From positions 1 to 42,535 of the forward strand of contig JAICNA010000001.1 of assembly GCA_025928955.1 (NCBI GenBank): a DNA stretch of 42,535 bases, in the 5' to 3' direction. Positions 1 through 42,535 of the stretch are shown piece after piece. The notes beneath the pieces are model-generated. The model saw only the letters and a list, made by a program, of their open reading frames with translations. It was not told the DNA's origin and did not search any database. Numbering within the stretch: position 1 is the stretch's first letter; each line of letters opens with the position of its first letter. A program made the position numbers and the translations under genes. The DNA comes from Gemmatimonadales bacterium (GTDB lineage Bacteria > Gemmatimonadota > Gemmatimonadetes > Gemmatimonadales > GWC2-71-9).

Positions 1-1
1 G

Positions 2-2005
2 TTCCTCCAGCCGAAGGACGTGGCGGACTCCACGCTCTTCAAGACCTTCGATGCCCGCTGGCCATGGCGCCCGGCGTCCTACGTGCTCGCGATCGATGAG
101 AGCGGCCGCCGCTTCTCGCTCCGGACCAAGGAAGGGCGCACGATCGACCAGGGCGCCGTCGGCGATTCGATCGGCGAAAAGGTCGGCATGCTGTGGAAAC
201 CCCCCGCCGCCCTCCTCGGCGCGGATCGCGAGATTGAATTCGAGCTCATGACGCCCCGCGATGCGAGCATGGGGCTGCAGCAGGACATCGTCACGAACAT
301 GATGCAGGAAGGCAACTTCCTTCTCGTGTCGCTGAGCGGGGCGGATCCCGCCCGGCTCACCCGCACGCTCAACACCATCGGCGAGCGGTTCGTGAACTAC
401 GCCGGGGAGCTCAAGCGCCGGCGCACCACGGCACAGGCCATCACGCTCGAGGAGAAGCTGCAGTCGGTCGGGGAATCGCTGAAGGTCGCGGACTCCCGCC
501 TCGCGAGCTTCCAGACACGGACCATCACGCAGCCCAGCCAGGGGACGGCGGTGGCGCCGGGCATCGGCCTGACGCAGAACACCGTGATGACCGATTACTT
601 CATGAAGCGCGCGGAGCTCGAGCGGATCCAGCAGGACCGGCAGCGCCTGAACACGGTGCTCGAACGGGCCCGGAGCGGACAGCCCGTGGGCGCCGAGCTG
701 CAGACGATCCAGTCCACCGCGGTGTCGGCGGACCTCAACAACTCGCTCAAGGCGCTGTCGGAGTACGAGGCAGAGCTGCAGAACCTCTCGTTCCGGTACA
801 CCGAGAAGTCGCAGAACGTGCAGGACGTGCAGGAGAAGATCAACACGCTTCGGACGCAGGTCATCCCCGGCCACATCGCGACGCTGAACGGCGCGCTGCG
901 CTCGCAGGAGCTGGCGCTCCAGTCCACGATCGGGGAGCAGACGTCCGAGCTGCGTGGCATGCCGGGCCGCCAGATCCAGGAAGAGAAGCTGATGCGCGAG
1001 CGGGACGTCCTGAACACGATGTATCAGAACCTCCAGCTCCAGTACCAGTCCGCGCGCCTCGCCGAGGCGAGCGCGATCCCGGATGTCGAAGTGCTCGACC
1101 CGGCGGTGGAGCCGCAGCGGCCGAGCAGCAACAGCGCCATCATGATCATCCTGGCCGCTTTCGGCATCAGCCTCGGCCTGGCGCTCGGCGTGGCGCTCCT
1201 GCTCGACCGGCTCGACAAGCGGTTCCGCTATCCGGAGCAGGTCACGAAGGAGCTCGGTCTCAGCATCCTCGGCGCGATTCCCGCCATCAAGCGCGTCCAG
1301 TCGAGCGATCGCGATGCGGAGGAGGCGGCGCAGGTCGTCGAGGCGTTCCGGACCATCCGGATGAACCTGGCCCATTCCTACGGGGCCGCCGGCCCGGTCA
1401 TGCTGACCGTCTCGAGCCCCGAGCCGGGCGACGGGAAGTCGCTCGTGTCGTCGAACCTCGCACTCTCGTTCGCCGAGGCCGGGTACCGGACGCTGCTCAT
1501 CGACGGCGACATCCGCCGCGGCGAGCTGCATCGGATGTTCAATACCGATCGGCGCCCCGGCCTCCTCGACTGCCTGCGGGGCGAGGCCACGCTGGACGAG
1601 ATTCCGCGCGCCACGACGCACAACAATCTCACGCTGATCCCGTGCGGGACGCGGCATCATCATGGGCCGGAGCTCCTCGGCTCGGCGGCGATGCGCGACC
1701 TGATGGCCACGCTCAAGGCGCGGTACAACGTGATCATCGTGGACAGCCCGCCGCTCGGCGCCGGCATCGATCCGTTCGTGCTCGGCACCGCCACCGGCAA
1801 CATCATGCTCGTGCTCCGCTCCGGCGAGACCGACCGCGCCATGGCGGAGGCGAAGCTCAAGCTCCTCGACCGGCTCCCGGTTCGGATCCTGGGCGCGGTG
1901 CTGAACGATGTCCGCACCTCCGACGTCCAGTACAAGTACTACCGGTACGTCTACGGCTATACCGCCGACGAGGAACCGGTCGGGCAGCTCGGCGTCGGAA
2001 GCTGA
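2..2005 (+). CDS. Polysaccharide chain-length determinant (Wzz/GumC-like) fused to a BY-type tyrosine autokinase; 5' end truncated by the window edge
   Basis: ORF 20..2005 stays open back to base 2 in the same frame and lacks the N-terminal TM1 expected for Wzz/GumC proteins. It has a long periplasmic coiled region and the TM 'AIMIILAAFGISLGLALGVALLL'. The kinase domain follows, with Walker A 'SPEPGDGKS', A' 'LLIDGDIRR', Walker B 'VIIVDSPP' and a C-terminal Tyr cluster 'QYKYYRYVYGY'. Confidence 0.85.
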   Translation, partial: FLQPKDVADSTLFKTFDARWPWRPASYVLAIDESGRRFSLRTKEGRTIDQGAVGDSIGEKVGMLWKPPAALLGADREIEFELMTPRDASMGLQQDIVTNMMQEGNFLLVSLSGADPARLTRTLNTIGERFVNYAGELKRRRTTAQAITLEEKLQSVGESLKVADSRLASFQTRTITQPSQGTAVAPGIGLTQNTVMTDYFMKRAELERIQQDRQRLNTVLERARSGQPVGAELQTIQSTAVSADLNNSLKALSEYEAELQNLSFRYTEKSQNVQDVQEKINTLRTQVIPGHIATLNGALRSQELALQSTIGEQTSELRGMPGRQIQEEKLMRERDVLNTMYQNLQLQYQSARLAEASAIPDVEVLDPAVEPQRPSSNSAIMIILAAFGISLGLALGVALLLDRLDKRFRYPEQVTKELGLSILGAIPAIKRVQSSDRDAEEAAQVVEAFRTIRMNLAHSYGAAGPVMLTVSSPEPGDGKSLVSSNLALSFAEAGYRTLLIDGDIRRGELHRMFNTDRRPGLLDCLRGEATLDEIPRATTHNNLTLIPCGTRHHHGPELLGSAAMRDLMATLKARYNVIIVDSPPLGAGIDPFVLGTATGNIMLVLRSGETDRAMAEAKLKLLDRLPVRILGAVLNDVRTSDVQYKYYRYVYGYTADEEPVGQLGVGS

Positions 2006-2028
2006 GCCGACCCTGGCGGACGCAAGCG

Positions 2029-2058
2029 AACGGGCCCTGCAGCGATGCAGGGCCCGTT
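2029..2058. terminator. Hairpin between convergent genes (probable bidirectional terminator)
   Basis: AACGGGCCCTGCA (2029-2041), loop GCGA, TGCAGGGCCCGTT (2046-2058): a perfect 13-bp stem followed by TTC ATTC. It lies between the stop at 2005 (+) and the stop at 2087 (-). Confidence 0.6.
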
Positions 2059-2086
2059 TCATTCGCAGGGATCGTCGTCGTACGTG

Positions 2087-3007
2087 CTAGTTCTGCGCGG
2101 CGAACTCCCGGACGCGGTCAGGGTCGCCGGATTCGCGCAGCTCGCGCAGCGCGGTCGTGGCACGGAGGAGGAGCTCGACCGCATCGACATCCGACGCCCC
2201 GAAGTCGCTCACGGCGCAGTAGCCGGCGCGCAGGCGGATCGGGCCGTTCCCTTCCCGCGCAACGCCCGCCGCCTCGACCACCCCGCCGAGCCGCTCGGCG
2301 AGACGCATCGCCCCGGCCGGGCCGGTGGCTGGAGCGATGACCGCGAACTCGCCATGCGCCAGGCGCCCGACCGCATCCGAGGTCCGGCCCGCCTCGCGGA
2401 ACACGCGCCCGATGCGCTCGACGACGCCGCTCGGCTCGTGGTCGAGCGCGGGACCGTGATCCGGCGAGAACACCACGCACGAGAGGGGCTGGTGGCGGCG
2501 CTGCGCCTCGGAGCCGATCTCCCGGGCGCGGCGCGCGAGACCACGCATGTTATAGAACCCCGTGAGGGTGTCGAGCAGCGTATCGTCCCGGAGGGCGTCC
2601 ACCTCGAGCTTCGACTGGACGAATGTCCGCAGCTTGAGGAGGAGCGCCTCCCCGTCCACCGGCTGCCCCAGGAACTCCCAGGCGCCGGCGCGGTACGCTT
2701 CGAGGCGCTGCGCGCGACCCGAGGGTCCGCTGGTCGTGATGATGATCGGCGTGGTCGCGCTGAAGCGGGGATCGTCCCGGAGCATGCGGCAGACATCGAA
2801 TCCATGGATGTCCGGCATCTGCGCGTCGAGGATGATCAGGTCGGGCCGCTGCGTCCGCGCCTGGTCGAGTGCCTGCTGGCCGGTGTGTGCCCTGACGACG
2901 GCGTAGCCGTTGGGCGCCAGGATGCTTTCCAGCGAGCGGGCCGACCACTCCTGGTCGTTCGCGACCAGGACGAGCGGCGGTTGAACGGCGTCATCTCTCT
3001 GTGCCAT
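2087..3007 (-). CDS. Response-regulator receiver domain fused to a degenerate GGDEF domain (AHGEF in place of GGDEF, RxxD I-site retained)
   Basis: Receiver: 'LVLVANDQE...DLIILDAQMPDIHGFDVCRML...PIIITTSG'. GGDEF-domain start: 'DTLTGFYNMRGL'. Motif region: 'RTSDAVGRLAHGEFAVIAP'. Confidence 0.85.
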   Translation of the reverse strand: MAQRDDAVQPPLVLVANDQEWSARSLESILAPNGYAVVRAHTGQQALDQARTQRPDLIILDAQMPDIHGFDVCRMLRDDPRFSATTPIIITTSGPSGRAQRLEAYRAGAWEFLGQPVDGEALLLKLRTFVQSKLEVDALRDDTLLDTLTGFYNMRGLARRAREIGSEAQRRHQPLSCVVFSPDHGPALDHEPSGVVERIGRVFREAGRTSDAVGRLAHGEFAVIAPATGPAGAMRLAERLGGVVEAAGVAREGNGPIRLRAGYCAVSDFGASDVDAVELLLRATTALRELRESGDPDRVREFAAQN

Positions 3008-3326
3008 GCGCCTCGTGACATTCGGCTATGAGTAGCGACCCGGAAGGCCGGGCCGACAATTACCGCTGATGGACCGCCGGATCAACCGCAGAAGTCGTGC
3101 GACGGATGAAGAATCCTTAACACTATATCCTGCAGTGAATTGCGGCGAAAGCCGGATTGCGCCCTCCTGCATATAGCAGGGCGGACGCAACACCTTCGGT
3201 CCCCCGGCCGCGCGGTGCTGTCCGCCGAAGTGGGGCGCCCGACCTTCAGTTGTGGGGCTGGTGCAACGCGCTGCCCGCGCGCCCGGCCGCGCATGCGAGG
3301 GATGAAGATACCGCTAAGTTGTTTAC

Positions 3327-3342
3327 CGGCAATCAATTAGCA
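3327..3342 (+). promoter_or_regulatory. Weak sigma-54-like -24/-12 match (CGGCAA-TCAAT-TAGCA)
   Basis: GG (3328-3329) and GC (3340-3341) have the required 10-nt spacing, inside a low-GC island. Both half-sites are imperfect and the element is far (>450 nt) from the next long CDS. Confidence 0.2.
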
Positions 3343-3470
3343 AGTTGCTGCATCCAGGCCGAGCGAAAAACTCGCTCTCGGCCGAACGCGGCTCCAGAAT
3401 TGAAGAGGGGAGGGCGTTCACGCGAGTTCCCTGTGACGCCGCGAGGCACGCACTGGAAGGCGAAAGCTGC

Positions 3471-3644
3471 ATGAAGGACGAAACGCGGCCGGATCTGATC
3501 GGCGCCCCGGAAGAGCTCTCGGACGAGCGCTCGGAATTCTCGCATCGGCTGGCGAGCTTCGGCCTCGGCGAGAAACCCGGGCGGCTCCTGGAGGAGTCGC
3601 CGCGGCGGCCTTCGCGGCCCGTGACGAAACCCATCGTCGAGTAA
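3471..3644 (+). CDS. Small hypothetical protein (57 aa; acidic N-half, basic C-half)
   Basis: ATG at 3471 inside ORF 3345..3644. Third-codon positions are almost all G/C, as in the flanking real genes. A purine-rich stretch GGAAGGCGAAAG lies just upstream. No recognisable motif. The antisense ORFs covering it look like low-complexity S/R/P junk. Confidence 0.3.
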   Translation: MKDETRPDLIGAPEELSDERSEFSHRLASFGLGEKPGRLLEESPRRPSRPVTKPIVE

Positions 3645-3700
3645 CGGGTTGGCCTCTTTGCCGCGGGGGTGAGTCGGGTCACAGGACAGAACGCACGACG

Positions 3701-3716
3701 TGGTATTTTCAATGCT
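3701..3716 (+). promoter_or_regulatory. Sigma-54-type promoter candidate (TGGTAT-TTTCA-ATGCT) for the export/exosortase operon
   Basis: GG-N10-GC spacing is correct and the element sits in a local AT-rich patch. It lies 83 nt upstream of the ATG at 3799. Confidence 0.4.
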
Positions 3717-3798
3717 GAGCACTCGCGATTCCTGAGCGGCCGATACGCCGGAACGGGCGCAGGAAACGACGCGTCATCAACAGGAGACAGGTCACACG

Positions 3799-4539
3799 AT
3801 GCAGATGTCACTCGAACGGGTGCTGTTGCTTGGAGCACTGTTCCTCGCGCCGACGTCCGCCCTGGCGCAGACGCCGGTGCCGTCGGACCGCGCTCGGGCC
3901 ATGGCCACCCGTGCCGAGCTGCAGGCGCTCGCGTCGACCTCGAAGTCGGATGAGGACCGCGCCGTGGTTCAGGCCCGCCTCACCGACGGCGATTTCCAGC
4001 CCGGCGATCTGATCGCCCTCTCGGTCATCGAGGACTCCACGCTGACCGACACATTCACGATCCGCGCGGGCCGTACCCTCAAACTCCCCAACATTCCCGA
4101 GGTCTCGCTCCGCGGTGTGCTGCGCTCGGAGCTGGACAGCGTCCTCACCAGGCTGGTGGGCGAATACGTCCGCAACCCGCAGGTCGACGCGGTCGCGCTG
4201 ATCCGGGTCGCGGTGCTCGGCGCCGTGAACCGGCCGGGGTTCTACTCGGTTCCTGCCGAGACGCCCGCACCGCAGGTCGTGATGATCGCGGGTGGACCGG
4301 GCCAGAATACCGACCTCGAGAAGGTCGAAATCCGTCGGGGCGAGGTAGTCGTGCTGGATCGCGAGGAAATGAGCACGGCCTTTGCTTCAGGTACCTCGAT
4401 CGACCAGCTCAACGTCCTCGGCGGCGACCAGTTCTTCGTCGGCGAGAAGAGCGGCGGCTGGAAGGGGACCTTGCAGACGGTCGGGCTCATTACCGGACTC
4501 CTGTCGGGTATCTACTTCGCCACGCGACTTTTCGAGTAA
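3799..4539 (+). CDS. Polysaccharide biosynthesis/export protein (Wza/EpsE-like; Poly_export + SLBB)
   Basis: Signal peptide 'MQMSLERVLLLGALFLAPTSALAQ'. Motifs 'PGDLIALSVIED...IRAGRTLKLPNIPEVSLRGV' and 'VLGAVNRPGFYSVP'. GGAG lies 13 nt upstream of the ATG. Confidence 0.85.
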   Translation: MQMSLERVLLLGALFLAPTSALAQTPVPSDRARAMATRAELQALASTSKSDEDRAVVQARLTDGDFQPGDLIALSVIEDSTLTDTFTIRAGRTLKLPNIPEVSLRGVLRSELDSVLTRLVGEYVRNPQVDAVALIRVAVLGAVNRPGFYSVPAETPAPQVVMIAGGPGQNTDLEKVEIRRGEVVVLDREEMSTAFASGTSIDQLNVLGGDQFFVGEKSGGWKGTLQTVGLITGLLSGIYFATRLFE

Positions 4540-5324
4540 TGGCACGCCGAATGGGAATTTCGATGCCCGGACTTCACGAAGGCCAGCCAGCCCTGCCGCG
4601 TGCCGCAGTTCGCGTCTCGCGACCGCAGCCGGTTCAGAGTGTGGGTCCGGTCGCCACCGAGGCGCAGGCGGGGAGCCGCACGCTCTCGGAGCACGCCCGT
4701 CGAGCGCTCAACTTCGTCCTCGCGCTCCTCGGCCTGGTGCTCGCGCTGCCGCTCCTCCTGCTGGTCGCGATCCTGATCAAGCTGACCTCGCGCGGGCCGG
4801 TGATGTACACGCAGGTGCGGGTGGGACTCGACCGCCGCGCGGACGGCGACCTCAACACGAACCACCGCCGGGTCAGCGACATCGGCGGCAAGCCGTTCAA
4901 CATCTACAAGTTCCGCACGATGCGCACGGATGCGGAACAGGGCACGGGCGCGGTCTGGGCCCAGGCGCATGACCCGCGGGTCACCTGGATCGGCCGCTAC
5001 CTGCGCCAGTACCGGATCGACGAGCTGCCGCAGCTCATCAACGTGCTCAAGGGGGAGATGAACATCGTCGGCCCCCGGCCGGAGCGGCCGATGATCTTCG
5101 CCGAGCTGCGGAAGAACATCACCGAGTACCCGCTGCGCCAGCGCGCCAAGCCGGGCATCACGGGACTCGCACAGATCAACCACCACTACGACCGCTGCCT
5201 GGATGACGTCCGGAAGAAGGTGCGCTACGATCTCGAGTACATCGAGAAGCAGAGCCTGCTCGAGGACCTCCGGATCATGTTCCAGACGGTGCCGGTGATC
5301 CTGTTCCGGCGTGGCGGCTGGTAG
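4539..5324 (+). CDS. Priming sugar transferase (bacterial sugar transferase family; undecaprenyl-phosphate glycosyl-1-phosphate transferase, EpsB/WbaP-like)
   Basis: TM 'LNFVLALLGLVLALPLLLLVAILI'. Motifs 'KFRTMRTDAE' and 'IDELPQLINVLKGEMNIVGPRPERP'. The start overlaps the upstream stop (TAATG). ATGs at 4551 and 4563 are alternative starts. Confidence 0.9.
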   Translation: MARRMGISMPGLHEGQPALPRAAVRVSRPQPVQSVGPVATEAQAGSRTLSEHARRALNFVLALLGLVLALPLLLLVAILIKLTSRGPVMYTQVRVGLDRRADGDLNTNHRRVSDIGGKPFNIYKFRTMRTDAEQGTGAVWAQAHDPRVTWIGRYLRQYRIDELPQLINVLKGEMNIVGPRPERPMIFAELRKNITEYPLRQRAKPGITGLAQINHHYDRCLDDVRKKVRYDLEYIEKQSLLEDLRIMFQTVPVILFRRGGW

Positions 5325-5331
5325 ACGCGCG

Positions 5332-6219
5332 ATGACCGCAACCGTCAAGCCTTTGCCGATCCTGGCGCTCACCAGACGGCCCGCCGCAGCATTGCCGGTC
5401 GCCGTGGCAGCGATCGCGTTCGCCGTGCTCTTTGCGCAGCCGATCCGGAGCCTCGCCGCGGAGTGGTGGAACAACCCGGAAGCCGGGCACGGGCTGCTGC
5501 TCGCGCCCCTCGCCGTGTGGCTCGCGTGGCGCCGGGGGATCGACCCGGCCGCCCGGAGCCAGGTGATCTTCGGCTCCGTCATCATCGTCGGCGCCGTGCT
5601 CCTCCGGTATCTCTCCGGCCTCGCCGCCGAGATCTTCACGATGCGAGTCTCCGCCCTCATGGCGCTGGCCGGCGTCGTGGTGTTCGCGGCGGGCTGGCGC
5701 CAGGTGCTCCGCTGGTGGCTGCCGTTCACCATCCTCTTCCTCTCGATTCCATGGCCCGCGCTGATCACCACCGCGCTGGCGCTTCCACTTCAGTTCCAGG
5801 CCTCGCAGATGGGCGCGGCACTCCTCGAGATGCGCAACGTGCCGGTCATGCTGCAGGGCAACGTCATCCAGATTCCCGGGCACCGGCTGTTCGTGACCGA
5901 GGCATGCAGTGGCCTTCGCTCGCTCACGGCACTCCTCAGCCTCGGCGTTCTCGTCGGGGGCCTCTGGCTCCGCTTTCCCGTGAGCCGGCTCCTCGTGCTT
6001 CTGCTCGCCATCCCGGTGGCGATCCTGATCAATGCGGTGCGGGTCTTCCTGACGGGCTTCCTCGTCTACTTCGTCGATCCCAAGCTGGGCGAGGGCTTCA
6101 TGCACGTGACCGAGGGCTGGCTCCTCTTCGTCGTGGCCTTCGCGATGCTCGGCGCGATCGCCTGGCTCGCGAGCAGCATCGAGCGGCGCGTTCGGCCGGA
6201 GGCGGTGGCAGATGCTTGA
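5332..6219 (+). CDS. Exosortase (XrtA/EpsH-like transpeptidase for PEP-CTERM proteins)
   Basis: N-terminal motif 'AAEWWNNPEAGHGLLLAPLAVWLAWRR'. Catalytic-type Cys 'FVTEACSGLRSL', Arg 'INAVRVFLTG' and His 'FMHVTEGWLLF'. Polytopic membrane protein. An alternative GTG start lies at 5311. Confidence 0.85.
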   Translation: MTATVKPLPILALTRRPAAALPVAVAAIAFAVLFAQPIRSLAAEWWNNPEAGHGLLLAPLAVWLAWRRGIDPAARSQVIFGSVIIVGAVLLRYLSGLAAEIFTMRVSALMALAGVVVFAAGWRQVLRWWLPFTILFLSIPWPALITTALALPLQFQASQMGAALLEMRNVPVMLQGNVIQIPGHRLFVTEACSGLRSLTALLSLGVLVGGLWLRFPVSRLLVLLLAIPVAILINAVRVFLTGFLVYFVDPKLGEGFMHVTEGWLLFVVAFAMLGAIAWLASSIERRVRPEAVADA

Positions 6220-6847
6220 TTGGCAGCGCTGGATTCCTGCGGCGGCGTTCGGCGCCGGCTGCGTTCTGCTCCTGAGCGTCCAGCGCCAGCAGGTCATGGC
6301 ATTGCGCGCCCCGCTGGAAACGATCCCGATCGAGATCGAGGGATTCCGTGGCTTCGATCAGGTCATCAGCGAGGAGGAACAGCGCGTCGCGGGCATGTCG
6401 GATTACGTCCTCCGGTCCTTCACGAGGGATTCGCTCGTCGCCTTTTCGGTGTACGTCGGATACTACGAGCAGCAGACACAGGGCCGGACCATTCACTCGC
6501 CGCGGAACTGCCTGCCGGGGGCGGGGTGGGAAGCGCTCAGCGCCGGGCGCGAGCCGGTTCCGGTGGCGGGAGACACGGTCCTGATCAACCGGTACCAGCT
6601 CGCGAACGGTGATGCGCGCGCGCTGGTCTACTACTGGTACCAGGGACGGGGTCGGGTCGAGTCGAGCGAATACAAGGTCAAGTGGGACCTGCTGCGCGAT
6701 GCCGCGCTCACGGGCCGTTCGGAAGAGGCGCTCGTGCGCATCGTGGTGCCGATGAACGGCGCCATTACCGACCCCGACGCGCTCGCGCGAAAGATCGCTG
6801 CCGAGCTCGTGCCCGAAGTCGAGAAGCGGCTTCCCGCCCCCGCCTGA
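6212..6847 (+). CDS. epsI: EpsI-family exosortase-associated protein
   Basis: N-terminal TM, then 'YVGYYEQQTQGRTIHSPRNCLPGAGWE', typical of EpsI. There is an 8-nt overlap with the exosortase gene. Confidence 0.85.
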   Translation: MLDWQRWIPAAAFGAGCVLLLSVQRQQVMALRAPLETIPIEIEGFRGFDQVISEEEQRVAGMSDYVLRSFTRDSLVAFSVYVGYYEQQTQGRTIHSPRNCLPGAGWEALSAGREPVPVAGDTVLINRYQLANGDARALVYYWYQGRGRVESSEYKVKWDLLRDAALTGRSEEALVRIVVPMNGAITDPDALARKIAAELVPEVEKRLPAPA

Positions 6848-6870
6848 CGTTCCCCGCTCCCTGCATGCAG

Positions 6871-6896
6871 AAGGGGCCGCCATGAGGCGGCCCCTT
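6871..6896. terminator. Hairpin between convergent genes (probable bidirectional terminator)
   Basis: AAGGGGCCGCC (6871-6881), loop ATGA, GGCGGCCCCTT (6886-6896), followed by TCGCTT. Confidence 0.6.
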
Positions 6897-6920
6897 TCGC
6901 TTGCCCGAAACCGCGGGCGC

Positions 6921-7460
6921 TCAGGGCGGGGGCCGATGCCCGCGCTGCCCGATGACGATTCCCTCCCCCGCCGCACGACGCCGGGAGGGCCCGGGCGCGC
7001 CGCTGCGCTGCGTGGCCCGGAAGGCGCCGACGCCGAGTGCGGCGCAGGATGCGATGGCGAGCAGCGCGGTCACGACGGCCTTGATGCCCGCGAGATCGTA
7101 GCCACCCTTCGCCTCGGTCCGGACGATCCGGCGCAGCTGCAGCGCGTCGAGCGCGAAGCTCGCCGTGAGCAGGATGACCACGACGCCGAGGATGAGCGCG
7201 ACGACGCCGACGACCCGAAGGCCCGTGCGATGGCCGAGGAAGAACGCGGCGACTGCCGCAACGAGCAGCGCGAAGAGCACGGTCGGGAGCATGGTGTAGA
7301 GGATGCCCGTGACGGCGAACCTCCAGCCCAGCTCATCCGTGCGTGGTGGCCACGTCGCCGAGAAGGCCTCGATGAAGGGCTGCAGAAAGAGCAGCGCCGC
7401 GAGGGCATAGAGCCCGAACAGCCACGGTCGCAGCCTCGGCGAGACGATCGCGTTGCGCAT
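6921..7460 (-). CDS. Hypothetical 4-TM membrane protein, paralog of 8274..8870
   Basis: I chose the ATG at 7460 (GGAG 5 nt upstream) rather than the ORF-track start at 7544. Four hydrophobic segments. It can be aligned by eye with the 8274..8870 product: 'WRFAVTGIL' vs 'WRYGALGLV', 'GHRTGLRVVGVVALILG' vs 'RHHGVLRLVSGVLLAVA', 'GVGAFRA' vs 'GIGGFRA'. Confidence 0.6.
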   Translation of the reverse strand: MRNAIVSPRLRPWLFGLYALAALLFLQPFIEAFSATWPPRTDELGWRFAVTGILYTMLPTVLFALLVAAVAAFFLGHRTGLRVVGVVALILGVVVILLTASFALDALQLRRIVRTEAKGGYDLAGIKAVVTALLAIASCAALGVGAFRATQRSGAPGPSRRRAAGEGIVIGQRGHRPPP

Positions 7461-7548
7461 GGTGCTCCACGGTCTGGGAGTGGCTGAAAGCTGAGGCGAG
7501 CCGGTGAGATGCACAAGCCGCGCCCGGCAGGCTCCGAGCCGCAAACGA

Positions 7549-7572
7549 ATGGGGCGCCCTGCGGCGCCCCAT
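7549..7572 (-). terminator. Hairpin just downstream of the PEP-CTERM gene (terminator/attenuator candidate)
   Basis: ATGGGGCGCC (7549-7558), loop CTGC, GGCGCCCCAT (7563-7572). On the minus strand it is followed by TTCGTTTG. Confidence 0.5.
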
Positions 7573-7604
7573 GTGCTGGCAGATCGGTCGGCCTGCGCTT
7601 GCTG

Positions 7605-8255
7605 CTACTTCCGGCGGCGCTTGAGCACGCCGGCGCCGCCCATGCCGGCGAGGCCGGTGGCGAGCAGCGTCATGGTGACGGGCTCGGGGACGGTCGTGAC
7701 CCCGCGAACCGCGAAGATCGCATCATTGTAGTCCTCATCGCCGCCTCCGAGAATGTCCTCGAAGCCGATGATGTAATCGAACTCCGACCCGATGCCGAGA
7801 GCATCGAGATCGGTGCCGGTGAGGGCGATATACTCCGCACGCGTCCACACGATCATGTGCGGCATGCCATCGCCATTACGGCTGCCGTCGCCACTGTAGA
7901 AGATGTCGTCGGCAGACGGGCACCCGGGCTCGGGCGACGTGCCGTCGCGCCGGACGCAGATGCCGAAAATGGCCTCATCGCCCATGGCCAGGCTGCCGTC
8001 GTTCACATCGACGAACTCGCCGGGCGTGCTGGCATGATTGTCGAACAGGAACTGCGCGTCGCTGAACTGGCCGACGGTGAGGAAGAAGTACAGATCGTCG
8101 CCGTACGCCGCTTCACTGCCGACGAACCGGACGGCGATGTCGCCCGTCTTGAAGACGGGTTGACCGAGCATTCCATCGGCGCGGGCCGTTCCCGCGAACA
8201 TCGCGAGCGCGGCAGCGACCATGGCGCTTCGGGCGAACAGATTGCCGAGCTTCAT
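7605..8255 (-). CDS. PEP-CTERM sorting-domain protein with a DUF4114-like domain (exosortase substrate)
   Basis: Signal peptide 'MKLGNLFARSAMVAAALAMFAGTARA'. DUF4114-like motif 'FDYIIGFEDILGGGDEDYNDAIFAV'. The C-terminus 'VPEPVTMTLLATGLAGMGGAGVLKRRRK' has the VPEP + TM + Arg/Lys-cluster pattern. Confidence 0.9.
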   Translation of the reverse strand: MKLGNLFARSAMVAAALAMFAGTARADGMLGQPVFKTGDIAVRFVGSEAAYGDDLYFFLTVGQFSDAQFLFDNHASTPGEFVDVNDGSLAMGDEAIFGICVRRDGTSPEPGCPSADDIFYSGDGSRNGDGMPHMIVWTRAEYIALTGTDLDALGIGSEFDYIIGFEDILGGGDEDYNDAIFAVRGVTTVPEPVTMTLLATGLAGMGGAGVLKRRRK

Positions 8256-8273
8256 GTGAAGTTCCCCTGTGAG

Positions 8274-8870
8274 TTAATGACCGACCACCAGCCGTGCACT
8301 GCCGCCCTCTGGTCCTTCGGGTACTGCGTCGGCGCGGGCGGCGCGAAAGCCGCCGATGCCGAGCCAGGCCGCCACCGGTGCCGCAAGCAGCACAATGACG
8401 ACCGTCTTCCAGGTCGCGACCTCGAATCCCGGCGTGACGCGCTCGCTGAGGGTCGAGGAGAGCGCACTGAAGTCGATGACGAACAGGATCCCGCCGATCA
8501 CCGCGAAGGCCGCCACCGCCAGGAGCACCCCCGACACCAGCCGGAGGACTCCGTGATGCCGCGCGACGATGGCGGATGCCCCGGCAATGGCCAGTCCGAG
8601 CAGGGGAGTCACCATGGAGTTGAACACCAGCCCGAGGGCCCCGTAGCGCCAGTCCCGGCTGCCGAAGTCCGCCGGCAGGATCTTCGGGAACGTGTCCAGG
8701 AGGGACGTGACGATCAGGAGAAGGGCAATCGGATAACCCGCAAGCGCGAGCGGCCGAGCCGCCGGGACGATGGGCTGGATCGTGCACTCCGGTTCAAGAC
8801 AGCGGAGAGGTTCGCAATATCCATACTCGGAAGGCCACCCCGCGCTGGCGACGCATCCTGTTGGACCCAT
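8274..8870 (-). CDS. Hypothetical 4-TM membrane protein, paralog of 6921..7460
   Basis: ATG at 8870 inside ORF 8274..9206. The longer reading would collide with the divergent GT gene. There are no in-frame GTG/TTG codons closer to the first TM. It ends 18 nt before the PEP-CTERM gene start. Confidence 0.55.
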   Translation of the reverse strand: MGPTGCVASAGWPSEYGYCEPLRCLEPECTIQPIVPAARPLALAGYPIALLLIVTSLLDTFPKILPADFGSRDWRYGALGLVFNSMVTPLLGLAIAGASAIVARHHGVLRLVSGVLLAVAAFAVIGGILFVIDFSALSSTLSERVTPGFEVATWKTVVIVLLAAPVAAWLGIGGFRAARADAVPEGPEGGSARLVVGH

Positions 8871-8930
8871 TGAACTTCGAGTCCTGACCAGGCAGTCAGG
8901 CCGTACACCTTGCACCACACTGGGCCGAAT

Positions 8931-8946
8931 TGCTGGGTCGGCGCCA
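8931..8946 (-). promoter_or_regulatory. Weak sigma-54-like match on the minus strand (TGGCGC-CGACC-CAGCA)
   Basis: GG-N10-GC spacing is correct, 61 nt upstream of the ATG at 8870. The -12 half is poor. Confidence 0.25.
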
Positions 8947-9000
8947 CAACACCGCGGGATTACTTCCGCCCGCGTTATCTTCGAAGGGGTTGGGCGGGGC

Positions 9001-10224
9001 ATGCCGCTTGCACCCGGCCCGGCTGCCCGCTTACCGGAGGATGTGCTGAGCACGGAAACACTGCCGAGGAGCCGACGCATCGAGACGGAAACGCAGCGCG
9101 CCCCGATTCGTGTGCTCTTCTGCGTGGACAACCTCGGGATCGGGGGCACCGAGCTCAACGCCGTGCGCACCGCTGAGGCGCTCGACCCGGAGCGGGTCCG
9201 ACTCACCGTGGCGCTGCTCGGTGCCGACGGCGAGCTGCGAGAGCGCTATGAGCGGCTCGGGATCGCGATTCACCGCTTTCCCCTCGGCACGCTCCGCGGT
9301 CGCCGGACGATTGCCGAAGGACGGCGCTTCGTGAAGCTGCTGCGCAGCGAACGGATCGATGTCGTTCATTGTCACGACATGTACTCGAACGTGTTCGGCA
9401 GCGTGGCCGCCCGCATCGCCGGCGTGGGCGGCGTCATCGTGAGCCGCCGCTGGTCGAATACGCTGCCCGACCCTGCGCTCCGGACCGCCAACGGGATCGC
9501 GTACCGCGTCGGCCACCGAGTGCTCGCCAACAGCGAGGCGGTCGCCGCGTCGCTGCAGGCGGACGAGGGGGTCGCGGAGCGACGGATCACCGTGATCCCG
9601 AATTTCGTCGAGGAAGCCGCGTTCGAGCGCCCCGATCAGGCGGCGTGGTCCGCGGGACGCGCCGCACTCGGGGTCGAGCCCGGCGAGCGCGTGATCGGGA
9701 TCGTGGCGCGCCTCGCGCCGGTGAAGGATCATGCGACGCTCCTGCGCGCCTTTGCGGTGGTGCTCGCCCGCATTCCGTCGGTGCGGCTGGTGCTGGTCGG
9801 CGACGGACCGGAACGGGAGCGGCTCACCCGACTCGCCGCCGAGCTGGGCGTCGCGACCCAGGTGACGTTCGCCGGGACGCGACCGCACCGGCCCAATCCG
9901 CATCACCTCTTCGAGGTCTCGGTACTCTCGTCGATCAGCGAGGGGTTTCCGAACTCGGTGGTCGAGGCGATGGCGGCGGAGCGGCCGATCGTGGCCACGC
10001 GCGTCGGCGGTACGCCCGACGCGATCGCCGACGGCATCACCGGAATCCTCGTCCCGCCGCAGGATCCGGCGGCGCTCGCTCAGGGGCTGGTCCGAGTCCT
10101 CGAGGACGCGGACGAGGGGCGCAGGATGGGAATCGCCGCCGGGGAGGCAGCGCGAACGTCGTACAGCCGCCCGGCCGTCCTGGCCCGGCTGCTGTCGCTC
10201 TATGAGGAACTCGCGAGACGATGA
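9001..10224 (+). CDS. Glycosyltransferase family 4 (GT-B, GT1 clan)
   Basis: ATG at 9001 inside ORF 8770..10224. Motifs 'RVLFCVDNLGIGGTE' and 'SEGFPNSVVEAMAAERPIVATRVGGTPDAI'. Confidence 0.8.
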   Translation: MPLAPGPAARLPEDVLSTETLPRSRRIETETQRAPIRVLFCVDNLGIGGTELNAVRTAEALDPERVRLTVALLGADGELRERYERLGIAIHRFPLGTLRGRRTIAEGRRFVKLLRSERIDVVHCHDMYSNVFGSVAARIAGVGGVIVSRRWSNTLPDPALRTANGIAYRVGHRVLANSEAVAASLQADEGVAERRITVIPNFVEEAAFERPDQAAWSAGRAALGVEPGERVIGIVARLAPVKDHATLLRAFAVVLARIPSVRLVLVGDGPERERLTRLAAELGVATQVTFAGTRPHRPNPHHLFEVSVLSSISEGFPNSVVEAMAAERPIVATRVGGTPDAIADGITGILVPPQDPAALAQGLVRVLEDADEGRRMGIAAGEAARTSYSRPAVLARLLSLYEELARR

Positions 10225-11618
10225 GACGACGTGAGGAGGGGTGGCGCACCGCCCGCTCGCTGACACTGAACGGGGCTGCGCGGCCCGTCGCCGCAGGGCC
10301 CCAGCTCGGCGCCCCCGCCGCGCCGGCGTCTCGCGCGCAACTCGTCTCGCTCGGCGAGTACATCCGGCACCTCGCCTCGCACTTCGGCAACGTCGAGTGG
10401 TCGCTGTCGTTCATCGGCGTCCTCCTCTACATCTTCGTCACCACGACGTACCGGCTTCCCGTCGGCGACGTCGCGATGGCGTGCGCGCTCTTCGGTCTCT
10501 TCCTCCTCCGCGGACAGCTGCGCTTCCCGCCGTCCGCCATCCTCTACTTCGCCCTCCTGATCTGGGCCTGCGTCGGGCTCATGCTCTCGCCCTACCCGAC
10601 GGTGGTGGTCGAGGAGATCTGGAGCGGGGTGAAGGTCGGGCTCATCCTCCTCGCGATCGTGAACGCGCTGCGCTCCCGGTCGCAGATCCGCTTCTTCATC
10701 GTCTTCTTCCTCGCCTGCTTCGGCTCCCACCCGGCTCGCGGCACGGTCATCAACTACCTGACCGGCAATGCGGACTTCGGGCGCGCGGCGTGGAACTACA
10801 TCTACGAGAACTCGAACGACATGGCGGCGCTCACGCTGCTCCAGCTCTCCATGGCGCTCGGGCTCATCATGACGGAGCGTAAGGGGATCATCCGGCTCGG
10901 CGCGCTCTTCGCGCTCGGCGTGTTCCCCGTCGTCATCCTCATGACCCAGTCCCGCGCGGTCATGCTGGGCCTCGCCGTCTTCACGCTGCTCGCCATCGCC
11001 GGCCACAGGCGGAAGCTCCGGAGCCTCGCCGTCCTCGCCGTCGTCGGCGCCCTCACCGTCGCCATCGCGCCGAAGGGCGTGTGGGAGCGCATGAGCGGCC
11101 TCGCGAACGTGACCGACACGGAGAACCTCCGGGCCGTCGATGCCGAAGGCTCGGCGGAACAGCGCTGGATGATCTGGAAGGCCGGTGCGCAGATCGTGAA
11201 CTCGCATCCGATCGCCGGTGTCGGGCTCGGCGCTTATCCGTACGCCAATGGCGACGTGTCCGCGATCCTGGGCAAGAAGGACGCGCACAGCACCTACCTC
11301 ACCTTCGCCGCCGAGAACGGATATCCGGGGTTGATTCTCTTCCTCCTCCTCGTGGGCGTCACCATCGGGCGCGCCCGGAGGGTCCGGAAGCGCTGCGGCA
11401 CGGTGCTGCCGAACGCGGCGCAGCAGCTCCGATACCTCGAGATCGGCCTCATCGCGTTCCTCGTCGCCGGCGTCTGGGGCTCGTACGGGAAGCTGGCGTT
11501 CCTCTACGTGCACATCGCCCTCATCTGGGCGATGGCCGCCGCGATGGAAGCCGAGTGGCGGCGCACGCACCAGGCAGCGGCGATCGGCGCCACCGCGCCG
11601 CTCCCGCAGGGGGCCTGA
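10221..11618 (+). CDS. O-antigen ligase / Wzy-like EPS polymerase family membrane protein
   Basis: Polytopic membrane protein. Wzy_C-type motif 'HPIAGVGLGAYPY...KDAHSTYLTFAAENGYPGLILFLLLV'. ATGA overlap with the upstream gene. Confidence 0.8.
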   Translation: MRRREEGWRTARSLTLNGAARPVAAGPQLGAPAAPASRAQLVSLGEYIRHLASHFGNVEWSLSFIGVLLYIFVTTTYRLPVGDVAMACALFGLFLLRGQLRFPPSAILYFALLIWACVGLMLSPYPTVVVEEIWSGVKVGLILLAIVNALRSRSQIRFFIVFFLACFGSHPARGTVINYLTGNADFGRAAWNYIYENSNDMAALTLLQLSMALGLIMTERKGIIRLGALFALGVFPVVILMTQSRAVMLGLAVFTLLAIAGHRRKLRSLAVLAVVGALTVAIAPKGVWERMSGLANVTDTENLRAVDAEGSAEQRWMIWKAGAQIVNSHPIAGVGLGAYPYANGDVSAILGKKDAHSTYLTFAAENGYPGLILFLLLVGVTIGRARRVRKRCGTVLPNAAQQLRYLEIGLIAFLVAGVWGSYGKLAFLYVHIALIWAMAAAMEAEWRRTHQAAAIGATAPLPQGA

Positions 11619-11621
11619 CCG

Positions 11622-13499
<1,878 letters not shown>

Positions 13500-13600
13500 G
13501 GGTACCCGATATCGCAAAACACGACGGCATCCCGCTCGATTTCCGACTGCAACACCTTGCATAATCCGCAGTTATAGCGGCATATAGCCGCTCAATTCAC

Positions 13601-13616
13601 TGGCAGGAATATTGCC
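13601..13616 (+). promoter_or_regulatory. Sigma-54-type promoter candidate (TGGCAG-GAATA-TTGCC)
   Basis: Near-consensus -24/-12 elements with exact spacing, in a low-GC island. It lies upstream of the riboswitch-like leader and the 13828 start codon. Confidence 0.5.
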
Positions 13617-13669
13617 AGTTGGTCGGACACCCCTGAAGGATCATTACCAAGGGAACGGCCACCGTTCCC

Positions 13670-13760
13670 GCGCTGCTCAGAGCAAAGCCGCCGAAAGGCG
13701 GTGACGCAGAGCCACGGGGCTACCGCGAGCCATTCGCGACGCCAGCCGAGCCGCCAGCGC
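13670..13760 (+). promoter_or_regulatory. GEMM-I (c-di-GMP-I)-like riboswitch aptamer, copy A
   Basis: RNA reading: (G)CGCUG-CUCAGA-GCAAA-GCCGCC-GAAA-GGCGGU-GACGCAGAGCC-ACGGGGCUAC ... CCGC-CAGCG(C). There is a GAAA-capped 6-bp hairpin (13687-13702) and junction motifs GCAAA and GACGCAxAGCC. A closing helix can form between 13670-13675 and 13755-13760. Confidence 0.6.
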
Positions 13761-13827
13761 CGACACACCCTTGCCCGGGTGTGGCTCGCCGGCGGCCTGT
13801 TCGCGTCCCGACCTCGAGGAGACCCCA

Positions 13828-16131
13828 ATGACGTACCGGCACAAGCTTTCCCGCCGTCTGGCCATGCTGCGCAACAGCGTGCTTCTCGGCCTGACGCTTA
13901 CCGCAGCGGGCTGCCGCGATAACGGGCCTTTGGGCTCAACTCTCGACCCTCTAGATTCCCACAGTGACATCATTGCGCTGCTCGCGTCCTCGGATAATCC
14001 GACCGTGGCGCCGAAGCAGCCGACCCCGATGCGGGTGGTGGCCCTGACCAAGGGGGGCAGCCACCAGTCCATCGAGGCCGATTGGATGGCGCTGGATGGT
14101 GGGCTCCTGCGGGACAGTCTGGTCGGGAAGGAGCTGGTGACCTTCTTCAGCGCCGACGAGCCGGGGGAATACCGCCTCGTGAGCTTCGACCGGGGGAAGC
14201 GGTTCCGGGACACGACCCGGGTCACCGTTCCGAGCCAGAACGTGAGCATCGCCCAGATCTTCGTCTCTCCCGCGATCGCCGCGCTCGTTGCCGGCGCTTC
14301 GCAGCAATTCTATGTCTACGGCACCAGCGAGACCGGGGATAGCGTTCCGGTCGCCGCGGTGCTGCAGCACGCGCCCGGCGGCACACCCAGCGGCCTCGTC
14401 TATACGGCCGGCGATACCGCGGGCGAGTATACCCTCACCTTCAAGCAGCAGGGTGGCCCGGCCACGGTGAACGCGACTGTCGCGGTCACCGTTCCCAAGC
14501 TCGAGTCGCCGGTCGCGGATCCGCTGCCGGAGCCGTCACCCGAGCCGACGCCGGAGCCGACCCCGGAGCCCACGCCCGAGCCGACTCCGGAGCCCACGCC
14601 GACACCCGAGCCGCTTCCCGGCGTCGGTGAGTCACCCGCGGAAATGCCGCGCGTCTATCTCGATACCCGGTACCAGGCGCCGGGCGGGCGGACGATCGTG
14701 GTGCCGAACGGCGGCGACCTCCAGGGCGCGCTCAATGCCGCGGTCCGCGGCGACGTGATCGAGCTGGCGGCAGGCGCGGTGTATACCGGCAACTTCGTGC
14801 TCCCTGCCAAGGCAGGCTCCGGCACCATCGTGCTGCGCACGGCGACGACCCTGCCGGCGGAAGGTGTCCGTGTCACGCCGGCGCAGGCGGCGGGCTACGC
14901 GCGGATCGTCACGGCGAACTCGATGCCGGCGCTGCGCACGGCAGCCGGCGGGACGGCCGGCGGCTACCGGATCATGGGCGTCGAGATCACGTCGAGCGCC
15001 TCGATGTCGTACTCGATCGTCCATATCGGCGATTACGACAATCTGGCGTCCAGCGTGGACATGCTCCCCGCCGATGTCGTGTTCGACCGGGTCTACATCC
15101 ACGGCAGCACGTCGAACGGCATCCAGCGCTGCATGGTCCTCAACGCGCGGGCAAGCGCGGTGGTGGACAGCTGGATCTCGGAGTGCCACATCAAGGGATT
15201 CGACTCCCAGGCGATCGTGGCGTGGCTCTCCCCCGGCCCGCTCAAGTTCGTGAACAATCACCTGGCGGGCGCAGGCGAGAACCTCATGATCGGCGGCGCC
15301 GACCCGCGCATCTCGGGGCTCGTCGGCTCCGACATCGAGATCCGCCGCAATCACTTCTACAAGCCGCTGAGCTGGAAGACGTCCGGCGCGTGGACGGTGA
15401 AGAACTCGTTCGAGCTCAAGAACTCGCGCCGCGTGCTGGTGGAGGGCAATCTCTTCGAGAACAACTGGAGCGACGGGCAGACCGGTTTCGCCATCGTCCT
15501 GAAGTCCATCAACGACGGCGGCCGCTGCACCTGGTGCGTCACGGAGGACGTGACCTTCCGGTACAACAAGATCGTGAACTCGCCAGGCGGCATCAATCTC
15601 GTCGCCGTGCAGGCCTATAACGGTGGCGGGGCGATTCCGGCCAACAGCATGCTCATCGCCCACAACGTGTTCGAGGACGTGGGCCTCAACTCGGCGATCG
15701 GCGACCGGCGCATCTTCCAGTTCATCGGCCAGCTCAGCAGCATCGTCGTCGAGCACAACACCGCGTTCGGCGAGAACGCCGCCGTCATGTTCGACGGGTA
15801 CCCGGCGAGCGGGCTCGTGTTCCGCAACAACCTCCTGCTCCGCGGGCAGTACGGCGTCTTCGGGAGCGGGAAGGGCGAGGGCAAGCCTGCGCTCGACTAC
15901 TTCGCGCCAGGGGCGGTCTTCGCCGGCAACCTCGTGATCGGCGCGAATCCGTCGATCTATCCGACGGGCAACTACTTCCCGGAGAGCGTGCTGACCGTCG
16001 GGCTGGTCGATTACGCCGGTGGCAACTACTCGCTTTCCTCGGGCAGCACCTACTACACCTCGGGCGTCGGCGGCCGCACCCCGGGGGCGGACTGGAGCAA
16101 GCTGTCGCAGCTCATCTCCGGGATTCGCTAG
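13828..16131 (+). CDS. Secreted (probable lipo)protein: Big2-like Ig domain(s), Pro-Thr linker, right-handed parallel beta-helix domain (candidate glycanase/lyase/epimerase)
   Basis: ATG at 13828 (GGAG 8 nt upstream) inside ORF 13771..16131. Signal sequence 'MTYRHKLSRRLAMLRNSVLLGLTLTAAGC'. Big2-like 'IFVSPAIAALVAGASQQFYVYG'. Linker '[29 protein letters not shown]'. Beta-helix-like repeats: 'IEIRRNHFYK', 'VLVEGNLFENNW', 'VTFRYNKIVNSPGG'. Confidence 0.8.
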   Translation: MTYRHKLSRRLAMLRNSVLLGLTLTAAGCRDNGPLGSTLDPLDSHSDIIALLASSDNPTVAPKQPTPMRVVALTKGGSHQSIEADWMALDGGLLRDSLVGKELVTFFSADEPGEYRLVSFDRGKRFRDTTRVTVPSQNVSIAQIFVSPAIAALVAGASQQFYVYGTSETGDSVPVAAVLQHAPGGTPSGLVYTAGDTAGEYTLTFKQQGGPATVNATVAVTVPKLESPVADPLPEPSPEPTPEPTPEPTPEPTPEPTPTPEPLPGVGESPAEMPRVYLDTRYQAPGGRTIVVPNGGDLQGALNAAVRGDVIELAAGAVYTGNFVLPAKAGSGTIVLRTATTLPAEGVRVTPAQAAGYARIVTANSMPALRTAAGGTAGGYRIMGVEITSSASMSYSIVHIGDYDNLASSVDMLPADVVFDRVYIHGSTSNGIQRCMVLNARASAVVDSWISECHIKGFDSQAIVAWLSPGPLKFVNNHLAGAGENLMIGGADPRISGLVGSDIEIRRNHFYKPLSWKTSGAWTVKNSFELKNSRRVLVEGNLFENNWSDGQTGFAIVLKSINDGGRCTWCVTEDVTFRYNKIVNSPGGINLVAVQAYNGGGAIPANSMLIAHNVFEDVGLNSAIGDRRIFQFIGQLSSIVVEHNTAFGENAAVMFDGYPASGLVFRNNLLLRGQYGVFGSGKGEGKPALDYFAPGAVFAGNLVIGANPSIYPTGNYFPESVLTVGLVDYAGGNYSLSSGSTYYTSGVGGRTPGADWSKLSQLISGIR
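14521..14619 (+). repeat. Imperfect 12-nt tandem repeats encoding a (PEPT)n linker
   Basis: ccggagccgacc-type units repeated about 6 times, in frame within the CDS. Confidence 0.7.
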
Positions 16132-16168
16132 CGCCGCGCCGGATCTTCCGAACCAGGCCAGTCCGAAG

Positions 16169-16202
16169 AAAACCGCGCCGGTCCATCCGGCGCGGTTTTT
16201 TT
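16169..16202 (+). terminator. Rho-independent terminator
   Basis: AAAACCGCGCCGG (16169-16181), loop TCCAT, CCGGCGCGGTTTT, with a 7-T run ending at 16202. It lies 38 nt after the stop at 16131. Confidence 0.85.
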
Positions 16203-16438
16203 CGACGCCCGTTTCGCGCCGCAAACCGTCGAATAATTCGACAAAGCTCCGCAGTTATACGGAGCAAGCACCAACGATCACTTGTTGCAAGTTGTTGCTG
16301 TTAAACAATCTGTATTATTGTGATCCCGGTCACAGCACCCATTTCCAGTCAGTCCTAGTTTCCCGCAGCTCTCCGGAACCCCCTCGCAGAGCTGCCCGGG
16401 CAAGAGAAGTCTCGACTGATCTTCCCACCCGTACCATC

Positions 16439-16523
16439 CGCTGCTCAGAGCAAAGCCGCCGAAAGGCGGTGACGCAGAGTCACGGGGCTACAGCCACGCG
16501 CCATGCCCGCCGGACCGCCAGCG
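16439..16523 (+). promoter_or_regulatory. GEMM-I (c-di-GMP-I)-like riboswitch aptamer, copy B
   Basis: 16439-16491 is identical to 13671-13723 except for one transition at 16480. The closing-helix partner CAGCG lies within the conserved CCGCCAGCG (16515-16523). Confidence 0.6.
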
Positions 16524-16598
16524 ACGACGCACGCCTTTGTCCCAAGGTGCGCCGCCCTGGCGGTCGCCTGCCCTGTTGACACGCATCGAAGGAAACCG

Positions 16599-19319
16599 AT
16601 GACCTACCGTCACCTCCTGTCCCGCCGGACGGCCCTGCTCCGACGTGCCACGTTCCTCAGCATGCTCGCGCTTCCCGCATGCTCCGACTCCTTCTCCCCC
16701 CTCGACAAACCAGCTGAATTCTCCGCCACCGCCGTCAAGCTTCGCGCGCGGGCCGATCACCCGGTCATCGCCGTTGCGCACTCGACCGCCCTCCGCGCAA
16801 ATGCCGTCGATGCCGACGGGGCGCGTCCGGCGCTCGATGCCGAATGGAAGTCGCTCGACGGCGGCGAGCTGCGTGACTCGGTGATCGGTTCCGAGACCGT
16901 CGCCGCCTTCTCCGCCAGCACGCCCGGGACCTACCGGCTCGTGAGCTCGAGCCAGAGCCTCTCGGCGTCCGATACCACCATCGTCATCGTCCCGAGCGCC
17001 GCGCAGACGAGCGCCATCACCAGCCTGGTGATGACGCCGGAGCGGACCTCGCTCCGGACCAACGATACGCTCCGGTTCGTCGTCCACGGCGTGACCGCCA
17101 CCGGGCAGCAGGTGCCGGCGCCGGTGTCGCTCCTGCCGGATCGCGGGTACGTGGTGGGCATGCGCTATCACTCGCGCATGGACGGCACGTTCACGGTCCG
17201 CGCGCTCCTGAACGGCGGCGCCGTCATGGACTCGGCCACGGTCACGGTCTCGGCCAACGCGGCGCTGCAGCACGACCCCGACAACGCGCCGACGCCGGCC
17301 CCCGCGACGCCGAGCGCGCCCGGACAGATCGCCCGCGTCGTGATCTCGCCCGCCCAGGTGACGCTGCGCGTGAACGACACGCTGCGCTACTGGATCCGGG
17401 GCATCACGCAGGGTGGCGATACGATCGACGCGCCCAACGTGTCGCTCGTCCCCGATCGCGGCTACATCATCGGGCGCAACAAGTACGTGTCGCGGCTGAC
17501 CGGCACGTTCGTGGTGCGCGCGGTGCTCAAGGGGTCGACACTCGCCGATACCTCGGTCGTGACGGTGACGACGGACGCCCCGTCGTTCCCGGTCGGCGAG
17601 CCCGTGCCCGAGCCGGCACCCGCGCCTGCCCCTGCGCCGGGGCCGGAGCCGACCCCCACCCCGACCCCGACGCCTACACCGACGCCGACGCCGACTCCCG
17701 CACCGGAGCCAGCTCCGACGCCGACCCCGGAACCGACCCCGACGCCGGAACCCGCACCGACGCCGGTGCCTGAGCCGACGCCGGAACCCGAGCCGACGCC
17801 GGTGCCGACACCCGCGCCCGATCCGTCGACCAGCGGCCTCGCCGAGCTCCCGCGCAGCTTCGTGGACACGCGGTATCCGGCGCAGACCGGACGCACGATT
17901 TCGGTCGGCGCCGGCGCGAACCTGCAGACCGCGATCAACAACGCCGCACGCGGCGACGTGATCGAGCTCGCCCCCGGCGCCGTCTTCAACGGCAACTTCG
18001 TCCTTCCCGCCAAGGCGGGCACGGGGTGGATCACGATCCGCACGGCCACGTCGCTGCCCCCGGAAGGCGTGCGCGTCACGCCGGCCAGCGCCGGCAATTT
18101 CGCGAAGGTCGTCACCGGGAACTCGATGCCGGCGCTGCGCACCGCGACGAGTGCCGCCGCGAGCTATTACCGGATCGTCGGTGTCGAGTTCCGCAGCTCC
18201 GCGCCGATGACGTACGCCATCGTCGACCTCGGCGACTACACCGATACGGCGACGGATCCGAGCCAGCTCTCGTCCGACATCATCCTCGATCGCGTCTGGA
18301 TCCACGGCAGCTCGACCCAGACGATCCAGCGTTGCCTGGCCCTGAACAACCGGCGGAGCGGGATCATCGACAGCCGCCTCTCCGACTGCCACATCGCCGG
18401 CGGCGAGGCGCAGGGCATCGCAGGGTGGTACGGGCCCGGGCCGTTCAAGATCGTCAACAACTACATCGAGGGCTCGGCGGAGAACATCATGTTCGGCGGC
18501 GCCGATCCGAAGTTCTCCGGCCTCACGCCGGCGGACATCGAGATCCGACGCAACCACCTGATGAAGCCGCTCAGCTGGCGCGGGGTCTGGTCGGTCAAGA
18601 ACCTGCTCGAGCTCAAGAACGCACGGCGGGTCCTCATCGAGGCGAACATCCTCGAGAACAACTGGGCCGACGGGCAGACCGGCTTTGCCGTGGTGCTCAA
18701 GTCGCAGAACCAGAGCGGCCGGTGCACCTGGTGCGTCACCGAGAACATCACGTTCCGCTACAACCGGGTCATCAACTCGCCGGGCGGCATGAACATCCTC
18801 GCCGCACAGGCGGAGAATGGCGGCGGCGCCCAGGCGGCCAACCGCATCTCGATCGTCCACAACACCTTCGAGAACGTCGGCCGGCTGAGCCAGGCCGGCG
18901 ACCGCCGGATCTTCCAGGTGCTCGGCGCGCTGCGCGACGTGCGCATCGAGCACAACTCCGCCCTCGGCGAGGACGTGGCGGTCATGTTCGATGGCCAGCC
19001 GACCGTCCGGCTCGTGCTCCGGAACAACCTCCTTGCCCGCGGCCAGTACGGCATCTTCGGCAGCGGCCGGGCGGAAGGCAGCACGGCGCTCAGCTACTAT
19101 GCGCCCGACGGCATCGTCGCGGGGAACGTCATCGTCGCCGCGCCGACCTCGATGTATCCTGCGAACAACTACTATCCGAGCAGCACGAGCCTGCTCGGCT
19201 CGCTGAGCGACGGCGTCATGCTGTCCTCGGGCAGTACGTACTGGAACAAGGCGACCGACGGCACCATGATCGGCGCCGACGCGAACCGCCTGCAGGAGGC
19301 ACTCTCGGGCGTCCGCTGA
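16599..19319 (+). CDS. Secreted (probable lipo)protein, larger paralog of 13828..16131: extra Big2-like domains, long Pro-Thr linker, beta-helix domain
   Basis: ATG at 16599 (AGGA upstream) inside ORF 16503..19319. Signal sequence '[28 protein letters not shown]'. The C-terminal ~480 aa are colinear with the paralog: '[23 protein letters not shown]', '[10 protein letters not shown]', '[19 protein letters not shown]', 'RCTWCVTE'. Confidence 0.8.
17598..17825 (+). repeat. Low-complexity Pro/Thr/Ala/Glu linker-coding repeats (~75 aa)
   Basis: '[74 protein letters not shown]'. Confidence 0.7.
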
Positions 19320-19326
19320 GCCGGAA

Positions 19327-19412
19327 CCCGCGGCGCACGATCGCGCCGCGGGCCCGGAGTTCCTGAATCGACGAGAGCCCGGCTGCGCGATGGTGCGCAG
19401 CCGGGCTCTCGT
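19327..19412. terminator. Two tandem GC-rich hairpins between convergent operon ends
   Basis: First hairpin: CCCGCGGCGC-ACGATC-GCGCCGCGGG (19327-19352). Second hairpin: an 18-bp stem ACGAGAGCCCGGCTGCGC ... GCGCAGCCGGGCTCTCGT (19371-19412). There is no clear U-tract. Confidence 0.5.
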
Positions 19413-19438
19413 GCCCGCAGGCCAGGGGGCGCCGCTCC

Positions 19439-20593
19439 TCAGGGTACGGAGGTGCCGGCGCGAGGCGTGATCAGCTTGAGCCGGTAGTCCCGGTACTCCG
19501 CGGGGTTGCCCTGCCGTCCGTCGCACGCGGCGAGGATGATGTTCACCATCTCGCGCGCCGTGGCGAAGTGCAGGTTGAAGTCGCCGGCGAACGCGGCGGC
19601 GGTGAGGTCCCGGAGGAACCGCTGCATCGGCGCCCCGAACATGGCCGATTCGTCGCGCGGATCCATGCCGTGCGCATGAAGCTTGACGAAGATCCAGTCG
19701 GGCCGGCCGAGGACGGTGATGTTCGCCCGGCGCCAGAGCCGGAAGCGGTTCATCGAGGGGAGGTACCGGGCCGTGATCGCCGAATTCTCGATCTGCGGTG
19801 CGGGGAGTCCGTGAATCCGCCGCTCGAAATTGAGCCCGAGCGGGCCCTGAACCATGATCGGCCAGCGCTCCGGTGGCTTGCCGACGCGAAGGTCCGCCCC
19901 GCGCCGGTGCGGTGCGCGCCGGTTGAGCGGCAGGCGGCACTCGTAGATCGAGTTGATCTTGAGCACCTGGGCGATGTCCGGCGCGGACGGCAGCGTGAGA
20001 TCGGCGTAGCAGCCAGTCTCGGCGAGGATCTGCATTTCATCGTCCACCCCGCACGCCCGTCCCCCTGCCGAGTTCGCCAGCGCCCAGTTCCCGTGGACGA
20101 AGGCGTAGCGCGGCGGGCCCGTGCCCTCCCAGCGCGACAGGCAACCGTGGGAGACGAGGCGATCACGGAACTCGACGATGGTGCGGCGCGTGTTCTCCGA
20201 CGTGTCGGGCGCGGTAACGCCATGGTGCAGGTGGAGCTCGACGTCCCCCCACCCCTGGGCGCAATGCGCCTGCAGCCGATCGATGATCGAAGGGATGTAC
20301 TGCTCGGCGGGATAGAAATAGGTGCGCTGGAACGGCCGCCCGTCCGAATCCCGCCACGGGCTCAGCGCCGCCGGATAGTCGGCGCACCACCGGTCCATCC
20401 GCTGCTCCTGCACGGCGAGCGGCGCGAATCCGTCCGGCTTCTCAGGAAGGAACGCCGGCTCGAAATGATCGGCGAGCGCAACGATGACGTGCGGCCGCGT
20501 GCCGCGCCGTTCCCGGCGGGTGAGCCGCTGCCACCCCCACGAGGCGAGCCAGGGGGCGCTGCGCGCGGCCTTGTCCACCGTTTGCCAGATCAC
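19439..20593 (-). CDS. Hypothetical protein, possibly glycoside hydrolase/deacetylase-fold (metal-binding His motifs)
   Basis: GTG start at 20593 forms a GTGA overlap with the upstream methyltransferase stop. The ORF-track N-terminal extension to 21091 overlaps that gene and is R-rich junk. Motifs: 'VIVALADHFEP', 'HLHHG', 'FVHGNWALAN', 'FVKLHAHG'. Confidence 0.55.
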   Translation of the reverse strand: MIWQTVDKAARSAPWLASWGWQRLTRRERRGTRPHVIVALADHFEPAFLPEKPDGFAPLAVQEQRMDRWCADYPAALSPWRDSDGRPFQRTYFYPAEQYIPSIIDRLQAHCAQGWGDVELHLHHGVTAPDTSENTRRTIVEFRDRLVSHGCLSRWEGTGPPRYAFVHGNWALANSAGGRACGVDDEMQILAETGCYADLTLPSAPDIAQVLKINSIYECRLPLNRRAPHRRGADLRVGKPPERWPIMVQGPLGLNFERRIHGLPAPQIENSAITARYLPSMNRFRLWRRANITVLGRPDWIFVKLHAHGMDPRDESAMFGAPMQRFLRDLTAAAFAGDFNLHFATAREMVNIILAACDGRQGNPAEYRDYRLKLITPRAGTSVP

Positions 20594-21495
20594 ATCGACT
20601 GCGCCATTGCGCCGGGAGCGAAGGAGGCGAACGCCGTCGAGGTGCGGCGGAAGACGAATTCGTTGCAGCCGACCGATCCGCCGGCGGTGACCAGCTTGCG
20701 CAGCTCGAAGCCGCGATCCGAATAGAAGTCGAGGATCGCCTCGGGCTTCGCATACTCGAAGGGATATCCGCCGAGCCAGTCGTGCCAGTCGTGCCACACG
20801 GCCATGCCGCGCGCCGAGGAGCCGTAATCGGTATAGCGGCGCACCGGGTTGCGGAGCCAGACGAGATCCGCAGCGAGGCCCCGCATGATCCAGTAGGGGA
20901 TGATCGCCCCGCTCACGCCGATCCGGCCGAGACTTCCGGAGCAGTAGAGCCGCTTGATCCGGGCCCAGCGACGCGACCAGGCGCCCTGGTCGTTGTAGAT
21001 CGCGATGAAGAGCGTACCGTCCGGCTCGACGAGGCGCGCGGCGAGATCGAGACCGCGCCACATGTCGCCCGTGTGGTGGAGCACACCCCACGAGTAGACG
21101 ATGTCGAAGGTGCCGAGCGTCGCGAGATAGTCGGCGTCGAGCGCCGAGCCGCGCTCGACCCGCCAGCCCGGATCATTGTTCGCGTAGCGGCGACGCAGCT
21201 CGGTCGTGCAGGCCACCGAGGTCGGGTCGTAGTCGAACGAGGTGACCGAGGCTCCCATCCGGTGCGCGACGAGGCTGGACAGGCCGCTCCCCGAGCCGAT
21301 GTCGAGGAACCGCCGGCCCTTCAGGTCCTTCACGCCGAGCATCTTCGCCAGGGACTGCTGTGCCTGCTCGATCCGGCGATCGTCGAGCACCTTCAGGAAC
21401 CGCGCCCAGTTCTTTCCGAACTCGAAGCGCTCGCCGCGGCGAACCTCTTCCGCATGATCGATGGAAGCGGCCTGGGCCAACATCGGGGTCGTCAT
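20590..21495 (-). CDS. Class I SAM-dependent methyltransferase
   Basis: ATG at 21495 is preceded by a perfect AAGGAGG. Motif I is 'RFLDIGSGSGLSSLVAHRMGA', followed by 'FDYD'. Confidence 0.85.
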   Translation of the reverse strand: MTTPMLAQAASIDHAEEVRRGERFEFGKNWARFLKVLDDRRIEQAQQSLAKMLGVKDLKGRRFLDIGSGSGLSSLVAHRMGASVTSFDYDPTSVACTTELRRRYANNDPGWRVERGSALDADYLATLGTFDIVYSWGVLHHTGDMWRGLDLAARLVEPDGTLFIAIYNDQGAWSRRWARIKRLYCSGSLGRIGVSGAIIPYWIMRGLAADLVWLRNPVRRYTDYGSSARGMAVWHDWHDWLGGYPFEYAKPEAILDFYSDRGFELRKLVTAGGSVGCNEFVFRRTSTAFASFAPGAMAQSM

Positions 21496-21505
21496 GAAAG
21501 CCTCC

Positions 21506-22828
21506 TTACCAGCAGATACCCTGATATGCCGCGCCATCCGATGTGCGGCGTCCAAACGCACGAACCAGGTCCACGACCGGCTGGTCCGGGGCAAGGTGCC
21601 CCTGGATCTCCCGGAATTCCCCTGCGCTGTTGCCGATGATCACCGCCTCGCTCGCCTCGAGGACCTCGCGCGTGCTGCCGCGCATGAGATCCCAGATGTG
21701 CGGGATTTCCCGCTCGATGTACTCCCGGTTGGCGCCCATCAGGCGTGAACTCGTCACGTACGGGTCGTAGATCGCGAGCTGCAGCCCCTTGCCGAGAAGC
21801 ATCTCGATCAGCGAGACCATGGGCGATTCGCGGAGGTCGTCCGTGCCGGCCTTGAAGCTGAGGCCGAGCACCCCGACCCGCTTCTTTCCGGTCGCCATGA
21901 CGAGATCGAAGGCGTGCTCGATCTGCTTCCGGTTGCTCTCGAGGGTGGCGGCGAGCACCGGGACCTCGACGTCCATCGAGCGCGCCTTGTAGATGACGGC
22001 ACGAAGATCCTTCGGGAGGCAGGAGCCCCCGAAGGCAAAGCCGGGCCGGAGATAGTAGGGTGAGATGTTGAGCTTGCGATCTTCGCAGAAGATACGCATC
22101 ACCTCATGGCTGTCCACCCCCGCCGCCTTGCAGATGTTCCCTATCTCGTTGGCAAAGGCCACTTTGAGTCCATGGAACGCATTGCAGGAGTACTTCACCA
22201 TTTCGGCGGTCCGGACGGGGACGATGTGCACCGGCGCCTCGAGCCCCTGGTAGAGCGCGGCGACGGCCGCGCCCGTGGCCTCGTCGTCCGCGCCGACGAG
22301 CGTGAACGGAGGATCGTAGAAATCGCGGATCGACGTCCCCTCGCGCAGGAACTCAGGGTTGCCGCAGACACCGAAATCGGCGCCGGCGCGCTTTCCCGAT
22401 GACCGCTCGAGCGCGGGGATCACGAGCTCGTGAATCGTTCCCGGAAGGACGGTGCTCCGGATGACGACGGTGTGCCGCTCCGGCTTCGCGGCAAGTGCCG
22501 TGCCGATCTGCTCGCAGACGCGCTCGACATAGCTCAGATCGAGGCTGCCGTTGGGACGGCTCGGTGTTCCCACGCAGACGAGGGACACCGTGGTGCGCCG
22601 CACGGCGTCCGCAACGTCGGTGGTGGCCGTCAGGCGACCCGACCCGACCATCTCGGCGACGAGCTCGCCGATCCCCATTTCCACGATCGTGGCCTTGCCG
22701 GCGTTGACCATGTCGACCTTGCCGGCGTTCACGTCCACGCCGACGACGGTATGCCCTTCCCTGGCAAAGCAGGCCGCGGAGACGCATCCCACATACCCGA
22801 GGCCGAAAACGCTGATCGAAGTGGTCAT
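21506..22828 (-). CDS. algD: GDP-mannose 6-dehydrogenase (AlgD-like nucleotide-sugar dehydrogenase)
   Basis: 'ISVFGLGYVGCVSAACFAREGHTVVGVDV', 'CVGTPSRPNGSLDLSYVERV', catalytic 'GFAFGGSCLPKD' and C-terminal 'GICW' closely track Pseudomonas AlgD as I remember it. ATGA overlap with the upstream GT. Confidence 0.7.
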   Translation of the reverse strand: MTTSISVFGLGYVGCVSAACFAREGHTVVGVDVNAGKVDMVNAGKATIVEMGIGELVAEMVGSGRLTATTDVADAVRRTTVSLVCVGTPSRPNGSLDLSYVERVCEQIGTALAAKPERHTVVIRSTVLPGTIHELVIPALERSSGKRAGADFGVCGNPEFLREGTSIRDFYDPPFTLVGADDEATGAAVAALYQGLEAPVHIVPVRTAEMVKYSCNAFHGLKVAFANEIGNICKAAGVDSHEVMRIFCEDRKLNISPYYLRPGFAFGGSCLPKDLRAVIYKARSMDVEVPVLAATLESNRKQIEHAFDLVMATGKKRVGVLGLSFKAGTDDLRESPMVSLIEMLLGKGLQLAIYDPYVTSSRLMGANREYIEREIPHIWDLMRGSTREVLEASEAVIIGNSAGEFREIQGHLAPDQPVVDLVRAFGRRTSDGAAYQGICW

Positions 22829-24060
22829 GACCGTCCTGTAAGCGTGGTGGAGGGCTCGCCGGCGGCTCGCGCGCACTGGTCCGCGAAGATGTCGGCCACG
22901 CGATCCCATCCGAACGAGCTCCGGACGAGATGCGCAGCGCTGGCGCCGATGGTTCCCGCGCGATCCGGGGCCTCGAGCAGCCCGGTCACGGCGTCGGCGA
23001 AGTCCTGTGGCACATCTGCCAGGAGCACGTTCTCTCCGTGCGCGACCGGGAGCCCCTCGGCGCCGATCGCCGTGGAGACGACGGCGCGCTCCATTGCCAT
23101 GGCCTCGAAGATCTTGAGGCGGGTCCCGCCACCGATCCTGAGCGGCACGACGAATACGGCGGCCCGCTCGATGTACGGCCGGACGTCCGGGACCGTGCCG
23201 GTGACACGAACGAGGGGGTCCCGCTCGGCGAGCGCGCGAATACGCGCGGGCGGATTCCGCCCCACCACGGTGAGCGTGGCCCCCGGTACCCGGTCGCGGA
23301 TCCGCGGAAGGACCTCATCGGTGAACCAGAGGATCCCATCCTCGTTCGGGAGCCAGTCCATGGACCCCGTGAACACCATGTCGAGCGGCTCGCGGGCAAC
23401 GCCGCCGGATGGCCGGAAGAAGTCGACATCCACGCCCGTCGGGACGTCGCTCGCGCTCGGGACGCCGTAGGCGCTCCGGAACACGTCGCGATCCTCGGCG
23501 GAGACGGCGATCACGTGATCGAAGCGGCGGCATTCGGCACGCTCGAAGGCCTCCATCCGGCGCCACTGCTCGCGGAAATACCGGCGCGCCACGGCACCGC
23601 GGGCCACCTCTGCATGCCGGCGCCAGATCATCGCCTCGACATTGTGCTGGAAGAGCACCGTTCGCACCGGCAGCCCTGCCGGCACGTTGAGCGACGGCGC
23701 GAGAAAATCGCAGACCACGACGTCCACGGTGCCGCGGGCAACGAGTTCCTCGATCGCCCGCCGAAGCGCCGCCGAGCGGTACTTCGCCACCGCGTACGGG
23801 AGCGGCGAGAAGACGTTCGCGAGGAGCTCGCCGTAGAACTTCGGGCTCCGCTTGGCGGCGGTCCGGAACGGGACGCGCACGAGCTCGTCGGCGTATTCGG
23901 CGGCCCGTTCGACCGCGTCCGGCGCGGCTCCGCCGTCGTCGAGCGTCACGTAGGTGACGCGATGCTCGCGCCGGAGGGCGCGCAGCATGTTATACGTCCT
24001 GATCCGGCCGCCCTTGTCGACCGGATGCAGGAGCTCCGTCTTGACCCAGAGAATGTGCAT
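22825..24060 (-). CDS. Glycosyltransferase family 4 (PEP-CTERM/EpsH1-system-associated sugar transferase type)
   Basis: 'MHILWVKTELLHPVDKGGRIRTYNMLRAL' and 'RIGGGTRLKIFEAMAMERAVVSTAIGAEGL'. Confidence 0.85.
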   Translation of the reverse strand: MHILWVKTELLHPVDKGGRIRTYNMLRALRREHRVTYVTLDDGGAAPDAVERAAEYADELVRVPFRTAAKRSPKFYGELLANVFSPLPYAVAKYRSAALRRAIEELVARGTVDVVVCDFLAPSLNVPAGLPVRTVLFQHNVEAMIWRRHAEVARGAVARRYFREQWRRMEAFERAECRRFDHVIAVSAEDRDVFRSAYGVPSASDVPTGVDVDFFRPSGGVAREPLDMVFTGSMDWLPNEDGILWFTDEVLPRIRDRVPGATLTVVGRNPPARIRALAERDPLVRVTGTVPDVRPYIERAAVFVVPLRIGGGTRLKIFEAMAMERAVVSTAIGAEGLPVAHGENVLLADVPQDFADAVTGLLEAPDRAGTIGASAAHLVRSSFGWDRVADIFADQCARAAGEPSTTLTGRS

Positions 24061-24063
24061 TCG

Positions 24064-26019
24064 CTACCGGACGGCGGCGGCGAGGGCCGGTACGTCGAGC
24101 ATCATGTCCGCCGGTGCCTCCCCGTCGAGGAAGATCCGGTGCCAGAGCTCGAGGTTCACCAGCGACCAGAGGCGCTCCGAGTGATCGACCTCCCCGGCAT
24201 CGTGCTCGCGGACGATCCGCTCGACGGCGTCACGGGCGAAGATGCCGCGGGCTGCGGCGCGCTCGCCCAGCACGCAGTCCTGCACCACGTGGCGGTACGG
24301 GCCGCGGAACCACGCGCCCACCGGGACGGGGAACCCCATCTTGCGCCGGGACAGGATCTCCGGCGGAAGCGCATCCTTCATTGCCTGGCGCAGGATGTAC
24401 TTGGTGGTCGTGCCGCGGAGCTTGAGGCGGTCGGGCAGCCTCGTGGTGAACTCCACGAGCGGATGATCGAGGAACGGCACGCGGCTCTCGATCGAAGCCG
24501 CCATGCTCATCTGGTCCTGCTTCATCAGCAGCTCGTGCAGGTACGTCCGCATGTCGGCATAGAGCAGCTGGTTGAGCAGCGACGCGCCCCGCGCATCGGC
24601 GATCGCCTGGTGGGCGGCGGCGTAGGGGTCAATGCCCGCCAGCCGGTCCCGCATCTCGGGGGCCAGGATCTCGGCCTGCCGAGCACGACCGAAAACGGCG
24701 AAGTTGTCGAAGTAGAGCGTGTCGATGTCGGCCTGCAGGTAGAGGCCGGTTCGCATGAGCCGATTGCGGAGCCGCGTTCCGCGGGGGAGCCGCTCGACGG
24801 CGCCGCGCACGGTGCGCCGCAGCCCGTCGCCGGCGAGCCGCTGGTAGCGCTCGCTCAGCGCCACGTTGTACATCGTGGTCCGGTACCGGCCATACCCTGC
24901 CAGCGTCTCGTCGCTTCCTTCTCCGGTCAGCACCACCTTCACGTGCTCGGCTGCGAGGCGCGAGACGAAGTTGAGCGCGATGCTGGACGGGTGCGCGATC
25001 GGCTCGTCCTCGTGCCACACGAGGGTGGGAAGCGCGCCGAAGAATTCGCCGGGGCTGACGACGATCTCGTGATGATCGGTCCGGTACCGCTCCGCCACGA
25101 GCCGCGCGTACGCGAGCTCGTTCGCTTCCCGCTCGGCAAATGCCACCGAGAACGTCTTGATCGGCTCGTCGACGAGCGTGCTCATCGCCGCCGTGATGGA
25201 CGCCGAATCGATGCCGCCCGAGAGGAACATGCCGAGAGGCACGTCCGCCATGAGCCGCATGCGCACCGCGTCGCGGAAGCGCTCGCCGTACTCGGCGATC
25301 AGCTCGGCATCGGGCCGGGTGTCGATGGCCGCGGGGTCATAGCTGAGATCCCAGTAGCGCTCGATCCGCACCTCGCCATTCCGCCAGCGCAGCGTGTGGC
25401 CGGGCGGCAGGCGGCGGACGCCCTCGAAGAGCGTCTCGTCACCCGAGGGGGCGTGATTGGCCAGGTAATCGGGCAGGGCGTGGAGATTGAGCGCCGGCTC
25501 GACCGCCTGGGCCGCGAGGAGCGCCTTGATCTCGGAGGCGAAGTAGAGCGCGCCGTCGGCTGTGTGCACGTAGTAGAGCGGCTTGACCCCGAGCCGGTCC
25601 CGCGCGATGAAGAGCTCCCGCGTCCGCCGGTCCCAGATCGCGAACGTGAACATGCCGCGCAGGCGCGCCGGCGCGGCGGCGCGGTCGCGCTCGTATACGT
25701 GGAGGACCGTCTCGGTGTCGCAGTGCGTCCGGTAGGTGAAGCCTTCCCGCACGAGCTCGGGCATGAGCTCGGGGTGGTTGTAGACTTCGCCGTTGTAGAT
25801 GATCTGCAGCGCGCCGTCGGCGCTCGCCATGGGCTGCGCGCCGTGGGCCACGTCGACGATGCTCAGCCGGCGATGGCCCAGGCCCACGCCTGGCTCGAGG
25901 AAGATGCCGGCGCCATCGGGGCCCCGGTGCACGAGCACGTCCCGCATCCGCTCGATGAGTGGCGCATCGAGGCGGCGGGACGATCCATCCGGCAGTACGA
26001 TCCCGCAGAATCCGCACAT
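24064..26019 (-). CDS. asnB: Asparagine synthase (glutamine-hydrolysing) family amidotransferase, second copy
   Basis: 'MCGFCGIV' and PP-loop 'FLSGGIDSASITAAM'. Confidence 0.9.
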   Translation of the reverse strand: MCGFCGIVLPDGSSRRLDAPLIERMRDVLVHRGPDGAGIFLEPGVGLGHRRLSIVDVAHGAQPMASADGALQIIYNGEVYNHPELMPELVREGFTYRTHCDTETVLHVYERDRAAAPARLRGMFTFAIWDRRTRELFIARDRLGVKPLYYVHTADGALYFASEIKALLAAQAVEPALNLHALPDYLANHAPSGDETLFEGVRRLPPGHTLRWRNGEVRIERYWDLSYDPAAIDTRPDAELIAEYGERFRDAVRMRLMADVPLGMFLSGGIDSASITAAMSTLVDEPIKTFSVAFAEREANELAYARLVAERYRTDHHEIVVSPGEFFGALPTLVWHEDEPIAHPSSIALNFVSRLAAEHVKVVLTGEGSDETLAGYGRYRTTMYNVALSERYQRLAGDGLRRTVRGAVERLPRGTRLRNRLMRTGLYLQADIDTLYFDNFAVFGRARQAEILAPEMRDRLAGIDPYAAAHQAIADARGASLLNQLLYADMRTYLHELLMKQDQMSMAASIESRVPFLDHPLVEFTTRLPDRLKLRGTTTKYILRQAMKDALPPEILSRRKMGFPVPVGAWFRGPYRHVVQDCVLGERAAARGIFARDAVERIVREHDAGEVDHSERLWSLVNLELWHRIFLDGEAPADMMLDVPALAAAVR

Positions 26020-26048
26020 CGCTCAGCTCACACCGGGCTGCGGGTGCA

Positions 26049-28157
26049 TCACTCGTTCACCGCGCGCAGCGGACCCTCGGCGACGAGAATCTCCTGCGTC
26101 CATGCGGGCGTCGAGATCCTCACCCGGTCCTCCTGAAAGTTGACAACCGGCCGCGCGCCCTGCCCCAGCGGCACCAGCGCCGTGACGATCACGTTTCCAT
26201 CCTCCGGCCCCATCGCCCAGACACAGATCGCCGAGGCCACGCGGGCGCCGAACACGGGAGCGCTCCAGCCCGCTTCGACCCGCAGCGCGCCGGCCGACGC
26301 CGCGATGAGCAGGCCCGTCCCCTGCGGCTCGCGGAGTGTACAGGTCCGGTCGGCCGGATCGAGCTCGAGGCCGGGGGCCGCATGCCAGCGGACCTCGAAC
26401 GGGTGTCGCCCCGCGCTCACGATCGTATCCCGCACCACCCACGCACGCTGCGGCACGAAGAGGATCTCGCGCCGGTGCTCCGCCGGAGGAGCAAGGTCCG
26501 CGTACCCGTCGTGCGAGCCGTCGAAGGCGGTCCAGGCTTCGTTCGACTCCCAGCGGATCAGCGTCGCCCCGGCGCGGTTCGCCCACCTGAAGGGCGTGGC
26601 GGGGACCGACGAGGATCGACCGGCCACCGTCACCGTACTGTGCGCCGCGGAGCTCCGGAAGGCGTCCCGGTCCTCGGCCGTCGCGACATATGTGTACGTG
26701 CCGGGATCGACCAGCATGGGGCGGCCTCGTGCCGCAACTTCGATGGCGAGCGTGTCGGCGTGTCCATGGCCACCGTTGAGGCCGCCGAGCGGCCCGCAGT
26801 CCACGGCCAGGTAATTCGCCTCGACACCCCACCCGTCCCGCATCACGAAATACCCGCCATCGGGGTATGCCGCGGGGACCACTGGCTTCCGCATTCCCAT
26901 CCGCTCGAACCGGGCCGGACCGCCAGAGCCAAGGAGCCAGACCAGCTCGGGCACGGGCGCACCCGCCCCGAAGCAATAATCGGGCCTCTCGAGAAGGGCA
27001 CCGCCGAGGGCGAGCGTATCACGGAAGTCGTTGGAGTCACGTCGCTTAAGCATCACCAACCTCCCCCCGTCGTCATCGCCGATCAGGGGCCAGCGGCGAT
27101 CGGGTCGCATGAGCGCAACGGTATGATCCAGGAGGGCCTCGAGGGCGCCCGCGAGCCGGGCGTCAAGGGCCTCGCCGGCCTGCCTCCGGAGCAGCGCCAG
27201 ATGCAGGTAGAAGTCGGCGGTGTAACGGTGGTAGTAGCTCGACTGCTCGAAGTAGACCCCATCCGGACGTATCTGGCGACCCAGCTCGCCGAACAGCACC
27301 TTCTCGCCGCGTTCGACCCAGCGGGCGGCGCCGCGCAGCTCAGGGAAATGGGTGCCGATGTAGACGAGGCCGAGCGCCTCCCCCGTGAGGTGGGTATTCG
27401 GGCTGAAGTAGGTGGAGAGATGCACCTCGAGGTGACGCGCATGCACGTGCAGCATGCCGAGGATGCGCCGATACACATCCGCCTTCAGTTCGGCCGAGGC
27501 ACGGATGAGATACAGCGCCCAGGTCCAGGAGATGGCCCGGAACGCCACCTCGAGACTGCTCGCCCAGTTCATGCCCCGCTTCGGTGGATTCGCGTCGATC
27601 CACGCAGACAGCTGGCCCAGCAGGGCGCGGGGAAACGATTCGTCACCCGTGAGCGCGTACGCCTGCGCCAGGGTGACGAAGTGCTGATGGCGATTGAGCT
27701 CCCAGACCACCTTGTGATCCCCGACCACCGCGTATTCGAGATATGGAATCCGGCTCCAGTGCACGAGCGGCGCGCGGCGTCCGGAAAGGGGATCGAGCTG
27801 CCAGTCGATCGGGTCGCCGAAGGAGAGCTCGCGATGGCCGAGCAGATCGAAGCGGCCCTCGAGGGCGCGCCGCGCGGCGGCCTCGAGGGATTGGGCCTCA
27901 CCCGGCCAGAGCGCACGGAGCGTCGCCGCGGCGTCGGCGGGCTCATCCATCGCCGGGAAGACCGGGGCGGCGCGCGCGCGGAAGTCCGCAAGGAGCGCCG
28001 CGGGATCCGCTCCGCCCTGCACCAGCGAGGCAATGCGTTCGTCGCTGGGCTCGCGGCCCTCGGGGTGCCAGCCGGCACGCTCGAGCAGCACCGCCGCGAG
28101 CTGCGCGCTCCGGACGCGGATTTCCCCGAGGGTGCGGCCGCGGAGCCGGCCGATCAT
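26049..28157 (-). CDS. Heparinase II/III-like (alginate-lyase-like N-domain + Hepar_II_III) protein with no evident signal peptide
   Basis: 'DHKVVWELNRHQHFVTLAQAY' and 'GGHGHADTLAIEV'. The N-terminus 'MIGRLRGRTLGEIRVRSAQL' is not signal-like. Confidence 0.8.
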   Translation of the reverse strand: MIGRLRGRTLGEIRVRSAQLAAVLLERAGWHPEGREPSDERIASLVQGGADPAALLADFRARAAPVFPAMDEPADAAATLRALWPGEAQSLEAAARRALEGRFDLLGHRELSFGDPIDWQLDPLSGRRAPLVHWSRIPYLEYAVVGDHKVVWELNRHQHFVTLAQAYALTGDESFPRALLGQLSAWIDANPPKRGMNWASSLEVAFRAISWTWALYLIRASAELKADVYRRILGMLHVHARHLEVHLSTYFSPNTHLTGEALGLVYIGTHFPELRGAARWVERGEKVLFGELGRQIRPDGVYFEQSSYYHRYTADFYLHLALLRRQAGEALDARLAGALEALLDHTVALMRPDRRWPLIGDDDGGRLVMLKRRDSNDFRDTLALGGALLERPDYCFGAGAPVPELVWLLGSGGPARFERMGMRKPVVPAAYPDGGYFVMRDGWGVEANYLAVDCGPLGGLNGGHGHADTLAIEVAARGRPMLVDPGTYTYVATAEDRDAFRSSAAHSTVTVAGRSSSVPATPFRWANRAGATLIRWESNEAWTAFDGSHDGYADLAPPAEHRREILFVPQRAWVVRDTIVSAGRHPFEVRWHAAPGLELDPADRTCTLREPQGTGLLIAASAGALRVEAGWSAPVFGARVASAICVWAMGPEDGNVIVTALVPLGQGARPVVNFQEDRVRISTPAWTQEILVAEGPLRAVNE

Positions 28158-29194
28158 CCGGCGAGCTCCTCGTAAAGCGCGAGCACGGCCTCGATGTTCC
28201 CGGTCCCCTCCGCCGCCCGCGGCGAGCGAGGCGCGCCCATCGCGGCGACGGCGGCGTCGACGAGCGCTTCCGAATCGCCGATCGGGACCAGCCGCACGCC
28301 GTCCGGCCGCATTCCCGTGTCCGTCGCGACGACCGGCGTGCCGAGTGCGAGCGCTTCGCGCACCGAGATCGAGTCACCGTCGTAGAGTGTCGTTCGGAGA
28401 AAGACGCGGGATGCGGCGATGGCGCGAAGTGTCTGGTCGTGCGGAACGTCTCCCGCCAGGCAGATGTGCTCGCTGGCCGGAGATCGCGCGATGAGCGCGC
28501 GCAACTCGCCCTCGAGACTCCCCGACCCGACGATCAGGAGCCCGGCGCCGGGGGCGGCAGCCCGGATCCCGGGCAGTGCCTCGATCTGTCGCGCGAGATC
28601 GTACTCGGGTTCGAGCAGGCCGACGGTCGTGAGAAGGCGGTCGTGCGCAGCCATGAAGGCGACGAGGTGCGGCGGAAGCTCGGGAGCGGACTCACTCTCC
28701 GTCACCGTGGGAGACTCGTGAGGGAGGATCAGCCGGATGGCGTCGGCCCAGCACCCGAACCGGCGGAAGAGATCGGCGAGTTCTTGATTGACGACGATGA
28801 TCCGGTCGAACCGCCGGAACACGGCGCCGCGGAGGGATGCTGCGCGCGCGGTGCGTCCCTCGGCGGAGGAAGGATATCCGCCCGAATGGAAGGTCAGCAC
28901 CGACCGGGTGCCGGGAAGCATCGTGCAGACCGCGGCGAGCCCGAGGAGGCGGGGCGTGAGATTCCCGCCCAGGTGGAGATGCACCACATCGTACTCGAGC
29001 GCACCGAACAGGCGGAGCAGCGGCAGCACGCCCCGCGGGTAATACACTGCCTCGTCCCCGCTCTCCGGCGCGCCCGTGATGTTGATGACCGCGCACGGGA
29101 TCCCCCGCGCGCGGAGGAGTCGCCTGATCGCCACCAGATTCGTCTGTACGCCTCCATGCGGCGGAGGATACGGCCCCAGCTGGAGCACCCGCAT
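28154..29194 (-). CDS. Glycosyltransferase family 4
   Basis: ATG at 29194 inside ORF 28154..29884 (codon 231). 'MRVLQLGPYPPPHGGVQTNL' and 'SISVREALALGTPVVATDTG'. One-nt overlap (TGATG) with the upstream gene. Confidence 0.8.
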   Translation of the reverse strand: MRVLQLGPYPPPHGGVQTNLVAIRRLLRARGIPCAVINITGAPESGDEAVYYPRGVLPLLRLFGALEYDVVHLHLGGNLTPRLLGLAAVCTMLPGTRSVLTFHSGGYPSSAEGRTARAASLRGAVFRRFDRIIVVNQELADLFRRFGCWADAIRLILPHESPTVTESESAPELPPHLVAFMAAHDRLLTTVGLLEPEYDLARQIEALPGIRAAAPGAGLLIVGSGSLEGELRALIARSPASEHICLAGDVPHDQTLRAIAASRVFLRTTLYDGDSISVREALALGTPVVATDTGMRPDGVRLVPIGDSEALVDAAVAAMGAPRSPRAAEGTGNIEAVLALYEELAG

Positions 29195-31365
29195 CAGCCG
29201 CCAGGCGCGAGCACGCGCTGCCAGTCGGCGACGAGCGGCACTCCGCCGCGACGTGCGGACTCCATCAGCTTCAGGCAGACCACGGTGGCGCGGGCCCCAT
29301 CCTGCACCGATACCGGGCTCGGCGTGCCGGCTCGCACCGCATCGAGGAACGCCTTCAGCTGTGCGTCGTACCCCTTCTCGGCGAACCAGCGGCGGGATGT
29401 CCGGCGCAGCCCGCCGGCCGAGGTGAAGCTCTTGAAGTCCTCCGCCATCGCGCCGATGCCGGGCGCGAACGCTTCGACCCGCTCGCCGCCCGAGGTCCTG
29501 CTCCCGACGGTACAGTAGGTCAGGTTGGCGATGGATCCGTCGGCGAAGGTGAAGGTGGCCGCAATGTTGTTCTCGCCGATCGGCTCGGTGCGCCCCGTCG
29601 GGAGGGACACGGCGCTCACCTGTTCGATCTCGCTCCCGAGCAGCCAGTAGAACAGGTCCACGAAGTGGCACGCCTCGCCGAGGATGGCGCCGCCGATCGC
29701 GGGATCGGCCATCCAGAAGCTGCCCGAGATGCCCGGCGAGTTCACGCGGGCGGTGAGGACGGCGGGACCGTTCCGCCGTGCGAGCTGGTCGCGGAGTGAG
29801 AGGTAATCCGGCGCGAACCGGCGGTTGAAGCCGACGGCGAGCTGCCTCCCGGACTCGTCCACGGCATCGAGCAGCTCGCGGCACTCCGCCTCGGTGAGCG
29901 CCATCGGCTTCTCGACGAAGACGTGCTTCCCCGCCCTGAGCGCGGCGAGTGCCTCCCTCGCGTGATGCTGGTTGCGGCTCGTGATCAGCACGATATCGAC
30001 GAGCTCGTCACGCAGGACCTCGTCATAGTCGGTGGTGCAGTAGGCCGCACCGAACCGGCGCGCATACGCCTTCCCTCGCGCCCCGCTCGACGACTGCACC
30101 GCGCGCACGCTGCCGCCCGCCTTCTTGAGCGCGGGCATGTGCGCCCACCGGGCGATGTTCGCGGCGCCGATGAGCGCAACGCGGGCGCCGGCGGGCGCCG
30201 AGCCTGCGGGAAGGGCCACCGTCCGGACGGGGGCCGCGGGGACCTGGGCTGCGGGCGGCTCGGGGTACTCGAGCAGCACGGCCAGGCTGGTCGACCCGGG
30301 CTGCATGATCGTGTCGTAGGCGGTCGGGGCCGCTTCCAGCGGAAAACGGTGCGTGACGAGCGGGCCGACCTGCACATCGCCGGTGGCCATGAGCCGGAGA
30401 AACTCCTCCATGTTCCGGTTCTCGGTCCAGCGCACGTACGAGTACGGATAATCCTGGCCCTTCTTCTCATAGAGCGGATCGTAGCTCCCGGGCCCGTAGG
30501 CTCGCGCCATGTAGAGCTGGATCTCCTTGAGGTACATCTCGAGCCAGGGGAAGCTCATCTCGACTGCGCCGAGCACGACGATCCGTCCCCGGTCGCGGCA
30601 GATCCGCAGCGCCTGCTCGCACGGAGCGGACGACTTCGCCGCCGCAGCCACGAAGACGCAGTCCACCCCCTTGCCATCGGTGAGCGAGGCGATGGCATCG
30701 GGCAGGCCGCTCCCACCCGCGATCCCGTGCTCCGCGCCAAGCTGGCGCGCCAGGTCGATCCGCTCCTGGCGCAGGTCCACGCCGATCACCCGGCCGCCCT
30801 GCAGCCGCGCGAGCTGTGCGGTCAATTGCCCGACCAGGCCCAGCCCGATCACGGCCACCGTTTCGCCCAGCGCGACGTTTCCGGTGCGCACGCCATTCAT
30901 CGCAATGCTGCCGAGCGTCGCGAAGCATGCTGCGTCGAACGGCAGGGCGTCCGGGACCCGGGCCACGAGGTTGCGGCCGGTCTGAATGCATTCGCCGTGG
31001 CCGGTTCCCTCACCGCCGTACGCTACACGGTCACCGATCGCGAGATCCGTCACGGTAGGATGCCGGTCGATCACCACGCCCGCGCCGGAGTAGCCGAGCA
31101 CGGCGTAGTCGCTGAACTTCGCGAGGACCTCGCTCGCGGTGCGCACCGGGCCGTTCGCCATCATCACGTCGAACACCTTCCGCAGGTGCGACGGATTGTG
31201 CGCGACTTCCTGGATGATGCCTTCCTTGTGGATGCTCGCCGTCTCCGTCCCGCTGCTGATGAGCGAGAATGCTGGCCGGATGAGCACGCCGTGCGGCACC
31301 GGTATCGGATCGGGGACCTCGTCCACCACGATGTCCTTGAGGCCCTTCCTGAGCACCTGTTTCAT
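29194..31365 (-). CDS. Bi-domain oxidoreductase (N-terminal Zn-type alcohol dehydrogenase/MDR + C-terminal Gfo/Idh/MocA)
   Basis: 'VLIRPAFSLISSGTE', Rossmann 'VAVIGLGLVGQLTAQLARLQG' and a second Rossmann 'RVALIGAANIARWAHMPAL'. Confidence 0.85.
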   Translation of the reverse strand: MKQVLRKGLKDIVVDEVPDPIPVPHGVLIRPAFSLISSGTETASIHKEGIIQEVAHNPSHLRKVFDVMMANGPVRTASEVLAKFSDYAVLGYSGAGVVIDRHPTVTDLAIGDRVAYGGEGTGHGECIQTGRNLVARVPDALPFDAACFATLGSIAMNGVRTGNVALGETVAVIGLGLVGQLTAQLARLQGGRVIGVDLRQERIDLARQLGAEHGIAGGSGLPDAIASLTDGKGVDCVFVAAAAKSSAPCEQALRICRDRGRIVVLGAVEMSFPWLEMYLKEIQLYMARAYGPGSYDPLYEKKGQDYPYSYVRWTENRNMEEFLRLMATGDVQVGPLVTHRFPLEAAPTAYDTIMQPGSTSLAVLLEYPEPPAAQVPAAPVRTVALPAGSAPAGARVALIGAANIARWAHMPALKKAGGSVRAVQSSSGARGKAYARRFGAAYCTTDYDEVLRDELVDIVLITSRNQHHAREALAALRAGKHVFVEKPMALTEAECRELLDAVDESGRQLAVGFNRRFAPDYLSLRDQLARRNGPAVLTARVNSPGISGSFWMADPAIGGAILGEACHFVDLFYWLLGSEIEQVSAVSLPTGRTEPIGENNIAATFTFADGSIANLTYCTVGSRTSGGERVEAFAPGIGAMAEDFKSFTSAGGLRRTSRRWFAEKGYDAQLKAFLDAVRAGTPSPVSVQDGARATVVCLKLMESARRGGVPLVADWQRVLAPGG

Positions 31366-31393
31366 CGAAATCCCATGCGTAAGAGTTCCATCA

Positions 31394-32500
31394 TCAGCGC
31401 CGCCACACGTCCCAGCGGCCGCGCAGCCCGTAGTACGTCGCCGTGACGATCGCCGCCTGGAGCGAGATGCCCCAGGCCGCCAGGTTCCTCACGGCGCGCC
31501 ATTTCCCGGCGGCGCCAGCCGCGAGCGCGAGCAGGACGAGTGCCCCCGCCCCGGCGACGAGCGTATAGGGCCCGTATCGGCCGACCAGAATCGCCAGGAC
31601 GGCTGCCCCGAGGCACACCAGAAGATAGGGGGTCAGCAACCGCAGGAGCTTGTGGAGAACGAACTGGACCCACACGGGATTCCTGACTGGAGCGAGCACC
31701 GCCGGCAGCCAGGCGCAGAGCTGGAAGTTGCCGGTCAGCGTCCGCACCTTGCGCCGGTACTCCTCAGAGGCCTCGGTGGTCCGGGTATCGAAGGCGCGCG
31801 CGGCGTCGGTGAAGCCGATGCGCTGGCCGGCGAGGACGAGCCGCATCGGGACATACAGATCGTCGAGGATCAGGCCCGCCGGCAGGGGTGCCCAGTGCGA
31901 GCGGCGCATCGCGTAGATCGACCCGCTCACCCCGATCGCCGAATGCAGCACGGCCTCGTCGCGTCGCAGGCGCCGCTCCATCCGCCAGTAGCGGTCGATG
32001 AGCGATTCTTCCCCTCGGCGCGGCAGCTCGAGCCGACCCGAGGTCGCGGCGAACGTGCCGTCGGCGAGGTCGGCAACGAGCCGGCGGATCGCGTCCGGCG
32101 CGAAGCGCTGGTGTGTATCCGTGAGGACGAGAATCTCGCCCGACGCGGCGCGGGCACCGGCGTTGAGATTCGTGGCCTTGCCGCCGGGCGGGTCCCCGCG
32201 CACGACCGAGAGGCCGGGTCGCCGGCCCGCCAGCTCCGATTCATCCGTGGCACTCGCGTGATCGAGCGCGATGACGACGTGGAGCTCGCCGGGATAGTCC
32301 CCTGCCAGGATATCGTCCACGCGGGCGAGGATATCGGCCGCCGGCTCGCGTGACGCGACGAGGACAGTGACCGACGGCCACGCCGCGGGCTCGTGCACGA
32401 CGCGTTTCCCCGCGCGCGAGGCGAGGACGCGCATAAGGAGCGGATAACCGATCCATACGAGGATCAGGAGGAGGGCGGCACCGATGGCGAGGGCGGTCAC
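31394..32500 (-). CDS. Membrane-anchored glycosyltransferase family 2
   Basis: N-terminal TM. 'VTVLVASREPAADILARVDDILAGDYP' and 'ILVLTDTHQRF'. Several C-terminal TM segments. Confidence 0.8.
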   Translation of the reverse strand: MTALAIGAALLLILVWIGYPLLMRVLASRAGKRVVHEPAAWPSVTVLVASREPAADILARVDDILAGDYPGELHVVIALDHASATDESELAGRRPGLSVVRGDPPGGKATNLNAGARAASGEILVLTDTHQRFAPDAIRRLVADLADGTFAATSGRLELPRRGEESLIDRYWRMERRLRRDEAVLHSAIGVSGSIYAMRRSHWAPLPAGLILDDLYVPMRLVLAGQRIGFTDAARAFDTRTTEASEEYRRKVRTLTGNFQLCAWLPAVLAPVRNPVWVQFVLHKLLRLLTPYLLVCLGAAVLAILVGRYGPYTLVAGAGALVLLALAAGAAGKWRAVRNLAAWGISLQAAIVTATYYGLRGRWDVWRR

Positions 32501-33597
32501 AGGGATGAATACAGCGCTTCGAGCGCGCGCGCGTAGGTGTCGCGATCGAACCGGCCCTCGAGGCTCTGCCGCCCGGCGCGCCCGAGTGCGATGCGCCTGG
32601 ACGGGCTCACGGCCAGCGAATCGATCGCCGCGGCGAAGCCGGGGACGTCGTCGACGTCGAGGACGATCCCCTCGCGGTCGCTCCGGATGATTTCGGGAAT
32701 GCCTCCGACCCGCGTGGTCACCACCGGCAGCGAAGCCGCCATCGCCTCCGCCACGACAAGGCCGAACGTCTCGTAGCGGGACGGCAGGAAGAAGATGTCG
32801 GAGCTCGCGAGGATGTCGGGGATGTCGTTTCGCGAGCCGAGGAACAGGACACGGCCCGCAAGCGTCGGGTCCTCTGCGGCGCGGATCATCTCATCCGCAT
32901 ACGCCTCGTGTCCGAGTCCCGCGCGCCCGGCGATGATGAACCGGAGCTCAGGCCGGCGCGGAATCATCTCGCGCGCCACAGCGAGCAGCACGTCGATCGC
33001 CTTGTTCGGCGTAAGCTGGCAGACCGACGCCACCACGACGTCCGAAGGCGCGAGCCCGAGCGAGGGCCGGATGCCGCGGCCCGACTCGATCTCCGCGATG
33101 TTGACCGGATTGTGCAGCACCGCTGCCTTCCGCGCGATCCTCGCGCGGTGGCCCGTCGCGCGGAAGTGCGCCTCGGAGACGAAGACGACCTTCGACGCGG
33201 CGAAGCGGTCGAGGTTCTGGGCGTCGACATCGAGGGGGTTGTGGACGTGAAGGATGACCGGAACGCCCGCGAGGGGCGCAGCGAGCACGATATCCAGATT
33301 CCAGCCGAATTCGTTCACGTGCAGCACGTCGACGCGCGCGCGGCGGAGCAGCGAGGCGGATCGGAGCACCGCCCTGAGGGAGCGGCCAGGCCGCCGGTAA
33401 CTCGCTTCGGTGACGTTCCCCCGCAGAATCTCGACGTCCCGCGCCTCCAGCTCTCTCAGCAGGGCCCCGTCGGACTCGCTGCTGGCGAGAAACAGCGGCG
33501 TATGGCGGTGCCGATCGAGGGCATCGATCATGCCGATGAGTGCCTTCGGGGAGCCGGTATCGAACTGGTGCGAGCTGTAGAAATAGAGAATGCGCAC
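32497..33597 (-). CDS. Glycosyltransferase family 4, tandem paralog of 33706..34800
   Basis: I chose the GTG at 33597 because 'VRILYFYSSHQFDTGSPK' aligns with the 'MRILYFYSWQHFTTGSPK' start of the neighbouring paralog. The ORF-track ATG at 33660 is the alternative. Motif 'ETFGLVVAEAMAASLPVVTTRVGGIPEI'. Confidence 0.7.
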   Translation of the reverse strand: MRILYFYSSHQFDTGSPKALIGMIDALDRHRHTPLFLASSESDGALLRELEARDVEILRGNVTEASYRRPGRSLRAVLRSASLLRRARVDVLHVNEFGWNLDIVLAAPLAGVPVILHVHNPLDVDAQNLDRFAASKVVFVSEAHFRATGHRARIARKAAVLHNPVNIAEIESGRGIRPSLGLAPSDVVVASVCQLTPNKAIDVLLAVAREMIPRRPELRFIIAGRAGLGHEAYADEMIRAAEDPTLAGRVLFLGSRNDIPDILASSDIFFLPSRYETFGLVVAEAMAASLPVVTTRVGGIPEIIRSDREGIVLDVDDVPGFAAAIDSLAVSPSRRIALGRAGRQSLEGRFDRDTYARALEALYSSL

Positions 33598-33705
33598 GTC
33601 AGGCGAGTTCCAGGATCGCGAGTGCGCGAGATCGGGGCACTCGTCGGTGGGGACGTCCATTGGCCGGCCGGTCGGATTCGAGCGGGGTCCACGACACGGC
33701 TGGCC

Positions 33706-34800
33706 TCACGCCTCTGCGTAGACGGCTTCGAGTGCCCGCGCGTAGGTGGCGCGGTCGAAACGGCCGTCGAGGCTCTTCCGCGCCGCGCGCCCCACGGTGC
33801 GGCGCCGCTCGGGAGAGTCGATGAAGAGATTGATGGCCGACACGAACGCCGCGCGATCGTCCACCGGCGCGAGCGAGCCGATCGCGGCCGACGAAACGAT
33901 CTCCGGAATGCCGCCCACATTCGAGGCCACGACAGGCAGCGATGCAGCCATCGCCTCGGCTACGACGAGTCCGTACGTCTCGTGCCGACTCGGGAGGAAG
34001 AAGATATCGGAGCTTCGCAGGATGTCGGGGATGTCCTGCCGGGGGCCGAGGAAGCGGATCCGGCCCCCGAGCTCGGGGTGGGCAGCGCGCGCCATCTGCC
34101 GGTCCGCATAGTCCTGCTCGCTTCGCCCGACCGGGCCGACCACGAGGAACTGCAGCCCGGCGCGCTGCCGCAGCAGCTCGATGGCCACGTCGAGGAACAC
34201 GTCGACGGCCTTCCGCTCCGACAGCTGGCAGACGGTGGTGATGACGGTGTCTTCCGCGGCCAGCCCGAGGTCGCCGCGGATGTCGCGGCCGCCGGCATAC
34301 CGCTCGACGTCGATCGCGTTGTGCAGGACGCGCGCCTTCCCGGCGACGAGGTCGAGTCCGGCGGTCTCCTGCCGATGCGCCTCGGAAACGAAGAGGACGC
34401 GCCAGGCGGCGAAACGGTTCAGGTTGCGAGGATGGATCCGCAGCCTCGTGTGCACGTGGAGGATCACCGGGATGCGCGCCAGCCAGGCGCCGAGCACGAT
34501 GTCCTGGTTCCACCCGAACTCGTTGAGGTGCAGCAGGTCGATCCGCTGGCGCCGAAGCCATCGCGCGGCGCCCATGACACTCCCCGATGCGTTGAGCGGG
34601 CGGCCCACCCCGATCTCGCGGACCGGGCGCCGGAGGATCTCGACGCCCCGACCCGAGAGCTCCGAGACCAGTGGGCCATCGGCCGTCGCGAGGAAGAGAG
34701 GCTCGTGGCGGGAGCGATCCACGAGCTCCACCGTCGTCGCGAGCATCTTCGGCGACCCGGTGGTGAAATGCTGCCAGCTGTAGAAATACAGGATGCGCAT
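33706..34800 (-). CDS. Glycosyltransferase family 4, tandem paralog of 32497..33597
   Basis: 'ETYGLVVAEAMAASLPVVASNVGGIPEI'. Colinear with its neighbour throughout. Confidence 0.85.
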   Translation of the reverse strand: MRILYFYSWQHFTTGSPKMLATTVELVDRSRHEPLFLATADGPLVSELSGRGVEILRRPVREIGVGRPLNASGSVMGAARWLRRQRIDLLHLNEFGWNQDIVLGAWLARIPVILHVHTRLRIHPRNLNRFAAWRVLFVSEAHRQETAGLDLVAGKARVLHNAIDVERYAGGRDIRGDLGLAAEDTVITTVCQLSERKAVDVFLDVAIELLRQRAGLQFLVVGPVGRSEQDYADRQMARAAHPELGGRIRFLGPRQDIPDILRSSDIFFLPSRHETYGLVVAEAMAASLPVVASNVGGIPEIVSSAAIGSLAPVDDRAAFVSAINLFIDSPERRRTVGRAARKSLDGRFDRATYARALEAVYAEA

Positions 34801-35753
34801 CAGGCCGCGCGGCCGCTCCGCCAGCGGTAGAACTCGCGGATGGCGCCTGCCGCCATGCAGGTGCGGAGCTTGTAGTAGAACCGTCCCCGCGGCTCGAAGG
34901 TCGTGAGCCAGCGCGCCGCCCAGACGGGCAGCTCACGAAAGAGGTAGCGCGGAATCCCCGCGATCCGCGGAATGCCCGGCGGCAACTCATACTCGGCGAG
35001 GAAGGGCTCCAGCCGGCCGCGCTGGAAGTACCAGCGCTGGAAATAGCTGCGATTGAGCCGCGCCGGTGTGACGGGGTGAAGCACCTCCGCAGCCCGGGAG
35101 AAGATGAGCTTCTCACCGGCATGCAGAAGGCGCAGGCCGAACTCGATATCCTCGCCGGGGATCGGGAGGCTCCCCGAGTGCCCGAGGTCGAGCCGGAACA
35201 CGCCGTGCTTGCGGAACATCTCGCGGCGGTAGGCGCAATTCGCTCCGATCGGCGGCGCCACCACGGGACCGAATTCCGCCGGGTTCGAATACTGCACGAT
35301 CCCGCCCATCATCCGGTACGGTTCGGACTCGCTCGCCCAGCGCGGCACCGCCACTTCCCAGCGCGCCTTGACCGCGCCTCCGACACCGGCGCATTCAGGA
35401 TCGTCGAATGGCGCGAGCAACGCGGCGAGCCACCCCGCGGGAATCGTCACGTCGTCATCGGTGAACACGACGATCGGGGCACGCGTCTCCGCGATGCCCC
35501 GATTCATTGCCCGCGACTTGCCCTGGATCCCCTCGAAGGAGTAGCGGAGCGCGAGCGGTCCCTTCGCCATGCGACGCTCGACGAGGGCCCGGGTGCCGTC
35601 CGAAGAATTGTTGTCCACCACCAGCACTTCCCACCGGTAGCGTTCGACGCCGGCCTGGCGCTCGAGTGCATCGAGAACCACTTCGAGCCCGGCCACCCGG
35701 TTGTACGTGCAGATGACGACACTGGCGTCAGGCACCTCCTCACGCTCGGCCAC
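34800..35753 (-). CDS. Glycosyltransferase family 2
   Basis: 'ASVVICTYNRVAGLEVVLDALERQ', 'VVDNNSSDGT' and DxD 'VFTDDDV'. Confidence 0.85.
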   Translation of the reverse strand: MAEREEVPDASVVICTYNRVAGLEVVLDALERQAGVERYRWEVLVVDNNSSDGTRALVERRMAKGPLALRYSFEGIQGKSRAMNRGIAETRAPIVVFTDDDVTIPAGWLAALLAPFDDPECAGVGGAVKARWEVAVPRWASESEPYRMMGGIVQYSNPAEFGPVVAPPIGANCAYRREMFRKHGVFRLDLGHSGSLPIPGEDIEFGLRLLHAGEKLIFSRAAEVLHPVTPARLNRSYFQRWYFQRGRLEPFLAEYELPPGIPRIAGIPRYLFRELPVWAARWLTTFEPRGRFYYKLRTCMAAGAIREFYRWRSGRAA

Positions 35754-36783
35754 GCAGCAGCTCCGGAAAAAGGACCTGCCGTACGTCGGCGCCCGACCTG
35801 AGCAGGTCGGCCGCGGCCGCGGTCTCGGTCAGGGGGCCGCGCCAGACGTCCGGCTGCGCTCCCTTCCGCAGGAGCCGGGCCGTGGCCTCGACCATGTAAT
35901 AGAACAGGGCGCCGACGGCCTGATCGGCCGAAAGTCCTTGAGCCACCGCGTTTTGCCGCAATACCTCCCGGCCGCCCCGGCCCAGGATGTCGTGCCCTTC
36001 GAGATGCCTTACCCAGGGGATGTCGAGACCGTGGCCCCCGCTCAACAGGTATTCCGTACTGGTGAAGGTCAGGTGGCACGCGTCGAACAGCGGAGCCTCG
36101 ACCCGGCCGAAGAGGTCGAAATCGAGCAGACGCCAGACACCTTTTTCGCGGATCACGTTGCCCGGCCAGAGGTCGCCGTGCTGCGGAAAAGGTGGCGCAG
36201 TGCCGGCCGCGCGGAGCGCCGCGGCGGTCGCGGCGGTCTGCTCGCTGCTGAGCGGAAGCAGCGCGAGCGACGCCTCTCCCTCCCGCCAGAAATCGAACGG
36301 CTCGGTCCGGGCGAGCTCCGGAAGCCCCGCCTGTCCGGCGCGCCCGATGGCCGTGGCGAGAGCGGTCAGCTCGAGCACGGCATCGCGCCACTCGTCGTGC
36401 GACATCTTCCTCAGCAGGTGCGCGAAGAGCTGCCCACCCATGTACCGCGTGGCCAGCACCTGGATGCCGTCGGCCCGGATCCCCGCGGATTCCGGCAGGT
36501 GTGGCCGGATATCCGGCGACTGGGAGAGCCGCCGGAGGATCTCCGCCTCACGTGCGGCCGTCGTGTCTCCCGAATCGCGGCACCGGACGTAGTAGGCGGG
36601 CTCTCCCGCGGCCGACAGCACGAGGAGATTGAATCCCCTCGCCGCATCGCCGACGACCTCGTGCCGCGGCACCGGAATCGGGCCGTCGTTCTTGATCATG
36701 ACGATGCGACGCCAGTCGGACGGAAGCTCGTCGCCCAGCTGACGCAGCGCCGCGTCGAGCGCAGTGGCCAGCGCCTGGTTCAC
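35740..36783 (-). CDS. Aminoglycoside-phosphotransferase-fold (APH/choline-kinase-like) kinase
   Basis: GTG at 36783 forms a GTGA overlap with the upstream stop. The longer ORF-track reading overlaps that gene. Catalytic-loop motifs 'HGDLWPGNVI' and 'RLLDFDLFG'. Confidence 0.65.
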   Translation of the reverse strand: MNQALATALDAALRQLGDELPSDWRRIVMIKNDGPIPVPRHEVVGDAARGFNLLVLSAAGEPAYYVRCRDSGDTTAAREAEILRRLSQSPDIRPHLPESAGIRADGIQVLATRYMGGQLFAHLLRKMSHDEWRDAVLELTALATAIGRAGQAGLPELARTEPFDFWREGEASLALLPLSSEQTAATAAALRAAGTAPPFPQHGDLWPGNVIREKGVWRLLDFDLFGRVEAPLFDACHLTFTSTEYLLSGGHGLDIPWVRHLEGHDILGRGGREVLRQNAVAQGLSADQAVGALFYYMVEATARLLRKGAQPDVWRGPLTETAAAADLLRSGADVRQVLFPELLRGRA

Positions 36784-37400
36784 AGGTAGCCCACGCAGGC
36801 ACAGCCGGGATAGAGGAGCGCATGGGCACCAAGCCGTGCCACGAGCGGGCGATACCGGCCGATCGCGGAACTCATGTGTTCCATCCGTTCGTGATGTACG
36901 GTGGCCGGCCCCCACGTGGGGATGATGCTGCTCGCTGCCTCTGGAAAGGGCTGGATGTAGTACGAGGCGAGGCGGCGGAATCCGGCGCCGGCGAGCTCCT
37001 CGAGCACCCGGCGCCTCGTCACCAGCCGCTCCGGGCCCCACCCGCGGAGATACCGGCGCGCCCAGAACGGATTCACGAAGGTCACGAGCACGCAGCCGCC
37101 ATCGCGCAGGACGCGGCGGCTCTCGCTGAGCGCATCACTGAGCCAGGCCAGCTCCCCGGGAGCGCATTCCTCCAGCCGCGAGATGGCGACGAGGTCGACG
37201 GCGGAGTCGGAGACGGGCAGCGGCCGGATATCCCCCGGCCCCACCCGCGAAACATCCGTGAAATGCGGGGCAATCACGCCGGCAAGCGCATCCTGATCCG
37301 GCGCAATGACCAGGGCGCTCTCCTGGCGGGGCGGCGCCAGCAGCCAGACCCAGTTGCCGGCCGCGAGTACCGGCGGGGATGAGATCAGCTCGACCGACAT
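36780..37400 (-). CDS. Hypothetical protein with methyltransferase-like C-terminal motifs but a degenerate SAM-binding motif I
   Basis: ATG at 37400 with AGGA 7 nt upstream. 'VDLVAISRLEE' and 'RVLRDGGCVLVTF' resemble class I MTase motifs II/III. No GxGxG is present ('WLLAPPRQES'). Confidence 0.5.
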   Translation of the reverse strand: MSVELISSPPVLAAGNWVWLLAPPRQESALVIAPDQDALAGVIAPHFTDVSRVGPGDIRPLPVSDSAVDLVAISRLEECAPGELAWLSDALSESRRVLRDGGCVLVTFVNPFWARRYLRGWGPERLVTRRRVLEELAGAGFRRLASYYIQPFPEAASSIIPTWGPATVHHERMEHMSSAIGRYRPLVARLGAHALLYPGCACVGYL

Positions 37401-37637
37401 GCAGTTCCTTCAGATTGGGCGACCGACCATCGGCGCGCCTGCGGCCGCTCGTCCGGTATATTGTGGATGAGTCGCGACACCTCGCCGACGCGGCTTCCGA
37501 CCTGCCGCTGTCGTGCGCTCGACTGTCGTAAGAGCACCACAGAACTTACACCGGCCCCGGGGCCGAAGCCGTGTGGAGAGTCACGGTTCAGGGGCTGCCC
37601 GGAGCGCGCGGCCGGCACGAGCAAGATACGGACCCGG

Positions 37638-37653
37638 TGGCACTCCTCTTGCC
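37638..37653 (+). promoter_or_regulatory. Sigma-54 promoter (TGGCAC-TCCTC-TTGCC), exact consensus match
   Basis: TGGCAC-N5-TTGC lies 94 nt upstream of the rfbF-like ATG, in the divergent intergenic region. Confidence 0.55.
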
Positions 37654-37746
37654 CCGGAGCCCGCGGTTCAGACGACGCCACGGGGGCTCTCCCGACCGTC
37701 CGTCCGCCGGATGCACGAGGCCGGCATTCTCGCACCGGGGAACTCG

Positions 37747-38520
37747 ATGAAGCTCGTGATCCTGGCAGGAGGGCTCGGCACCCGCCTGTCCGAGGAAACC
37801 GCGGTGAAGCCCAAGCCGATGGTCGAGATCGGCGGACGTCCCATCCTCTGGCACGTCATGAAGATCTACTCCGCGCACGGCATCAACGACGTGATCGTCT
37901 GCTGCGGGTACAAGGGGTACGTCATCAAGGAATATTTCGCGAACTACTTCCTGCATCTCTCCGACGTCACGTTCGATCTCGCGAAGAACACGATGGAAGT
38001 GCACAATCACCGCGCCGAGCCGTGGCGCGTCACGCTCATCGACACCGGGGACGCGACGATGACGGGCGGGCGGCTCCGGCGCGTGCGTGAGTACCTCGGC
38101 GACGAAACGTTCTGCTTCACCTATGGCGATGGTGTCGGCAATGTCGACATCACGCGGCTCCTCGCCTTCCATCGCGAGCAGCAGGTCCTCGCCACGCTCA
38201 CGGCCGTCAAGCCGCCGGGCCGGTTCGGCGCCGTGGCGCTCGAGCAGGGCCAGCACAAGATCCACTCGTTCCGCGAGAAGCCGCGGGGGGATGGCACGTT
38301 CGTGAACGGGGGCTTCTTCGTGGTCGAGCCGAGGGCGATCGATTACATCGCAGGAGACTCGACCAGCTGGGAGCAGGAGCCGCTCGAGCAGCTCGCGAAC
38401 TCCGGGCAGCTCGCCGCGTACCAGCACGAGGGCTTCTGGCAGCCGATGGATACCCTGCGGGACCGGCAATACCTCGAGGATCTCTGGGCCTCGGGGAACG
38501 CTCCCTGGAAGGTCTGGTAG
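37747..38520 (+). CDS. rfbF: Glucose-1-phosphate cytidylyltransferase
   Basis: ATG at 37747 inside ORF 37513..38520. '[70 protein letters not shown]' is nearly the canonical RfbF N-terminus. Confidence 0.9.
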
Positions 38521-38522
38521 TC

Positions 38523-39551
38523 GTGGCGCGGGTCTTCGTAACGGGAATCGACGGGTACATCGGCACGGTCCTTGGCCCGGTGCTCATGAGCCGCGGCCAC
38601 GAGGTCACCGGCTGCGATACGGGATACCACCGGATCGGGTGGCTGTACAACGGCGTGAGCGGGATGCCGCGGGTCATCAATCGCGACATCCGGCACATCA
38701 CGGCCGAGGATCTGGCGGGGTACGATGCGGTCGTCCACCTCGCCGAGCTGAGCAACGACCCGGTGGGCCAGCTCGCCCCGCATATCACCTACGAGATCAA
38801 TCACCAGGGCTCGATCCGCCTCGCCCGGCTCGCGCGCGAGGCGGGGGTTCCCCGCTTCGTGTACTTCAGCTCCTGCAGCGTCTATGGGGCGAGCGCCGAC
38901 AGGGCGCAGGACGAGGAAGGGACGACGCAGCCGCTCACGGCGTATGCGGAGTGCAAGCTGCTCGTGGAGCGGGACCTCCGCCCCATGGCGGGCGATGATT
39001 TCTCACCCACGATCCTCCGGAACGCCACCGCGTACGGTGCATCGCCACGGCAGCGGTTCGACCTCGTCGTCAACAACCTGGCGGGCCGCGCCTGGTGCTA
39101 CCGGGAAATCCGGATGGACTCCGACGGCACGCCGTGGCGGCCCCTCGTGCACATCCTCGATATCGCACAGGCCGCGGCGTGCGTTCTCGAAGCGCCGCGG
39201 GAGACGGTGCACAGCGAGGTGTTCAACGTCGGGGCGAACAGCGAGAACTACCAGGTGCGGGACGTGGCCACGATCGTCGGGGAGACCTTTCCCGGCTGTG
39301 AAGTCACGTTCGGGAGCCGCGGCGGGGACCAGCGGGATTACAAGGTCAACTTCGACAAGATCGCGACGAAGCTTCCCGGCTTTTCGCCGCGCTGGAACGT
39401 GCGGAAGGGCGCCGAGCAGCTCCTGGGGGTTTTCGAGCGGATCAGGATGCCCGCCGAGCTGTTCGAATCGCGGGCGCACACTCGGCTCAAGCAGATCCAG
39501 TACCTGCTCGAGACTCAGCAGATCGACCAGGACTTCTACTGGAAGGAGTGA
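38523..39551 (+). CDS. NAD-dependent epimerase/dehydratase family protein (extended SDR)
   Basis: 'VFVTGIDGYIGTVLG' (GxxGxxG) and catalytic 'YAECK'. GTG start 2 nt after the upstream stop. Confidence 0.85.
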   Translation: MARVFVTGIDGYIGTVLGPVLMSRGHEVTGCDTGYHRIGWLYNGVSGMPRVINRDIRHITAEDLAGYDAVVHLAELSNDPVGQLAPHITYEINHQGSIRLARLAREAGVPRFVYFSSCSVYGASADRAQDEEGTTQPLTAYAECKLLVERDLRPMAGDDFSPTILRNATAYGASPRQRFDLVVNNLAGRAWCYREIRMDSDGTPWRPLVHILDIAQAAACVLEAPRETVHSEVFNVGANSENYQVRDVATIVGETFPGCEVTFGSRGGDQRDYKVNFDKIATKLPGFSPRWNVRKGAEQLLGVFERIRMPAELFESRAHTRLKQIQYLLETQQIDQDFYWKE

Positions 39552-39574
39552 GCCGCGTTCGGCTCCCGCTCACG

Positions 39575-40120
39575 ATGATCTTCACCGAGACACGACTCCC
39601 CGGCGCCTTTCTCCTGGACCTCGAGCCGCGTGAGGACTCACGCGGCTTCTTCGCGCGGACCTTCTGCCGCAACGAATTCGAGGCGCATGGGCTTCGCCCC
39701 GACATGGTGCAGTGCAACGTGTCCTACAATCACCATGCGCGCACCATGCGCGGCATGCATTACCAGATTCCGCCGGCCGCGGAAACGAAGCTCGTCCGCT
39801 GCACGCGCGGAGCGATCTACGACGTGATCGTGGACCTGCGGCCGGAAAGCCCGACGTATCTCCAGCACGTGGGTGTCGAGCTCACGGCGGACAACCGGCG
39901 ACAGCTCTACGTGCCGGAGCTGTTCGCGCATGGATACCTCACGCTCGAGCCTGGCACCGAGGTGGCGTACCAGGTCGGCGAGTTCTACACCCCGGGGTAC
40001 GAGCGCGGGATCCGCTGGGATGACCCGGCGCTCGGGATCAGGTGGCCGGCACCCGTCGAGGTCATCTCAGACAAGGACGCAGCCTGGCCCGCCTGGGCCG
40101 CGCGGGAGGCGCCGCGATGA
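39575..40120 (+). CDS. dTDP-4-dehydrorhamnose 3,5-epimerase family (RmlC-like cupin) protein
   Basis: 'EDSRGFFARTF', 'MRGMHYQ' and 'LYVPELFAHGY'. I chose the ATG at 39575 by alignment to typical RmlC N-termini. The GTG at 39548 (GTGA overlap) is the alternative. Confidence 0.8.
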   Translation: MIFTETRLPGAFLLDLEPREDSRGFFARTFCRNEFEAHGLRPDMVQCNVSYNHHARTMRGMHYQIPPAAETKLVRCTRGAIYDVIVDLRPESPTYLQHVGVELTADNRRQLYVPELFAHGYLTLEPGTEVAYQVGEFYTPGYERGIRWDDPALGIRWPAPVEVISDKDAAWPAWAAREAPR

Positions 40121-41436
40121 TCATCGTCGACCGCGCGCTGCGCAAGCTCGAGGAGGACGGCAGGCCGCTCCGGGTCGCGATGGTCGGCGCCGGGTTCATG
40201 GCGAAGGGAATCGCCAACCAGATCATCAACTCGGTGCCGGGGATGCGACTGGTCGTGATCGCGAACCGGACACTCGCGAACGCCGAGCGGTGCTACGCCG
40301 ACGCGGGGGTCGCACCGATGCGGCCGCGGAGCGTGATGGAACTGGAAGACGCGATCCGCGCCGGCCGGGCGAGCGTCTGCGAGGACTTCACCTGGGCGAC
40401 GGACGCCGAAGGGATCGACTGCGTGGTGGAAGTCACCGGCGCCGTCGAGTTCGGGGCGCAGGTCATCCTGCGCGCCATCGAGCATGGGCGGCACGTCGTG
40501 ACGATGAACGCGGAGGTGGACGGCACCGTCGGGTCGATCCTCAAGGCCTACGCCGATCGGCAGGGCGTCATCCTCTCCGGAAGCGACGGCGACCAGCCGG
40601 GCGTCGAGATGAACCTCTACCGGTTCGTGCGCGGGATCGGGCTCACGCCGCTCGTGATGGGCAACATCAAGGGACTGCAGGACCCGTATCGGAATCCCGA
40701 CACCCAGCGCGGCTTCGCCGAGAAATGGGGCCAGCGGCCCGAAATGGTCACGAGCTTCGCGGACGGCACCAAGATGTGCTTCGAGCAGGCCATCGTGGCG
40801 AACGCGACGGGCATGCGGGTGCTGCAGCGCGGCATGAGCAACGGCCTCGCGTGGCCGGGCCACGTGGACGAGCTCACCAGGCATTACGACATCGACGAGC
40901 TGCGGCAGCACGGCGGCGCGGTGGATTACGTCGTGGGCGCGAAGCCCGGCCCGGGCGTGTACTGCATGGCGGCGCATGACGACCCGAAGCAGCGGCACTA
41001 CCTGAACCTCTACAAGCTCGGCGAGGGGCCGCTCTACAGCTTCTACACACCCTATCACCTCTGCCACTTCGAGCTTCCCTTCTCCGTGGCTCGGGTCGTC
41101 CTGTTCGGCGACCCGGTGCTCCAGCCGCTCGCCGGACCCACCGTCGAGGTCGTGACCGTCGCGAAGACCGATCTCGCTGCGGGCACGGTTCTCGACGGCA
41201 TCGGCGGCTTTCATGTCTTCGGAACCGCGGAGAATGCCGGCCCCGCGCGACGCGAGCGGCTGCTGCCGATGGGCCTGAGCGAGGGGGCGGTGCTGCGTCG
41301 AACCGTGCGGAAGGATGCCGTGCTCACCTACGACGACGTGACGCTTCCCGCGGGGCGCCTCGTGGATCGGCTCCGCCGCGAGCAGGACGCGCGGTTCCCC
41401 GTCCCCGGGGAGCCGGTCGCCGAGCCGGTCGCCTAG
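40117..41436 (+). CDS. NAD(P)-binding oxidoreductase with C-terminal SAF domain (homoserine-dehydrogenase-like, COG4091-type)
   Basis: ATG at 40117 (ATGA overlap) inside ORF 40042..41436. Rossmann 'RVAMVGAGFMAKGIANQI'. SAF-like 'VVTVAKTDLAAGTVLDG'. Confidence 0.7.
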   Translation: MIIVDRALRKLEEDGRPLRVAMVGAGFMAKGIANQIINSVPGMRLVVIANRTLANAERCYADAGVAPMRPRSVMELEDAIRAGRASVCEDFTWATDAEGIDCVVEVTGAVEFGAQVILRAIEHGRHVVTMNAEVDGTVGSILKAYADRQGVILSGSDGDQPGVEMNLYRFVRGIGLTPLVMGNIKGLQDPYRNPDTQRGFAEKWGQRPEMVTSFADGTKMCFEQAIVANATGMRVLQRGMSNGLAWPGHVDELTRHYDIDELRQHGGAVDYVVGAKPGPGVYCMAAHDDPKQRHYLNLYKLGEGPLYSFYTPYHLCHFELPFSVARVVLFGDPVLQPLAGPTVEVVTVAKTDLAAGTVLDGIGGFHVFGTAENAGPARRERLLPMGLSEGAVLRRTVRKDAVLTYDDVTLPAGRLVDRLRREQDARFPVPGEPVAEPVA

Positions 41437-42362
41437 GAAAGCGCGTTCGAGGCGCCCGGGGATGACGACCAGGAATCCGGCGTCTCCCCGGCCGACCGGG
41501 AGTCCTCGAGCAGGTGGGGAATCCAGAAGGCCCGATCGTACCTCGGCCACGCATGGCAGCCGAAGGGAATCGCCCCCCCGGTCATTTCGAAGCAGCGACG
41601 CGGTTCCGTCTCCCAGGCGAACCTCAGCGCCTCTTCGATCGGAGCGATGCGGAAGGCGGGATCGAAGCGCGTCGCTTCGAAGGCCCAGAACTGGTCCTCT
41701 GCGACGCGGTGGCGGTACAGCGACCATCGCACGTTGTTGAAGATGCTGAGATGCTTGAGCCACCGGCGCCAGAACTGGTGGAACCGCACGTGCCGGGGCT
41801 TGCCGGCGATGTACTTCCGCCAGTAGTCGGCGGGCTCCATGTCACGGTGCTTCGAGGCGAGCACGCGAAGGAATGCGTCCACCTTCCGCAGCGAGAACCC
41901 GCCGTTCCCGACTCCCGAGGTGCGGCCGTACTCCTCCAGCCACCGCGTATGCTTGCAGGCGAACCAGGGGGCGCCGATGTAGTCCCAGTCGCGCGCACAC
42001 CATTCGGTGAGCTGATCCGAGAACACCAGCGCGTCGAGGTGGCAGATCAGGATGAAGCGGTACTGGCGGAATGCCTGATAGAACTGGCGCCTGAGGAGGA
42101 GCGTATTGTGGGCCACTGCGCTCCCGAAATACTCGGGGGCGAACCGCTGCACCTGGAAGTCGGGTGAGTGGTCGACGAGCATCCCCTCGGGCGCGAGGAA
42201 GAAGCGGTCGTAGCGGCCGAGGAAATGCTCGATATGCCGGAGCGAGACCCGCTCGTCGCTCGTCAGCTCCCGCCCGGTCGGCAGGGGAACGACGACAGCG
42301 ACCAGCCTGGTGCCAGTCTCTCCTGCCTCTCGCTCTGCAGCCCGCCGGTGGGGAAGTCTCAT
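41433..42362 (-). CDS. DUF5672-like protein (family found in LPS/EPS loci)
   Basis: 'LVAVVVPLPTGRELTSDERVSLRHIEHFL', 'WDYIGAPW' and 'GVGNGGFSLRK'. The start is uncertain: I chose the ATG at 42362, but the ORF stays open to 42515. Its stop overlaps the convergent gene's stop (CTAG). Confidence 0.6.
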   Translation of the reverse strand: MRLPHRRAAEREAGETGTRLVAVVVPLPTGRELTSDERVSLRHIEHFLGRYDRFFLAPEGMLVDHSPDFQVQRFAPEYFGSAVAHNTLLLRRQFYQAFRQYRFILICHLDALVFSDQLTEWCARDWDYIGAPWFACKHTRWLEEYGRTSGVGNGGFSLRKVDAFLRVLASKHRDMEPADYWRKYIAGKPRHVRFHQFWRRWLKHLSIFNNVRWSLYRHRVAEDQFWAFEATRFDPAFRIAPIEEALRFAWETEPRRCFEMTGGAIPFGCHAWPRYDRAFWIPHLLEDSRSAGETPDSWSSSPGASNALS

Positions 42363-42535
42363 CAGGATCACGCAAGGAACGGGTGCCGGGTCACGAGCCT
42401 CGTCCAGGCCCGGGACGCAATAGTTCTGCCAGCCTCGACCCTCCGAAACTAGCCCGACCCCGAGCCCAGCGCAGCGACAGGTTCCGCTTCTGCGGCGCCG
42501 TTGCGGCGTCGCCACAGGAGCGTGGCCACGCCGGA

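Follow-up and report, generated by a model that had tools for sequence, protein, structure and literature searches.

A probable GEMM-I cyclic-dinucleotide riboswitch with a variant ligand pocket, present in two copies upstream of polysaccharide-lyase-like lipoprotein genes in an exosortase locus of a Gemmatimonadales bacterium

The c-di-GMP-I (GEMM-I) riboswitch family is well described, and it is associated with surface, matrix and pilus genes. In the Vc2 aptamer, the residue directly preceding the base pairs of P2 is G20, which recognises one of the two guanines of c-di-GMP by its Hoogsteen edge; the second guanine is paired with C92, and A47 is intercalated between the two guanines (PMC6140456; PMC5888326). 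The GEMM-Ib riboswitches, which sense cGAMP, are characterised by a change of G20 to A, and their A20 pairs with the adenine of cGAMP (PMC6140456; PMC9481103). RNAs with A20 span a range from about 1200-fold selectivity for cGAMP, found in one Geobacter representative (PMC6456294), to bispecificity, as in the Vc2 G20A mutant and the natural Cbe 1-2 riboswitch, which bind both ligands via a protonated A (PMC6140456); an A-variant from Desulfobacca gained cGAMP affinity with little reduction of c-di-GMP binding (PMC9481103). The nucleotide after the intercalating A was counted among the ligand-contacting residues in a study of Gs1761 (PMC6274999), which is the single source for the structural role of position 48. 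As to the expression platform, Cd1 is an OFF switch whose aptamer coexists with the terminator (PMC9262584), and the pilM riboswitch of G. metallireducens was shown experimentally to be an ON switch with a terminator that sequesters the ligand-pairing C (PMC9262584). The c-di-GMP-I riboswitches also occur in tandem, and a catalogue of such tandems counts 347 doublets and 12 triplets (Sherlock et al. 2022, PMC9481103).

The window analysed here is the whole stretch of 42,535 nucleotides (G+C 68.5%) from contig JAICNA010000001.1 of a soil Gemmatimonadales bacterium. We consider it probable that it contains a GEMM-I cyclic-dinucleotide riboswitch in two copies, the first under a sigma-54-type promoter, with each copy controlling its own polysaccharide-lyase-like lipoprotein gene in an exosortase/EPS locus as an ON switch. 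All features of the two leaders and their genes lie on the plus strand. The first gene (13828-16131, 767 aa, GC3 of the reading frame 0.89) follows a Shine-Dalgarno sequence GAGGAG at 13816-13821 and starts with the ATG at 13828-13830. Its product carries a lipoprotein-type signal, two Ig-like domains, a Pro/Glu/Thr-rich, low-complexity linker and a right-handed beta-helix, which is matched by the Pfam family Beta_helix; the AlphaFold model has a pLDDT of 79.5. The best Foldseek matches of the beta-helix are the PL6 alginate lyase/chondroitinase B, followed by GH87 and GH28, and a family profile matches the alginate lyase 6kfn with an E value of 2e-4. The best homologues are hypothetical proteins of Gemmatimonadales MAGs. 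The beta-helix lipoprotein named in the initial annotation was borne out by the N-terminal signal and by the fold with PL6 lyases as best structural matches. The second gene (16599-19319, 906 aa) encodes a paralogue of the first with 49% identity over 678 aa. The assignment to an exosortase locus was also borne out, as an exosortase with EpsI and an XrtA/PEP-CTERM-type amidotransferase are encoded on the plus strand upstream of the first aptamer, together with a GNVR/tyrosine-kinase-like gene, a polysaccharide export gene, a GT4 glycosyltransferase and a Wzy_C ligase-like gene.

The initial annotation proposed a GEMM-I (c-di-GMP-I)-like riboswitch in the leader of the first lipoprotein gene, and it set beforehand that RF01051 should score above its gathering threshold with P2 aligned at 13687-13702. 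This is the alignment that we obtained, with 58.0 bits against a gathering score of 35, and the proposal is supported by it. The match spans 13671-13758 and model positions 1-87 of 87, with E values of 6.4e-9 in the whole window and 6e-11 in 13500-13900. The alternative family c-di-GMP-II (RF01786) has no match at its gathering score in the whole window, and no family other than RF01051, c-di-GMP-II included, reaches E<=1 within 13500-13900. The complete fold occupies 13670-13760. Its P1, which lies outside the Rfam model, is formed by GCGCUG (13670-13675) and CAGCGC (13755-13760), the latter directly preceded by C13754; P2 consists of 13682-13683 paired with 13706-13707 and of the hairpin GCCGCC-GAAA-GGCGGU at 13687-13702; and P3 (13711-13752) ends in a CGCGA/UCGCG stem with the loop GCCAU (13729-13733). 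P1, the stem under the tetraloop and the GCCAU loop had been described in the initial annotation, and re-reading of the sequence confirmed them, as well as the RNA string quoted for 13671-13723. With the family, exemplified by Vc2 and Cd1, the element shares the three-helix junction, the GAAA tetraloop on the 6-bp P2, the junction strings GCAAA and GACGCA, an intercalating A at 13708 and, at 13754, the C that pairs with the ligand.

A second full-length match to RF01051 lies at 16439-16522 with 52.9 bits, also above the gathering score of 35; it does not appear in the riboswitch entry of the initial annotation. The aptamer (16439-16523) is closed by a P1 of CGCUG (16439-16443) and CAGCG (16519-16523). 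The 5' halves of the two copies differ at one base, and the differences in P3 are compensatory changes.

The conservation of the element was followed in 78 genome loci coding for relatives of the beta-helix domain. The aptamer is located directly upstream of close full-length orthologues with 56-86% protein identity in the loci L001, L002 (twice), L004 (twice) and L013 (three times, in tandem). A covariance model from 14 aptamers was run across all collected loci, both those seeded by the protein and those seeded by a sequence pattern. In 94 distinct related aptamers among the matches listed, 96.7% of the cells of the paired columns are standard pairs and 17 of the 21 pairs changed on both sides, values attained by none of 500 shuffles; registers slid by 1-3 columns gave 26-42% pairing. 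As to the tetraloop and its putative docking receptor in P3, the GAAA loop on P2 is present in nearly all of 99 relatives and the letters CUA...A.G of the P3 internal loop are conserved. Two mismatches in P3 of the first copy, C13713 opposite A13749 and A13710 opposite C13752, could point to a decayed element or to a chance resemblance that has no regulatory function. Such an explanation, to which we assign a negligible probability, is effectively refuted by the conservation, i.e., by the aptamers kept upstream of orthologues and the extensive compensatory changes, and it would also have to account for the E value of 6e-11 and for two copies in one window. Because the RF01051 score is far above chance and the element is conserved, the match is real; on this comparative sequence evidence, 13670-13760 is a genuine member of the c-di-GMP-I (GEMM-I) family, and the aptamer is under selection for its structure.

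The pocket of the window aptamers departs from that of Vc2 at two positions. In Vc2 numbering, A20, A47, G48 and C92 correspond to 13681, 13708, 13709 and 13754 in the first copy and to 16449, 16476, 16477 and 16518 in the second. Both copies thus retain A47 and C92 of the c-di-GMP-I signature G20, A47 and C92 and have A instead of G at position 20, which touches the ligand assignment and not the fold; A20 with A47 and C92 kept is the combination of GEMM-Ib. The junction strings that the initial annotation matched to Vc2 are indeed present, but the variable letter in CAGxGCAAA, which it took for a neutral difference, is the ligand-contacting position 20. In the same way, its reading of a c-di-GMP riboswitch on an enzyme of an exosortase locus holds for the family and for the locus context, whereas c-di-GMP is a candidate ligand, given that A20 is the GEMM-Ib signature. 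The pocket string CAGA/GC...GC/AGAG is neither of the canonical nor of the Geobacter type, and the combination of A20 and G48 is unlike the validated sequences of Cd1 (c-di-GMP) and pilM (cGAMP) in PMC9262584. Where the window has A20 and G48, Cd1 reads AAAUAG/GC...GC/AAA/GC, with G20 and A48. The pilM riboswitch reads ACAAUA/CU...GG/AAA/GCC, with A48, U19 and a P2 base of C-G/U-G, in contrast to G48, G19 and G-C/C-G in the window, so the pocket and junctions do not resemble the validated Geobacter representatives of GEMM-Ib. The two changed nucleotides in or next to the binding site make the aptamer a possible specificity variant, which may sense c-di-GMP or cGAMP.

The extent of this A20/G48 subtype was assessed by scanning metagenomes with an A20/G48-specific pattern, which matched at least 120 stretches. 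At least 162 related aptamers were recovered, and among the matches listed 138 were A20/G48, 24 were G20/A48 and none was mixed, a zero that is in part a matter of bias, as A20 and G48 were demanded by the pattern used on the metagenomes. The unbiased portion consists of the protein-seeded loci with 11 A20/G48 and 8 G20/A48 aptamers; the pattern-seeded loci contained 16 further G20/A48 aptamers, which were beyond the reach of the selection by the search pattern. Among the matches listed, the leaders comprised 112 with a single A20/G48 aptamer and 8 with a single G20/A48 aptamer, 13 with A20/G48 followed by G20/A48, 3 with the reverse order, and 2 each with an A20/G48 doublet or triplet. Relatives of the window element form doublets or triplets in L013, L128, L083 and L093, as in the catalogued tandems; the two units of the window are single and independent of each other, one on each of the adjacent paralogous genes. 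The tandems recovered are mostly heterotypic, with an A20/G48 aptamer with its terminator followed by a G20/A48 aptamer located 17-30 nt before the start codon, and successive aptamer starts in the heterotypic doublets listed are about 180-195 nt apart. The logic-gate table of PMC9481103 lists no pairing of A20/G48 with G20/A48. The genes preceded by A20/G48 aptamers mostly encode lipoproteins that have Big_2 or fn3 repeats and, fused to these, a beta-helix, a metallophosphoesterase or a phosphoesterase domain; one A20/G48 aptamer from a low-GC organism lies upstream of a PilM-like gene.

For the ligand, we lean towards c-di-GMP, alone or together with cGAMP, an estimate based on the default of the family, the EPS context, the tolerance of A20 for c-di-GMP and the lack of evidence for a cGAMP synthase. 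The same fold and switch could instead respond to 3',3'-cGAMP, with a cGAMP-selective A20/G48 lineage existing beside the canonical G20/A48 type in Gemmatimonadota, which we treat as a tentative proposal. It draws on A20 as the defining change of cGAMP riboswitches (PMC6140456; PMC9481103), on the change at position 48, which follows the intercalating A and contacts the ligand in Gs1761 (PMC6274999), on an ON-terminator architecture like that of the Geobacter pilM cGAMP riboswitch, and on the aptamer before the PilM-like gene, as pilM is cGAMP-controlled in Geobacter (PMC9262584). The ordered heterotypic tandems, 13 with A20/G48 first and 3 reversed among the matches listed, are also easier to explain with two different ligands. 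However, A20 by itself does not fix specificity, as Vc2 G20A and Cbe 1-2 demonstrate (PMC6140456), and the validated Geobacter pilM aptamer is of the A20/A48 type with another P2 closing pair, so that A20/G48 is an independent lineage. Our literature search found no paper on riboswitches in Gemmatimonadota or connecting cGAMP with this phylum. A cGAMP synthase was not seen either: in about 1.4 Mb of loci, all six GGDEF domains carry the canonical Asp where PleD has D344, and none has the Hypr-GGDEF signature (Ser/Thr at this position), a sample too small to serve as evidence against cGAMP. The REC-GGDEF protein of the window (2087-3007, minus strand), considered as a clue to the ligand, was uninformative, for its GGDEF domain is degenerate (AHGEF for GGEEF).

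The expression platform of the relatives differs between the types. In A20/G48 leaders, the final 10-14 nt of the aptamer (...GCCGCCAGCG), which take in the ligand-pairing C and the 3' strand of P1, have a complementary segment 6-35 nt further downstream. Among the matches listed, a run of at least 7 bp is present in 91% of 94 non-redundant A20/G48 leaders versus 24% of shuffles, and a run of at least 9 bp in 60% versus 2%; the pair types of this competing helix vary at three positions (G:C, A:T, G:U). The helix was detected in 114 of 126 A20/G48 leaders and is accompanied by a T-rich tract in 88 of the 126, again among the matches listed. The third copy in L013 has a textbook terminator with GCCGCCAGCG...CGCTGGCGGC followed by CT8. 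Since the helix with its T-tract is a terminator that excludes the aptamer, this arrangement implies an ON switch, as in the Geobacter pilM riboswitch, where the 5' arm of the terminator is likewise the aptamer 3' strand including the ligand-pairing C (PMC9262584). Aptamers of the G20/A48 type end 17-30 nt before the start codon and have no competing helix, which suggests translational control.

The two copies in the window share the competing helix. In the first copy, its 3' arm lies at 13786-13809, where the core GGCGGC (13791-13796) pairs with GCCGCC (13750-13755), and in the minimum-energy fold the anti-aptamer helix reaches about 13734-13760. In the second copy, the arm CTGGCGGTC at 16557-16565 pairs with GACCGCCAG at 16513-16521. 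A G:C pair of the first copy is replaced by A:T in the helix of the second, in step with P3: from the first copy to the second, C is exchanged for U in the 5' strand of P3, G for A in its 3' strand and C for T in the downstream arm, so that three strands covary. The competing helix dominates the free-state minimum-energy folds in all seven leaders of the window clade. The hairpin CACACCC-UUGCCC-GGGUGUG that the initial annotation placed after the aptamer was found at 13764-13783 but is not a separate element; it sits in the loop of the larger helix that competes with the aptamer, forms in the free and aptamer-enforced folds alike, and has a counterpart of different sequence in the leaders of L002, L001 and the second-copy type.

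A U-tract after the competing helix is absent from both window copies, with tails CUGUUCGCGUCC in the first and GCCUGCCCUGUU in the second, and likewise from their closest relatives in L001, L002 and L004; the 8 positions after the helix contain 1-3 T in all these leaders. The scan for intrinsic terminators on the plus strand of 13000-17500 found none between either aptamer and its start codon. A canonical terminator, CCGCGCCGG-TCCAT-CCGGCGCGG followed by T7, is present after the first gene at 16173-16202, from which it follows that the organism uses stem-plus-U-tract terminators; given this T7 and the missing U-tract in the leaders, intrinsic termination is doubtful for the window copies. Control by translation or by Rho could therefore be considered, with the freed P3 5' strand pairing with the region of the ribosome-binding site or with an unstructured leader recruiting Rho. 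In the minimum-energy fold of the first copy, the ribosome-binding site (13815-13822) is indeed paired with 13714-13729 when free and opens with the aptamer enforced, and the modelled accessibility in leaders of this type rises from 0.17 free to 0.57 bound. Against this, the accessibility is unchanged in leaders of the second type, in the second copy as well as in its orthologues, the two copies do not share the pairing of the P3 5' strand with the ribosome-binding site, and 70% of the related leaders among the matches listed have a clear terminator. Sequestration of the ribosome-binding site, confined to leaders of the first type, was consequently rejected as the mechanism of the window and kept only at low weight, and we judge translational or Rho-dependent control on the whole to be rather unlikely.

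We infer the ON polarity of the window copies from the conserved architecture. In the model that we prefer, the aptamer 3' strand, comprising the 3' strands of P3 and P1 and C13754, would have two mutually exclusive partners. With the ligand bound it would close P3 and P1, and in the absence of the ligand it would pair with 13786-13809 to form a long hairpin. As this hairpin appears to be an intrinsic terminator in most relatives, the ligand would turn expression on, and we assume the same polarity in the window, at the level of transcript elongation, despite the missing U-tract; termination at a U-poor site, Rho or translation are all possible for these two copies. The mutually exclusive folds set the window apart from Cd1, in which the aptamer and the terminator coexist. 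The ligand would be a guanine-containing cyclic dinucleotide, read via C13754 and A13708, with its other base read via A13681. The likeness to Geobacter GEMM-Ib (Gs1761, pilM) extends to A20, to the C at the Watson-Crick ligand-pairing position and to the control of extracellular and surface functions, while the host phylum and the absence of the U-tract in the window copies are different.

The leader of the first copy has a putative sigma-54-type -24/-12 promoter element, TGGCAGGAATATTGCC (GG-N10-GC), at 13601-13616. It has two mismatches to the TGGCAC-N5-TTGCW consensus, and since a relaxed sigma-54 pattern occurs in the window at chance frequency (10 matches versus 10.6 expected), the promoter call is drawn from conservation across loci. 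The element is identical in L004 and L002 and is represented by TGGCAAGCTCATTGCC in L001 with its register kept, while the flanks diverge; its position upstream of the ATG at 13828 had been given correctly in the initial annotation, and its conservation across the orthologous leaders speaks for it. A palindrome TGCAA-N4-TTGCA lies upstream of it at 13548-13561. Between the element and the aptamer, an 8-bp hairpin, GGGAACGG-CCA-CCGTTCCC, abuts the 5' end of P1 at 13651-13669; L004 and L002 have the identical hairpin, which L001 lacks. The leader of the second copy has no sigma-54-type element and carries a conserved TGTGA-N6-TCACA site at 16319-16334.

The context of extracellular matrix genes is usual for the family; what this locus adds is a direct link at the RNA level from a cyclic-dinucleotide signal to a pair of beta-helix enzymes encoded within an exosortase EPS locus, in a phylum that has been little studied. 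A change at position 20 goes with a change at position 48 in all 162 aptamers among the matches listed, and the expression platforms differ by type. The estimate for selective cGAMP sensing is built from A20, the pilM-like ON platform, the change at position 48, the heterotypic tandems and the single pilM association, and we advance as a speculative possibility that A20/G48 represents a distinct GEMM-I specificity class, abundant in soil Gemmatimonadota, selective for 3',3'-cGAMP or another guanine-containing cyclic dinucleotide, independent of the Geobacter GEMM-Ib and working in relatives as part of a two-messenger AND gate. If this is true, specificity would be set by two coupled changes, at the ligand-contacting position 20 and at position 48, the tandems of the relatives would connect such an aptamer serially to a canonical c-di-GMP aptamer, with transcription as the target of the first and translation as that of the second, and the two polysaccharide-lyase-like matrix enzymes of the window would answer to cGAMP and not to c-di-GMP. 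Should the A20/G48 type prefer cGAMP, cGAMP signalling would extend to Gemmatimonadota, and the family would have a natural two-messenger logic gate as well as a second, independent route to cGAMP specificity.

The second c-di-GMP-I riboswitch copy (16439-16523) belongs, like copy 1, to the A20/G48 subtype, named for the letters at Vc2 positions 20 and 48, and lies in a leader of its own before gene 2 (16599-19319), the paralogue of gene 1. The neighbouring paralogues are separated by a T7 terminator at 16173-16202 and gene 2 has its own riboswitch leader, thus the adjacent genes form separately controlled transcription units. The DNA upstream of the two leaders was compared with that of related loci; L-numbers denote loci from the protein-seeded genome and pattern-seeded metagenome searches. 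Upstream of riboswitch 2, no sigma-54-type element was found, unlike upstream of riboswitch 1, and a CRP/FNR-type palindrome TGTGA-N6-TCACA (16319-16334) is kept in L004 and L002 with differing spacers. About 50 nt 5' of the sigma-54-type element of riboswitch 1 lies the palindrome TGCAA-CACC-TTGCA (13548-13561), conserved in L004 and L002 and in part in L001, which could be an activator binding site. Both upstream regions share the 11-mer CCGCAGTTATA (13566-13576 and 16249-16259), the latter copy being located within the palindrome CTCCG-N8-CGGAG (16247-16264), which is kept in L004. The 5' end of the closing helix P1 of copy 1 is abutted by a perfect 8-bp hairpin, GGGAACGG-CCA-CCGTTCCC (13651-13669), identical in sequence in L004 and L002; L001 does not have it.

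Several relatives carry more than one aptamer per leader. Among the matches listed, heterotypic tandems with A20/G48 followed by G20/A48 occur in 13 leaders (examples are L079 5285-5553, L085 6711-6985 and L088 5691-5950; further loci are L090, L096, L122, L127, L133, L139, L145, L161 and L190) and the reverse order in three. In the layout with A20/G48 first, the A20/G48 aptamer has its own terminator and is followed about 185 nt downstream by the G20/A48 aptamer, whose 3' end is 17-30 nt away from the start codon. This pairing does not appear in the logic-gate table of a review of tandem riboswitches (PMC9481103). Triple tandems of A20/G48 aptamers were found in L013 (1983-2385) and L128 (730-1099); that of L013 is placed upstream of a gene 1 orthologue, has a period of 157 nt, and only its last unit ends in a strong U-tract terminator.

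The A20/G48 aptamer of L131 (9777-9864) precedes a PilM-like gene (MGWFDFGKKKSVIGLDIGSS...), a parallel to pilM of Geobacter, which is under cGAMP control. The L131 contig has 49% G+C, therefore the subtype extends beyond high-GC Gemmatimonadota. Canonical GGDEF genes end just 5' of A20/G48 aptamers in L129 (140-850) and L157 (276-988), both with Asp at the PleD D344 position. In the window, a response regulator on the minus strand (2087-3007) combines a receiver domain with a degenerate GGDEF domain, which has AHGEF in place of GGEEF and does not retain the guanine-binding residues. The protein may act as a receptor or adaptor for cyclic dinucleotides, not as a cyclase. In a Gemmatimonas MAG, a stretch 5' of a further gene of the beta-helix family (L006 3496-3596) gives a borderline match (59.3 bits, gathering score 59) to the model of the c-di-GMP-I-GGC variant, and judged by its letters the pocket (G20, A47, A48) looks canonical.

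Proteins encoded 3' of A20/G48 aptamers frequently share a conserved N-terminus, M-[PT]-[FY]-x-[FH]-K-L-[SA]-x-R-L-A-x-[ML]-[RK], followed by a hydrophobic stretch and then Cys, which is present in gene 1 (13828-13872) and gene 2 (16599-16643). Among the matches listed, the motif was found in 34 of the 85 A20/G48-containing leader groups whose downstream sequence extends for 150 nt or more (e.g., L101, L106, L130 and L144), versus none of the eight groups with G20/A48 aptamers only. Codons of the two window copies differ synonymously, which suggests that the motif is conserved as protein sequence; it may serve for export or sorting, as a signal specific to this lineage. On the minus strand of the window, a second AsnB-like amidotransferase (24064-26019) adjoins a heparinase II/III-like protein (26049-28157), and this pair (24064-28157) represents more polysaccharide-modifying capacity in the same locus.

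Follow-up and report, generated by a model that had tools for sequence, protein, structure and literature searches.

Two leaders with the GEMM-I riboswitch fold precede paralogous lipoprotein genes in an exopolysaccharide locus of a Gemmatimonadales bacterium

Two neighboring paralogous genes of a Gemmatimonadales bacterium are preceded by leader segments that resemble each other far more closely than the genes themselves do, which raises the question of what these leaders are and what keeps them alike. Both lie on a 42,535-nucleotide stretch of DNA (hereafter the window; 68.5% G+C), which is an exosortase-type exopolysaccharide cluster. It encodes a chain-length regulator/kinase-like protein, Poly_export, a sugar transferase, exosortase EpsH, EpsI and Wzy, together with many glycosyltransferases, two AsnB-like amidotransferases, a UDP-glucose dehydrogenase and a heparinase II/III-like protein. 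The sole GGDEF protein in the window is a degenerate REC-GGDEF-like protein with the motif AHGEF.

The two genes, referred to here as A and B (coordinates of all features are collected in Table 1), encode proteins of similar layout. Protein A consists of a lipoprotein signal, two Ig-like domains, a Pro/Thr-rich linker and a beta-helix similar to PL6 polysaccharide lyases. Its structural model (mean pLDDT 78) shows the signal/lipobox region, both Ig-like domains, a disordered linker and a right-handed beta-helix whose best structural matches are PL6 alginate lyases, chondroitinase B and the HK620 tailspike; a PL6 alginate lyase was also touched by the profile search. Protein B likewise combines a lipoprotein signal, Ig-like domains, a Pro/Thr-rich linker and a right-handed beta-helix. 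The proteins are 49% identical over 678 aa of their C-terminal part, and in a global alignment the identity amounts to 53% for protein, 63% for aligned DNA and 49% at four-fold degenerate sites; the best-conserved coding blocks recovered by a repeat finder reach 70-74% DNA identity. Gene A has its nearest relatives, at 86-88% identity, in Gemmatimonadales genome bins. The gene order AsnB, gene A, gene B recurs in the related loci L001, L003 and L004, and in L006 the A-B pair is located after Wzy.

A first-pass annotation, made from the sequence alone, had described the leaders as near-identical copies of one element, and this was confirmed: positions 13671-13723 and 16439-16491 differ only at C13712/T16480, while 15 of the first 48 coding bases of genes A and B differ, also as described. 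The second conserved block, CCGCCAGCG, is indeed present at 13751-13759 and 16515-16523. When up to eight mismatches are allowed, the 53-mer still has only these two sites within the window. Identity between the copies is 98% in the 53-mer, 78% in the remaining aptamer (see below) and 63% in coding DNA. The distances from the 53-mer to the start codons at 13828 and 16599 are similar, as had been claimed, and are 104 and 107 nt; the earlier figures of about 105 and 108 nt were one base too long.

The search of the window against Rfam returned exactly two matches, both to c-di-GMP-I (RF01051), full length and on the plus strand, at 13671-13758 (58.0 bits) and 16439-16522 (52.9 bits), where the gathering threshold of the family is 35 bits. 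In the Rfam alignment, the 53-mer corresponds to the 5' strand of P1 (CGCUG), the junction CUCAGA, hairpin P2, the segment AGAG and the 5' strand of P3, CCACGGGGCUAC. Hairpin P2 reads GC-AAA-GCCGCC-GAAA-GGCGGU-GAC-GC and is closed by the GAAA tetraloop; the intercalating adenine (the A47-equivalent) lies between P2 and P3, within the 53-mer. The second block, in turn, is the ligand-pairing C (the C92-equivalent) followed by the 3' strand of P1 (CAGCG). P1 itself (CGCUG:CAGCG), unpaired in the Rfam model, joins the beginning of the 53-mer to the end of the second block. Matches to RF01051 also precede orthologs of A and B in L001-L003, L004, L006, L008, L100, L152 and L183. Both leaders are thus members of the GEMM-I (c-di-GMP-I) fold, in their overall architecture, their helices and the covariation described below.

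Table 1. Positions of the genes, aptamers, hairpins and candidate signals in the window.
Feature	Position	Strand	Details
Candidate sigma-54 -24/-12 promoter	13601-13615	+	TGGCAG-N5-TTGC; 56 nt upstream of aptamer A
Aptamer A	13671-13759	+	P1 = 13671-13675 : 13755-13759
Contact bases of aptamer A			G20-equivalent A13681; A47-equivalent A13708; C92-equivalent C13754
Terminator-like hairpin A	13750-13796	+	5' strand GCCGCC.GCG 13750-13759; tip CACACCC-TTGCCC-GGGTGTG 13764-13783; 3' strand CGC.GGCGGC 13787-13796; tail CUGUUCGCGU 13797-13806 (4/10 U)
Shine-Dalgarno of gene A	13816-13821	+	GAGGAG
Gene A	13828-16131	+	767 aa; start ATG 13828
Intrinsic terminator after gene A	16169-16202	+	CCGCGCCGG-TCCAT-CCGGCGCGG, then seven T; read from sequence
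Candidate promoter B	16319-16361	+	CRP/FNR-type palindrome TGTGA-N6-TCACA 16319-16334; -10-like TAGTTT 16356-16361
Aptamer B	16439-16523	+	P1 = 16439-16443 : 16519-16523; junction CUCAGA 16444-16449; P2 with GAAA tetraloop 16450-16475; P3 ~16478-16516
Contact bases of aptamer B			G20-equivalent A16449; A47-equivalent A16476; C92-equivalent C16518
Terminator-like hairpin B	16513-16565	+	from minimum-energy folds; 5' strand GACCGCCAG 16513-16521 plus G16523; tip CGCCTT-TGTCCC-AAGGTG 16532-16549; 3' strand CUGGCGGUC 16557-16565; U-poor tail GCCUGCCCUG 16566-16575 (2/10 U)
Shine-Dalgarno of gene B	16588-16593	+	GAAGGA
Gene B	16599-19319	+	906 aa; start ATG 16599

In an alignment of 70 relatives, the 25 base pairs of the aptamer are formed in 97.0% of cells, compared with 85.3% in shuffled alignments, and 17 of the 25 pairs have changed on both sides. 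On each of five covariation measures the observed value was matched by none of 500 shuffles, and in a control in which pairing partners were slid along the same alignment pairing fell to 25-48%. P1 is perfect in 105 of 121 non-redundant elements among the matches listed, and it occurs in compensatory versions that include CGCUG:CAGCG, CUUUG:CAAAG, UCCUG:CAGGA, CUCUG:CAGAG and CCAUG:CAUGG. Even the lone difference between the two 53-mers of the window is compensated, the pair C13712-G13750 of copy A being replaced by U16480-A16514 in copy B.

We used a pattern scan of 185,579 species genomes for this aptamer variant, which recovered at least 120 loci. Among the matches listed, these belong mostly to Gemmatimonadota, with others in Nitrospirota, Acidobacteriota and Desulfuromonadales/Geobacter. 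The downstream open reading frames in other genomes (n=102, among the matches listed) contain the domains Big_2 (48), Big_1 (30) and fn3 (20), and the N-terminal Ig-like region of protein A is common to many of them.

The ligand pocket departs from that of the typical family member. The canonical contacts to the ligand are G20, A47 and C92 in the numbering of Vc2, which we placed on the Rfam model. Judged from the Rfam alignment, both copies of the window retain A47 and C92 at the equivalent positions, and each has an adenine at the equivalent of G20. The distance of 27 nt between positions 20 and 47 agrees with the literature (PMC5888326, PMC6140456), and the spacing of the A47- and C92-equivalents is as reported for Vc2 and Gs1761. 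The Rfam consensus has a strongly conserved G at the unpaired position immediately ahead of the first pair of P2; this base is A here, as it is in all orthologs of the A and B leaders (CAGA-GCAAA); the same A-for-G change in a ligand contact is found in more than 100 elements of environmental genomes.

G20 of Vc2 reads one guanine of c-di-GMP. Riboswitches for cGAMP have an adenine at this position, and a G20A mutant binds both ligands (PMC6140456); natural aptamers of the A type range from selective to dual-ligand (PMC6140456, PMC5888326). The GEMM-Ib group is defined by an adenine at the equivalent of Vc2 G20 (A14 of Gs1761; PMC6140456), and both aptamers of the window have it. The pocket sequence is therefore compatible with 3',3'-cGAMP as the ligand, with c-di-GMP contacted by the adenine, or with recognition of both.

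Position 20 is linked to a second position. In a tally of aptamers that were not forced by the search pattern, A20 always occurs with GCAGAG (8 cases, all A/B orthologs) and G20 always with GCAAAG (15 cases). Six loci of Gemmatimonadota have tandem leaders, in each of which an A-type aptamer, provided with a terminator, is combined with one of the G type; the Shine-Dalgarno sequence and the start codon come directly after the G-type aptamer. All 12 aptamers of these loci score above the Rfam thresholds, three of the G-type ones being assigned to the c-di-GMP-I-GGC variant. The presence of two conserved types with different platforms in one leader suggests that A-type and G-type aptamers read different inputs. 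A sample of GEMM-I elements from viral contigs was too small to examine this linkage, as only 7 of 120 pattern matches had a plausible P2.

It is quite possible that these are plain c-di-GMP riboswitches, in which the adenine at the G20 position tunes affinity only and no second ligand is involved. The best-scoring Rfam family is c-di-GMP-I, binding of c-di-GMP persists in A20 variants and in natural GEMM-Ib RNAs by way of a protonated adenine (PMC6140456), an exopolysaccharide cluster is a classic target of c-di-GMP, and a REC-GGDEF-like protein is encoded in the window. The coexistence of A20 and G20 types as distinct lineages with different platforms in Gemmatimonadota, including the six tandem loci, would be difficult to account for if the two types responded identically to one signal. 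The extended sequence signature of the window aptamers, moreover, is also found in Geobacter and Desulfuromonadales, where A20 elements form the cGAMP class (PMC6456294).

The same facts, namely the adenine in both copies and all orthologs and the coexistence and tandem arrangement with G20-type aptamers, also make it conceivable, as a more tentative proposal, that the leaders are GEMM-Ib-type riboswitches with 3',3'-cGAMP as their physiological ligand and that this system extends to Gemmatimonadota. The terminator-based ON layout, shared with Geobacter GEMM-Ib (PMC6456294), is consistent with this. Against it, A20 is necessary and insufficient for selectivity, some natural A20 aptamers being dual (PMC6140456). 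No cGAMP synthase was seen in the 42.5-kb window, and the four GGDEF domains detected in the fetched loci, where a regular expression for the Hypr type was applied, all have the canonical Asp. In the literature searched, neither cGAMP signalling nor these riboswitches were reported for Gemmatimonadota.

A broader proposal, about as tentative, is that A20/GCAGAG, a form present in many copies in Gemmatimonadota, Nitrospirota and Acidobacteriota, marks a distinct specificity class of GEMM-I for 3',3'-cGAMP or another dinucleotide other than c-di-GMP, and that G20/GCAAAG reads c-di-GMP. If this were true, the tandems of A20 and G20 aptamers would be two-signal gates, genes A and B would belong to an unrecognised cGAMP regulon of surface proteins with Ig-like and beta-helix domains, and cGAMP would be a messenger in a phylum for which the literature searched contains no such report.

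Whichever dinucleotide is bound, a way of acting on expression is offered by the hairpins downstream of the aptamers. The first-pass annotation had quoted two hairpins there, both of which are present, and had called them covarying. Their sequence does shift between the copies with pairing kept; they are not free-standing and instead cap the longer stems 13750-13796 and 16513-16565. The 5' strand of the long stem (GCCGCCAGCG or GACCGCCAGCG) is made up of the base of P3 together with the ligand-pairing C and the 3' strand of P1, and the nucleotides common to stem and aptamer are 13750-13759 in copy A and 16513-16523 in copy B. Because the 5' strand of the stem consists of aptamer nucleotides, the aptamer and the long stem are mutually exclusive. 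The 3' strand of the stem (CGCCGGCGGC or CCCUGGCGGUC) mimics the 5' strand of P1 and extends beyond it. Folds in which P1 is forced are predicted to be less stable than the hairpin state by 16 kcal/mol (A) and 11 kcal/mol (B).

This layout is found in almost every relative, in which the stem is formed by GGCCGCCAGCG, a small variable hairpin and CGCUGGCGGCC, usually followed by a run of U. Hairpin B is also conserved in the B orthologs of L001, L003 and L152. The main helix of the stem is paired in 94% of cells across 70 relatives, with exchanges from GC to AU at two positions. The number of outer-stem pairs changed on both sides does not exceed that of shuffled alignments (226/500); covariation here is modest because the stem is so conserved. 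The 10 nt after the stem contain on average 5.1 U, compared with 1.6 U in a control segment that lies 20-30 nt beyond, and 61 of 114 elements among the matches listed have at least five U after the stem.

The tails of both window copies are poor in U and a terminator with seven U is present in the same genome, so that termination at both sites is judged from the relatives: by analogy, the hairpins of the window may act as intrinsic terminators, possibly weak ones. It seems unlikely that they have ceased to be intrinsic terminators and act instead via, for example, Rho-dependent termination, RNA stability or translation. The U-poor tails speak for such a change, each being preserved among the orthologs of its own leader, and U content of the tail declines as genome G+C rises (Spearman -0.43, p = 6e-6). 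A single-sequence fold also pairs GGGGCU of the aptamer with nucleotides at and near the gene A ribosome-binding site. This long-range sequestration was rejected, as it is lost in the consensus fold of nine A-type leaders, which leaves the ribosome-binding region unpaired and contains no conserved sequestration; among the B-type leaders, a conserved anti-Shine-Dalgarno segment was likewise not found.

Nor does the complementarity between loop and aptamer favor an action other than termination. The suggestion had been made that the hairpin loops compete with aptamer folding by pairing with GGGGC, and it did not survive. The longest pairing averages 2.59 nt in 102 relatives among the matches listed and 2.48 nt with shuffled loops; in the window itself, loops have 4-5 nt complementary to GGGGC, where shuffling gives 4.6 nt, which is not above chance. 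The loops of the relatives are 29% C. A compensating loop change is absent in L006 and L183, orthologs in which the aptamer reads GGAGC. With complementarity at the shuffled level and no such compensation or covariation, this competition was rejected.

What keeps the leaders alike can be addressed with the orthologs. Between the window, L001 and L003, the orthologous genes are 57-60% identical at four-fold degenerate sites, and the 53-mers differ by 0-1 mismatches among A orthologs, 0-2 among B orthologs and 0-4 among all pairs of leaders. The diagnostic C/U base and the base it pairs with, the distal P3 segment and the entire expression platform are paralog-specific and kept across these three genomes. 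As the leader bases are conserved and neutral sites are about 40% diverged, purifying selection on the leaders is strong. The 53-mer is able to evolve, mostly by compensatory change, because in the distant A orthologs L004 and L006, where 9-11 of 53 positions differ, the differences are largely swapped P2 base pairs. Elsewhere, 33 of 112 elements from other species-level genomes, upstream of unrelated genes, are within three mismatches of the window 53-mer (among the matches listed; the search pattern itself had fixed 22 of these 53 positions). The likeness of copies A and B is explained by the fact that both are near the phylum-wide consensus of the aptamer core.

These observations uphold the earlier proposal that the pattern reflects selection on an RNA structure rather than the residue of a recent duplication: conserved 53-mers stand beside diverged four-fold sites, paralog-specific bases persist, and the one transition is compensated. 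The possibility had also been raised that the 53-mer is a dispersed repeat unrelated to gene starts; it is dispersed only as a multi-copy riboswitch, with same-strand genes downstream wherever it was found. Recent gene conversion between the leaders is very improbable and was rejected, for although A and B have the same P2 stem in the clade of the window, and one unlike the stems of the distant A orthologs L004, L006, L100 and L183, this common P2 sequence corresponds to the consensus of the wider family, unrelated elements elsewhere also come close to the window 53-mer, and the paralog-specific differences are each retained across three genomes whose neutral sites have diverged.

Taken together, the leaders are probably two independent cyclic-dinucleotide-sensing riboswitches of the GEMM-I fold and of the ON type, one in the transcript of each paralogous lipoprotein gene. 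When the ligand is absent, the long hairpin would form and expression would be low. When it is bound, P1 and the base of P3 would hold CCGCCAGCG, the hairpin would remain incomplete and the gene would be expressed. Since the stem of the relatives is a standard riboswitch terminator and its logic is that of Geobacter GEMM-Ib, the ligand should switch genes A and B on; the ON direction is what we infer from this analogy.

The intrinsic terminator between genes A and B implies that each gene has its own switch. The transcripts likely start upstream of both aptamers, to judge from candidate promoter sequences. The candidate sigma-54 box upstream of aptamer A, from which a start near 13627 is predicted, is conserved in L001 and L003, and boxes of this type number three in the window against 0.11 expected. 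Upstream of aptamer B, the palindrome of the candidate promoter is perfect, its two boxes are spaced as in class II promoters with a predicted start near 16368, ~70 nt before the aptamer, and both boxes are conserved in the window, L001, L003 and L152. A promoter/terminator scan found no sigma-70 promoter; the same scan also missed the terminator after gene A.

This analysis firmly annotates two regulatory RNAs, each with its expression platform, in a soil phylum that has received little study. It ties cyclic-dinucleotide signalling to two lyase-like surface proteins in an exosortase polysaccharide locus, a plausible control point for the building or remodelling of biofilm matrix, and the A20 pocket raises the question of whether 3',3'-cGAMP signalling extends well beyond Geobacter. 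The leaders are ordinary representatives of a riboswitch class already known, their expression platform is conventional, and what is new about them is confined to the phylum, the regulated genes and the ligand pocket of the A type.

In comparison with c-di-GMP-I (RF01051) as known from Vc2 of Vibrio cholerae, the window aptamers share the arrangement in which P1 closes two hairpins, one with a GNRA loop (GAAA) and the other on the receptor side, and they possess the intercalating A47 and the ligand-pairing C92. They differ from Vc2 in having A at G20 and G after A47 (GCAGAG instead of GCAAAG), and the junction CUCAGA and the 3' block GCCGCCAGCG of this type are almost invariant across the phylum.

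Another close known system is Geobacter GEMM-Ib (for example Gs1761, upstream of pgcA), which likewise has A at G20, a terminator-type stem whose 5' strand is common with P1, and a multi-copy regulon located before genes for surface or extracellular proteins; a Geobacter genome bin and Desulfuromonadales genome bins carry the same extended sequence signature (PMC6456294, PMC6140456). The Geobacter elements are ON switches with terminators, in which expression falls when the ligand is lost and a mutation that weakens the terminator makes the ligand dispensable (PMC6456294). The copies in the window differ in that they belong to another phylum and their U-tracts have decayed. Tandem c-di-GMP-I arrangements in Geobacter and Bacillota (PMC12452182, PMC6456294) also provide more than one aptamer per functional gene set. 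In the window, unlike in those systems, the aptamers are on separate leaders with the terminator and a candidate promoter between them, and true A20 and G20 tandems are found in related genomes and not in the window itself.

The association between the beta-helix enzyme family and cyclic-dinucleotide riboswitches extends beyond the paralogous lipoprotein genes A and B, since canonical G20-type GEMM-I aptamers (named after the ligand-contact position G20 of the reference riboswitch Vc2) lie on the same strand near distant homologs of the beta-helix domain, which share 40-45% identity and come from other soil bacteria (metagenome loci L025, L073, L082, L047, L009, L031 and L076). Within some lineages the second switch, that of gene B, appears to be dispensable, as the aptamer is wholly lost from the B-gene leader of one related locus (L004 12263-12558) and weakened in that of another (L006 5507-5593; 41 bits, with a CUAGAG junction and a CAAA loop), and both loci retain a strong aptamer in the A-gene leader.

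The sequences upstream of the two aptamers carry different candidate regulatory elements. Before aptamer A lies one of three sigma-54-type -24/-12 boxes (TGGCA-N6-TTGC) observed in the window, where 0.11 would be expected; the hairpin abutting this aptamer has the same sequence in the orthologous loci L001 and L003, and is not present in B leaders. Before aptamer B, a -10-like TAGTTT stands at class II spacing from a CRP/FNR-type palindrome, and both elements are kept in four genomes. The intrinsic terminator that follows gene A was missed by the terminator-pattern scan.

Features of the window and tandem-aptamer leaders of related loci
Feature	Position	Strand	Remarks
REC domain fused to degenerate GGDEF domain	2087-3007	-	
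CRP/FNR-type palindrome	3668-3683	+	one mismatch; before Poly_export gene at 3799
Conserved palindrome TGCAACAC(C/A)TTGCA	13549-13562		~40 nt upstream of sigma-54-type box
Sigma-54-type box	13601-13615	+	before aptamer A; kept in two other genomes
Conserved hairpin GGGAACGG-CCA-CCGUUCCC	13651-13670	+	abuts 5' end of P1, aptamer A
Textbook intrinsic terminator	16169-16202	+	after gene A; GC stem of 9 bp with a 5-nt loop, then a run of seven T
CRP/FNR-type palindrome	16319-16334	+	perfect TGTGA-N6-TCACA; before aptamer B
Sigma-54-type box	37638-37652	+	
Sigma-54-type box	42417-42431	-	
Tandem-aptamer leader	L114 4669-4914		
Tandem-aptamer leader	L128 6752-7016		
Tandem-aptamer leader	L144 5346-5619		
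Tandem-aptamer leader	L171 724-995	-	
Tandem-aptamer leader	L182 2602-2874	-	
Tandem-aptamer leader	L198 45-287		

The window also encodes a response-regulator receiver (REC) domain fused to a GGDEF domain in which AHGEF replaces the GG[D/E]EF motif. This protein probably lacks cyclase activity and could serve as a dinucleotide receptor or as a regulator of the polysaccharide locus.

Among the related loci examined, at least six Gemmatimonadota leaders contain two different aptamers in tandem. The first is of the A20/GCAGAG type and is accompanied by a terminator; the second is of the G20/GCAAAG type and is followed at once by a Shine-Dalgarno sequence and a start codon. Rfam places three of the G-type aptamers in the c-di-GMP-I-GGC variant. 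Such leaders could act as a two-input gate.
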